Below are positions 1 through 64,000 of a stretch of 64,000 nt of DNA, piece by piece. Location: assembly GCA_951406725.2 (NCBI GenBank), contig OX597833.1, positions 26,350,001-26,414,000 on the forward strand, read 5' to 3'. The stretch's first letter is position 1; every line of letters begins with the position of its first letter. The position numbers and the translations under genes were made by a program. The notes below the pieces were generated by a model. That model did not search any database. It had not been told where the DNA came from and saw only the letters and a list, made by a program, of their open reading frames with translations. Source of the DNA: Octopus vulgaris. Taxonomy: Eukaryota.

Positions 1-696
1 TTCCAACTACACTGTCGCTGCCGGTTATGACTGGACAAAACAAGAGAACTTCAGCTTCCTTGCTAGTCACTGGAAAAAAGACAAGGATATCTCCGCTAAC
101 AATTCTATAAGTTTGCCTGGCGCAGCTGTTGGAGTGGCACCTTCCCAACTCTACAGTTGTTTTCGGTGTAACTATTTTCTGTGCATTTCTTTTTTATAAA
201 CGTTCCTATTTAACAGAAATTACTTTTGATGCCGCATGTATGATAGCAGGGCTGTCGGCACTATCAATCTTGTCTCTACATTCATATTTGGGCATAGTTT
301 CTGGATAATCCTGTGAATTCGAGGAGACGCAAAAAGACGTAAGTCTATACTGACCTCTCCTGACAACGTATCATTGTTTGTGAGAAGCGAGCTTACCTCA
401 TTCCATATTGCTCCTCAAAGGAAACAAGAAGAGCATATATCGCTAATGATATACCTTCTTGTAAACCTTGCTTTGCACTTAACCGTTCACTGACGTTTGA
501 GAGAATAAGCGGAATCTTTGTGTATTATTTTGCTTGTGATTCAGACCAGGCTTCAGTTTTCAAGAACAGGTTGATGTTACCGTAGGATATACTTCGATCA
601 ATGGATAATACTATGCCTCACACATCATCAGAGCTTCTTTCAATTACTCTTATCCTCTTCACTTTTAGAAACCGGTAGTCACAACAGATTTCTTCC

Positions 697-1002
697 TGGT
701 GCGTGGCTTAATAGTTAGGGTATTCGGCACAAGATCGTAAGGTAGTGAGTTGGATTCCTGTCGTGCCATTGAACAAGGCACTTTATTTCACGATGCCCCC
801 TTCTACTCAAATGTTAAGAATGAGCAGTACTTGTATTTCAAAAGCCAGCCACGTTACGATCTGTACCACGCTGAACGATAACTACGTGGAGGGTACACAT
901 GTCTGTGGAGTGCTCAGCCACTTGCACATTAATTTCACGAGTAGACAGCTCCGCTAGTCGAATTAACTGGAACGCTCGTCGTAGTAACCGATGGAATGTC
1001 AG
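697..1002 (+). mobile_element. tRNA-derived SINE, family A (CORE-like central domain)
   Basis: A-box-like TGGCTTAATAG and B-box-like GTTGGATTC, then TTGAACAAGGCACTTTATTTCAC and a tail ending GTCGTAGTAACCGATGGAATG. Homologous copies lie at 33700, 43281 (-) and 57535. Confidence 0.75.
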
Positions 1003-1707
1003 TTTTTTTTTTCTTCATCTTCGTGTCCATTACCAAACAGGTAAGGAGTCAGAGTGTTTATTATAGCCATTTTGACACAGTTCCTTCTGGGCTTACACCT
1101 ATTCAAATAATGTGGATAAAACAGCATTTTTTCTTTCCAACGTTAAACAATATTAAATACGCGCGCGCATGAGTTCTGTGAGTCAGAGAGAGAAAGAAAG
1201 AGCGAGAGAGAGAGAGAGAGAGGCAGACAGACAGACAGACAGACAGAGAAACAAAGAGAATGAAAGAGAAAGGAAGAGGGAGAGAGAAAGCTACTGCAGT
1301 TCTTATTGCTGTTATCATATTTGAAGCATTTGAAAAGCACTTTCATTATCCGAAAATGCATATTTCCCCCATTCTGAAACGCCTGTATGTCAGTGCGTAA
1401 TATTTGTGTTTAATTACATTCTCTTTTGTTTAATATTTAGAGAAATATTGGAGTATATCCTTCAGTAGAGTTTATCGTTCTCGGTGTAGCTGTTTTGTCG
1501 CCATTAATATAGATATTGAAGACATCCCAAGCAAAATGCTATGATAGAGTATCTTTTGCCCCAAAGGAACAATATATACTCAAACTTAATAAATTCATTC
1601 GTTTTGTAATGGTACTTAAGTAAAAGAAGGAAGTTTTCCGCATTTAAAAGCACTTAGTATTCCAAACTTAAGGACCCAATGTAAACATATATCGACAATG
1701 CAACAAC

Positions 1708-1717
1708 AATTAATAAT

Positions 1718-1786
<69 letters not shown>

Positions 1787-1803
1787 CAACAACAACAACA
1801 ACA
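1708..1803. repeat. (AAT)n/(AAC)n microsatellite
   Basis: Direct inspection. Confidence 0.98.
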
Positions 1804-1805
1804 AG

Positions 1806-1901
1806 AAATGCCCTGATACAGTACCAAGCACCGTCTTTCATGGATTCTGATCTTAAGTGATTGGAAGTGCTATCATGCACGTTTTGTCTTGGTATAAAAC
1901 A

Positions 1902-1905
<4 letters not shown>
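1806..1905 (+). mobile_element. 5' fragment of the (AAT)n-associated non-coding element
   Basis: AAATGCCCTGATACAGTACCAAGCA...GTCTTGGTATAAAA matches the start of the copy at 2704. Confidence 0.8.
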
Positions 1906-1932
<27 letters not shown>

Positions 1933-2059
1933 GGAGGAGGAGGAGGAGGAGGAGGGGGAGAAGGAGGAGGAGGAGGGAATCATAATAACAGCAAAGTGCT
2001 ATGAACACTAGCTAGAGAGCTTGATAGAAAATAACAATTACAATGACTTTGTTTGACTT

Positions 2060-2420
2060 CTCCATAATGATTGACCATATTATAGAAGCCAGAACACTAC
2101 CAGATATGATTACAGACGACGAAAGAAACGAAACAATGTAAAATCATAGATTTTGCAATGCCAAAGGATAATGGACAGGATATCATATAAACTTTTTTAA
2201 AAATAAACGAAAAACACCACGACTTAGCCGGAGGCATAAACAGATTGCAAAAGACAAAGGTGACAGTTGTTCCTGTGGTAATTGCTACACTTGGTGCAGC
2301 ACCCAAACTGCTGCATAAGGAGTTTGGAACTGGCACTCGCATGGTCGAATTACAGCAAAGTGCAATCCTATTTTCTCAGAAAGATTCTTGAGATCTGCGG
2401 AGACTTGGTGTCACCAAACC
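2060..2420 (+). mobile_element. Degraded 3' end (RLE endonuclease region) of an R4/Dong-like non-LTR retrotransposon
   Basis: Frameshifted remnants read C-K-I-I-D-F-A-M-P, DLA, KVTVVPVVIATLGAAPK and ELQQSAIL, typical of the RLE C-terminus. An (AAT)n tract follows. Confidence 0.7.
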
Positions 2421-2451
2421 TCAAAACATGTCTGCTAAATAATATAGCATG

Positions 2452-2702
<251 letters not shown>

Positions 2703-2703
2703 T

Positions 2704-3253
2704 AAATGCCCTGATGCAGTACCAGGCAGTGGCTCTCATGTCTTCTGATCTTAACTGATGGGAAGTGTTATCATGTACATTGTTTTGTCTTGGTATAAAA
2801 GATGGGCTACAGCAAATATTCTGCTCAATACCACAGATTTGCTTGTCAGTTGTTTGACCTTAACCAGTTGACCATGTCCCTTAGTGGCTGACAATATGTG
2901 CATCTCTGATCATGAGCAGAAGTAGTGTGGGAGTACCATAGCCATGTGTTGAGAGGGATTCTTTGGGGTTTGAATAATTCACCTCTGAAAACATGGGTGT
3001 TTCGTTCAACATCCTTAAACAACATTTATTCAGGGACCTTTTGAGCGGGATGGGTTACTCGACCAGAAGAAAATTCTAACTGGGCCCCACCTGCAAGGTC
3101 ATGTGCTGATTATCTTGACATTAGATCACCATGTCGCACACAGATGGTTGTGGTGCATGTCCCTGGTATACCCTTATCAGACAGGTAGTCATGATGGGTA
3201 TACTGGGCTTCGTAAATTTTACCCTAGTGTCACTTTGATGGCATGCACTGCTC

Positions 3254-3254
<1 letters not shown>
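2704..3254 (+). mobile_element. Non-coding (AAT)n-tailed retroelement, copy 1 (longest, about 550 bp)
   Basis: Near-identical to 3335-3770 and 3787-4123. Begins after (AAT)n and ends ...CACTGCTC-(AAT)n. No ORF. Confidence 0.85.
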
Positions 3255-3333
<79 letters not shown>

Positions 3334-3334
3334 C

Positions 3335-3770
3335 AATACCAGAGATTTGCTTGTCAGTTGTTTGACCTTAACCAGTTGAGCATGTCCCTTAGTGGCTGAC
3401 GATATGTGCATCTCTGATCACGAGCAGAAGTAGTGGAGGAGCATCATAGCCATGTGTTGAGAGGGATTCTTTGGGGTTTTAATGATTCACCTCTGGATGC
3501 ATAGGTGGTTCTTTCAACATCCTTAAACAACCCTTGTTCAGGGACCTTTTGAGCAGGATGGGCTACTCAACCTGAAGAAAATTCTAACTGGGCCCCACCT
3601 GCAAGGTCATGTGCAGTTTATCTTGATATGATATCACCATGTCGCGCACATATGGTTGTGATGCATGTGCCTGGTGTGCCCTTATCAGACGGGTAGTCAT
3701 GATGGGTATATTGGGCTTCGTATATTTTACCCCAGTGTCACTTTGATGGCATGAACTGCTATCTCACTCA
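3335..3770 (+). mobile_element. Non-coding (AAT)n-tailed retroelement, copy 2 (5'-truncated)
   Basis: Aligns to copy 1 from about 2828 onward, shares the 3' end and is followed by AAT repeats. Confidence 0.85.
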
Positions 3771-3786
3771 ATAATAATAATGACAA

Positions 3787-4122
3787 TGGGGGAGCATCAT
3801 AGCCGTGTGTTGAAAGGAATTCTTAGAGGTTTGGATAATTCACCTTTGGAAACATGGGTGGTTCGTTCAACATCCATAAACCACCCTTATTCGGGGATCT
3901 TTTGAGCTGGATGAGCTACTCGACCAGAAGAAAATTCTAACTGGGTCCCACCTGCAAGGTCATGCGCTGTTTATCTTGATATGAGATCACCATGTCGCGC
4001 ATTTATGGTTGTGATGCATGTGCCTAGTGTACCTTTATCAGAGGGGTAGTCATGATGGGTATACTGGGCTTCGTATATTTTACCCCAGTGTCACTTTGAT
4101 GGCATGAACTGCTCTCTCACTC

Positions 4123-4123
<1 letters not shown>
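3787..4123 (+). mobile_element. Non-coding (AAT)n-tailed retroelement, copy 3 (further 5'-truncated)
   Basis: Aligns to copy 1 from about 2928 onward, shares the 3' end and is followed by (AAT)n at 4123-4190. Confidence 0.85.
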
Positions 4124-4191
<68 letters not shown>

Positions 4192-4194
4192 TAC

Positions 4195-5690
4195 CAGTAC
4201 TGTTTGTTAAAGATAGCCTATCACCATTACTGTTTTTGAGAGTTAGCCTATCACTATTGCTGTTCGTGATTTGTATGATATGCCTCGTATAGATACTATG
4301 GAAAGTGACACCGGGGAGGTAAATGAAATCATCTGTTATATATGAATGAATTAAAGATCATTGGAAAGACCGAACATAAAAGAAATGGCCTAGTTTCAAC
4401 AGTACAGATATTCAGTAAAGATACAGGAATCGAATTTGGAGCTTAAAAGTGTAGTATGCTTATAATACAAACAGACAAAGTAGTGTCGTCTGCTGGTGTA
4501 GAGCTACCCAACGGCGAGAAAATCAAGGATATTGAAATTAATGGATATAAATATCTGGAGATTTTAGAATACGACAAAAGCAAAGAAATTAAGATGAAGG
4601 AAAGCTTTAGGCGAGAATATATCAGAAGAACCAGTTAATTATAGGAAGTAGACTCAATGGAAAAAAACAAAATCAGGACATTTAATGCAATATGGTAAAG
4701 GTGTTATTAGGTGGACAAAGAACGAGCTTGAGGAAATGGACAGGAAAAGTAGAAAAGTGATGACAATTACCAAGGAACTACACCACAAAAGTATGTGCCT
4801 AAAAGCAGGGGTATGCGTATAATACAAAGAGAACAATCTGAACAAACGTCAGAGTGAATCCTTGCTTTCCGCTGTTGGAATCAACAATACAATGCCTACC
4901 GAAAATGTGATGCATCCACAAACATTTAAGAAACAAGATGGAGAAAGAGTAAACAACTGGAAAATGAAACCCCTGTATGGGCCATCGAAAGAAAAGATCA
5001 ACACTTGGAGATGACTAAGAAAATATGATCTGGAAGGACGTACTGAGGCATTGATATGCAGCGCCCAGGTACAAGCATTGAAACTAATTACACCAAGTTC
5101 GAAAAGATAAGAGTAGCGAATCCCGCGTTTGTTGGATGTTTGGCAGCAGAAATGAAACAATCTCACATATTGTAATTGAGTGTAGCAAGTATTACAAATG
5201 GAGGCACGATAACGTGGCTAAGTTCGTCCACTGGAGGCTATGTGAAAAGTACGGCCTGAACAGAGTACGAAAATGGTACGAAGATGAACCACAAGCAGTC
5301 ACCGAGAACAAGGAACATAAGATACTGTGAGATTTTACAACCCAATGTGACTCCCTAATTGAGGCTCGGAGACCAGACATTGTTGTTGTAGATAAAGAAA
5401 TAAAGGAAACCAAGATCATAAATATTGCATTACCTGGAGATGCACACATAAGTGACTAAGAACTAGAAAAGATTGAAAAGTACAGACTACTAAAATACGA
5501 AATTTCAAGAATGTGGACTATGAGGAGAGTATCTGTCATTCCAGTAGTTGTAGAGGCGTTTGGATCACTAACAACCACGTTTGAGAAATATGTCAAAGAA
5601 ATCGGAACTGACATGAGAGCAGAGTAAGCCCCAAACACTGCTCTGCTGGGGACAGCAAGGATTTTGCGATTGGTACTTGGATGTTGAACA
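4195..5690 (+). mobile_element. 5'-truncated, pseudogenised R4/Dong-clade LINE (RT C-terminal half, CCHC knuckle, RLE endonuclease)
   Basis: Across frames: DSLSPLLF, HLLYMNELK (YMDD-like), EFG-x-KC, YKYLEILE, ETISHIVIEC, RHDNVAKFVHWRLC, RRPDIVVVDK, IA-x-PGD, EKIEKY and VIPVVV. Many stops and frameshifts. Confidence 0.9.
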
Positions 5691-7372
5691 TCTCCCACGA
5701 TAATTAAGGAGGGGGGAGGAGGCGGAGGATGAGGAGGAAGATTGTTTTTGTTTTAAACACTGCGCCAGCAATTTTAAGGAAAGGAATTTGTCAATACCAT
5801 TGATCCCAATACTAAGATCGGTACTTTATTCTAGATGGAGGAAAATTTAGGTTGACTTCGGTGGGACTTGAACTTCAAATGGGAAGAACGGACAATAATG
5901 ATAATGATGATGATAACAACAACAACAACAATAATAATAATAATCGTAATTGAACCATAATAGTTATCATAAATGCGTCCGTTTAGAAAACAACCACATA
6001 CAACAATGGATTATATAAAACTGGGTGTAGTAAGGAAAACACATGCAAAACAAATAAAGAAAAAAGTAGATTTTTCGTTTTATTGTTTCGAAAGAGAAGC
6101 ATCCATACAAAATATGGTCTAGCTCGTCTACCAAATGCATGTGTCCGCCAGTCTATAGCCTCATACAGATAGGCGTTACTTAACAAGTTTAGGTAATCAT
6201 TTAGGATCACATGTACTCCAAAACAGCGTTAATCAATTATAATACACAACGGGAGTAATTATTATTAATAGCAGAAAATATTTGGAGTTATGGCAAACCT
6301 ATTTTTTCTTGTAAGAGAGAATACAGATCAAAAGGCTACTGATTAAGTGTGTTTTTCCCTTTCTATTCTTTGCACACATTTTGCAATAACAATTATTTAA
6401 GTATGTAGGCATCAGCAAACAGCTATAGTTTTATTCACATTCGGATTAATATCCATTCGTTATTTCGAACATATATTATGAATTTCCTCATCAAGTTCAT
6501 TCTATCTTTTCTCTTTGATTATTTTCTTTATTTTAGCAGGATATTTATGTACAGCTTCTGTATCTCAACTCGCAACTTCTGTGCCTTTCACACCTTTTAT
6601 ATTATTTAGAAGTTATACAATTTTGTAGCCAAATATTGCTAGTAAAACATATTTGCTTGCGTTTTTATTTATTTATTTAGTTAGTCATTTACACGTGAAT
6701 TGTACCTGGCAGATTGTTCATTATATTATTGGAGTCATTGGAAATTCGTTTCTGATCACAATTTTCCAATCAAAGTGAATGTTGAGAAATGCTCTATTTC
6801 AGCTACTGTAGAACTTCGATTCGTAATACATAATATATTTCATGATGTAAACGCCATTTTCGTTTGATCAAATAGTTGCGCTAAATAGTTCAGCCTCACA
6901 TCTTTATGACTTTTCTGTGTTTTAACAGTGGTGATCATTTTAATTATTTCAAGATGACTAATATGATTAATGCATCGAGTAATAACATTTTGTATATTTT
7001 TTATTACTTCTATAATTTTTCTTATAGATTTTGTGGCATAGGAAGTGAGATAATATGTATAATTTCAAAAAGCATGTGTTAACTTTTTTTAATAGCAGTG
7101 TAACACGCTCGTCAATGTAACAGGCGCGTAATTGGGATGTAAGAGCAAAGGCGGGAGGATGACTTTGGCTCAGATTGTCAATTGCACCTAATTAGACCAC
7201 CACGTTCAAAGCACAGTAACCAAATTTAATACGCTATAAATTAAAGGATGGTTACCATATATTCAATTGTGGTATTTAAAACTGTCCCAGACTGTGAACG
7301 TTTAACACATATAATTAAAGTAAAATAACATGCCCTATATATACATATATATATATATATAAATAAATATAT

Positions 7373-7456
<84 letters not shown>

Positions 7457-8989
7457 GCTCTTGCATGCACACGGAAAAAATTCTTCTACTCACTCTCTCT
7501 CTTTTTATCACTTCATCTTTCTCTACCTCTCTCTCTCTCTCTCTCTCTGTTGAGAGTCGGCTATAGAAAACAAAAGTGAGTCCTGTAGACAGTAAATAAT
7601 TATTAGAAAATGCAAAGGAAAAATGCGATGAAAACCCTTTGTGTTATGTGCTTGTCATGGAAGAGAAAGAGTTTGGTCGTCGACCTGATGGTATAGGGAC
7701 AGAGGAAGGTACCATATGCAGAAAATGCGAGAGCGTCTATATGCTTGCTTGAATAGCTAAAACTATGAACATAAAAATATTTACAATATATAATGCAGTT
7801 TGGTTAGTGTGTCTGAGTATGGGCGTGCATGATCAAATCTGACTTGTGCTTCAATATAACAACTTCCCTCTTTGACCTCACAGGGGACTTGCAGTTTTAA
7901 ATATAGCAATGAAACATCCCACAAATCCTGAGATCACATTCTATTGTCTCCCTGAGCTTCTAAGGTATAGCCACAAAAAATTCTTTAATTTGAGGAAAGT
8001 ATAGGATAAAATAACTAAATACAAATGTGTTTACTTCATAATATGTATATTAACACTAACAAGATTCGACAATGTTTCTGTGCTACAAAACTTACACACT
8101 GAGCAGCTGCTTGACCTGTAACCAAGATCCTTCAAATTACACGCTACCGTATTAAAATAAGTAGGGACACGCGAGATAGTGCAATGCAAATCAAATTATA
8201 GGAGTTTAAAAAATAAAACGCGATGCTCTATGATGTTATAAAAACGGAAACGGATGTCTCCGTTAGAACAACTTCAAACACTGGTCCTGTAGATCAGAGC
8301 AAAGTTGAGGTTAAAGAGCAATAAACAACTTGCACAAATCTTTGAATGTAAATAAGTTTTTTTAAAAAACAGAAAAAAAAATTAGAATCACAAACTAATT
8401 TCCATATTAAGCATAATAGCAGCGAAATTTTATTGTAAACAATAGAGAATACATCATTAAATAAGCATCAACATAATGCTCAACGATAAGATCAACGACG
8501 AAGGAATTTACATATAAATGCATATTAAATTAGAACTCCTACGACATTGCATTTTGATAATGAAATAAAAAGATTTGACAAGAGAAAGAAAAAGAACGAA
8601 GATATCAAAATATAAGAGAAAGGGTGAATACGTGACAAGACACATATATTATGAATTGACTGTGTTTGTTTATGTCGGATGAGATTCAAAATAAAAAAAA
8701 TATGTGGCTCAAACGGCGAAAAAGAGAAATATGTTGATATATAAATAGAGAAATACTTAAATATATGTATATGTAAATATGAGGATGTGTATATAGATTC
8801 GGTAGTTAGATAAATTGGTGCGTTTGCATAAATTAACACGGAAAATATTTTTATCGTAGAAAGTTATTTTATTTATTTGTTTATTTATTTCTATAGTAGC
8901 TATTTTCTTCCTCTACAACTTTCGTTATTCATTTCTGAAATTTTAATACATTTTACCTCTTTTCAAGCATGGTGTGCATAGTAAGAGAA

Positions 8990-9390
8990 AAAGTAAACTA
9001 ACATGTTTTCGACATCTTCTCTTCTCTTTCATATAGGTTCCAAAGATACCAAAGTTGCTTCACACAATTGCGCTCTGTACAGAGAAGGTGCTATTACTGA
9101 AAGAACTGCACGGAAATGGTTTTAACGCTTCATGGAGGGCGAAATTCCACTTCGCAGATTCTCCGTGTCCCGGCCGATCTGCAAACTACTCAACCGGCGA
9201 CACAACCTACTTATTCAACATGATCTGTTCGGGTAAACGAGCTTACTTAGGAGGATCAGGAGGATATCCTCGCCAATCCAAAAGGGAATTGAACCAGCAG
9301 ACAATATGCTCTCATGATACCATCCGTCAACAATTTTGCTTGTTGGGTAAGGTTTCAATACTCGCTGAATGGACATTACATGCAATATAT
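8990..9390 (+). mobile_element. mariner transposase N-terminal fossil
   Basis: LYREGAITERTARKWF resembles the mariner HTH. SHDTIRQQFCLLGKVSILAEWTLH is a WVPHEL-like motif. Frameshifted. Confidence 0.7.
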
Positions 9391-9631
9391 ATTACTAGAA
9401 GTGTCTATTAATAGATATTGAAGAATTATCAGCTACCAAATGGCTTGTAAATTTTAAACACAGTTCAGCTCTGCTCTATTTCCACCAGGTTGCTTGCTCG
9501 ACATCGTACCGTTCATGTTAACATTTTTGCAGTATTTCTGCCCTTCTCTTATATATATATATATATATAATACAGAGAGAGGGAGAGAGAGAAATTGAAA
9601 GATATAGGTATATATATATATATATACAAAC

Positions 9632-9664
<33 letters not shown>

Positions 9665-9719
9665 TGCATGCGTGTATATACATATATATATATATATATG
9701 TGTGTGTGTATGTGTATAC

Positions 9720-9754
<35 letters not shown>

Positions 9755-9799
9755 TCTATGCATGTATGCATGTATGCATGTATGCATGTATGAATGTAT

Positions 9800-10200
9800 A
9801 TATCATCATCATCCTTCGACCAACCTATGGTTGGACGGAACTCCATTGTCAATCCCTTTCCACACTAAATGGTCCTGTATGGCTGTATTCAGATCTCTAA
9901 TATCCTACCTTGAGACCCGAGATATGATACCGGGAAATATCATTTTCCTGGAGAAAACACTTCCAGAAGGATGCTATAGGAACAGGGATGAGATAACCTC
10001 TTTCTCTGCTCCATGACAGTGGCCAGCACATTGTAACCATTTCTACTTTAGCTTCAGGGATATTGCTATCAGATTTCCATAGATGTTGCTAAGTGTTGTG
10101 TGTAATATCCAACTAACGTTTTCTATTTTTCTGATCAGGTTGGTATATGTTCCATATCGTCGTTTTTCTAAGAGAGCCGATAAGATACATAGAGAGAGGT
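9800..10200 (-). mobile_element. Probable degraded LINE 3' fragment
   Basis: Higher-complexity, coding-like stretch ending on the minus strand in a (GAT)n tail at about 9803-9813. Motifs only weakly recognisable. Confidence 0.4.
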
Positions 10201-10321
10201 CGGCTCAATCAGTGGTCTAAATATTTAAACTTTTAACGTAGGTGGAAGGTTTGAGTGCCAGATCTTATCAAGTTTGTTACATCCATTAAGAGCGTGTAGA
10301 AATACATAGGTGTATACATGC

Positions 10322-10377
<56 letters not shown>

Positions 10378-10487
10378 TATTATATATATAATATATATAT
10401 ATATATAATATATATATATAATATATATATGTATATATATGATATATGATATATATATATATTATATCTATAATATAATATACATAC

Positions 10488-10519
<32 letters not shown>

Positions 10520-12084
10520 ATATATTTATATGCACATGTGTGTGTGTATGCGCGCGCGCGTGCGTGTGTGTGTGTGTATATGCATGTATATATATTCAAA
10601 TATTCTGCTTTGTGTTTCCATGTGGGTCATTATCCTGCCCTGCAGCATACAAAACTAATTTATATACTGCCTTCTTTGTCAGCCTCATATATCATTGATA
10701 TTTGCCAGAATGCCTTTCTCAACAAGACAATTAATATAATATTCCCGTACAAAAATGGAAGTGGTATTATGTATATTGTACATATTGCATCCTGTTGTAT
10801 AGTGATACCAAATTATCTATTTGTAAAGTTGACAGTAGAGTTATAAAATAAATTGCTTCTGTATCACAGAAGACATACCTAGAAGAAGACATATCTGCTT
10901 GTATCATTGCACAACGAGAGATAAGTTCGGGACAAAAGATGTCTAACCCCTCCTCGGTTCTCGACTGTGCTATTACTCCCTGTTTTTACTTTTTTTTTGG
11001 CTTTTAACGACAAGACAGGAAAACTTCCTAAGACAGCAGTATCCAGAAACTTTTAAAACATAAAATTTGTAGGGGTTAGGGTTTCCAACGAACAAACGAC
11101 ACTAGAGTGGACGTACGGAAGTAAACAATCGACAAATACAGAAATTTAGGGCTGTTAGGCCAAGATATATTGTAATGAGTAACGTCTGGGATAAAATTTT
11201 AAAGGATATAGAGTAAATAGTAGAAGAGCAAAAAATATCGAGAGGCGAGAGAAATGATGTCCGGCTGTGTGGCAGTCCGATCCAGAAAAGACAGAGCAAC
11301 GTGTGAGCAACAGGCAGAGTGGAAGAGGGACAAGAGAGAGGATGAGAGAAAGAAATAAAGGGTGTGAGGCGAAGGGAGAAGGAAAGAAAGATAGTAGAAA
11401 GTGAAATAAAGACAGGCGACAGTAAAGAATGAAGGGGAGAAAAGGAATATAGAAGATGAAACGGATACAGGGAAAAAAGAAGAGGAAATAGGCAGGGAAC
11501 AGAGTGTAGAGTCACAGAAATTATATATAGATGTAAAATCTTATTGTTGACAAAGGCTGCGCGGCGTTCAATTATTAAACAAATGAAAAAATATATATTA
11601 TTTATTTGATATTTGAACGTCAGTAGTGTCAACTTTTGTGTAGATTAAGTGAATTAAAACACACACATGTGCGCGTGCATATATGCGTGTGCTTGACCGA
11701 ACGAGCGCCCGTTTATGTGTACGTAGCTTGGAATTGGGAGATTTATTTTAAGATGTATGTTTGGAGTTGTCTATAATTCCTTTTACTGCATAATTTCCCA
11801 ACAATTTACATATTATACTAGGCTATAATCCTATAGAATTCTCAAGTCGATACTGCTTTTATAATACATACATATTCGAATGAAATTATTAATATATATA
11901 TAGTTCCATCTAAGATTTAATCTAAATACGTTGATGTACTTTACCGTAGCACATCTACACCAACATGGAATAAATTCGAACTTTATAGAAAATTAGAACT
12001 AAATTACACCTATTCTCCGTATTTCATTACTGGATTGCGTATATATTTAGTTCAATTCGAATTTGCTTACAAGGTATACTGGGG

Positions 12085-12293
12085 TTTCAAATTCACAAGG
12101 CCATCAATTTCTTAGGAGGGGTATGTCAATTAAATTGACCCCAGTGCTCAGCTGGTACGTATTTCACCGACCCCGAAATGAGGAATGGCAATGAAGACCC
12201 GCTCGGAATTTGAAATCAGAAGTTAGCGACGGACAAAATATGCTGCTAAGCATTTTGCCCGGCGTGCTAACGGTTCTGCCAGCTCGCCACCTT
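12085..12293 (-). mobile_element. tRNA-derived SINE, family B (Nin/Deu-like domain)
   Basis: Minus strand reads AAGGTGGCGAGCTGGCAGAACCGTTAGCACGCCGGGC...TTCGGGGTCGGTGAAATACGTACCAG. More than 12 copies in the window. Confidence 0.85.
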
Positions 12294-12841
12294 ACTTATC
12301 AGATGTAGTAATGAGTCGATGACTTGAAGGTTCGCATAAACTAGTAACGGTATAAGTACCTTAACACAAAACACTAGTCCTTCGAATCACTAATTAAGCG
12401 TCATGTGTTTCTCTCGCACTCACTCATTCTGTGTGTATGTGTGAGTGTGTGTGCTTACACGCACATGCGTGTATGTATACCTACCAGTAACATACCAGCC
12501 ATCAGCTAATATTCGAGCAATCTGAGATTGTGAAACGCACATACGCAGAAATGCACTCAATTTGCTACGAGTATAGAAGTTCCTTTTTCCTGCCCTACGG
12601 ATTCTTAGACGATTCTGTGTATGTAAGTGTGAATGTGAGTACTTACGCGTATTTCGTCGAAGCCCAGCACATGGAAACTTCGAGGTCACGGTCATGCATA
12701 TTCGTGTATATATTTGTACACGTGAGAAAAAAATTACTCAAATTCCATAGAAGTGTCTACATGTTTCTTTCCAACCAGATATACCTCATCGTCACTAATA
12801 ACAGTCTCATGCTACAGTCCTTGCAGCATTACGATATATGT

Positions 12842-13010
12842 GAGGCGGCAAGCTGGTAGAATTGTTAACACGCCGGAGTAAATGCTTAGCGGCATTTCAT
12901 CCGTCTTTACGTTTTGCGTTCAAATCCTGCGGAGATCGACTTTGCCTCTCATCTATTCGGGATGACTTAACACCTCACCCGAAGTTGTTAGCTTTTTGCC
13001 AAAATTTTAA
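12842..13010 (+). mobile_element. SINE family B, internally deleted
   Basis: GAGGCGGCAAGCTGGTAGAATTGTTAAC...GTTCAAATCC...GACTTTGCC, followed by trinucleotide repeats. Confidence 0.75.
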
Positions 13011-13029
13011 ATCATCATCATCATCATCA

Positions 13030-13106
<77 letters not shown>

Positions 13107-13163
13107 GTTGTTGTTGTTGTTGTTATTGTTATTATTATTATTGTTAATAATAATAATGATGAT

Positions 13164-13197
<34 letters not shown>

Positions 13198-13409
13198 TCA
13201 TTATTATCATTATTATTGTTATTGTTATTTTTTTTTCCAGTAATTTTAATGGTTATAATTAGATTTACATGATGAACGGTATATTGGAGCTAGAAACTCC
13301 AAATGTCAACTGCCGAGGAACTTAATTAGCCAACTTCCGAACTTTTGGTTAGAAGAATAGCTTGTTATGTAATCCAAAATAAATTGAAATAATAATAATA
13401 ATAATGATG

Positions 13410-13509
<100 letters not shown>

Positions 13510-14212
13510 ATATACGTTTCTATTTAATCACAACACATACAGCACATCTATTTATCAAATGCTAATTAACCTCTTTTAAGATCAAGCGTTGACAATGAAA
13601 TTCGGTAATGAATACAAATGGCCAAATTAATTCCTGATTGTAGCATTTAATTAACTTCTTTATAACTAGCGAAAAATAAAAGAAGCATTAAAACGTAAAA
13701 TATATACACATACATATACTGTGCTTATATATATGTAACGAAGGTGATGGAAGATTGGTGAGAGCATCCTCAACGCTCTTAATTACGAGTGTAACGGAAA
13801 TTCTCCTAATGCTCCAGGATGACAAGATTCCTAAAGCAACTATGGGTTACTTTGTTTTGCGTTCATTCAACAGTTAATAAAATCATACCTATTTGAATGA
13901 AATAATTTTCCATGGGTTAGGGGTTGACTTTGCGTTTACATTACATCGCCATTAGACTAATTTCTTCACTAGAAAGGACCTCGTTAATTAAAAACAATAG
14001 AAGCGACAACAAGATTTATTTTTAAACTTAGTTCTTTCTTCATCCGTTGTTGAGAAAAAAGATTGTCGTATATTTTGATCAAAGGTAGGATGCAATTACT
14101 TTTAATATAATCGGCAAATGTTATTAAAACTCGACAGAGAAATTTAAGGGCATCTTATAAAGGGCAAACCGTTTTAATTTCGGATGTGAATCAATGAAAT
14201 ATAATTGATATA

Positions 14213-14370
14213 CAGGCATGGCTGCGTAGTTAAGAAGCTCGCTTTGCAATCACGTGGGTTCAGGTTCAACCCTGCTACACGGTACCTTACAGAGTGCCTT
14301 GTACTGTAATTCGAGCCCAACTAGTGCCTTGTGAATGGATTTGATAGGAGGAAACTGCGTGCAGTTCGTA
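14213..14370 (+). mobile_element. SINE family C, 5' part
   Basis: CAGGCATGGCTGCGTAGTTAAGAAGC...GGTTCAACCC head with A/B boxes, then GCCTTGTGAATGGATTTG. Confidence 0.7.
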
Positions 14371-14394
14371 TTTGTGTATTTATATTATTTTAGT

Positions 14395-14752
14395 CTTTCA
14401 CTTGTTTTAGTCATGTGATTGCGACTGTACTGGAGAACCACCTTGAGAAACATTTTTGTCGAATAAATCGACCCCAGGACATATTTATTAAGCGTAGTAC
14501 TTACTCTACTCTACCCTTTTGCCGAACAGCTAAGTTAAGGGGACATAAACATACTAATACCGGTTGTCAAGCGGTGATGGGACAAACACAGACAAAAAGA
14601 CGCAATCATACAGATTATATATATATATATATATATACGGCGAGATTCTTTCAGTTTCCGTGAACCAAACCCACTCACAAGGCTTTGGTCGTCCCGAGAC
14701 TATAGTAGAAGACAGTTGCCCAAGGTTCCACGCAGTGGAATTGAACCCAGGA
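14395..14752 (-). mobile_element. SINE family C (internal (TA)n microsatellite)
   Basis: Homologous to 23290-24200, 27929-28352, 36222-37165 and 48129-48392. Confidence 0.8.
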
Positions 14753-15690
14753 AGCATTTTATCAGACAGTCTTTAAAATGATAACTACTGGAATCATTTT
14801 CTTCTGTTTTTTTGTTTTTTTACTAAACCCTCCAAACCAGCACCACAGGTATGACTCAACTAAGAGTTTAAAATATCTAAGGCCACAGCTTTCTCCCTTA
14901 GGACTCGAGTTTAAGTACACCCTTCGAAAATTCTTGGCAATCAACCATTAGATATTACACTCTTTTACTTATTTGTTCCGTTACTGGTCTCATCACTTGG
15001 TGAGGGAGTCAGTAGTGCTTACAAAAGTTTCTTAACAGGTTATACGGTTACTGTATTGATGCCAGTATTTAGCAAATCGCCAAGTTACGTTTTTGAAAGA
15101 AAGGAATCAAGCTCAACAAACCGTTTACAACTTTAAACGTAAACACAGAAAACAGAAGTACACATATGTACACACACACTCGTGCGTGTGTGTGTGCATA
15201 CATATATGTTCGCATTCGTACAGATTTAACTGACTTAAGGTTTGAATAACCGGTAACAGAAAACCAATCACCACCACTACAAAAATATCCGACAACACAT
15301 CTATATGCAGATATATAAATAAATACGCAAAAGGCAATAAAATCTAAAAGTAATCTACTAAAATTATGGCTTTTTCCATAATCTACTTAGCGCAAATTGC
15401 AGATAAACCTTCCACTCCTGGATGTGACGCCAGTTTTTCGCTGAAGAACATTCAAGGAATTGTAAGCATAGCCAAGGTACGTTAAGCCGGAATGTCCAGC
15501 AAGAGAAAGAAACGTCGCCGGCGGATTTAAATGTATGTTATGTCAGTTGTTCCTTCAGTTTCATATGATTTGGTCAATTCGTTACTAAACATATTCTATA
15601 CATCTACACAGAAAACACGCATATATGTGTATATATATATGTGTGTGTAAATATATACATACATACACACACACACCTATATATATATAT

Positions 15691-15745
<55 letters not shown>

Positions 15746-15747
<2 letters not shown>

Positions 15748-16132
15748 ACCAGCGCCACGAGAACATCGTTGTCTTCGTCTGCCGTTTTTTCCAAATACGC
15801 CAGCTAAACTAAGTTGTACTGTCTAGTCGTAAGGCACCCGCTGTTTTTGTCCTGTTATTACTAATATTGTTTTTTGTATTTATATTCGTGTGGCATCGTC
15901 CGTTTTTCTGTCCTTGTTTCGTATACATTCGATCCTTTTTCCAAGAAATCTAATGCTCGTAGCTTAGTTTTTCCTTGGGGCTGGCCGGATCGGGGCGATC
16001 TCAAGATTAATCAGCCGAAATTGCGAGGATGATCCGGTTCTTGACTGAAGATTGAAGGCTTCGAATGTCCCGTCCGTGTTTTTTGTATCGTCTTCTAAAT
16101 GTTTTACGTTCTTGTCCCTGTTTGTATTTTTC

Positions 16133-16138
<6 letters not shown>
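15746..16138 (+). mobile_element. ORF-less (TA)n-embedded mini-element (Penelope-like terminus or retrozyme-like), family H1
   Basis: About 390 bp flanked on both sides by (TA)n. Its 3' part is homologous to 32085-32205 (-). Contains hammerhead strands. Confidence 0.65.
15995..16060 (+). ncRNA. Candidate non-circularly permuted hammerhead ribozyme
   Basis: GCGAT-C-TCAAGA ... CC-GAAA-TTGC ... TCTTGA-CTGAAGA. Stem I is 6 bp and perfect, stem III is 5 bp, the cleavage triplet is AUC. The stem II register is ambiguous. Confidence 0.55.
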
Positions 16139-16172
<34 letters not shown>

Positions 16173-16197
16173 GTAGGCATGTATATATTTCTGTAGG

Positions 16198-16295
<98 letters not shown>

Positions 16296-16304
16296 GAGAT
16301 AGAG

Positions 16305-16372
<68 letters not shown>

Positions 16373-16542
16373 GCATATGTATGTGCGTGTGTGTAAGAGT
16401 ATCTGCGTGCATGTGGTGTATATGAGTGTAGGTGTCTACTTATGTATTTATACATGTATATATAAAAGTAATTATCTTTATATAATTAAATTCTCCAGTT
16501 CCATCACTAGCATGTCTTCACTTTCAGAAATTCTTCTACATG

Positions 16543-16740
16543 CGAGGCGGCGAGCTGCCGGTCAAAATTCTTTGCAACATTTCTTGCGACTTTCAGTTCT
16601 AATTTCAAATGTCACCGGTGTCACCATTGCCTGTCATTCTTCCGGAAACGATAAAATACGTACCAGTTTATGCACTAGTATCGACGCAATCGATTTAACT
16701 CCTCACCTAAAACTGCTGGCCTTGTGCTAAAACTTGAAAC
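16543..16740 (+). mobile_element. SINE family B, degraded
   Basis: GAGGCGGCGAGCTGCC head and GATAAAATACGTACCAG domain. Confidence 0.65.
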
Positions 16741-16811
16741 CATATTTATTCTACATGTAGCTGTCTAAGTCGTTTTTAGCCTATTCACTTTCTTATACTT
16801 GTTGCCATCTT

Positions 16812-16849
<38 letters not shown>

Positions 16850-18054
16850 CTCTCTCTCCCTTTCTTTCTTTCTGCTAACCTACCTTTCTCTATTTCTCTA
16901 TAAATCAATCTTTTTGTCAATCTTTATTGTCTGCTTATGAGACATGCTAAGGCCTCGCACTCAATGATTTCAGTCAATAGTACTGTCTCGTTACTATTTA
17001 TTTCAGAGTCTGCGACTTATATTAGCTTTGTTCTTGTCGCACCGCTACCATAAGGAGCACGCGGACAGGTACACGTTGTTGCGTATGATGTGCGTATGTA
17101 TAAGTGATCATGGTTTGTTTGTATACACATGTGTGGTGTATGTTTACGAATGGACAAAGCAGAGTAGGAGCATACACGAGGATGTGAAGAGGCCACAGGT
17201 GTGTGACGAAGGATTTCCGGACAATAAACATGAGTTGAAATAAGAACAGTAATAAACAAGCGAAGAACGAATATATAGTGCGTGTGTTATTTGACAGAAA
17301 AAATGACCGTCCCGAAATATAACAATATCTGTTTCAACATATGATTTCACATCGCAGGAATCTTGTAACACAAATTCATAAACGTATAAACACACACACA
17401 CACACACACACATATTACATATGCAATGGATTTCTGCACAACTCGCCAAATTCATTGTTAAGGATATTATTCGAAAGCTCCTCACTCATATGCGATGCAC
17501 GGGCACCAAATCCAAGGCCAAGTAGAAGTGAAACAGTCTTCTATACCACATATGTATGTGTGCGGGTGCTGGGGAATTTCTAAGGGACATCACTCTTGTA
17601 GGGATTTCGCTTTGAAGCCGAGTGTGACAATATTTCAAATCCTACAAGAGAGAACGATAACCATATTTTTCAACAACTTTCAAAAGAGCATATATATTCG
17701 AGAGCAGCCCTGCCGGTTAATATCCGATTATCTAATATCCAGAACGAAACCTATTTCTAAGGTCGGTTGTAATGATTGTGTAATACTGCATTTTTTCTTA
17801 ATATATCCACTCAATTTACAAGTATACGAATCCCTATTTTTTTCTGACCTACGGATAACTAGACGATCATGTGTGTGTGTGTGTGTGTTTGCATGCATGT
17901 CTATGTATGTACGTGTATGTGATTATGTATCTATGTATATGTGTAGTTCATCAAAGGCTAGCAGACGGGAACTTCGAAGTTACTGTCCACCCTTCTTGTA
18001 AAAAGTATAATATGTTTTCTGTAAAAAGAAGTGAGGTACTCATCAATTTAATAC

Positions 18055-18220
18055 CAGTTTCAAATTTCGGCACAAGGCCAGGGGTGTTGGTGGAGGATCC
18101 AAGTCGACTACATCGACTCTAGCATTCAACTGATGGAGGACAAAGTCGAACTTGGACGGAATTTGAACTTAGAAGCTAGAGACGGTGGAAGTTCTGTTAA
18201 TAACCTTGCCAGCTCACCAA
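18055..18220 (-). mobile_element. SINE family B, degraded
   Basis: CAAAGTCGAAC...GGAATTTGAACT and GCCAGCTCACC on the plus strand. Confidence 0.65.
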
Positions 18221-18286
18221 CTTCTCATCAGTTTAATATTAAGATATTTTAATGTCTTTTTTTGTATAGTTTGATATGACAACAAA

Positions 18287-18353
<67 letters not shown>

Positions 18354-19099
18354 CATATTCATGTATTTATAGATAAACGTGTATGTATACACACACACAT
18401 ATATATGTAAATATATATGTATATATGTGAGTGTGTGTGTATCTGTATATATGTATATACACATATTTTCATGTATGTATTTCAAACTTATATATTTGCA
18501 TGTACAAGTTTCCGTGCGCGTGCACCTCCCTAAGTGTCTGTGTCTCGATAAAACGGTAGTTTGTTACATTACCCAGTTCGTTGGCACACGTATTTGATCA
18601 TCAGAAGCTTTAATACAATTTCAATCTCAAGTTACAGAACGAAACTTAATGTTATGTGCCAATCTACGAACGATTTGCAACACGCTTTTGATGTGTTGAT
18701 GACGTTATATGCACAGTTGAATTGCAGACGACAAGAACATTTTACAAGAAAAATAACTGTCCCCGGTGAAGAAAATACAAGTTTAACAGCATTTGGAAAG
18801 GAAAACAAGGAAGGAAAGTGTTGGCTAGCTTCCAAATTTGGTCAAATGTGATTTTAAACATCGTTTGAAAAGAAATGGAAAGAAAAATAATGTGTCGCTT
18901 TGGAATCCTTCCATTTTAACATTATTTTTATCTTCCTCGTACATTAGCATTCTTCCTGTGGTGTTAGAATCATTGCTGTTGTTGATTGATGCAGATGTTT
19001 TTGTTGTTGCTGTTGTTTTGATGCTGTTGATGATGATGATGATGATGAACATGATTATTATTAGTATTATTATTGTTGTTGTTGTTACTATTATTGTTG

Positions 19100-19146
<47 letters not shown>

Positions 19147-19306
19147 GGTTGACTTTATCTTTCATCTTTTCGTGATCGATGAAATAAATACCAGATGAAT
19201 ACTGGGGTTGATGTAATCGACTATCTCCATCCCCAAAAATTTCAGGCCTTGTGTCTATAGTAGAAAGGATTATTATTATTATTATTATCATTACTACTAC
19301 TGCTGC

Positions 19307-19342
<36 letters not shown>

Positions 19343-19367
19343 CACAACCACCACAACCACCACCACC

Positions 19368-19402
<35 letters not shown>

Positions 19403-19959
19403 CACTACTGCTACTACTTCAACTTCAACTACTGCTGCTGATTTACGTGTGCGTATATAACCTAGCTTATGTGTGTGCATTTGTATGTGTATGACAATTT
19501 ACATACACCTTTCGACGATTACAAATTTTCATATACACATACATGCATACACGAAGGAATGCATACACACACATATACACAGACACATACAAACTTTAGA
19601 GGCATTTTCACTGAGCAACGCATACACCACACACGGACACTTTCCAGACCAACGCAGTTATCTATACCTGACGTCAGCCTAAATGTCACATATGCCTTAC
19701 ACGTTTTGGTGTGTATGACGTCACACCGAACGAGTTTTTTTGTGTGTACGCGGAAATTGCTACGTAGCAACATTATATAACTTAGAAATTCTGGCACCTA
19801 GACACAGCCACTCTTTTATTCATTATTATACACAACTTCAAAGATGGAAGTCGATGCCGAGTGAATTTGAACTCGGAACATTATAATATGTGACGTTAGA
19901 CAAAAGAGGAATTCAGTAATTCGATTAATAGAGTTCAATAACATTAGTGCCGGAATATA

Positions 19960-20510
19960 TTCTTATCTACTCTAGGCACTAGGTCCGAAATTTTGTGGGA
20001 AGGGGCCAGTTGATTAGATCAACTCCAGTATGTAACTGGCACTAAATCTATCGACCCCGAAAGGATAAAAGGCAAAGTCGACCTCAGCGGAATTTGAACT
20101 CTGAACCTAAAGACAGAGACGAAATAGCTATTTCTTTACTCCCCACAAGGGGCTAAACATATAGTGAACAAACATGGACAGACAAACGGATGAAGTCGAT
20201 TATATCGACCCAGAAAGATTAAAGACAAAGTCGACCTCGGCGGAATTTGAACTCAGAACGTAACGGCAGACGAAATAACTATTTCTTTACTACCCACAAG
20301 GGGCTACACAGAGGGGACAAACAAGGACAGACAAACGTATTAAGTCGATTATATCGACCCCAGTGCGTAACTGGTACTTATTTAATCGACCCCGAAAGAA
20401 TGAAAGGCAAAGTTGACGTCGGCGGAATTTGAACTCAGAACGTAGCGACAGACGAAATACCGCTAAGCATTTCGCCCAGCGTGCTAACGTTTCTGCCAGC
20501 TCGCCGTCTT
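19960..20510 (-). mobile_element. SINE family B with about three tandem internal units
   Basis: AAAGTYGACSTCRGCGGAATTTGAACTC recurs at about 20074, 20227 and 20409. Only one head (GCCAGCTCGCC, about 20495-20505). Confidence 0.85.
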
Positions 20511-21296
20511 GTACCGAAATATATTCAGAGCTCTATATAACGGAGTAAAAAAACAAATATGTGGTAGAGACGGTGAGCAAACATGATCAGAATGGAATCA
20601 CAGAAAACAAGAGGAATATTAAAGAACATATCGTTATTTCTTTCAACATATTTCGAAAGAATACGATATACACACATCGGTTAAGGATAGGCATCATCTA
20701 CAATACACTCCTTGGCGATCACACACACACAGACGTTGTTTAATCTTTTACCTGTTTTTGCCATGCTGCAGCTTCACCTGCAAGGATTTGATCACACGAA
20801 TCCATCCCAGTACTTATCTTTTGAAAGTCTGTTGCTCATGCTATCGTTCTCATTTCTCAAACTGCTATGTCACGGAGATCTACAGAAACCGGCACAGGTT
20901 GTCTAGCTGTGGCAGACACAAATACAAGCACAAGGCCACATAGATGCAAACACATCTTACATACATACATACACACACACACATACATCCATACATACAT
21001 ACATACATACATACATACATACATACATACATACATACATACATACATACATACATACATACATACGTATGTACATACATACATACATACACGCACACAC
21101 ACGCACATACACATATATATATTACAAAAATTGAACAAATATACAAGAAACGGAAAATTTTACAGAACCATAACAAAGAGAAAATCCGTAGCTAATTTCA
21201 GGTAAAAATTTAAATAAGTTTTCAAACAGATGAGATAATGCTTCGGTTATGACGGATATGACTCCCGTTACTGGCGAAGTATATATATATATATAT

Positions 21297-21426
21297 ATTG
21301 ATAAAAATTGTAAGATAACAAATGAAAGAAAGAGATCTCGATAATAAGTAAATAGAGGAATTTATCTGTAAATGTAATACGTAATATTGGTTACCGAATG
21401 ATTGTCACATATTACATTTACAGATA
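21297..21426. mobile_element. (TA)n-embedded mini-element fragment with terminal fold-back
   Basis: Homologous to 43910-44008, 29705-29785 and 30178-30235. Perfect 17-bp inverted arms at 21363-21379 and 21410-21426. Confidence 0.65.
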
Positions 21427-21458
21427 TACATACATACATACATACATATATATATATA

Positions 21459-22245
21459 CTAGCAGCATAGCCCAGCGTTGCCCGGGTATATAAGAGCCCC
21501 TAGTAGGCAACGACTAATCCCATTCTACTCCTTTCCCTCTAGGGAACGAAGGCGCATGTGTAGGTTGCAATGTCTTCTCTTCACTCCCAAATAACTATCA
21601 AACAGCTATCGATAATTCAACCCAACCAATTCCTACCAGGAAAAAATTACATTTGAGACTTTACCCCCACTGCTGCTAATAGCTGCTGCAGCCGCAAGTT
21701 ATTCAAATACTTTTTTTTGTTTACACTTTCTTTATAACTACCACCCCAAACGTTTTACCTTAAATTTTTGACGTACCCTAAGGGTCCTCGGACGCTACTT
21801 GCAAACTCTTGGTTTATCATAAACTGCTTTTGTCGTGTGCACCGAAAAACCTTTTCCATTCGTTTGTTCAGTTTGGTCACTTTTGACTTTTTCGTTGTTG
21901 TCACTCACATTGCTGCCCGCTTTTTTGCCGTTTTTGTACATTTTTATACATTTTGGGATACTTACCCCACGTGTTCCGAGAGTTAAAAAGGTCGAGTTGC
22001 GTCCCCTAGACAGTCTGTAGAAAACGTGTTGCATATAAAAAGCTTAGATTCTCGACCCATGTCGAATTTATCGATTTTGTTTCAGAACTGGGGGAACTTT
22101 TCAAAATTTTCACTGCGTTAGTTTTGAATTATGACATTGGGCTATGTGTGTGTCAAGTTTCATCAGAATCGGTTGAAAGCCGTGGTCAGGGTGAGGGTAC
22201 AACCTGACAGACACACAGACACACAGACAGACAAACTGCCGTATA
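21459..22245 (-). mobile_element. Non-autonomous Helitron
   Basis: The minus-strand 3' end has the hairpin CCCGGGCAACGCTGGG, then CTAG|T. The 5' part CGGCAGTTTGTCTGTCTG... is shared with 42560-42947. Inserted in (TA)n. Confidence 0.75.
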
Positions 22246-22538
22246 TATATATATATATATATATATATACGTATGTATGTATGTATATATGTGTGTATGT
22301 ATGAATGAATGTATGTATGTATGTTTGTATTTATGTATGTATGTATGTATGTATGTGTGTATGTATGTATGTATGTATGTATGTATGTATGTATGTATGT
22401 ATGTATCTAAATATGTGTGTATGATATGTTTCCATTTAGTTGAAGTTATTGTTCAGTCGGGTACTTTCGTGCAAGATACTTGTCCAAAGTACCACGCTGT
22501 GGGGTTCCATCTGAAGCCATATTGGTAGATAGGTAGGT

Positions 22539-22573
<35 letters not shown>

Positions 22574-22677
22574 GATAGAGAGAGAGAGAGATAAATAGAT
22601 TGATAGATAGCTACATAGTCAGATAGATAGAGAGATAGATGGATAGATTATATAGATGGATAGACAGACAGACAGAC

Positions 22678-22741
<64 letters not shown>

Positions 22742-22751
22742 GGATGGATGG

Positions 22752-22831
<80 letters not shown>

Positions 22832-23469
22832 TATTTTGTTTTCAAAGTAAAATGTCAAGTCGACATTGGCAGTGTTTAATGTCAAAATTTAAATGAATAT
22901 ATTTAGATGCCATATTTTGTCCAGCTCCACAGTGATTGCATCATCTGTCACCCAGAACAGTAGTGATGTCTATGAGTGAAAGGGAAACTCTGTGTTTGTT
23001 TGACCTGCAAGATGTAATAGTCAAATCTGGGATAAGCTTCAGTCACCCCATACCGTTTGAAAGCGTATAATATAATTATTAGATGGTGTACGCTTACATT
23101 AACCTAAACGGAAAACAGAGTCTTTAAGGTTGGAATAGTGGTGAGCTTGTTTCGTTCGATTAGGTTCTACTTTGGCTCAGTGACAGCAATAATAACAACA
23201 ATGTAATTGACGAAACGCTGACATCTCTACCTGGTCGCTCGTTATACTAAGAAATCTCCATCATTTAAACAAATATCTTCAAGGGGGTAAATGCTTGTTG
23301 TGTGGTAAGTAGCTTGCTCCCAACAACATGATCCCGGGTTCAGTCCCACTGTGTGCGCCCTTGGGCAAGTGTCTTCTACTATAACCTCAGCCTGACCAAA
23401 GCCTTGTGTGTTGATTTTGTAGATGGAAACTGAAAGAATCCCATCGTATATATATATACATATATATAT

Positions 23470-23683
23470 ATATAATTATAATTAGGGTTCAGCCCACTGA
23501 TTCACCACATACCGAAATTACAAATAGGAGAAATAGGAGGAGGTTAGCTGAACCCTAATTATAATTATATGGATAATTTTACCTATAAAGGTTATTTTAA
23601 CGTACTGATCTACTTGGTAAGATTGTTAATAAATGAATGAATGAATTAATTTAATTAATAAATTTTACCCTTCTATTATTAAT
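23470..23683 (+). mobile_element. (TA)n-embedded fold-back-plus-tail mini-element
   Basis: 24-bp inverted arms at 23470-23493 and 23547-23570, then an AT-rich tail ending AATTTTACCCTTCTATTATT-(TA)n. Confidence 0.6.
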
Positions 23684-23724
23684 ATATATATATATATATA
23701 TATAACATAGATGCAGCACGGATT

Positions 23725-23774
23725 TTTGTCAGTGAACAGGTCGCGGATTTTAGCGACGAAAATATTTTGACAAA
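23725..23774 (+). ncRNA. Minimal type I hammerhead ribozyme with G3:C8 core swap
   Basis: Stem I TTTGTCA/TGACAAA, core GTGAACA, stem II GTCGC/GCGAC, GAAA, palindromic stem III AATATT, H17 = U at 23767. Lies inside the (TA)n-flanked element 23703-23913. Confidence 0.75.
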
Positions 23775-23912
23775 TTAAACTTAAATGTTGAAGTGAATCG
23801 AACGGCTTTTGTGTGTTTCTTAAATGGCTTACAAACACCTTCCACGCTGCAATTGTTTTCGTTCCAGCACACGATCTCAGATCAAATCACTTGCTATGCG
23901 ACTACATCTCCG

Positions 23913-23963
<51 letters not shown>

Positions 23964-24764
23964 TGTTTAGGTGTGTGCGTCTTTGTGTCTGTGTTTGTCC
24001 CCCCATCCTCACTTGACAACCGATGTTGGTGTGTTTATGTCCCCGTAATTTGGCGGCCCAGCAAAAGAGTTCGATAAAATAAATATTAGGCTTACAAAGA
24101 ATAAGTCCTGGGGGGTCGATCTGTTCGACTAAAACTCCTTATGGTGGTGCTCCAGCATGGCCGCATTTAAATGACTGAAGCAAATATAAGAATAAAAGAA
24201 AAATGGAAAACTCATGGAATAAAATTCTTTCGGAAGATCACTGCGGTCCTGGCTGAAAGCCTCTGATTATGAGTCTGTTCAATTGGGGCTGCCGGAACTG
24301 AACAACAATCACAACAACGATAATGACCAGAATCAAAAGCAAGGGTCTACGTGATTGATCAATCTGCTAGATATAGCAACCAAAGCTCATCCAACTCACA
24401 CACTACAGGCTTTCAAGTAGAATGCCACGTTCTTCGCTATTCATATAATAATAGGGAATATACTCGGGTGGAATACCTTCGATCAGGTGATTACCAGAGG
24501 ATAAGCAATAACAAATCTGTCAGATACAAAACATCAAACCTCTTAATAATGGAGGACAAGGCTACAGTCGGCTCGATCAAGCATTGTCCTCCGCATTTTC
24601 TCGAGCATTGATGTCAAATTTGAAAGCTAAAAACAACAATTACACGTTCATCTTTAGAAATATACCTGAAATATCGCAAAAACTACAGAGCCAGGACACA
24701 CTGTCTTTGTGATAATAGGTTTTAGAAACTTTGTAAATCGTGTTTATATATTTATATATACATA

Positions 24765-24822
<58 letters not shown>

Positions 24823-25384
24823 CATATATATTATATAAGTATGTATGTATGTATATATGCATGTATATATGTATGTTTGTGAGCGTGAATCACAGAGTTC
24901 ATATATGTATGAGGCTGTATGAGTGTTTATGTGTGGGCAACTGTACGTTTATGTGTATATTTAGAAATCTTAGAAATATTTTTGTTTATAAACAGGATAT
25001 GTCAAGAAAATATCCGAAAATTACACTAAAATTGACGAGATTGTCTCCGTAAATCTCATTCTTATATATAATTTATTTGCTAGAAATACTATTTTCCGTT
25101 TTTTTTTTGTTTTCTCTTTAGCTTTCAAGATGTAGGAATAAATATATATGCATGTGAGTTTATATATAGATAGGTATGTGTGCGCATGCGAGCGTGTGTG
25201 TGTGAGGGCGTGCGAGCGTGCGTGTGTGCGTGTGCACGTGTGTGAGTGTATGCATGTATGAATGTGTGTGTACATATATATATAATCTTACATAGATATT
25301 TGTGTATGTGAGGATACTCAACAAACTTTATAGGAATATATCATTATAAATTCGTTTTAAACTAAGCAATTATATGTGTGTGTG

Positions 25385-25457
<73 letters not shown>

Positions 25458-25488
25458 TGAGAGAGATGCATGTATGTATGTATTTATA

Positions 25489-26028
25489 TTGGGTTGTCTG
25501 GAAAGTTTGTACCGATTTATAGTAGCTTAAAATTTGACTTATTTTAGAACATGGTTGAGTCCATAAAATAGGATTTGATCACACCTCCATTTAGAGCACA
25601 GCTTAAGCTATCTTTTCGTTGTGTTAGTTCTGCAACCCTTTAAAATGAAAGATAAGAAAGTTCATTTTCGGCACTTGAAGCTTTGGAAATCAAACAAAAA
25701 TTGCTTCAGCTCGGCTGGGCTGTGTTACCCCACCCTCCATATTCACCAGATATTGGTCCTTCAGATTTCCACTTATTCAGGTCTCTGCAGAATCGTCTTA
25801 ATGGTAAAAATTTCAATTCCTTGGATGACGTAAAAAGATACCTTGATGAATTATTTGCCATGAAACCACCTGGATTCTGGAAAGAGGGTACTTTCAAGTT
25901 AAAGGAAAGATGGAGACGCATTGTGCAACAAAATGGTTCATATTTGGTTGATTAAAAATGTAATGGCAAGTATTTATTGACCTATTACTCTCCTTTAAAA
26001 ATCGGCATGAACTTTCCGGACAACCCAA
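25489..26028 (+). mobile_element. Internally deleted mariner transposon with both TIRs
   Basis: TA|TTGGGTTGTCTGGAAAGTT... and ...AACTTTCCGGACAACCCAA|TA. MKDKKVHFRHL is joined to the C-terminal LPHPPYSPDIGPSDFHLFRSLQN (YSPDL-like D,D34D motif). Confidence 0.92.
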
Positions 26029-26739
26029 TATATTATGCATGTATGTGTCCCAAGCACAACTGACACGGTGTTTGTGAGCAAATTTATATCTTTAGCTACT
26101 TCGCTTAGTAAGCTTCAAGGTGTAGGTTTGATCTCAATGCGTACACTCTTGATCAAATACTGTTTGTTTATTATATTAGCCAATAGTTGACGCAACAGAA
26201 AAGAATTAAAATGAGTCAGCGGAGTCTGTCTATGAGTCCGGTCAGTCATAATTTATGATATCTTACGTAAATCGATTATTATAAATCGTCTCAGGAATAT
26301 TCAGTAAAAATGGACTCAAAATGCTGAAAAAAGCTGCAACACCATCGGAAAAAATCTGTTATTTCTTTTGGCTCTTTACATTCTGATTTCAATTCCTTGC
26401 GTGGTTAGTTTTGTCTGTCATACCCCATGTTCAGTAAAAATAAAGTGACACTCAAGTAACGGGTTCGATGTAATCGAATAACTCTGTTCGATGATGAGAC
26501 TCGAAAGTCAATTTGTATTCATTCTGATCCTATCTTTCTACGTTGCCAGGACTGTTATGATCCAGTGGAAGCATTTCCAGGCCAAAATGTGGTAAGTATA
26601 TGGGAGACAAATCCATCGATTGTACATAGATGTTTGATAGTTTGGCTACAACTGCTTTTTTATTATTTTTGTTATTGTAGAACTTATTCTACCTTGCCTC
26701 TGAAAGACAAGGAAGAGCAGTGTCGAAGTTGCTTATGGC

Positions 26740-26890
26740 GACAAGGTTCTGAGTTCAAATTTCGCCGAAGCCGACTTTGCCTTTCTTCCTTTCGGGGGTA
26801 GATAAAATAAGCACCAGTTGAACACTGAAGTCAATGTAATCCACTTACCCACCTCCACGAAATTGCTGGCCTTCTGCCAAAATTTGAAAT
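26740..26890 (+). mobile_element. SINE family B, partial
   Basis: GTTCTGAGTTCAAATTTCGCCG...GACTTTGCCTTTC...GATAAAATAAGCACCAG. Confidence 0.75.
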
Positions 26891-27269
26891 TAATAGAAGC
26901 GTACGTGTGTGTGTGTGTGTCTGTCTGTCTGTCTGTATGTATGTATGTATGTACAAGTGTATGCATGCTAATTGACAATGCTCTTAAAACATCGGATAAA
27001 ATGCTTTGTGATATTTGTTCTGGCTTCTTGAGTTCTGGGTTCCAATGCTGCTGCAGTCAAACTTGTGTCTCATCCTTCAATCGTTAACAAAATCGAATAA
27101 ATGTAGGTTATTGGACTGGCCTAATCCTTAGAATTGGTAACTATGAGGCCTATGGGTCTTTGTTCTGACCATTTACGGTCTAAGTTCGAATTCTCCAGTA
27201 TTTTACGGTAGACGTAATCCGTGCTTTGTTTACCCCCAAAAGAAGATTGTTCGACAGTGAGCTACGTCA

Positions 27270-27470
27270 CCTGTTTAAGATTATCTCTGTCCTACTCAGC
27301 AATTTCAAAGGGGCTGAAAAAGGACCATGGATACTAAGCTTGTATCCTGATTCATCGACAAATATACTGAAGGCGAAGATGCTGTTTGGAACCAAAAAGG
27401 TGTGAATTGTAAGTTCTGTCACAAGTTTAGAACCAGCAAACTTTCGGTTTCTTCCAACTTGATCTATCAA
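27270..27470 (-). mobile_element. Possible very old Tc1/IS630-type transposase fragment
   Basis: The minus-strand ORF contains IFVDESGYKL, resembling the first catalytic-Asp motif. Nothing else is recognisable. Confidence 0.3.
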
Positions 27471-27580
27471 ATCAGTATTTAGTCAAGTAGTTGTAATAAT
27501 TCAGGAAGTGTTTGGTGATCAGAACTGACAAGATGAATGTTAAGAGAAACGCCATTCTTAAATTAATATATTTTTCTTTT

Positions 27581-27836
27581 TAGGCGGGGAGCTGGCAGGA
27601 ACGTTAGCGCGCCGGGCGAAATGCGTAGCCTTATTTCGTCTGCCGCTAAGGTTCTGAGTTCAAATTCCGCCGACGTCGACTTTACCTTTCATCCTTCTGG
27701 TGTCGATAAATTAAGTTGCCTACTTAAGTACTTAATTTATCGACACCAGAAGGATGAAAGGTAAAGTCTACTGGGGTCGATCTAATCGACTGGCCCCTCC
27801 CTCAAAATTTCAGGCTTTGTGCCTAGAGTAGAAAAG
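27581..27836 (+). mobile_element. SINE family B with a 39-bp internal inverted duplication
   Basis: Head TAGGCGGGGAGCTGGCAGG. Arms at 27678-27716 and 27730-27768. Confidence 0.88.
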
Positions 27837-27856
27837 TATATATTTTTCTTTTAAAA

Positions 27857-27928
<72 letters not shown>

Positions 27929-27930
<2 letters not shown>

Positions 27931-28352
27931 CCTGCATGTGTGGTAAGAAGTTTGCGAATAGTTCTGGGTTCAGTCTCTTTATATGGCATGTTGGGCAGGT
28001 GTCTTCTACTATAGCCTCGGGGCAACCAAAGACTTCCGTGTGTATGTATGTGTGTGCCTTTGTATTTGCCCCACCGCCGCTTGACAACCGGTCTTAGTGT
28101 GTATATGTCTCTATATCCTATTGGTTCGGCAAAGGGGTCGACAGGATAAATACCAGGTTTAAAATATAAGGTCGATTTGCTCCACCGCCGCTTGACAACC
28201 AGTGTAAGTGTGTATATGTCTCTATATCCTATTGGTTCGGCAAAGGGGTCGACAGGATAAATACCAGGTTTAAAATATAAGGTCGATTCCATTATTAAAA
28301 TTCTTCAAGTCGGTGTCCCAGCATGGCTGCAGTCTAATGACCGAAACAATTA
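27929..28352 (+). mobile_element. SINE family C with a 111-bp tandem duplication
   Basis: Head GGCCTGCATGTGTGGTAAGAAG. CCACCGCCGCTTGACAACC occurs at 28071 and 28182. Confidence 0.82.
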
Positions 28353-28639
28353 AACAATCTGTACATATGAACATCTATATGCAAGTGTGCGCGTGAATTT
28401 ATGTGTACATATGCGTAGAAGTGGTTCAGATTCGGCTATGTTTCAACAGGATCGTTTCACAATTACGTGATCTGGGGTTTCGCTCCTCTCTGACAGAACT
28501 TTCAGGAGGTGCTTCTCATGGTAGGTCCAGAGTTAACCAATATGCTTTCGAGTGAATGGCAGCTGGTGAACGTGCGAAAGCCCAAAATACACCCACGAGC
28601 ACACGCACAAACAAACACAATCAAGTATGTATATATGTA

Positions 28640-28707
<68 letters not shown>

Positions 28708-28858
28708 TGTGTACGTGTGTCTGTAGTAAGAAGTAAAAGAGATTAATAAATCCCGGAAGACATCTATAAACACACAAATTTAAATGAATTTCGTTAACTA
28801 TATCGAACAATCAGATACCAATAAATCCAAGATCTGATTTTCTCCATTTCTATTCTTC

Positions 28859-28914
<56 letters not shown>

Positions 28915-29343
28915 AAAGAAAAAATGACAAAGAATAAACGATTATCTTATGTACTTCATTAGCTTAAAGTTGCTTCCAATATAAGATGTGGTAGACTCAA
29001 AAGTCTACCTTACAATTTCATCAGAGCTTCAAATATGAAGTGCGATTTATTTGGGAAAACGAATAGATTTTAGCATATATATATAGGAAAGTATTACAAG
29101 GAGAAAGTATATATGAGGAAAGTGGAGCCAAAGGGATCCTCCCACAATTACAATGTTATTTTAATTCTGAGATATGAATATGTAGGAATATAAGAAAACA
29201 GACAGTGTGTCGTTGGGGTTACATAACAGTAACGTTCGGGTTAAACCAGGACTGCCACATTATGTTGGGTAATAATCTTTACTCTAGAGTACTGTTACTG
29301 AATATCTTTTGTTGAGAGATTTACAGACACAAATTGTCTATAG

Positions 29344-29433
<90 letters not shown>

Positions 29434-29519
29434 TCTGTGTGTGAGTATGTGTGTATGATATATAAATATATGCAGATATACACACATATATGTACATACC
29501 TACATATATATGTATATAT

Positions 29520-29790
29520 ACATGCATGTATGGGTACAGGTCATAAAAAAACGTCAAGAAAATGAGAAACGGGAACATAAAAAAAACAGAAAATGAACTT
29601 TTGTTCGGACAACGAAAGACAACAATAGAGAAATAAGAGAAGCAACGTAAAAGAACATTGCCTTCATCAGTTGTCCCCTGTTCTATCTCCTCCGCGTTTC
29701 GGTGATAACCAACGAATTGTCACCCATTATATTTATAGATAAATTCCTCTGTTTTACATAATATCGAGGCCTCATTCATTCTTTCGTTGC
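29520..29790 (-). mobile_element. Microsatellite-embedded mini-element, family H2 (copy 1)
   Basis: Inverted homolog of 30178-30345 and homologous to 58200-58410. The minus strand has CCGAAACGCG...GGACAA-CTGATGA-AGG. Confidence 0.7.
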
Positions 29791-29792
29791 CA

Positions 29793-29855
<63 letters not shown>

Positions 29856-29869
29856 CATTATTATTATTA

Positions 29870-29931
<62 letters not shown>

Positions 29932-29949
29932 ATATATATATATATATAT

Positions 29950-30038
<89 letters not shown>

Positions 30039-30177
30039 CGTGTGTATTTTCCCTTGTTAACAATTAACACGGAAAAGATAGATAAATAGTTACCAGGGTA
30101 GCAAAAAAACCACACAACTGAAAAAGGTTGTAACTCCTTGTTTTTAAAGGTAGGTATTCCGGGTCTACGTGAAATAT

Positions 30178-30591
<414 letters not shown>

Positions 30592-30790
30592 CGTGGTATA
30601 GTGTGTATGACAAGAGGTGGGTATCAATTGCTTTACAGGTACAGTACTCCAAACGGAATTCTGGGCAGAAGCCAACAGCCTAATTTCATCCGCAAGGAGG
30701 GAGTCGACGCGGGGATGTTAATGACATCGCAATGGGATCGAATTGCAAAGGGAATATTCTGCAGTATTACATACTTGTATATATATATGC

Positions 30791-30843
<53 letters not shown>

Positions 30844-30965
30844 CAGAGAGAGAGAGAGCGAGAGAGAGAGAGAAAGAGAGAGATAGACAGATAGTTAGAT
30901 AGATAGATATTCGCACGCACTCACACACACAAACATGTCTGTTTACAAGAATGTATGTATATATG

Positions 30966-30996
<31 letters not shown>

Positions 30997-31032
30997 ATGC
31001 GCAGTATTTACTGCTATATTAGTGAATGTTTA

Positions 31033-31075
<43 letters not shown>

Positions 31076-31087
31076 ACATACACGTAT

Positions 31088-31156
<69 letters not shown>

Positions 31157-32008
31157 TTAAGTGTGTATGCATATATTGCTGAAGGTAATATCTTCATAGG
31201 AACATCGTCTCGCTACTTAGAATAAGACAAACCGACCTTACAGAGAGTCCAGCGAAATATATTTCGTCCGAAAAGGTCTTCCTGTTTCTTAAATCACCTG
31301 ACTTTAATATGCCTTTATATATATTTGTGTATGCATGTGTGTATGTTTGTAACGTGTGTGTGTGTGTTCGTGCTTCTGTGTTTGTGTGTCGCACGTTTGT
31401 CTGTGTGCGCGCATGTGTGCATGCATGTTTGTGTATAGTTGTGCATACCGCTTGTCCATTCAGTTTTGAAACCGGGTTAAACTCTGGCGAAAACGAAATA
31501 GAAATAAGAAAAGAAATTGGAAATCTAAAGGTGCTTTACGAGCGAAATTCTTCGCATAGTACTAGATACTATTGTCACTCCGTGTAAACCAGGTACTGAC
31601 ATCAAGTAACTGATAACTGCCGACGCTATTGTTCATTACTACCTCTGTAATATAAAAATAATTGTGTCTATGTTGTGAACAGATTTGGAGCGTCAGAGCG
31701 TTTATGTCTTTCTATACCATGCATGTGGATGCATACGTGTGTTTATTATTTTACACAGGCACGCGCGCACACACATTCACACGCACACACGCAGGCACAC
31801 ACACGTAGGCACACACACGCATGTATGTATGTTTTCATGTATATATATAATACATGTAAGTATATTACATGATTTTAGTATCTATACATATATAAATATA
31901 AATATATAGATAAATGGATGTATATGTATCTCTATGTATGTTCTATGTATATATATATGCATATATATATACATATATATATATATGTATATATATGTAT
32001 ATATATAT

Positions 32009-32084
<76 letters not shown>

Positions 32085-32087
<3 letters not shown>

Positions 32088-32202
32088 ATACAAAATGGGA
32101 CAAGAACGCAAAACATCCGGACGGTTAGGTGATGCAAAAATGGGACAACAAAACATCCAGATAGACGATGAGGACGGGTCATTCAAAGTTTCCTTTCCTC
32201 AG

Positions 32203-32205
<3 letters not shown>
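32085..32205 (-). mobile_element. Truncated copy of mini-element family H1 in (TA)n
   Basis: Minus strand TGACTGAGGAAAGGAAACTTTGAATGACCCGTCC...GCGTTCTTGTCCCATTTTGTATT matches 16042-16130. Confidence 0.7.
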
Positions 32206-32243
<38 letters not shown>

Positions 32244-32252
32244 CTTATATAC

Positions 32253-32286
<34 letters not shown>

Positions 32287-32311
32287 CACTTATATTCATA
32301 TATATATATTC

Positions 32312-32351
<40 letters not shown>

Positions 32352-32358
32352 TCACTAT

Positions 32359-32440
<82 letters not shown>

Positions 32441-32734
32441 GTGTGTATGTGTGTGTATTAGATGTATGCTACAGTTCGCTGTCCGCATGCTGTAGGTTAG
32501 TAGAAGGTACTGGCGTCGTGTAGAAAATTTTCTTATCAATTAAAGGTTTTCCCGTGTTAATTAAAGTGTTTACTAATTAAGGATGCTATTACGTGCCTCC
32601 TATTACTACAGTGAAATACGATATGTATGTATATATGTAATTACATTTACCTGTTTCTCTCTCGTGTTGTTTGCGCATTTCAAGCACGATTCGATTTTCG
32701 CTTACAAATCCAAAATGATTAAAAATGAACTACA

Positions 32735-32800
<66 letters not shown>

Positions 32801-33230
32801 ATTGAAAGAAAAGTGGAAATCTGTATCAGAGTTCCCTTACTATTACTGCAAGTATTTTTTTTATTTAATTTTGTTTTACTTTTGTGATGGAGTTGTTGTT
32901 GTTGTTGTGTTTGACTTTTGTGTCTCTATGTGTTTTGCTATCATGATCCTAATTGCTAACCTTCCACTCTAGAACTAAACTCAACACACACTACCAAATG
33001 CACACAGCTACCATCCGGGTAACATCCTTCGTAACGGTATATTTAGATTCGGCTGCCGATAAGCACACGCAACAAAATTATCGTTAATGTTCTTCTTATT
33101 GCTATTGTTCTCGTTATCAGTACGTGCGTATTGTTGTTGTTGTTGTTATTATTATTATTACTATTATTATTATTGTTGTTGTTGTTGTTGTTGTAGTTGT
33201 TGTTGTTTTTATCATCATTATTATTATTCC

Positions 33231-33296
<66 letters not shown>

Positions 33297-33630
33297 CAGT
33301 AGTAGTAGTATTAGTAGTAGTGGTAGTAGCAGTAGTATTGGCGGCGGCAGCGGCGGTGGGAAAGGAAGGCGCATTCTTTAGAATTATGTAAATTCAAATA
33401 AATGTTCTTCGAATTTAAGCAAACGTCTAAATCCAAACCCATACACACACACACACACATGCACACACACACACACACGCTAATGCACACACACAAACCA
33501 CATAGTACACATTCAAAGGTACAGTTTACAAGTCGTACCGTAATATTTATATACATATTTAATCTTATACGTATTGAAAATATATTCCCACACATCTACC
33601 GACAAATCTAAGAGTATCTATCTATCTATC

Positions 33631-33699
<69 letters not shown>

Positions 33700-33701
<2 letters not shown>

Positions 33702-33945
33702 GAGATGCGTGGTTAGGGTGTTGAACTCATGATCGTAAGGTTATGGTTTCGATTTCTAGATCGGGCGATGCGTTGTGTTCTTGAGCAAAACACTTCATTT
33801 TCACGTTGCTCCAGTCCACTCAGCTGGCAAAAATGAGTAATCCTGCGACGGACCGATATCCCGTCCAGGTGAGGAATTTCTACGTCGCTGTGAAACCGGG
33901 AAACCGGCCCTTATGAGCCTGGCATGGCTCGAAAAGGAACATTTA
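33700..33945 (+). mobile_element. tRNA-derived SINE (family A head and CORE-like domain, different tail)
   Basis: GTGGTTAGGGTG...GATCGTAAGG...TTGTGTTCTTGAGCAAAACACTTCATTTTCACGTTGCTCCAGTCCACTCAGCTGGC. Confidence 0.78.
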
Positions 33946-33948
33946 TGT

Positions 33949-34016
<68 letters not shown>

Positions 34017-34042
34017 TATATACACAAACACACACACACAGA

Positions 34043-35243
34043 CACCCATGACAAATAAATAGGTATCCCATAATACATCATTAAATGTTTATTTTAAGTT
34101 GTAAATGTTTATATTTTTTACTAATTGACATTTTTATGTTTCAGGTTCTACATGTGTCTATTTTATTATGCTAAGCACAAAAGAAGTCTTGGAAAAGTCC
34201 AAATTTCAAAGAAGCCGTCTTGTTGGTCAATCGGAAGGTAGGATTAGCGTAAAATGGCAGAAAGCCTAGGGATCTTGCTTTCTATAGATAATAGTGATTC
34301 TGCAATTAATCATAGAGGGGAAGGAGTCCACGTCACCTTGCCCAGGTCGACCAGTGCCCTCTGACAGGACCCTTCGCTTTGTTATGAGTAATATGGAGGA
34401 TAGCCCTCGTTGCAAGATCTCTGACATAGCAGAACAAGTTGATGTAAGTCCAAGAACAGCTGTCAAGTATCTTCATAAACTTGGCTACTGTGGCAGAGCA
34501 GCAAGAAGGAAGAAAAGTTTGGGCCAGTGAGATAGGGGAGAGGCCACTTGCATTTTGGGACACGGTCATATTCTCTGATGTCTAGATTTGCTGTATTTTC
34601 TGACAATGGTACAAGTGTGTCTGGAGATTCTATGATCAAGAAACTGATGCGAAAACGTTGCAGTCAACAATGATACATGGCGTTTATTCTTTGATGGTCT
34701 GGGGAGTAATTTGGATGAATGCTCGATCAGAGCTGGTGGAGTGTGAGGGAGATAAACTCAGAGAAATATATATCCATATTGCAGAAAGGACTCCTAGTCT
34801 TCTTCAGTGGTGAAGTACTTAAAGAAGACTTTTTATGGAAGATGGGCCTCCTTATCCCATTGTTAAAGAGAGCTACGATTTCTTGGAAGAGAATGGCATT
34901 AAAAAACCTGCCATGGGCAAGCCAGTCACCAGATATGAACCCTATTGAATACTTCTGGGACATAATGGAGAGGACACGTCGTAAAAAGAACAAGAAAGCC
35001 TCCTCAAATCCAAATCTTTTGAGATTACTGCATGAAACCCGGGATAAAATTTGTTAAGACAATATTTGTCATCTGGTCAGTAGCATGCCAAATAGGGTCC
35101 TTGCACTGAAAATGCAAAGGGGATGTCTACTAAATATTAGATATTCACATTATAACAATTAACAAATAATTTGAATGTATAATTTCAGATTGAAATAAAC
35201 TTTAACAGTTCTAAGGGTGTCTATTTACATCTGCCATGTCTAT
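34043..35243 (+). mobile_element. Tc1-like transposon fossil with degenerate TIRs
   Basis: CPGRP, LHKLGYCGRAARRK, INSEKYISIL and WASQSPDMNPIEYFWDIMER (Tc1 SPDLNPIE motif). Ends CACCCATGACAAATAAATAGGTATCCC and GGGTGTCTATTTACATCTGCCATG. Confidence 0.88.
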
Positions 35244-35583
35244 GTATATGTGTATACATATATATATATACACACACATAAATTCACATATATAATGCAT
35301 GCATAACGCATACATATATAAAGTTATGTATGCATGCATGTATACATAAATATCCGTATATGTGTGTGTATGTGTGTGTGCGTACTTACGTGCGTGTGTA
35401 TTAACATAATGCAAACATTTCACTGCAAATTACGGTGGATAAATATTATTAGATATCATTAATAATGAGTATAAAGCCATACAATAAAAATAATAATTAT
35501 AATTCATTATTTGACAAATAGAGAAATGTTTTTGTTGCTATTGAACCATCTTCCTGCTCTTGTCGCACAGGAGGTACTCGCTG

Positions 35584-35704
35584 CTACCATTGTCGATTAC
35601 AGTCAGAACAAAATACCCCGTGGCCAGAACAAGAGCAACGACAGTCTGGATGAATACAGACAACTGAACATTGACAACATGAACAACTATATCCATGAAT
35701 ATAC
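35584..35704 (-). other. Possible terminal exon encoding a short cysteine-rich peptide (unconfirmed)
   Basis: Minus strand ...TTTCACCGCAG|G then YIHGYSCSCCQCSVVCIHPDCRCSCSGHGVFCSDCNRQW* (10 Cys in 39 aa). May instead be a decayed (GTT)n repeat. Confidence 0.2.
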
Positions 35705-36221
35705 CTGCGGTGAAATATCTTTCAAAACAAACGATAATGAATGACTGAGTTCCGATAATTATGGAACTGGGATTTGACATCTTTCGATTCCTATTCTACG
35801 GCTTGAATTTGTTGATAAGTATGATAAGGAAGGGTGGCACAAATGGTGGAAAAGAGAAGATTTGAAAAAAGGTACCGGAAAGATCGGGTAGGAAAGAAGA
35901 AATCTAGTCATATTATTCTGGCCAAGACGAATCGTCTGGGCCAAATGTCGAACGACAATAACCTGGACAGTAACAACAGCAACAACAATAACAACAACAG
36001 CAATAGAAGTAATGGGATGAAAAACAAATAGAAAACAAGAAATATAATAAAAACAAGAATAGCAATAGCGACTTAAACTATCACAACAGTATTAGATGCA
36101 AAATCAAAATAAAACAACTACAACAACAGCAGCAACAGCAGCAATAGCATCAAGAGCAACCCCAACAAATAATTCCCTGTTGTTCGAAAGGACAACAGCG
36201 TATACTCTTACTCTTAACACT

Positions 36222-36433
36222 CTCTTTTACTTGTTTCAGTCATTTGACTGTGGCCATGCTGGAGCACCGCCTTTTAGTCAAGCAAATCGACCCCAGGACT
36301 TATTCTTTGTAAGCCTAGTACTTATTCTATCCGCCTCTTTTGCCGAACCGCTAAGTTACGGGGACGTAAACACACCAGCATCTGTTGTCAAGTGATGTTG
36401 GGGGAGGGGTACAAACACAGACACACACAAACT

Positions 36434-36526
<93 letters not shown>

Positions 36527-36915
36527 CAGTATCGCCCGGCGTTGCTCGGGTTTGTAAGGGAAATAACTATATAAGCATTTTTAGAGAGTTATAGCCCAAA
36601 AATTAGCAAAAAATGCATTAAAAATGGAAAAAGAATGATGGTAATTTTTAAAAAATCGTTGACTCATCGTAGACATTTTTAAAGAGTTACTTCCCTTATA
36701 TAATAGCGAAAAAATTGCATTAAAATGGAAAAAATGATGGTAAATTTTTTTTAAATCGTAGACTCATCGTAGACGCGCGCTAATACCCAGAAGGGCTCGA
36801 TATGAATCACGACCATAAGATACCTGGTTTTGGTTAAACTGCACCGTTAAACTGTGGGAGTAGTTAGGAATCTAAATCTTAGGAGACAGACACACAACTT
36901 CACTTTTATATATAA

Positions 36916-37006
<91 letters not shown>

Positions 37007-37165
37007 CATATACATATATGCGACGGGCTTCTTTCAGTTTCCGTCTACCAAATCCACTCACAAGGCTTTGGTCGGCCCGAGGCTATAATAAAAACACACT
37101 TTCCCAAGGTGCCACGTAGTGAGACTGAACACGGAACCATGTGGTTCGTATGCAACCTACTTATC
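36222..37165 (-). mobile_element. SINE family C split by a Helitron in its internal (TA)n
   Basis: The 3' half (36222-36435) and head (37020-37165) flank (TA)n and the element 36524-36918. Confidence 0.85.
36524..36918 (-). mobile_element. Non-autonomous Helitron
   Basis: The minus strand starts A|TCTTTATATATAAAAGTG and ends with the hairpin CCCGAGCAACGCCGGG and GATACTGCTA. Internal ~65-bp direct repeat at 36608 and 36710. Confidence 0.78.
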
Positions 37166-38104
37166 ACGTTTATTCAAAAACACCAAGCAGAATTACTTGT
37201 GATAAAGAAGACAGCAAGGTTTCTCTTGCCGAAGGAACTCTTGGAAAGTACGAGAGGTTCTTCAAGTGTCTCAAAGACAAAACGTCTTGAAGAACGCAGA
37301 TTACGGAATGTTTCATCCTTGTGCGGGGTGTTGAAATAAACGATGTAGAATTTGGGAGAACTTCAGGACGAATTTGAGGTCAATAATAACTGGATGTGGT
37401 ACAGGGTGACGCGTTCGCATGTTCTTCTTCTCACCGACTGCAGTATCTACAACTCTTACAGTCAGATGGCAGTTCGGTAAGATTGTATGTGTGCAATGTA
37501 TGTGTGTGTGTGTGTGAGCGTGTGTGTGTGTGCTTGCGCGCTGTATTGTGTTGCGTTGTGTTGTGTGTGTATATGTATGTGTATGTCTGTGTATATGTCT
37601 ATATATACATAAATGTGCGACATGTGTACATACATATAATTTATGTATGTATATCTATGTATATATATATATATATAAATATATAAAAATATATATATAT
37701 ACATATATATATATATAAATATATGTGTGTATATATATATATATATAATCTATGTATATATATATATACAAGCACACACGCACACATACACTAAGTTAAA
37801 CACAGTTGCTCGCCACACACCCAAACTCTACGCATACACACACGAACACACACACACACACATACACTACAAACAAAACGAACACACGATACATATACAT
37901 ACACGCACACACATACCTCTTTGTTTTTGACCTGTGGTTGGACACAAAAAACACCACTCCTTATTCTTACATACTGGCCAGCTACTAGCCAGTTGTTCAC
38001 CATACACACATACACACAAACAAGCACACACACACACGTGTCATCATTACACACATACACACACACGCGCACACGCAGACACCCGCACATGCACACATCC
38101 ACAC

Positions 38105-38416
38105 ACATTCCCCCTCTCACTTTTTTTACCATACTGTCTTTGCAAACTCTCCTGTCTTTTAAAAACATTATTCTTCCACCTTTCTACTTCCGGTCTTTCA
38201 ATGTGTGATCTCGTGAGTACCACTGGCGATTTTTTTCCTCCGTCTTGCCTTCTCGGGATCTTTCCTTCTCCTATGTTTCCGACGAAGAGCTCCGCTCGAA
38301 ACGTTAAACCCTCCTTCTTCCCTTCTTTTCCTGAGCGTCCAATGATACTTTATTTGTTCCACATCCTCGCGTTGTTGTGTTTTTTTTGTTTTTTTTGTGT
38401 TTTCTAGTTTGGATTA

Positions 38417-38420
<4 letters not shown>
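38105..38420 (+). mobile_element. Pyrimidine-rich Penelope-like 3' terminal segment ending in (TA)n
   Basis: Lies between a (CA)-rich tract and (TA)n and carries a minimal hammerhead. Confidence 0.55.
38275..38309 (+). ncRNA. Minimal type I hammerhead ribozyme (U4C core variant)
   Basis: GTTT-CCGACGA-A-GAGC-TCC-GCTC-GAAA-CGT-T-AAAC. Stem I GTTT/AAAC, stem II GAGC/GCTC, palindromic AACGTT stem III region. Confidence 0.7.
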
Positions 38421-38454
<34 letters not shown>

Positions 38455-38456
<2 letters not shown>

Positions 38457-38752
38457 TGAAAATTAGGAGGAATGACCATCAAAGTGGAGCCCTAATACGC
38501 TAAAGATAGACGCCAAATCACCCTTACCACGAAGAGTGTGTTCCCAAGAAAAATTTCTGGCGTTTGCTGAAATTTTTCTCGCGAACACACTCTTCAGGGT
38601 AAGAGCGATTTGACGTTTTTCTTTAGCATATTAAGGTTCAACTTTGGTGGCCATTCTTCTTAATTTGTATGTAATATCATTTTCAATCTTCGGATTTGCT
38701 AAGCCACTGGTTTTAATTGATTAATATCAATTTTTTACCCTCGTTATTTAAG

Positions 38753-38755
<3 letters not shown>
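38455..38755 (+). mobile_element. (TA)n-embedded fold-back (about 100-bp arms) plus tail mini-element
   Basis: 38455-38558 is an imperfect inverted repeat of 38568-38670. The tail ends AATTTTTTACCCTCGTTATTTAAGT-(TA)n. Confidence 0.7.
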
Positions 38756-38826
<71 letters not shown>

Positions 38827-40054
38827 TGATATACACAACACACACATTTCACGTTAGTAACCAGAATGAAGGAATGAGTTCTTAAGTAGTTTTTCCCAGT
38901 AGACATAGAGCATTTCTTTTGTTTCTTGCCGAAAAATCAACATTGAATTTAACGAGAATGCTGCCCATGAAAAATCAATAGCGTTATGTCATTTATCCTT
39001 CGAGCGCTGGTCGAATAGATGCTGATTTTTTTCTTCTTTGCAATAAATCAATGTTACCGAAACAGTTACAAAATTCTATTAAGACATACACGCGTGCGCG
39101 CACATACACACGCGTGCGCGCACATACACACGCGTGCACACTAAAACACATGACTATGTGTATATATATGTATATGTATAAAGGTATATTGTATAGTTTT
39201 TTATAGGTTTGCGTTTACTAAACGTACATTAAGCTTACTGTTTAGTGCCTGACGTTAAGCTACAGTGTCTCGTTAATTGCCGAACAGAGAAGTTCAGTTA
39301 CTTAATCTGAGTTCTTATTTTATATATTTTTTTTTCATTTTTCAAGTTCGTCAGGTGTATTTCCTACTTTACTCAAATACACTTGATGAACTTATGAAAA
39401 CAATCGAAACCAGTCGAATTGTCCCTCAGTCTGTGAACTACCGGAGAATTTCTCAAGTTCAGAGTTACCAGCTAGGAAGTTTCATAATGTCATAATATAT
39501 ATATATGTGTGTGTGTATTTGAGTGTGTGTGTATCTCTGTACCCTGGTACATACACACGTGTGTGTGTGTACACGTGTGTGTGTGTACACGTGTGGGACG
39601 TATTTATGTGTACGTGTATCTGTGTGTGTGTTTGTTAATTACTATGATTCATCGCGTCTGTGCGCTGTTATATAGACAGACAGTGACAGACAGACTGGCA
39701 GACAGATAAGAAGTCAATGAGAGAAGAAAGAGGAGGGAAGGTCACACAGACAGACAGACAGACAGACAGAAACAGATGACAAAAACCAGCCAGCCAATCG
39801 TAGACAGGCATACACAGAAGCAACCAAAGCTGCAAATAAACAGAGAAAAATGATCTTCTTGGCATAGAGAAAACGGAAACTGATCAATGTAGTACGGTGT
39901 ATTGAGAGGAGGAGAAGTATAAAGATCAGAGTAAAGAGAAGAGGATAGGAGGAGGAGGAGATATTAAAAGAAGGTGGAGGAGAGATGCTGCTGCTGCTGC
40001 TGTTACTGCTGCTGATGCTGATGCTCATAATGATGATGATGATGACGATGATGG

Positions 40055-40096
<42 letters not shown>

Positions 40097-40234
40097 CGAT
40101 GATGGGGTTGCCATGAAAGTTCAGGTGATCTGAACACATGATAGCAGGTGAAATAGGAGAGACGAAGGAATGAGTTATTGGAATATCTTTTGGTGCTGGG
40201 TTTAACCTGTTTGTTGTGGTGGTGTTGTCATTGC

Positions 40235-40266
<32 letters not shown>

Positions 40267-40569
40267 GCAATGATGTAATAGCAGTGTGTCGTGGTGGTGG
40301 TGATGGTATGGAAGCGTATGGAACGCTATTGCTGTTGTTAATGCTGTTGCTATAGTAGTTTGTATTTTGGAGGTCTAAAATGTGGCACTGTCTTTGCTTC
40401 TTTCATGTTATTATTTTTGCTGTCGTTGCTTTTATCGCCATTGCTGAAATTGTTGATATCGTTATTTTCATTGCTAATGCTTTCATTGTTATTGCTGTTG
40501 TTTCTGTTACCTCTCTACAAGAGACGGAGAACCTAAGGAAGTTACTAGCTTCAAGCACCTAGATGCTTG

Positions 40570-41340
40570 GATGGAAAGTAACAGAAAGGACTTAGCTGTA
40601 TGGAAGGCAATTTGCTTGGAGTGTCACAAACTGCGTAAAACCTGGAAATCTAAGATGGCGCTTAAATAGAAGGTTTTGTCTCCACGATAAAATCAGTTTT
40701 GTTATACGGTACTGGAACTCAGACTTTAAGGCGGCGAGCTGGCAGAAACGTTAGCATGCCGGGCGTTATGCTTAGCGGTATTTCGTCTGCCGTTACGTTC
40801 TGAATTCAAATTCCGCCGAGGTCGACTTTGCCTTTCATCCTTTCGGGGTCGATAAATTAAGTAACAGTTACGCACTGGGGTCGATATAATCGACTTAATC
40901 CGAATGTCTGTCCTTGTTTGTCCTCTCTATGTTTAGCCCCTTGTGGGTAGTAAAGAAACAGGTACTGAAATTTAGACGCTCACCAAGAAGCTTGAAACAC
41001 AAATAAACAGCTGCTGCACAAGAATGTTAAGAGTGGCTGTGACTGTTACAGGAAGAGCTCATTTAACCAACGAGCAGCTTTATCAAAACCTAAGCGAAGT
41101 CACGGAGAAGATTCAGCAGAGAAGTCAGGCACCCAAAAGAATGTTTGTCAACTGGTCTTGTAGCAGTCATTTGAAGGAAGAATTGACTGGGCCAATAAAC
41201 GTCTAACCTCTGTGGACAACTTGCTTCAGGACAGTGGAATGGTAAAAGTTGACGAATGAAGAACACGGGGTACTGTGATGGATGGCGTGCTCGCATGAAA
41301 TCATTTAAGCGACCGGCTGTACGGCCAAACTAAACTGAAG
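40570..41340 (+). mobile_element. RTE-like LINE 3' fragment interrupted by a SINE
   Basis: Remnants read CHKLRKTWKS, STIKSVLLYG, TLTKKLETQINSCCTRMLRVA and HLTNEQLY, matching the post-RT region of RTE elements. Confidence 0.7.
40727..40960 (+). mobile_element. SINE family B, well preserved, with probable target-site duplication
   Basis: AAGGCGGCGAGCTGGCAGAAACGTTAGC...GCCTTTCATCCTTTCGGGGTCGATAAA, flanked by GGTACTGGAACTCAGAC and GGTACTGAAATTTAGAC. Confidence 0.9.
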
Positions 41341-42479
41341 CTGTGGTCACTGCCGTTGTTTTTATCTATTACTATTGTTATTGCTGCTGCTGCTGGTTCT
41401 GCTATTGTCTGTACTATTGTTTCAGTTGATGCTACTGTTGGTGTTGCTGTTTTCATTGTGATATCAGTAGTAGTCTATTTGTGTGTGATTATTGTTGTTG
41501 CTCTTATTTCCTCCTCATCAAAAGCATTCCTGCAATGACCACCCAGAGTTCTTCCTGCGTGCAAAGAACTCAAGATCGCTTTATCCAGTACACTACTTTC
41601 TAACTCGGTAGTCTTCGATGGTGGCGGTAGTGGTAGTAATGGTGATGATGAGGAGGGGGAGGAAGACAAGAATAACAACGAAGGCAACGAATAATACGAT
41701 CACCACCACGCCGATTACGATGTGCTAGTTGTGTAGATAACGTTGGTGCACATTGTGGTGATGAGGTCAACGATGAAGACGAGGAGGAGTTGAATAAAGA
41801 AGAGGAAGAAAAAAAGAGAAAGTTAGACAGCGAGAATGGAGAGGATAAGGATTTCCAATATCATCATCATTATTACAAACACGTTGATGATTGTTCTCTC
41901 ACTTAAGCAACAATATCAATTACCGCAAAAACGACAAAAATAATATTCAGCTGAGGAGGTTCGTTAGAATATTTATCTCGGTGGCAGTGATGAATTAGCG
42001 ACGAGAAGAAAGTAGATATTTATATACACTCCATCATCATCATCATCACTATCGTCGTCGTAGTTGCCGTCACCGTCGTCATCAACATTATTTTTTTATT
42101 TGTATTTTAGAATCGTTGGACACGAGAAGATAAGACACACGCGACATAGAGATAAATCCATTCATAGCGATAGATTGACTGACGTAAGTACAAACAGAGA
42201 AGGCAAACACGTACAACACACACACAACCACAAACACACATCATCTTCATATATACGTATATACATACATACATATATATATACATACATACATACTTAT
42301 ATATATATATATATATATATATCATTGTTTTCGTGGTGGAAATTCTTCCATCTTATCCTAATGCAACAGGAAATATATATATATATATATAGATAGATAT
42401 AGATATATATATATACGTATATATACATATATATATATACATATATGTATGTATACATACATATATATATTCATATATG

Positions 42480-42557
<78 letters not shown>

Positions 42558-42559
42558 AA

Positions 42560-42947
42560 TCTCTCTCTCTATATATAAACGGCAGTTTGTCTGTGCGTGT
42601 TTCTGTGTCTCTGTTTGCTTGTACCCTCACCCTGACCACGGCTTTCAACCGATTCTGATGAAACTTGACACACACATAGCCCAATGTCATAATTCAAAAC
42701 TAACGCAGCGAAAATTTTGTAAAGTTCCCCCAGTTCTGAAAAAAATCGATAAATTCGACATGGGGTCGAGAATCAGAAACACAAACCACAAACTGTCTAG
42801 GGGACGCAACTCCACCTTTTTAACTCTCAAAAAAAAATTTACCATCATTTTTTTCCATTTCTTGGCTATTTTTTGGCTATAACTCTCTAAAAATGCTTTA
42901 TAGTTTTTTCCCTTACAAACCTGAGCAACGCCGGGCGATACTGTTAG
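42560..42947 (+). mobile_element. Non-autonomous Helitron (chimeric)
   Basis: 5' TC...TATATATAAACGGCAGTTTGTCTG. 3' hairpin CCTGAGCAACGCCGGG then GATACTGTTAG|T. Lies within (TA)n. Confidence 0.8.
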
Positions 42948-42953
42948 TATATA

Positions 42954-43004
<51 letters not shown>

Positions 43005-43280
43005 CTGTGTGTGCGTGCGCGTGCGTGTGTGTGTGTGTATAATGTGGAAAGGCTTCAACAAGTAGGATGCCGCTCGATCAGCTAAGGGAATAAAGATAAC
43101 GTTATAATAAAAAACCACAATTCTTGTTAAGTAGAGGTGCCCGGGTAGCGTGTATTTAGCAACTGTGATTTTTTTTATTATAACACACACACATACACAC
43201 ACACGCACACGCACACGCACGCACACACACACACACATACACACACACACATATATATATATATATAAAGAGAGAGAGGG

Positions 43281-43571
43281 AGCACTCCATCGGTTACGAC
43301 GACGAGGGTACAGCTTGCTCGTGAAATTAACGTTCAACTGGCTGAGCACTCCACAGACACTTGTACCGTTAAAGTACTTCTCAAGGAGATTCAGTCTGAC
43401 ATAGAATGTAACCAGACTGACTCTTTGAAATACAGGTACTATACATTTTTACTGGCTGAGCAACGTGAAATAAAGTGTCTTGCTCAATGACACAACGCGT
43501 AGCCGGGAATTGAACTCACGACCTTACGATCGTGAGCCGAATGCCAGAACCACTAAGCTACGTGCCTTCAC
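43281..43571 (-). mobile_element. SINE family A
   Basis: Minus strand TAGCTTAGTGG (A box)...GAGTTCAATTCCC (B box)...TTGAGCAAGACACTTTATTTCACG...CGTCGTCGTAACCGATGGAGTGC. Confidence 0.82.
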
Positions 43572-43584
43572 ATCTTCTATTTAT

Positions 43585-43780
43585 CTTTTACTTGTTTCAA
43601 TCATTTGACTGCGGCCATGCTGGAGCACCGCCTTTAGTCGAGCAAATCGACCCCAGGACTTATTCTTTGTAAGCCCAGTACTTATTCTATCGGTCTCTTT
43701 TGGCGAACCGCTAAGTGACGGGGACGTAAACACACCAGCATCGATTGTCAAGCAATGCTAGGGGGACAAACACAGACACA

Positions 43781-43853
<73 letters not shown>

Positions 43854-43908
43854 GACAGGCTTCTTTCAGTTTCCGTCTACCAAATTCACTCACAAGGCAT
43901 TGGTCGGC
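43585..43908 (-). mobile_element. SINE family C lacking its head
   Basis: Near-identical to 36222-36435 plus part of the 5' half. Abuts the mini-element fragment 43910-44008. Confidence 0.82.
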
Positions 43909-45009
43909 TACTGAATAATTGTCACATATTATTTTACAGATAAATTCCTCTATTTACATAATATTGAGGTCTCTTTCTTTCTTTTGTTATCTTACCGTTT
44001 TTACCAATATATGTATATATATATATATATATATATTTACATACATATACACACACATGTATATATACATATATGATATGGATATGCATGTATACATGTA
44101 TATATGTAAGCATATATATGTAGGTATGAATACATGTGTGTGAGTGTGTGTGTGTGCGTGTGTGTGTGTACGTATGCGTGTGTGCTTGTGTGTATGTGTG
44201 TGTCTGTTTTTGTGTGTCTGCGTGTGTATAAACATCTTTACGAAAATATATCACGTTTTTGTCGGCTCCCTCTTTTTCACTCTCTATTACCTTTCTTTTT
44301 TCTTCCTCTCTTTGCTTCCCTCCCTTAGTCTGTCTGTATGTCACTAACTCTAGGTAAACACCTCAGATATAGACACAGGCAGTGCGGTCATTTGTGGTTG
44401 TTTACTTCATATTTATGATGACGTCGAAATGGTCAAACACGTGACCGTATAGACAATCTACTTCACATCGTTGACGTTGTTGCTGTTGTTGGTGGTGATA
44501 GTGGTGTTGTTGTTATCATTACTGTTCTTTATACTGATGTTATCTCATAACCGCTACGATGTTGTTTTGTTCTTCTTATTGGCGTCTAGCCCCAGGACAA
44601 AGAAAGTGAAGAAGAGGATGAACAGGAGCATTGGAGATCGTAAGAATCTTTTGAACTTTACAAAGGATTCATTGCGTTACATATTTACTCACGTTTATAT
44701 TTTCGTTTCAAATCCTGCGAAAAAGAGCATTGCTTCTTATGCTCACGTGGCCATTAAAGTAGTAGTCAAGTGCTGTTTTCTATTCAATTCGTAAGGCATG
44801 TGAGTTTGTACAGTAATCTCACAATATTTTATTCTATAACAATTGTAAGACACAATCGCTTGTGCATATTGAGTACGCTGCACGTTCCCTTCAGTTATTT
44901 CTTCTCAGCAATGTTTTTGATAATCATGATGGTTAATGGCACTGTACAATATGTGTGTGTATGTAGATAGGTAGATAAGCATATACATACATATATATAT
45001 ATACTTTCT

Positions 45010-46445
45010 TTAGTTTATTTAAAAACTACTCATTAGAATTCAATGAAATTTTCACAGAATGATGGCAACAGTTATATGTACGTGGTGTGAGATTTTGCTT
45101 AAGAGTAAATTAATTGCGGCCATTTGCATAAATCCAGCGACTTTTCCGTGTTCCAAATTATTAACGAATGACCTGATAATCGTGTAATTATGTGTTGTAA
45201 ATTTGACTTGACTGCTTCAGAGAAATCTGTTATTACTTCCGAACATGAAAAAAGGTAAATCAGCATTAGAAATATCTAAAATAATTGGAAGATATCACCA
45301 AACTGAGAAAATCTTTGTTACAGCTCCTACGAAAGTACGTAAGAGAGAGGGCAAGGGCCAGTCGAGGACTGCTTCTCAACTTTCTCTGTCATGAATTAAA
45401 CGTGAAGGTTTAAAGAACCCAGGTATTATAAGTGAAGAACTTCTCACGCGCAGTAGCCAAACACTCTGTCGAGAACTATCCGATGTCATCTTCTGGAAAA
45501 TGTCGGTAAACTAGTGACATTAGAAACAAAATACACTCAGAATATCGTCTGAGATGGGCAGAAGATAACATGGAGGTCGACGTTTCTAAAGTCTTGCTTA
45601 CGGACGAAACTCGCATTCCCCTTGATGGACCTAATGGGTTATAAATGGACGATATCGTCATCAACGCTTTAGACGCCAAAAAAGGAGGAGGAGGCATCAT
45701 GATTTGAGCAGGCATTATTAGAGGTACTTTGGTTAGTCCTTGGAACGTGTCTGACGGTGCTAATATGATTTGTGGACGCTTATATAGCCTTTCTGAGGGA
45801 GCACATTGAACCTTGGTTAAAACAGGATCATCTTCAAGGCAGCCATAATACTCATGCATGATAATACTCTCTTGCACTCAACGTAGAAAATTACCGAGTA
45901 TCTGCAACAGTTAGGCTTCTGTGGAACTCGGAAGATGAAGTGGCCTGACTGTCCCCAAAACCTAAACCTAAAAGAAATCTTGTGGAGTTTACGAGAATAG
46001 ACGCCAATTTAGAAGTAGGGATGAACTGTAGCAGGCAGTAGTGGATGCATCTCATGGTACAACATCAGACGAGATCTAGAAATTAGCATGTTTCATGGAC
46101 CAGCAGCTTTTCTAACATATTTCAAACAAAGACTCATATATTCTTTATTAACCAGCTTACCTATCATTTTTGAACGCTGTTTGTTTGTTTTTCATGTTCA
46201 TGATTCTGTGTGTTCATTTCAGTATGTACATCAGACAATTACATTTGTATTTTCTTCCTTCCATGAGTTTTAATTACACCCCTCTCATAATTTGAATCAG
46301 TGAAAGTTTACGTAAATTTGATAAATGGCCGTAGTTTCTATGTTGCTTTACTGAACTTCATATTATTTACACATCACACGTATATAACTGTTGCCACCAC
46401 TCTGTGAAAATTTCGTTGAATTCAAACGAGTAGGTAAATAAAATT
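45010..46445 (+). mobile_element. Tc1-like transposon fossil with long (over 120 bp) inverted termini
   Basis: 45010-45135 is an imperfect inverted repeat of 46310-46445. Internal remnants: VLLTDETRIPLDGP, RRQKRGGGIMI, LMHDN and KWPDCPQNLN. Confidence 0.82.
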
Positions 46446-46517
46446 TTAAAAAACGTTACGTTAATAATTTGAAACGCAATGTATACACTCACACAAACAC
46501 ACACACATATATATACA

Positions 46518-46561
<44 letters not shown>

Positions 46562-46946
46562 CATATATGTATATACATGTATGTATACATGTATGTATAC
46601 ATGTATGTATGTATGTATGTATGTATGTATGTATGTATGTATGCATGTATGTATGTATATGTATACATAGTTAAGCTGTATGTGAGAAATTTTCTTCTGT
46701 GTTGAGTGTTAAACTTCTAACACTCACTGAAGAAAAAGAAAAGAAAACACATTCTTTGAACGTCTCCCAGACCAATTATTTTCCAGATATAAGAAGCGTG
46801 TCTCTTTATAAAATGCTTAATTTAATTTAATTGCCTCTGGTCATGTCATCCTGGTGGTTTTTAACAAGAATGAAATGGCACGATACACAGTGATTTAAGA
46901 AAAGAACGTTTAAGATTTCCGTAGCAAGTAAGCGATACAAAATAAC

Positions 46947-46998
<52 letters not shown>

Positions 46999-47009
46999 TC
47001 TGCAGGAAG

Positions 47010-47210
47010 CATACGGCCTCAAATTTGGAGGAGAGGATTAAGCCGATTACCTTGAACCCCCAGTACGTAACTGGTACTTATTTAATCGACGCCCGAAAGA
47101 ATGAAAGGCAAAGTCGACCCGAAGAAATTTGAACACAGAACCTAAACGCAGACGAAATATGGCTAAGCATTTCGCCTGGCATGCTAACGACTCTGCCTGC
47201 TCGCAGCCTT
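47010..47210 (-). mobile_element. SINE family B
   Basis: CTGGTACTTATTTAATCGAC...AAAGGCAAAGTCGAC...GCTAAGCATTTCGCCTGGCATGCTAAC on the plus strand. Confidence 0.82.
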
Positions 47211-47832
47211 AATATTGATAATAATAATAATAATAATAATAATGAAGAAGAGGAGGAGGAGGACGACGACGACGACGACGAGAAGAAGAAGAAGAAGAAG
47301 AAGAAGAAGAAGAAGAAGAAGAAGAAGAAGAAGAAGAAGAAGAAGAAGAAGAAGAAGAAGAATCCGTAATCCACCTATTAATAATATAACGACACTCAGG
47401 GACCTTACTCACTTCAATGATAGCAACCCTAGTAATACCGCTTCTATTACTAGCAACCTGACCACATATAATAGCAGTGACAGCCTCACCCGGCCCAATA
47501 CGACTAATGATCACACATCCAATTCTTGTTTAAAGACAACAGATCATATGATCATAACCAGACCAGAAAAAGAATCCATACTAGGCCCACCGATTGTAGG
47601 AATTGCCGGATCACCCAACTTCCTAGGTTGGATGGTTTTGTTTACGCTATAATGTAGTATATAGTTGCCACGTAATAACACCACCTTTCTCACTAGGTTG
47701 GGATTTACATTGGTGAAACTGTTGGTTGCAAGTGGTAAGACCGGGCTGACATGAATTCGTTTTCAAATCGATCCTGTAGACTCTCTATCTGCAGATCGTA
47801 TTTACGTGCATCACTCTTTCTCTCCCTCTCTG

Positions 47833-47881
<49 letters not shown>

Positions 47882-47887
<6 letters not shown>

Positions 47888-48077
47888 TATATAGAAGGAG
47901 CTTCTACAGGACTAGAACTGTTTCATTCAAGAGAAATCTTCAGGAAGCGCTTCCTGAAGATTTCTCTTGAATGAAACAGTTCTAGTCTGTAAACTCCTTC
48001 TATATAATAAATTAATTTTACTCTGCTATGTATTGAGTACCTTATTTACTGTGGTTAACCCCGAATCAACCGGGACC

Positions 48078-48080
<3 letters not shown>
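47882..48080. mobile_element. (TA)n-embedded palindrome-plus-tail mini-element
   Basis: Perfect 78-bp palindrome at 47910-47987, extending imperfectly to 47882-48012, then a 70-bp tail and (TA)n. Confidence 0.8.
47900..47948 (-). ncRNA. Type I hammerhead ribozyme
   Basis: Minus strand GCTTC-CTGAAGA-TTTCTCTTGAAT-GAAA-CAG-TTCTAGTC-CTG-TA-GAAGC. Stem I 5 bp, stem III ACAG/CTGT, GUA triplet. Stem II is short (TTC/GAA, with U-U at its base). Confidence 0.75.
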
Positions 48081-48128
<48 letters not shown>

Positions 48129-48131
<3 letters not shown>

Positions 48132-48392
48132 CGCAGGCGTGGCTGTGTGGTAAGAAGCTAGCTCCCCAACCACATGGTTTGGTTGACTGAAACTGAGAGA
48201 AACCCGTCGTATATAAATGTGTGTGTCTATGTTTGTCCCCACCCATCGCTTGACAACCGATTTTGGTGTGTTTACCTCCTCTAAGAGACCGATAGAATAA
48301 TTACCAGGCTTACAGCGTATAAGTCCGGGGCCGATTTCTTCGACAAAAGGCCGTGCTCCAACATGGCCGCAGTCAAATGACTGAAAGAATAA
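48129..48392 (+). mobile_element. SINE family C, internally deleted
   Basis: GGCGCAGGCGTGGCTGTGTGGTAAGAAGC head and 3' end ATGGCCGCAGTCAAATGACTGAAA. Confidence 0.82.
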
Positions 48393-49984
48393 AATAATAT
48401 ATATATATAAAGAGAGGGAGAGGGTGAGTGTGACGGATAGAGAGAGAGGGAGTGAAATTGTGAGTTGTCTCAACGAACTGCTCGAATTTGTATTGTTTGG
48501 CGTTGTCCCATCGAAATATTTCCCCCAAAGACAAAATGTTTGGTGAGAAAATAAGACCAGAATCCTTAGATGAATAGATTCACGACGCATTAAACTATTT
48601 GCCCAGGCGTATTTTTAAACGTCAATGACTCTTTTGAATTCTTTTGTGACCCAATTTCAAGCATTCTAGAATTTGACCTCATACTCACCCAAATATAATT
48701 AATAATTTATTCACTGGCGCTACTTTTTTTTATATTATTTATTTATTTATTCATTCATTCATTCATTTATTACTATTTTAAATTTGTTCATAATCTTTAG
48801 TTCTAAAGGTTTCATTGATGTAGAATAAATCCAGGAATATCGGAAATTTCTTTACTAATAAATAAATAAGCAGATAAAAATAAAATTTGACTTTTTAATG
48901 GGGTGGGAAAGTCGAGGATTAGAAGTTGTTTTTTCTAGTTTTCCAGCTATTTTCCTTTGTATGGGGAATAAAAGAAGTCTTTCAAATATTGTTGTATTTT
49001 CATAATAAAAAACATGTGTTTCAAACAACAAAACAAAAAAAAAAACAGAAAACAACTCGAGTTTCCAAAAGAATTGTGGCTGAATGTGAGGGAAGAATCG
49101 ATTTAATTAACGCAGGCATGGCATTTATCTGTGATTCTGGAGTTCGCTTCTGAGTTATGTAAGCATGGGTTCAATCTCAGTGAGCGGCACATAGCCTCGA
49201 GTTCACCAACGAATGAGCCACTGATGTTGAGTAGACTGAATGACAGCAGAGGATGTTTCATGTATGTGTGTGTGCGTGCGTTTGTGCAAGAAAAGGAAGT
49301 AAAAACCGATCTAAATCCGGATTTCTTAAGACTGTGTCCATCCACTTACAATCGCATTCTTGTCAATCTCGCCCCAATAAATGCACTGAGCAAATCGTTA
49401 CTCTGTTGGAAAGCAGTAATTAATTACGCTGTTGCTCATGATTATTAGATATATAAATCATCTAAACTATACATTATTGGTGCACATTTTACCCTTGTTT
49501 ATCATCCGGTGGAACAATTTAATCGATAAGTCAAATTTTGTGGAATTTTAAGGAAGACCATAACTAGTATCAACTAAATACAGCAAGCCATTTTTGTATT
49601 CATATTTTTTCCTTTTTATCTGATGTTCAAACGAACCTGTCAATATTACGTGCCTTAAGCCTCTTCTCAATATTAACTTGTTAAATAATAGCCAGGCTTG
49701 TTTCTTGTCATAAAATGTAAAGTAATATTTTTTATTGTTGCTAAGAACATAATCCTACATTAATCTAATCGAGCTTGTGCATGATCAATGCGTATATATT
49801 AATTCAGAAAGAATGATCAAGAAACTATTTAACAGACGGATACCGTGGGTGGATAAGTTTTCTTCTGTATTCATGGTCAAAACAGTGGCAGAAATAGCAG
49901 TTGTAGCTCTGTGAACTTAGCGACATATTCAATGTCTACGTATATATCTGGTAATGGCTAATACAGTTATAATTGTTCAGAATA

Positions 49985-50190
49985 TTTCAAGTTTTGGCAC
50001 AACGCCAGCAATCTCGGGCAAAGGGATAAGGCGATTAAATTGATTCCAGTACACAACTGGTACGTATTTTAACGAATCCGAAAGGATGAAAGGCAAAGAC
50101 GACCTCAGCGAAATTCGAACTCAGAACGTAAAAGGGACGGAATGCCGCTAAGCATTTTTCCCGGTGTGCTAACGATCCTGCCAGCTCGCA
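49985..50190 (-). mobile_element. SINE family B
   Basis: CGAAAGGATGAAAGGCAAAG...GAACTCAGAACGTAA...GCCAGCTCGC on the plus strand. Confidence 0.8.
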
Positions 50191-50226
50191 GACTAATTCT
50201 TCAGAAAATCAAACAAACATTACAAT

Positions 50227-50296
<70 letters not shown>

Positions 50297-50501
50297 TGTG
50301 TGTGAGGTTGCGTCTATATCTACACCCACCACCGCTTGACAACCGGTGTTAACATATTTAGGTGCCCGTAATTTAGTATTTCAGCAAAACATTACCAGCC
50401 GAACAACAGTGAAATAGTTGCTGACATCGCTCGTGATGTTCTTATTATTCATATCGTCGTATTTTGATTTTGCACCTAATACTGTTGTGGTAATTTTCGC
50501 T

Positions 50502-50535
<34 letters not shown>

Positions 50536-51084
50536 CTCCACATCCAAGTGGAAAATTTATCTTTGAAGGATTAAATCTACCTTCGTACATTACTACTAGT
50601 ATATTAAGCCAACAAAGGGTGCCTGGATTCGTTTGGCTTGCAATAGAAAATTAAGCTAAAGTTTCACCCAAATCATATCGAGACACCTTAAAGAAAAGTA
50701 AGAAAATATTCAGACATGCAATTTACATATAAAACAGGATGATAAAGGCTGGAATCTGTTTGAATATGGATTTGCAGATCTACCTCTACAACACCGAACA
50801 ATAACGACATTAGCATTTGGATCTCAAATTGAGACGGGTGAGATACAAATCTACCTCAGCTAAGGTTTCAACATATATAGAGAGATGTAAGGCACAACCG
50901 GATGTTTAAGGAGCTTATTTCTTAATCCCATATTATCGATTCCGTTGCGTGCTCACTTGGGCAAATTTCTTCAACCATAGCCTCCGAATGTATATTTTGT
51001 TGGATTAATAATTATGCATTAAATATTTTCTTCACTTTAAGACTTATCGTTGAGTACTTTACTTTAAGTGGCTGGAGCAACACC

Positions 51085-51131
<47 letters not shown>

Positions 51132-52077
51132 ATGACTTATGGTTGTAAACTTTTAGATTTTATTAATGTTTTAATGTAAAGAGTTGCACAGGTGTATAAC
51201 CTTTCCATAGGATTGCTCAGGAAGACGGGAATAGTAAGTGGCATCCGACAATAAGAAGCAGAGGTGCTGTTGAGAGGGGATGCCGAGGCATTTGCTAAAA
51301 GCAAACGAATACACACACACACACATACACACACACGCACACATAATACATCATACATACATACATACATACATACATACATACATACAGATACATATAT
51401 ATGAAGTGGTTGATGTGTGTATACGTGTATTTTGTTTAACCAAATCCGTTGATAAATAGTGTAAAAACTTGCAGTTTTTACTTTTAATGAGTCCACCATG
51501 ATCCTTTGTAATGGTAAACACATGAGTTGGATGTGGGGGACGCAAAATGTATATACACATCAGATAAAACCGATGAACTAGAGTGTCGAATGAAAATAAA
51601 AGGTGGTATTTTTGCTGTTCGTGAGATGCAGAAGATACTGTATTGTTACAATTGGCATCAGAAATGCAGCCAGCTAGTGGTTTACAACTTATTATTGACG
51701 TAAACAGATTTAATACAGAAATCTTTTTAGAAGGCGGACATCATTTTCAGCGTGTAGGATTGTTGATTCTATATAAGTACACAAGCTCGTTATTAAGGGG
51801 CTCCTGTATGGATTTAAGTCCACGCTAGATAGGAAGCATGATAAAACAATATTTAATTAAAAGAATTAAGGAGGCGATCGGTATGTTTGTTTCATTAACT
51901 TTTTATCTTGTGTGGAGTGTTAGTTTAGTTGGTAAATGTGCTTCACATATTTCAGTCCTTATTTCACACTCTCTTTTCATCTTCCTTTTCTCTCTCCCTC
52001 ACCCTCTCTCTCTCTCTTTCTCATTCCCAGAGTCTTTTTCTATCTCCTTCCACACTCATACACACAAATACATACAT

Positions 52078-52110
<33 letters not shown>

Positions 52111-52264
52111 TGCGTGCGCACGTGCGTATTTGTGTGCATGCATATCTGCACATATATACACATATATATATATAAATGTAAATGTTTGTGTATGTGTATC
52201 GTTATATATATATATTCACACATACACGCGCGCGCACACACACGCACAAGCACACACATACACG

Positions 52265-52301
<37 letters not shown>

Positions 52302-52844
52302 ACACACACACACACACACCCCACACACACACACAATAGTAAAGGTTCTTATATAGCAGTATTGTATTACCAAGATTATCTCCCTTCCCGGTCGATATTT
52401 TTCAATAAAGGTAACACTGAATTGCTTCCCTTCTTTCACTCTGTAACATTAAGGAGGGCAACTCGAAATCTGTTACATTTATCTGTCGGATTCAGCATAA
52501 AAAGTAAACCAAAAGCTGCAGTATTCTGTGAAGAGACTGAGTAAATACTGGTTTAACCAGAGATGGGCAATTGGTTGGCAGTTCAAGTTCTCCCAGTTAC
52601 ACTCGACTTAAATAATATCAACTGTCTTTCCAACTTAAGTATATGTAAGCATACTTATAAATAACAAAATGTTGCATAATTTATTGTTCTGTTTCCATTA
52701 CTATGCTACTTAACTCTCTACAACTTGCCAAGCTATAAGTAGCTATCACAGTGTGGTATGTTATAGTCCTCTGTACTATCTGTAGACAAAGTACTTCACT
52801 TTCAACACTCACATATCTGTTTAGGTGCAAGCAGGTAACACATA

Positions 52845-53048
52845 GTATGTTCCAGTCTAGGACATTTACTCTCCCTCCATGGACAATACCCCACCTCATG
52901 GACAATTACCACTGAGGACAACAGATGATGATTTTAAACTTCTTTAATATCTTGGAGAGGGGATAATTAACCAAGGGTGGTAATTGTCCTAGGGGTTGGT
53001 TGTCGTTGGGGGAATTGTGCTATAGGGAGTAATTGTCCTGATACGGTA
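52845..53048. mobile_element. MITE-like element with iterated subterminal GGACAATTACC motifs
   Basis: Four GGACAWT-type motifs face inward on the left (52860-52922) and about four reverse-complement motifs lie on the right (52979-53040). Confidence 0.55.
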
Positions 53049-53448
53049 TGTTCAGAATGCTTTGTTGAACGGCAAGAGAATCGACTGTCAACTATCTACT
53101 GAAGTATCAGAAAGAATAATACCTCACACTACTGTATCTATGGGCAAGTTACTCTACTTCCAACTGTCACATATCAGCCTAGATATAAGTAGCCCCCACA
53201 GTACAGTACATTTCACTCTACTCTATACAGGGCCAAGACACTCGACCGTCAACTATCTACCTAAGTAGAGGTACGTATCAGAAATGGTAATGGTTCCTGC
53301 TATTGCGTCTATGCAGAAGTTACTCTACATCCAGCTGTAACACATCTGCCTACAGATAAGTAGGTATCACCGTGTAGCACTGTTCCCTCTCTTGTCTCCA
53401 AGGCCAAGCACTCCACTGTCTGTGATCGACTTAAGTAGAAATACGTAT

Positions 53449-53479
<31 letters not shown>

Positions 53480-53508
53480 GCATATGCACGCAAACGCATA
53501 TACGTACA

Positions 53509-53547
<39 letters not shown>

Positions 53548-54024
53548 CCAGATTCTTCACATGCACTTATGTACAGAACTGATTGTTTCACTCTTTACTT
53601 TAGTTAGTCATTCATTTATATATATATTTTTTTAATTTTCGAAAATGAATGTGAGCATCTTTCTTTAGATATTCCACTTATATAATTATGAGGTCACGGC
53701 TTGTACTCTAGACATAAATTGTAGTCTCATGTCAACTTTTCGCCTTGCTATGGATTTCATTTCAATTAGTGAAACATAATGATATATTGCACTGATTTGC
53801 TTCTATACGAGTCATTTATATATAAAGAGATAAGTCCTTAAAAGTACACCGAAATGTTGCAAGTAATATCGCGATTGAAGTATTGAACTATGCACAACAC
53901 AGTAACACATCACCAAGCTATTTTACAGACTTTTTGCGGTTGACATTAGAGAAATATACGTAATACTTCATTTCTGTAGTAGGGACTGTTAAAAAATCAG
54001 TTTCTTCAGTTACCTGGTTTAGGA

Positions 54025-54094
<70 letters not shown>

Positions 54095-54109
54095 TATATA
54101 GAGAGAGAG

Positions 54110-54176
<67 letters not shown>

Positions 54177-54177
54177 A

Positions 54178-54850
54178 TTCGAAAACAAAACCATGACGCA
54201 ATTCACTCTGCCAGAAATTTGGAAAAGACATGCTGTACTGCTTGGCATCTACGCTTGAAGCTCCCCTACGAACAGATGGTGAAGAACCGTTGGGTTGCCT
54301 TGTCCCCAAAACATGTACTGAGAGTGATAAAAATCAAACATCCAGTCAACATCATAGTGTTTGGAGTGATCACTAGCGATGGCGATGTTATGCCTCCATT
54401 CATCTTCCCACATGGCCTCAGACTCAACACGGAGGCCTACATCAAGTGCCTGGAGGAAGTAGTGCTACCCTGAATATTGAAGCTGGTTGCTGGATGACCC
54501 TATGTCCGGTTACAGGACTCTGCACCATGCCATACAAGCAAGAAAACCCAGTCATGGCTGTCAGACCATTTCTGCGACCACATCACCCCTAACATCTGAC
54601 CACCTAAATCCAGACTACAACCCCCTTCATTATTATGTGTGGGGCACAATTGAGTGAGAGACCAACGAAATTCCTTCTAACACGAAAGATGAACTGAAGG
54701 CAAAGTTTATGGTAGCATTCACCAACTTAAACAACGAGACCGTCAAGAATAGCTGCAGGAGAATTCGAAGTAGTCTGGAGGCGGTGGTTGAAGCCAATGG
54801 CGATTTTATTGAATGAAAATTTCTGCGTAATTCAGAGGACAAAATATATT
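54178..54850 (+). mobile_element. Internally deleted Tc1/mariner superfamily fossil (DD37D/maT-like)
   Basis: [56 protein letters not shown], and a PP-x-(S)PD-x-NPL-x-YYVWG remnant whose third catalytic residue position resembles Asp-type (not NPIE) elements. Confidence 0.85.
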
Positions 54851-54859
54851 CACCGTACC

Positions 54860-54893
<34 letters not shown>

Positions 54894-55383
54894 TTACACA
54901 CGTACACACACATACACATACACACCACCACGACCACACCACATCACACTACGCCACATACAGGTGTCTTGATGCTAGGGCACCCATGCAACAAATCCTT
55001 AAGTATCTAATATCTAATCTTTCAATTTGAAGACTCATGTCACGGTTAACAGTGACATGAAATATTTGAAAATATGAAAAAAAAAAATACAATGTGGATG
55101 CTGAGAAAGTGACTTAACGACAGAGAAGTTCCAAAGGCTGTTAGAGTATAATTTCATTGTCAATGACGTTGGAAATGTGAGTATGTTAAAGTTAGAATGA
55201 AAAGTCTATTTTTTACTGCGCAAAGATGACGATAAAATGCAGGGGACGTAACTCTAGAATGTCTAATTGTAGTTATTCAATGCAAAGTAAAAGTGAGAAA
55301 ATATTGTGTTGGCGTGGAGAAAAAATATCTCTAAACCTCATAAGCATGCGTAATACGGAATCTAGCACAAAGATGCAGACACA

Positions 55384-55415
<32 letters not shown>

Positions 55416-55968
55416 TACATGTACACAAGCACACACACACGAACATAAACACGAGCACGCAGAAAAACACACACATAAACATACGCAAACGCACACACAT
55501 ACACATAAACGCACACACAGGAACACAAACGCAAACACGCACACACATACATATACAAACACGCACACACATACATATACACTCACACACGCACATACAC
55601 ACACATACACTCACACACAAGACCATACAAGCAAGCAAACATACAAACACCACCCTCCACACACACACACACACACACACACATATAGACACATGCAGAT
55701 ACACATGCAAAGGCATGTACATTGTGAGATTAAAACGCATACACCTGCATGCTATACACAAATGCACATACACATACATTCACGCATATACATGAATATA
55801 TGAAGATAAAGAGGGAGAGGCAGAGAGACAGGCATACAGATAGCTAAACAAACGTATTTCTGTGCCTACATCCATCCATCCATCAATGCATACATATACT
55901 AACGTAGATGCACTCACTCACACAGGGACACACACACATATACTCGCGCACACACGCACACACGCTTA

Positions 55969-56015
<47 letters not shown>

Positions 56016-56051
56016 CCTTAAGGGGTACGTATATGTGTACGTATGCATATA

Positions 56052-56090
<39 letters not shown>

Positions 56091-56115
56091 ATATATATAT
56101 ATATATATATAAATT

Positions 56116-56189
<74 letters not shown>

Positions 56190-56659
56190 GTATGTATATA
56201 TATATGTATATATATAAATTATACATATATATACATACATATATATATATATACCTTAACGTAAGTATACATAGATAGATACATAAATACATACATATAT
56301 GTATTTATGCATGTGTGTGTGTATATATACATACATACACATACACACACACACACATATATATACATGTATACACATATACATATATATATATATGCAT
56401 ATACGTATGTATGTACGTGTTTTTTTTTTTGTCAGTATGTACATGCCACTCTATGTATCTATGCATCTATGTAGGTATTGTAGGTTTGCATATTTTTATT
56501 TGCGCACGGAGGATTGATTGCATGATTATGTGGGTGTTATGTGATTAAGCGAAACATATTTGATTAAACAAATCAAATAAACAGAGTATTCTCTTTGGAA
56601 TTCTTTTAAATGTAACAATTATGTCTTCATTCACATGATTCGCAAACATTTCCACATAC

Positions 56660-56690
<31 letters not shown>

Positions 56691-56787
56691 ATACTTCTGT
56701 ATGTCTGTCTGTCTATACAGGTTTTCATTTGATGGAAATTGGATATAGTTCTGTGTCTGAGTGATTGCGTGCGCGAGCATGTGTGTG

Positions 56788-56818
<31 letters not shown>

Positions 56819-57534
56819 AGCATTATACGCTCTTCCAGTGATCACGCGTACAATATAAGACAAGCACGTATATGCTCTCCCTGTCTCTGTCTCCCCCTCT
56901 CTCTCTATCCCCCACTTTCTCTCTCTTTCCCCCACTCTTTCTCTCACTCTTTCCCTCACTCTTTCTTTCTCTCTTTACCCTACTCTATCTCTTTCTCTCT
57001 ATCTCTCTCTCATTGTGTTTATATTTCTCTCGCTCTCTTTATCGCTCACACTCATTCCTCATCTCTTTATTTCCCTCCCTCTTTTTTCTCTCCTTTTTCT
57101 CATCTTTCTATGTATTTCTCTCATCCTCCATCTCACTCTTCTCTCTCTGTATCTCTCTCTCCCTCCATCTGTTTGTATATGTTTGTGAGCGTACGCACTT
57201 GCCTGCGTGTGTGTGTGTAAAAGAGTATACCTGTATAATTGAAGGATTAATATTTATTTAACAGTTCCAGCATTTAATTACATAAACAAACTCTTCAAAC
57301 TCACTTAAGAATTCTTTTCTTCCTTTTGTCCCTCCAAATTAAACTGACCACCTAAATTTATTGCCAATCCTATTTCTTTTCCTCCTACTACTAATGACAA
57401 TGCTTTTAGTTTCCTTTTTAAAACGATTTCCACCCAAATGTAAAATCATCTTTTGTTCCATTAATTTTCATTGTTCACAGTAAACGGTTGTGATTGTCTC
57501 ATTTTCTGTTTATCTTATCCAAGGCCATAAAGAT

Positions 57535-57852
57535 TTGTCGCATGGTTGCGTGTTTAGGGCTTCCGCTCCTGGTTGTAACTTCGTGAGTTCCATCACGATG
57601 GCGTGCTGTGTCTCTAAAAAAGACCCTTCATTTCACCTTGCTTCGTCCACTCAGCTGGCAAAAATGAGATGTACATGTTTTTCAAAAGGCCGAGCTTGTC
57701 ACATTCAGTCTCACGTTGTACCTCACAGAGAACTACATTAAGCCTACGCGTGCGTGTGGAGTGCTCAACCACTTACACGCTAATTTCACGAGGGGGTTGA
57801 TCGGTCGATCTGATTAACCGGACCCCTCGTCGTCGAAGCGGATCGAGTGTCA
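57535..57852 (+). mobile_element. SINE family A, degraded
   Basis: TTCATTTCACCTTGCTTCGTCCACTCAGCTGGCAAAAATGAG...GTGGAGTGCTCAACCACTT...CCCTCGTCGTCG. Confidence 0.72.
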
Positions 57853-58099
57853 CTCATCATTCCACCATGATCTTTCCGTAAACAACCGCGCATTTTCGGT
57901 CACACAGCAGTGATGTCAAGAGTGGAAGTCTATATGATATTATGCGTATCTGCATGATAAAGACACATTCGATATTGTGCATATCTGCATATTGATAATA
58001 AATACTGTATTGTATATATCTGCATTTTTAAGATGATATGATACTGTTTATATTTTCATGGAAAACCCTCTCTCTCTCTCTGTCTGTATATATATATAC

Positions 58100-58410
58100 A
58101 TATACCCTCAAAGGTTATTTTTATGATTTATTCTCACTGTCTTGTTCTTGCTACCACTTTCACCCACTGCAAAAATCCCAAATTTTATTTAATTTGCTTT
58201 GCAGGAAGGACTGTTTCAACAAAGTCGCGTCTTGTTCTTGCCTGCTGAAGAAGGGGAATATTTTTTTTATGTTGTATGTCTCGTCTCATGTTATTTTTTG
58301 TTTCTTTTTTTTTTTTCGTTGTTCGAAAAAAAGTTCGTTTCCATGTTTTTGTTTTCATGTTTTCGTTTCTCATTGTGTTCAAAGTTTTTTTTTATATCCT
58401 GTACCCATAT
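58100..58410 (+). mobile_element. Mini-element family H2 (copy 3, internal deletion across the ribozyme)
   Basis: CTGAAGAAGGGGAATA...TCCTGTACCCATA matches the minus strand of 29520-29670. CGCGTC-TTGTTC lies upstream. Confidence 0.65.
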
Positions 58411-58595
58411 ATACATGTATACATACATATATATGTTGGTATGTACATATATGTATATATATATATGCATATACTTATATATTATTTATATTATATGATC
58501 GAACACCACGCATCCTTTTCCAAGTAAGTTTTATATATATACATACATACATACATACAGTAATAGTGTAACATATCCTTTAAAAGTAAATCACA

Positions 58596-58659
<64 letters not shown>

Positions 58660-58665
<6 letters not shown>

Positions 58666-60712
58666 TAATAAGGATACACCGGAGACGTTTAACATGTAAG
58701 AGCGATAAAACACTGCTCTGAAATTTATCAAAAATAAAGACATCCCATGGAGCCAAATATAGCTGACAAATGGTTGGACTATACCCGAGTAAGTAATACT
58801 CATTGAAATTTATTTCTGTTTTCCAAATGAAATGTTGTATTTTCACTGGATATCATCTCCACTGCTCGCACAGCACATGTAAACACGCTTGATACATTAC
58901 GATCCATTAACACCAGACCATCTCCGGCCCCAAACACCATGTACAAAAACTTTTTTTATAAATTAAATAATATCAGTATTATTCAACCAAAGAATAACAA
59001 TCGGGAAGTGCGTACTTTAAACTTGTTACACAAAAAGAACGAAAAACTACACGTGCAAAACAATTTGGCAACAGAAATGAACGGACTGAAGAGATCACCC
59101 AGGCACTGCAAAGGTACCTTACGAAAATGATGACCGTCAAAATAAAGGGCCGAGCGTTGTTTCTCATGTCCGCATATAAAACTGAAAAGGCATATTTCAA
59201 TCCTACACGCTTACTTTACAGCAGTGCTCTACCCAAAGAACGAAAACAACATATGCACATAAAATCTGGAAGAAAAATAACCTAAATAAAGACTTGAATA
59301 CGCCAATGAACCCTAATAAACTAGCTAACATACGAATATATATTCTCAAAGCAAAAACAAAATATATAAGAAATAGAAATAGAACATTTAAAAGGAAAAA
59401 TTCATCAGGAAAATGTAGTTAGAAGCCATACAGCAATGCCAAATAATAACAGACACTGAGATAGTAAAACACGAAGACAGACGTAACATATCCAACAAAA
59501 ACGAAGTAAACAAGAAGCAACAAACACAGAGGGTAGGGATGTATAATAATGTACAAAAAGCACCAATCCAGAACACCACAGACAAGCATATGAATGAGAA
59601 GGAAGGCGAAACAAATCTTAAACCTGGAAACAGTGAAGGGGAATCTAATGATTATGATACTATAAAAATGAGAATAATCAAAGAACTGAAAAACCGCAGA
59701 TCTCAGAATTGACCACCGATTATAGCTCCCAAAAATCAAAATAGAGAATAAAACAACATCAATAATAAATAGCATAAACCTAGCCGTCACGAAACTAATA
59801 GCCACAGAAACAAATGGCAATACCACTGAGCTAAATGACATTATACATGCAGCAGCCACTGCGGCCACAAAAGAAGCTGGATACTCCCTCAAACCCATCA
59901 AATTAGGAGTACCACCACCCAAACAAACCCTGTGGATAAATAATATCCACAAAAAAAAAAAGAAAGAAAGAGAAAAGATCTGTCAATCCGTAACGAAACT
60001 AGTAAACAATCAACACTAGCAAGCAACAAGAAGAAAACAAAAATACCGTGAAAATACAACATTAATGAAAACAAAATTACCTGAGGTAAAAGAAAATCTG
60101 AAGCAAGATATCCTTGCCAAAGCATAAAGGATCCGCCGGTATGAGAAACGCCAACGTTTCTTTGAACAAAATAAACAGTTCAACTCCAACCCCAAAAAGT
60201 TCTACCAAGAACTTGGCAAAAATAAGATATCACTGCAGCACCAACAACAGAAGAAGTGGAAGAATTTTGGAAAGAAATATGGTCGGCGAAGGAACAACCT
60301 CCGAAAGGGACTATTAAAAGAACGAACTTAGCAACTGAGCAACCCTGGACCCCTATAACAACAGAAGAGTTCACCCAGGCACTGCAAAGACTAAGCAACT
60401 GGAAGACATCTGGGCACAACAAGATCCCCAACTTTGGTTAAAATACCTGACAGGAATACACAAAAAGCTGGCTGAAAACTTTAACAATGCCGGAATGGCT
60501 CACGAAAGGGAAAACTATTTTAATTCCCAAATCCAATGAAACGACAAACCTGTCTCCCTACAATTCACAAAGCCTTTACTGCAATAATATCACAAAGATT
60601 GAGCAAAATCTGGAAGAAAACAACCTGTTTCCAGAAGAACAGAAGGGATGCTGCAACGGCTCATACAGTGGTAAAGATCAACTAATGATCAATAAAGTCA
60701 TAACTGAAGACA
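58660..60712 (+). mobile_element. 5' portion of a pseudogenised R4/Dong-clade LINE
   Basis: Begins right after (AAT)n. Remnants: EEFWKEIWS, LSNWKTSGHNKIPNF, PEWLTKGKTILIPK, LEENNLFPEEQKGC and KDQLMINKVI (start of RT). Truncated at (TATG)n. Confidence 0.85.
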
Positions 60713-61099
60713 TATATGTTTGTATGTATGTATATATGTATGTATGTATTTATGTGTGTATGTATGCATGTATGTATGTATGCATGTATGTATGTATGTA
60801 TGTATGTATGTATGTATGCATGTATGCATGTATGTATGTATGTATGTATGTATGTATGTATGTATGTATGTATGTATGAATGTATGTATGTATGTATGTA
60901 TGTATGTATGTATGTATGCATGCATGTATGTACGTATGTATCAAAAATCCACTCACTTTACCAACTAGGCTTAATGGTTCATCTGTGAAGTCGACTATGC
61001 AACAAAATTTACAGACATACGCCCACACATTTACGTAGGATGTACTGCCCAAGAATAAAGACAGACAACACACCTGGTATTGAATACGTACACATCCAT

Positions 61100-61305
61100 T
61101 TTGAATTTTGGTACAGGGCAAGCAAATTTAAGGGAAGGATTAAGTCGATTACATTGACCCCAGTCCTCAACTGGTACTTATTTTACTGACCCCGAAAGGA
61201 TAAGAGACAAGGTTAACCTCGGCGGAATTTGACCTCAAATACGTAAAGTCGGAAGAAATGCTGTTTAACTTTTTACCCGACGTGCTTACGATTCTGCCAG
61301 CTCAT
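61100..61305 (-). mobile_element. SINE family B
   Basis: CTGGTACTTATTTTACTGACCCCGAAAGG...CTCGGCGGAATTTGA...TTCTGCCAGCTC on the plus strand. Confidence 0.78.
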
Positions 61306-62368
61306 TACGTTTTTAAATACATATATATCAACACAATGAGTATTAGTGATTCATTCCCATTAAAAATTCCGTCAAGTGCTAAAATAATACGCTTAATGTT
61401 GCCGTATGGAATACAAAAAAAAAAAAAGACAATCATGTACAATCACAGATCTGCCATGCAGATATGCACATTTCTTCTAGATTAAGTGAGAACACTAACA
61501 CCTATGATCACCTGCTTCGAAAACGGCAGTTTTTCAGCTCTGTTTATATATTTCCATTTACACCAATAATTATTGGCGAAGTTACTATGTTAGCAAGTGC
61601 TCAACTTACAGTTGAGAAAATGTAGATTTTCAGGTACCAGAGTAGAAGTACTCGAGAAACACGATTCATGCACGGAACAGATAAACAATGTTCTTTTGAA
61701 GTTTCACGTGTTGTTTTTAAAATGTCAGTTGCCTTCAAGATATGTACTTCTGTTTTAAAATCACCGAGAAAGAAAAATTTGCGGACAACAGCTTCGAATC
61801 TTACATTACGTATGTAAACTCACATTTGTACCAATAATTATTAGATCATTTGCTTATATTAGTGAAATCTTGACGCCAAGAATATGACCAGTTCGAAGGC
61901 ATATTTCCAAATATAATATTTGTAAGAAGAATAGTAACACCATTTTCTAAACCAATACACAACACTCGGTCGTTGTTGTTGCTGTGTAAACTCCAGCGAT
62001 GGTGCTTGTTTGTTTGTTCGTTTGTTTTCTTTCTGTTGTTTGCTACAAAAGAAATTCTTATTACTGGGATACATGTATGTTGATGCATACGTACTGAAAT
62101 AGATATACATATGCATGTATATATTCATAGGTTTATATGTATGACGGCATGTTTGTATATACAAGATTACAGTGAACATAAGGACCAGTATTTGCAAGTG
62201 AACACTAAACAAGAAACCGCTGAAGTGAAACGATACAAATATGAAAATTTCTAGAGATAAAAACATTTGTTATCTCACTTCTGCCGTTGCTGTACAGACG
62301 CATTTGGATTTGATCATCATATATATACAATGTGTGTGTGTGAGTGCTTGTATACATATATATGTACA

Positions 62369-62430
<62 letters not shown>

Positions 62431-62587
62431 CATTTAAATATATACATATATAAATACTCACGCACACACACGCATATATATAATATATATATACACATAC
62501 ACACACACAAACATATATATATATATAATATATCTATACACACATGTATACGTTTATGTTCTCTAGTTTTCTCTCGTTCACCCAGTA

Positions 62588-62650
<63 letters not shown>

Positions 62651-63069
62651 ATGTATGTATGTATGTATGTATATATGTATACACGCACACACACACATAC
62701 ACACACACACACGTACTGCCTCGTGACATAGAAATTATTTGAAACTCCAAAGTTAATTGAAATTTATCCATAAGCTAACCAAAGCAAATGGATTATGTTT
62801 TCCATAAACCACATCAGTATTGTTACTTCTAGTTGTTTACTTGCTTGCTGCTGCTGCTGCTGCTACTACTACTACTGCTGACAACTATAATATTAACAGA
62901 TGTAACAAGTGCTAATAACAGTCTGTGTAATAATGTAATGATATTTTATTCATAGTAATGGAGTGATAGCCATCAATGATCTATTAATGGCGGTTTCAAT
63001 AATAATAGAATTGGTTGTATATGTGCAAATGAATGTGCTGTAATTATGATACTATAAAGACTAAATAAT

Positions 63070-63415
63070 GGTTTAAAATTTTGTCACAGAACCCGCAGAT
63101 TTTGGGAAAGGGGGAAATCGATTACATTACCCCAGTACTTGACTGGCACTTATTTTATCGATTGCGAAAGGATAAAAGGTCAAATCAACCAAGGCGGAAT
63201 TCGAACTCAGAACATATTGATTTCAAATTTTTGCACATGGCCAGCAACATCGGTAGTGTGGGTAAGTCGATAACATCGAGCTCCAGTGCCCAACTTGTAC
63301 TTATTTTATCGACACCAAAAATGAAATGCAAATCAGCCACGGCGGCATTTGAATTCAAGACATTTTGACTGGCGAAATGCCGCTGAACCCTTTTCCCCGC
63401 ATGCTAACTGTCCTT
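63070..63415 (-). mobile_element. Two tandem degraded SINE family B units
   Basis: ACTTATTTTATCGA...GGCGGMATT-GAA-TCA occurs twice (about 63148-63210 and 63299-63360). Confidence 0.65.
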
Positions 63416-64000
63416 CTAGATAACCATTTTCGTTTACAGAAGATAAAAGAAAAAAAAAACATGTAATAATGGAATTTATTTCATGAGTATAAATATTTTA
63501 ATTATCACTTCGATCTCATGTCATGTTCGTTTAGATGTAATACTAACACGTTTTGTGACAAACTTGATAGTATTAGCGAGTACTGATCCCTTATAATCTG
63601 CGTTTACAGTCACAGCATTATCAACTTTGGGATTCATCCTTTTGAGGTTCAAACAAGAATGTATCTCATCTTTCTGTTATTAACGTTGTTGTTGTCGTAG
63701 TTGTTGTTTAAACAGAAGATATCTTTGATGAACAAACTGTCATCAGTTTCAACTTCTATCCCCCAGTTATGGCTTCAGTAGATGCGCATTATGCAAAGAT
63801 TTATCCTTGCATATTCCTCGCCGGTACTTCTTAACATTGGAGAAATTCGATGAGAACAATGATTGCAATGAGAACATGCACCGTCTGCTGTCAATAATGT
63901 CTTCAGGTGGAAGCTCGCTGTTAGCGTATTTATGTGTTACTATGTAGAGGGAAAGTTACTGCCAACCCAAACAGCTTAAACCCAAGAGTGCTCCAAAATA

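Follow-up and report, generated by a model that had tools for sequence, protein, structure and literature searches.

The window, by which we mean the whole 64,000-nucleotide stretch of Octopus vulgaris DNA that was analysed, carries at 47882..48084 an insertion of ~200 bp in a (TA)n microsatellite, and this insertion is made of two head-to-head pLTR copies of a Hydra-clade Penelope-like element (PLE). Its order is (TA)n, a 67-nt inverted arm, a 136-nt forward arm and (TA)n again; with (TA)n on both flanks, a target-site duplication is unreadable. We number the element from +1, the A just before stem I of its hammerhead motif (position 1389 of L093, the parent copy), so that the arms in the window span +2..+68 (inverted) and +2..+141 (forward), and the parent open reading frame (ORF) starts at +184. 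The features are as follows:

47837..47883, no strand: left (TA)n target microsatellite, from the sequence and from the family's habit of inserting in (TA)n
47882..47948, minus strand: short inverted arm, +2..+68, with 67/67 identity to the L093 pLTR
47899..47948, minus strand: type I hammerhead motif, from boxes and stems, with a predicted cut after 47905
47910..47987, no strand: perfect 78-bp palindrome, with the head-to-head junction at 47948/47949
47949..48084, plus strand: long forward arm, +2..+141, with four single-base deletions in the alignment to the parent
48013..48084, plus strand: "tail", +69..+141, present in one arm only; its counterpart in the parent is 5' UTR leading to the ORF
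48081..48129, no strand: right (TA)n target microsatellite, from the sequence

A first-pass annotation of the window had reported a perfect palindrome at 47910-47987 centred on 47948/47949, and we recovered exactly this, with arms of 39 bp. It is the sole perfect palindrome with arms of at least 12 bp outside simple repeats in the 64-kb window, the other one listed at that arm length being microsatellite. The wider extent given earlier, 47882..48012, describes the palindrome once three single-base gaps are allowed, but the plus arm continues to ~48084 and the element is therefore larger. Similarly, the inversion had been placed exactly at the 5' boundary of stem I, which is correct for this locus, whereas the modal end in the family is A+1, one nucleotide further out. 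The junction of the window thus lies, in each arm, one base inside the proposed 5' end of the RNA, and a start at A+1 would lengthen stem I to 6 bp. No evident host exon came up among the ORFs listed for the window, and the segments at 47038-47215 and 48130-48380 resemble SINE fragments common in octopus genomes. The locus itself is an inert by-product. At another copy of the family (L012), the flanks beyond (TA)n on the two sides are mutual inverted repeats of ~20 nt.

The minus strand from 47948 to 47900 reads as a hammerhead, with a GCUUC/GAAGC stem I (5' strand at 47948-47944), the core box CUGAAGA (47943-47937), GAAA (47924-47921), an ACAG/CUGU stem III of 4 bp with an 8-nt loop containing CUAG, and GUA at 47907-47905, after which (47905) self-cleavage is predicted. 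CUGANGA, GAAA and NUH stand in order on this arm with stems I and III closing, an arrangement absent from the plus arm as assembled. A hammerhead descriptor found one match on the minus strand and none on the plus strand, compared with 0.01 per window in 200 shuffles of the window. Stem II is weak, with U.U at 10.1-11.1 followed by 3 bp and a pair probability of 0.03-0.2, and the motif has no stable stem II closed by G10.1-C11.1. Hammerhead families of Rfam were absent from the matches listed (150 of 280) and from a second search at E<=10, and the miRNA-precursor matches in Rfam were rejected as reflecting the hairpin and the microsatellites. Among family members, the two common substitutions of the hammerhead sit at N7 and in loop III (counts not de-duplicated), and we saw no compensatory changes in the hammerhead of this young family. 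As a motif, then, the minus-strand type I hammerhead described in the first-pass annotation stands on its descriptor match, its boxes and stems I and III, with stem II as its weak part.

The plus-strand twin had been called damaged, and so it is as assembled; at the plus-arm site, however, spanning contigs of three public runs restore the missing C, G and G. The missing bases are present at nearly all of the contig depth (169/169 in X15, ~137/139 in X16 and 41/41 in X17), with the limit that these runs may represent other individuals or species and that contigs drop rare variants. Identical plus-arm deletions recur across two subfamilies, and in a tandem array on contig C8, described below, such deletions occur solely in the five units that lie closest to the inversion centre. 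Nanopore reads lose bases within inverted duplicates, according to the accessible part of PMC7229812, and the plus-arm deletions are probably long-read sequencing errors. One could extend this argument to the palindrome as a whole and view it as a fold-back chimera of assembly or library preparation, in line with the higher count of indels in palindrome arms (12/88, versus 1/44 in unpaired arms; P=0.059). An artefact would account for the small deletions, however, and not for a palindrome whose fixed asymmetric ends are common to hundreds of loci and whose kind of junction is spanned by contigs of independent public runs. Since X15 contigs bridge head-to-head junctions of the family, albeit variant junctions and not the exact one of the window, we regard the palindrome as real, as had been supposed, and an artefactual origin as scarcely credible.

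A 29-nt piece of the forward-arm tail has 1,582 exact matches in the 2.8 Gb genome, and copies that run beyond the tail lead into an ORF. In the parent copy L093, a pLTR is followed by an ORF of 713 aa, then by a long run of simple repeats and another pLTR, which lies 4,784 nt after the first one. The protein comprises a reverse transcriptase (RT) and then a C-terminal GIY-YIG-type endonuclease, with, in order, RWR at 38, DKT at 116, YRDD at 347, CNCPDKTTC (CxCX5C) at 567, YIG at 603, CDLC (CxxC) at 667 and CMH (CxH) at 695. It thereby carries the RWK-like and DKT motifs, the CxCX5C linker and the CxxC and CxH pairs, and it has no CX2-5CxxC. The accessible text of PMC8557442 defines the Hydra clade by these motifs, a C-terminal endonuclease, a hammerhead and a (TA)n target, and the present family likewise inserts in (TA)n and has its hammerhead in the pLTR. 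Look-alikes of the protein in the protein atlas are annotated as HTH_animal and, in some cases, GIY-YIG or RVT_1, while Pfam gave one sub-threshold, unrelated match and the PDB gave none. By its motifs, the parent would be a Hydra-clade PLE, and its likeness to the Hydra proteins in the supplement of PMC8557442 was judged by eye. ORF copies are near-identical, mostly at 91-99% amino-acid identity, which suggests a young family. Many ORF copies lose the frame at one shared place near residue 494 (L231-L242, L091, L092, L094 and L097), either as a shared defective lineage or through homopolymer sequencing error. Between the ORF and the pLTR lie ~2.2 kb of degenerate (TA)/(TG) repeats (L093:3780-5960); the part adjoining the pLTR is common to several copies, and the element thus spreads microsatellite-like DNA.

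Breakpoints were compared in the first 100 tail matches on contig C1, of which 99 were analysed together and one (L155) was left out. An adjacent inverted arm in head-to-head orientation was present at 53 of the 99 copies, ending at +62..+72 in 51 of these 53, and forward arms ended at about +137..+141 into (AT)n, with the two commonest end strings making up 87/99. The 5' ends of the forward arms lay at +1 in 22 copies, +2..+5 in 11, +6..+10 in 9 and +11..+90 in 12; upstream of +1 they fell at -27..-1 in none, at -72..-28 in 5 and beyond -155 in 40. The arm that reaches further 5' ended at +1 or +2 in 36/53 palindromes, and the earlier expectation that breakpoints are non-random among copies was therefore correct. 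The boundary is a one-sided wall with a decay downstream, not a fixed fold point, and the junctions themselves are highly varied, with trims, microhomologies of 1-4 nt and templated inserts. The exact junction of the window, which has neither a G nor microhomology, occurs at 23 places genome-wide and in 1/53 sampled palindromes, and it is found in two subfamilies (12 with U and 11 with A at +11). An earlier sample, with an inverted partner at 30/40 scored places, was biased by its query and is excluded from these rates.

The 45/99 copies that extend past +1 look like copies of read-through RNA, and the locus of the omitted copy (L266) passes +1 to about -130 and inverts there. The U7 subfamily is enriched at the exact junction of the window, with 12/23 compared to 5/81 pairs in a sample partly biased to A7, perhaps through either a shifted start in U7 or the copying of whole units. 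We also observed that some 5' ends form a small group at -35..-50, immediately 3' of a C-rich tract (L047, L126, L137, L217, L219 and L245), which may mark a second start or a pause site, as well as short head-to-tail template jumps that join an internal position to +1/+2 (L061, L062, L095, L101, L105 and L204; +46 in L104).

In the parent and in read-through copies, TATAAAT begins at -29, the canonical spacing for RNA polymerase II when it starts at an A preceded by a pyrimidine. When the base before +1, natively T, is G or C, it is G in 93 and C in 7 of the first 100 of 575 matches, and a lone G before +1 occurs in 284 matches. Where the +1 end is joined straight to (AT)n, G precedes A+1 at 18/22 places (17/21 events; P=3.6e-8 versus 0.25), the remainder being A at 2, C at 1 and T at 1, and since (AT)n holds no G, this G is non-templated. 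These joins were drawn from the first 100 of 147 rows, which gave 63 places by hand count, 22 of them retaining A+1; all 18 places with G were viewed, two being a local duplicate and one having a tiny inverted remnant upstream. A contig of X16 joins +62 to +1 with one G between them. When a full-length 5' end bears one additional G, this is a known trace of a copied m7G cap, as stated in the accessible text of PMC4038843, which cites Gilbert 2005 and Volloch 1995 for cap copying. Judging from the wall, the TATA box and the extra G, the palindrome centre likely marks the 5' end of a capped transcript. The addition of a single C could also be the work of terminal transferase or of a brief, one-base fold-back on stem I, and the GG|AGC junction class, which makes up 11/24 of the ends that are neither native nor AGCT-fold, fits either.

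On the other hand, the promoter of Penelope in Drosophila virilis is internal and has no TATA box in the part of PMC2377424 available to us, which counts against a capped start of this kind. Splicing was also considered for the wall, with a 3' splice site in the TAG at -1..+2, and was rejected because copies retain +1/+2 and have no shared upstream exon. By eye, the record before Hydra-1_Obim in the supplement of PMC8557442 has a TATA-like run 12 nt before stem I of its hammerhead, and that record may share the layout of promoter then ribozyme. A junction linked to a TATA box and a cap-derived G was not found in the open-access literature that was searched, for which the supplements covered were those of PMC8557442.

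We consider it probable that the locus is a promoterless head-to-head stub, formed when both cut (TA)n strands were primed on one capped RNA and both cDNAs ran off its 5' end. RNA polymerase II would start at A+1, placing the hammerhead in the first 51 nt of the transcript; the endonuclease would cut both (TA)n strands; and one strand would prime at ~+141 and the other at ~+68 on uncleaved RNA. Both cDNAs would then extend to the cap, which would often be copied as a single C, and they would be fused head to head by end joining that involves small trims, templated inserts or microhomology. The centre would coincide with stem I because the RNA begins there. Among 82 head-to-head pairs, in which near-duplicates may remain, 80 combine one short with one long arm and 2 are long/long, with the qualification that most samples were anchored on the tail and short/short pairs are largely invisible to them. 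Unpaired copies end at either site (+68 or +141), and the two arms agree at subfamily position +11 in 23/23 places with the exact junction and in 80/81 pairs. This agreement points to one template, and one active source at a time could also produce it. In 7/53 palindromes, the long arm starts at +57..+90, so that each arm holds sequence that the other lacks or barely overlaps; such a cluster is expected of twin priming and is only suggestive. At L204 the arms look as if they came from two subfamilies, but they differ at one marker only. The accessible text of PMC11167929 describes a Poseidon element whose protein, predicted to be a dimer, cuts and extends both strands in vitro. Extension starts at two sites inside the RNA, by which the tail is defined, and the template is mainly RNA that is uncleaved. 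The same study saw no strand preference of the start sites, however, and this counts against our model, in which the short/long rule needs one.

The main rival is self-priming, in which a single cDNA, or else an antisense RNA, would fold back at its tip, the self-complementary AGCT at +1..+4 being one possible site, and would serve as its own template for the second arm. No other single junction type is as common as the AGCT-centred one (9 loci, 18 strand counts), subfamily markers are common to both arms, and PMC3846280 (Arkhipova et al. 2013), in its accessible text, argues for self-priming on antisense RNA from junction palindromes. Fold-back does not lead us to expect that unpaired copies end at +68 by themselves, that arms barely or never overlap in 7/53 palindromes, or that the side with the short end can be the longer one, as in the C8 array (26 versus 5 units), although a hairpin that later lost its tip could look like some of these asymmetric cases. 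Junctions without a loop, including that of the window, are also hard to make in this way, and a cap G at +1 is not expected from an antisense template. We therefore judge fold-back unlikely. A further alternative, that of the first-pass annotation, is that on a longer RNA the hammerhead halts the RT, or makes it switch, at the 5' edge of stem I. The +1 end is the edge of a 6-bp stem I, stem I complementarity joins the arms in 6/9 matches of a targeted search, and stem I could template the GG|AGC class, but 45/99 copies read through +1, and such a structure explains neither the spacing of the TATA box nor the G in (AT)n joins. In addition, the predicted probability of stem I falls from 0.99 in +1..+51 to 0.25, 0.20 and 0.02 in longer RNAs, which have a competing hairpin, and the RT would presumably have unwound stem I before meeting its 5' strand. 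The claim that ribozyme structure sets the breakpoint is thus not supported, as the wall at +1 accompanies a TATA box at -29 and a non-templated G, and we hold this alternative to be quite improbable.

Less probable still is that the palindromic unit is a non-autonomous element that was copied whole and had its hairpin tip eroded later. The sharing of the exact junction by 23 places, with enrichment of one subfamily, and the uniform outer ends would follow from such copying; yet junctions are highly varied and contain templated inserts, one and the same junction is present in two subfamilies, the stub is without a promoter, and the outer ends are the two priming sites of long and unpaired copies as well. 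We also rejected the idea that the centre arises by hammerhead cleavage, since the cut lies at +45/+46 and 0/53 palindromes are centred there. Priming of both cut strands on one capped RNA remains our preferred reading.

If transcription begins at A+1, the hammerhead would form the first 51 nt of the message. Folding predictions give stems I and III for the isolated hammerhead RNA, and downstream sequence adds a competing hairpin. Almost all inserted copies span the cut site, and therefore their templates were uncleaved. There are weak hints of cleaved templates, namely 5' ends at +44..+46 (6/21) and 3' ends at +45 (9/14), but TA microhomology confounds both counts. A further weak hint is a tandem in L104 whose join lies at +46. 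Stem I does serve as a 6-nt microhomology at the join in the 6/9 targeted matches, so that the ribozyme can shape individual joins as had been proposed, but only a small minority of family members show this. RNA transcribed across the palindrome is predicted to fold into a hairpin (-88.6 and -91.7 kcal/mol), and to this extent the suggestion that the ribozyme is sequestered in a hairpin was sound; the stub has no promoter, however, and a functional role of sequestering is unsupported.

On contig C8, we observed an array of 271-nt units (G000:C8:91,475,2xx-91,483,4xx; L071-L090 and L106), each spanning -45..+229 with the TATA box and the hammerhead. Of its 31 units, 5 lie on the minus strand and end at +141 while 26 lie on the plus strand and end at +68, and the junction between units occurs only in that array. 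The array resembles a retrozyme and may have been left by an RNA template that was circular or multimeric. Non-LTR retrozymes are defined, in the accessible part of 10.64898/2026.07.22.740005, by head-to-tail tandem units with a type I hammerhead each, and the locus in the window differs from them in being head-to-head. A more tentative proposal, to which we give somewhat less than even chances, is that integration in this Penelope-like clade is double-ended by design: a dimeric RT-endonuclease would prime the two target strands on one capped RNA, at fixed sites separated by 73 nt, and would extend both copies to the cap, leaving by default a 200-bp palindrome that records the start. The hammerhead would fill the first 51 nt, its cleavage would remove the cap, and it would be switched off in RNAs that are inserted; the C8 array would be the same reaction rolling on a ribozyme-made circle.

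Palindromes of PLEs have long been described and their origin debated, with antisense self-priming put forward in 2013 and two internal start sites in vitro in 2024, the final product being left unsettled. More than 1,500 copies of a young family offer base-level evidence that the centre is likely the 5' end of a capped sense RNA, and a near-strict rule of one short and one long arm also emerges from the family. A hammerhead at what would be the very start of the message bears on the purpose of these ribozymes. In LINE-1 twin priming, two primers on one RNA lead to an inversion; here, both cDNAs usually extend to the 5' end, and their overlap makes the product a palindrome and not a non-overlapping inversion. 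The family resembles LINE-1 in the non-templated G at a full-length 5' end (PMC4038843, accessible text).

Among PLEs, as far as the available texts describe them, the closest relatives are the Hydra-clade elements (Craig et al. 2021, PMC8557442), which share the C-terminal endonuclease, the RWx, DKT, CxCX5C, CxxC and CxH motifs, the hammerhead and the (TA)n target. Hydra-1_Obim of that work is a different family by eye comparison, Hydra-clade PLEs are generally <3 kb whereas the present repeat unit measures 4.8 kb and contains, downstream of its ORF, a long run of simple repeats, and the present YGFKS resembles the GxKF/Y motif, which PMC8557442 says is not conserved in the Hydra clade. The type I hammerheads of PLEs (Cervera and de la Pena 2014, PMC4209133) have the same core boxes, short helix I, pLTR location and palindromic bases in loop III, and pairs on opposite strands were noted there; in contrast to those described in the accessible text, the present motif has a stem III of 4 bp with an 8-nt loop, which is not minimal, and a weak stem II without G10.1-C11.1. 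Poseidon of Anolis carolinensis in vitro (Frangieh et al. 2024, PMC11167929) is similar in the cutting and extension of both strands, the two internal start sites that define the tail, the AT-rich target and the uncleaved RNA template. It differs in the lack of strand preference of its sites and in its hammerhead, which overlaps the ORF start whereas the present one lies 5' of the ORF, and head-to-head products are not a subject of the accessible text.

The head-to-head architecture, the junction palindromes and the one-sided tail are already published in the accessible texts of PMC3846280 and PMC8557442, for inverted-pLTR insertions of endonuclease-positive PLEs. The locus in the window has the form of these insertions, with an inverted, 5'-truncated pLTR copy placed head to head and a tail on one end, and the junction palindromes and microhomology joins of the family agree with them. 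On the other hand, the present stub is minimal (~200 bp), makes up about half of the sampled copies and has a tail of 73 nt compared with 30-40 in the insertions described. Its junction is tied to a likely capped start of the RNA, where PMC3846280, in the text accessible, invokes antisense self-priming.
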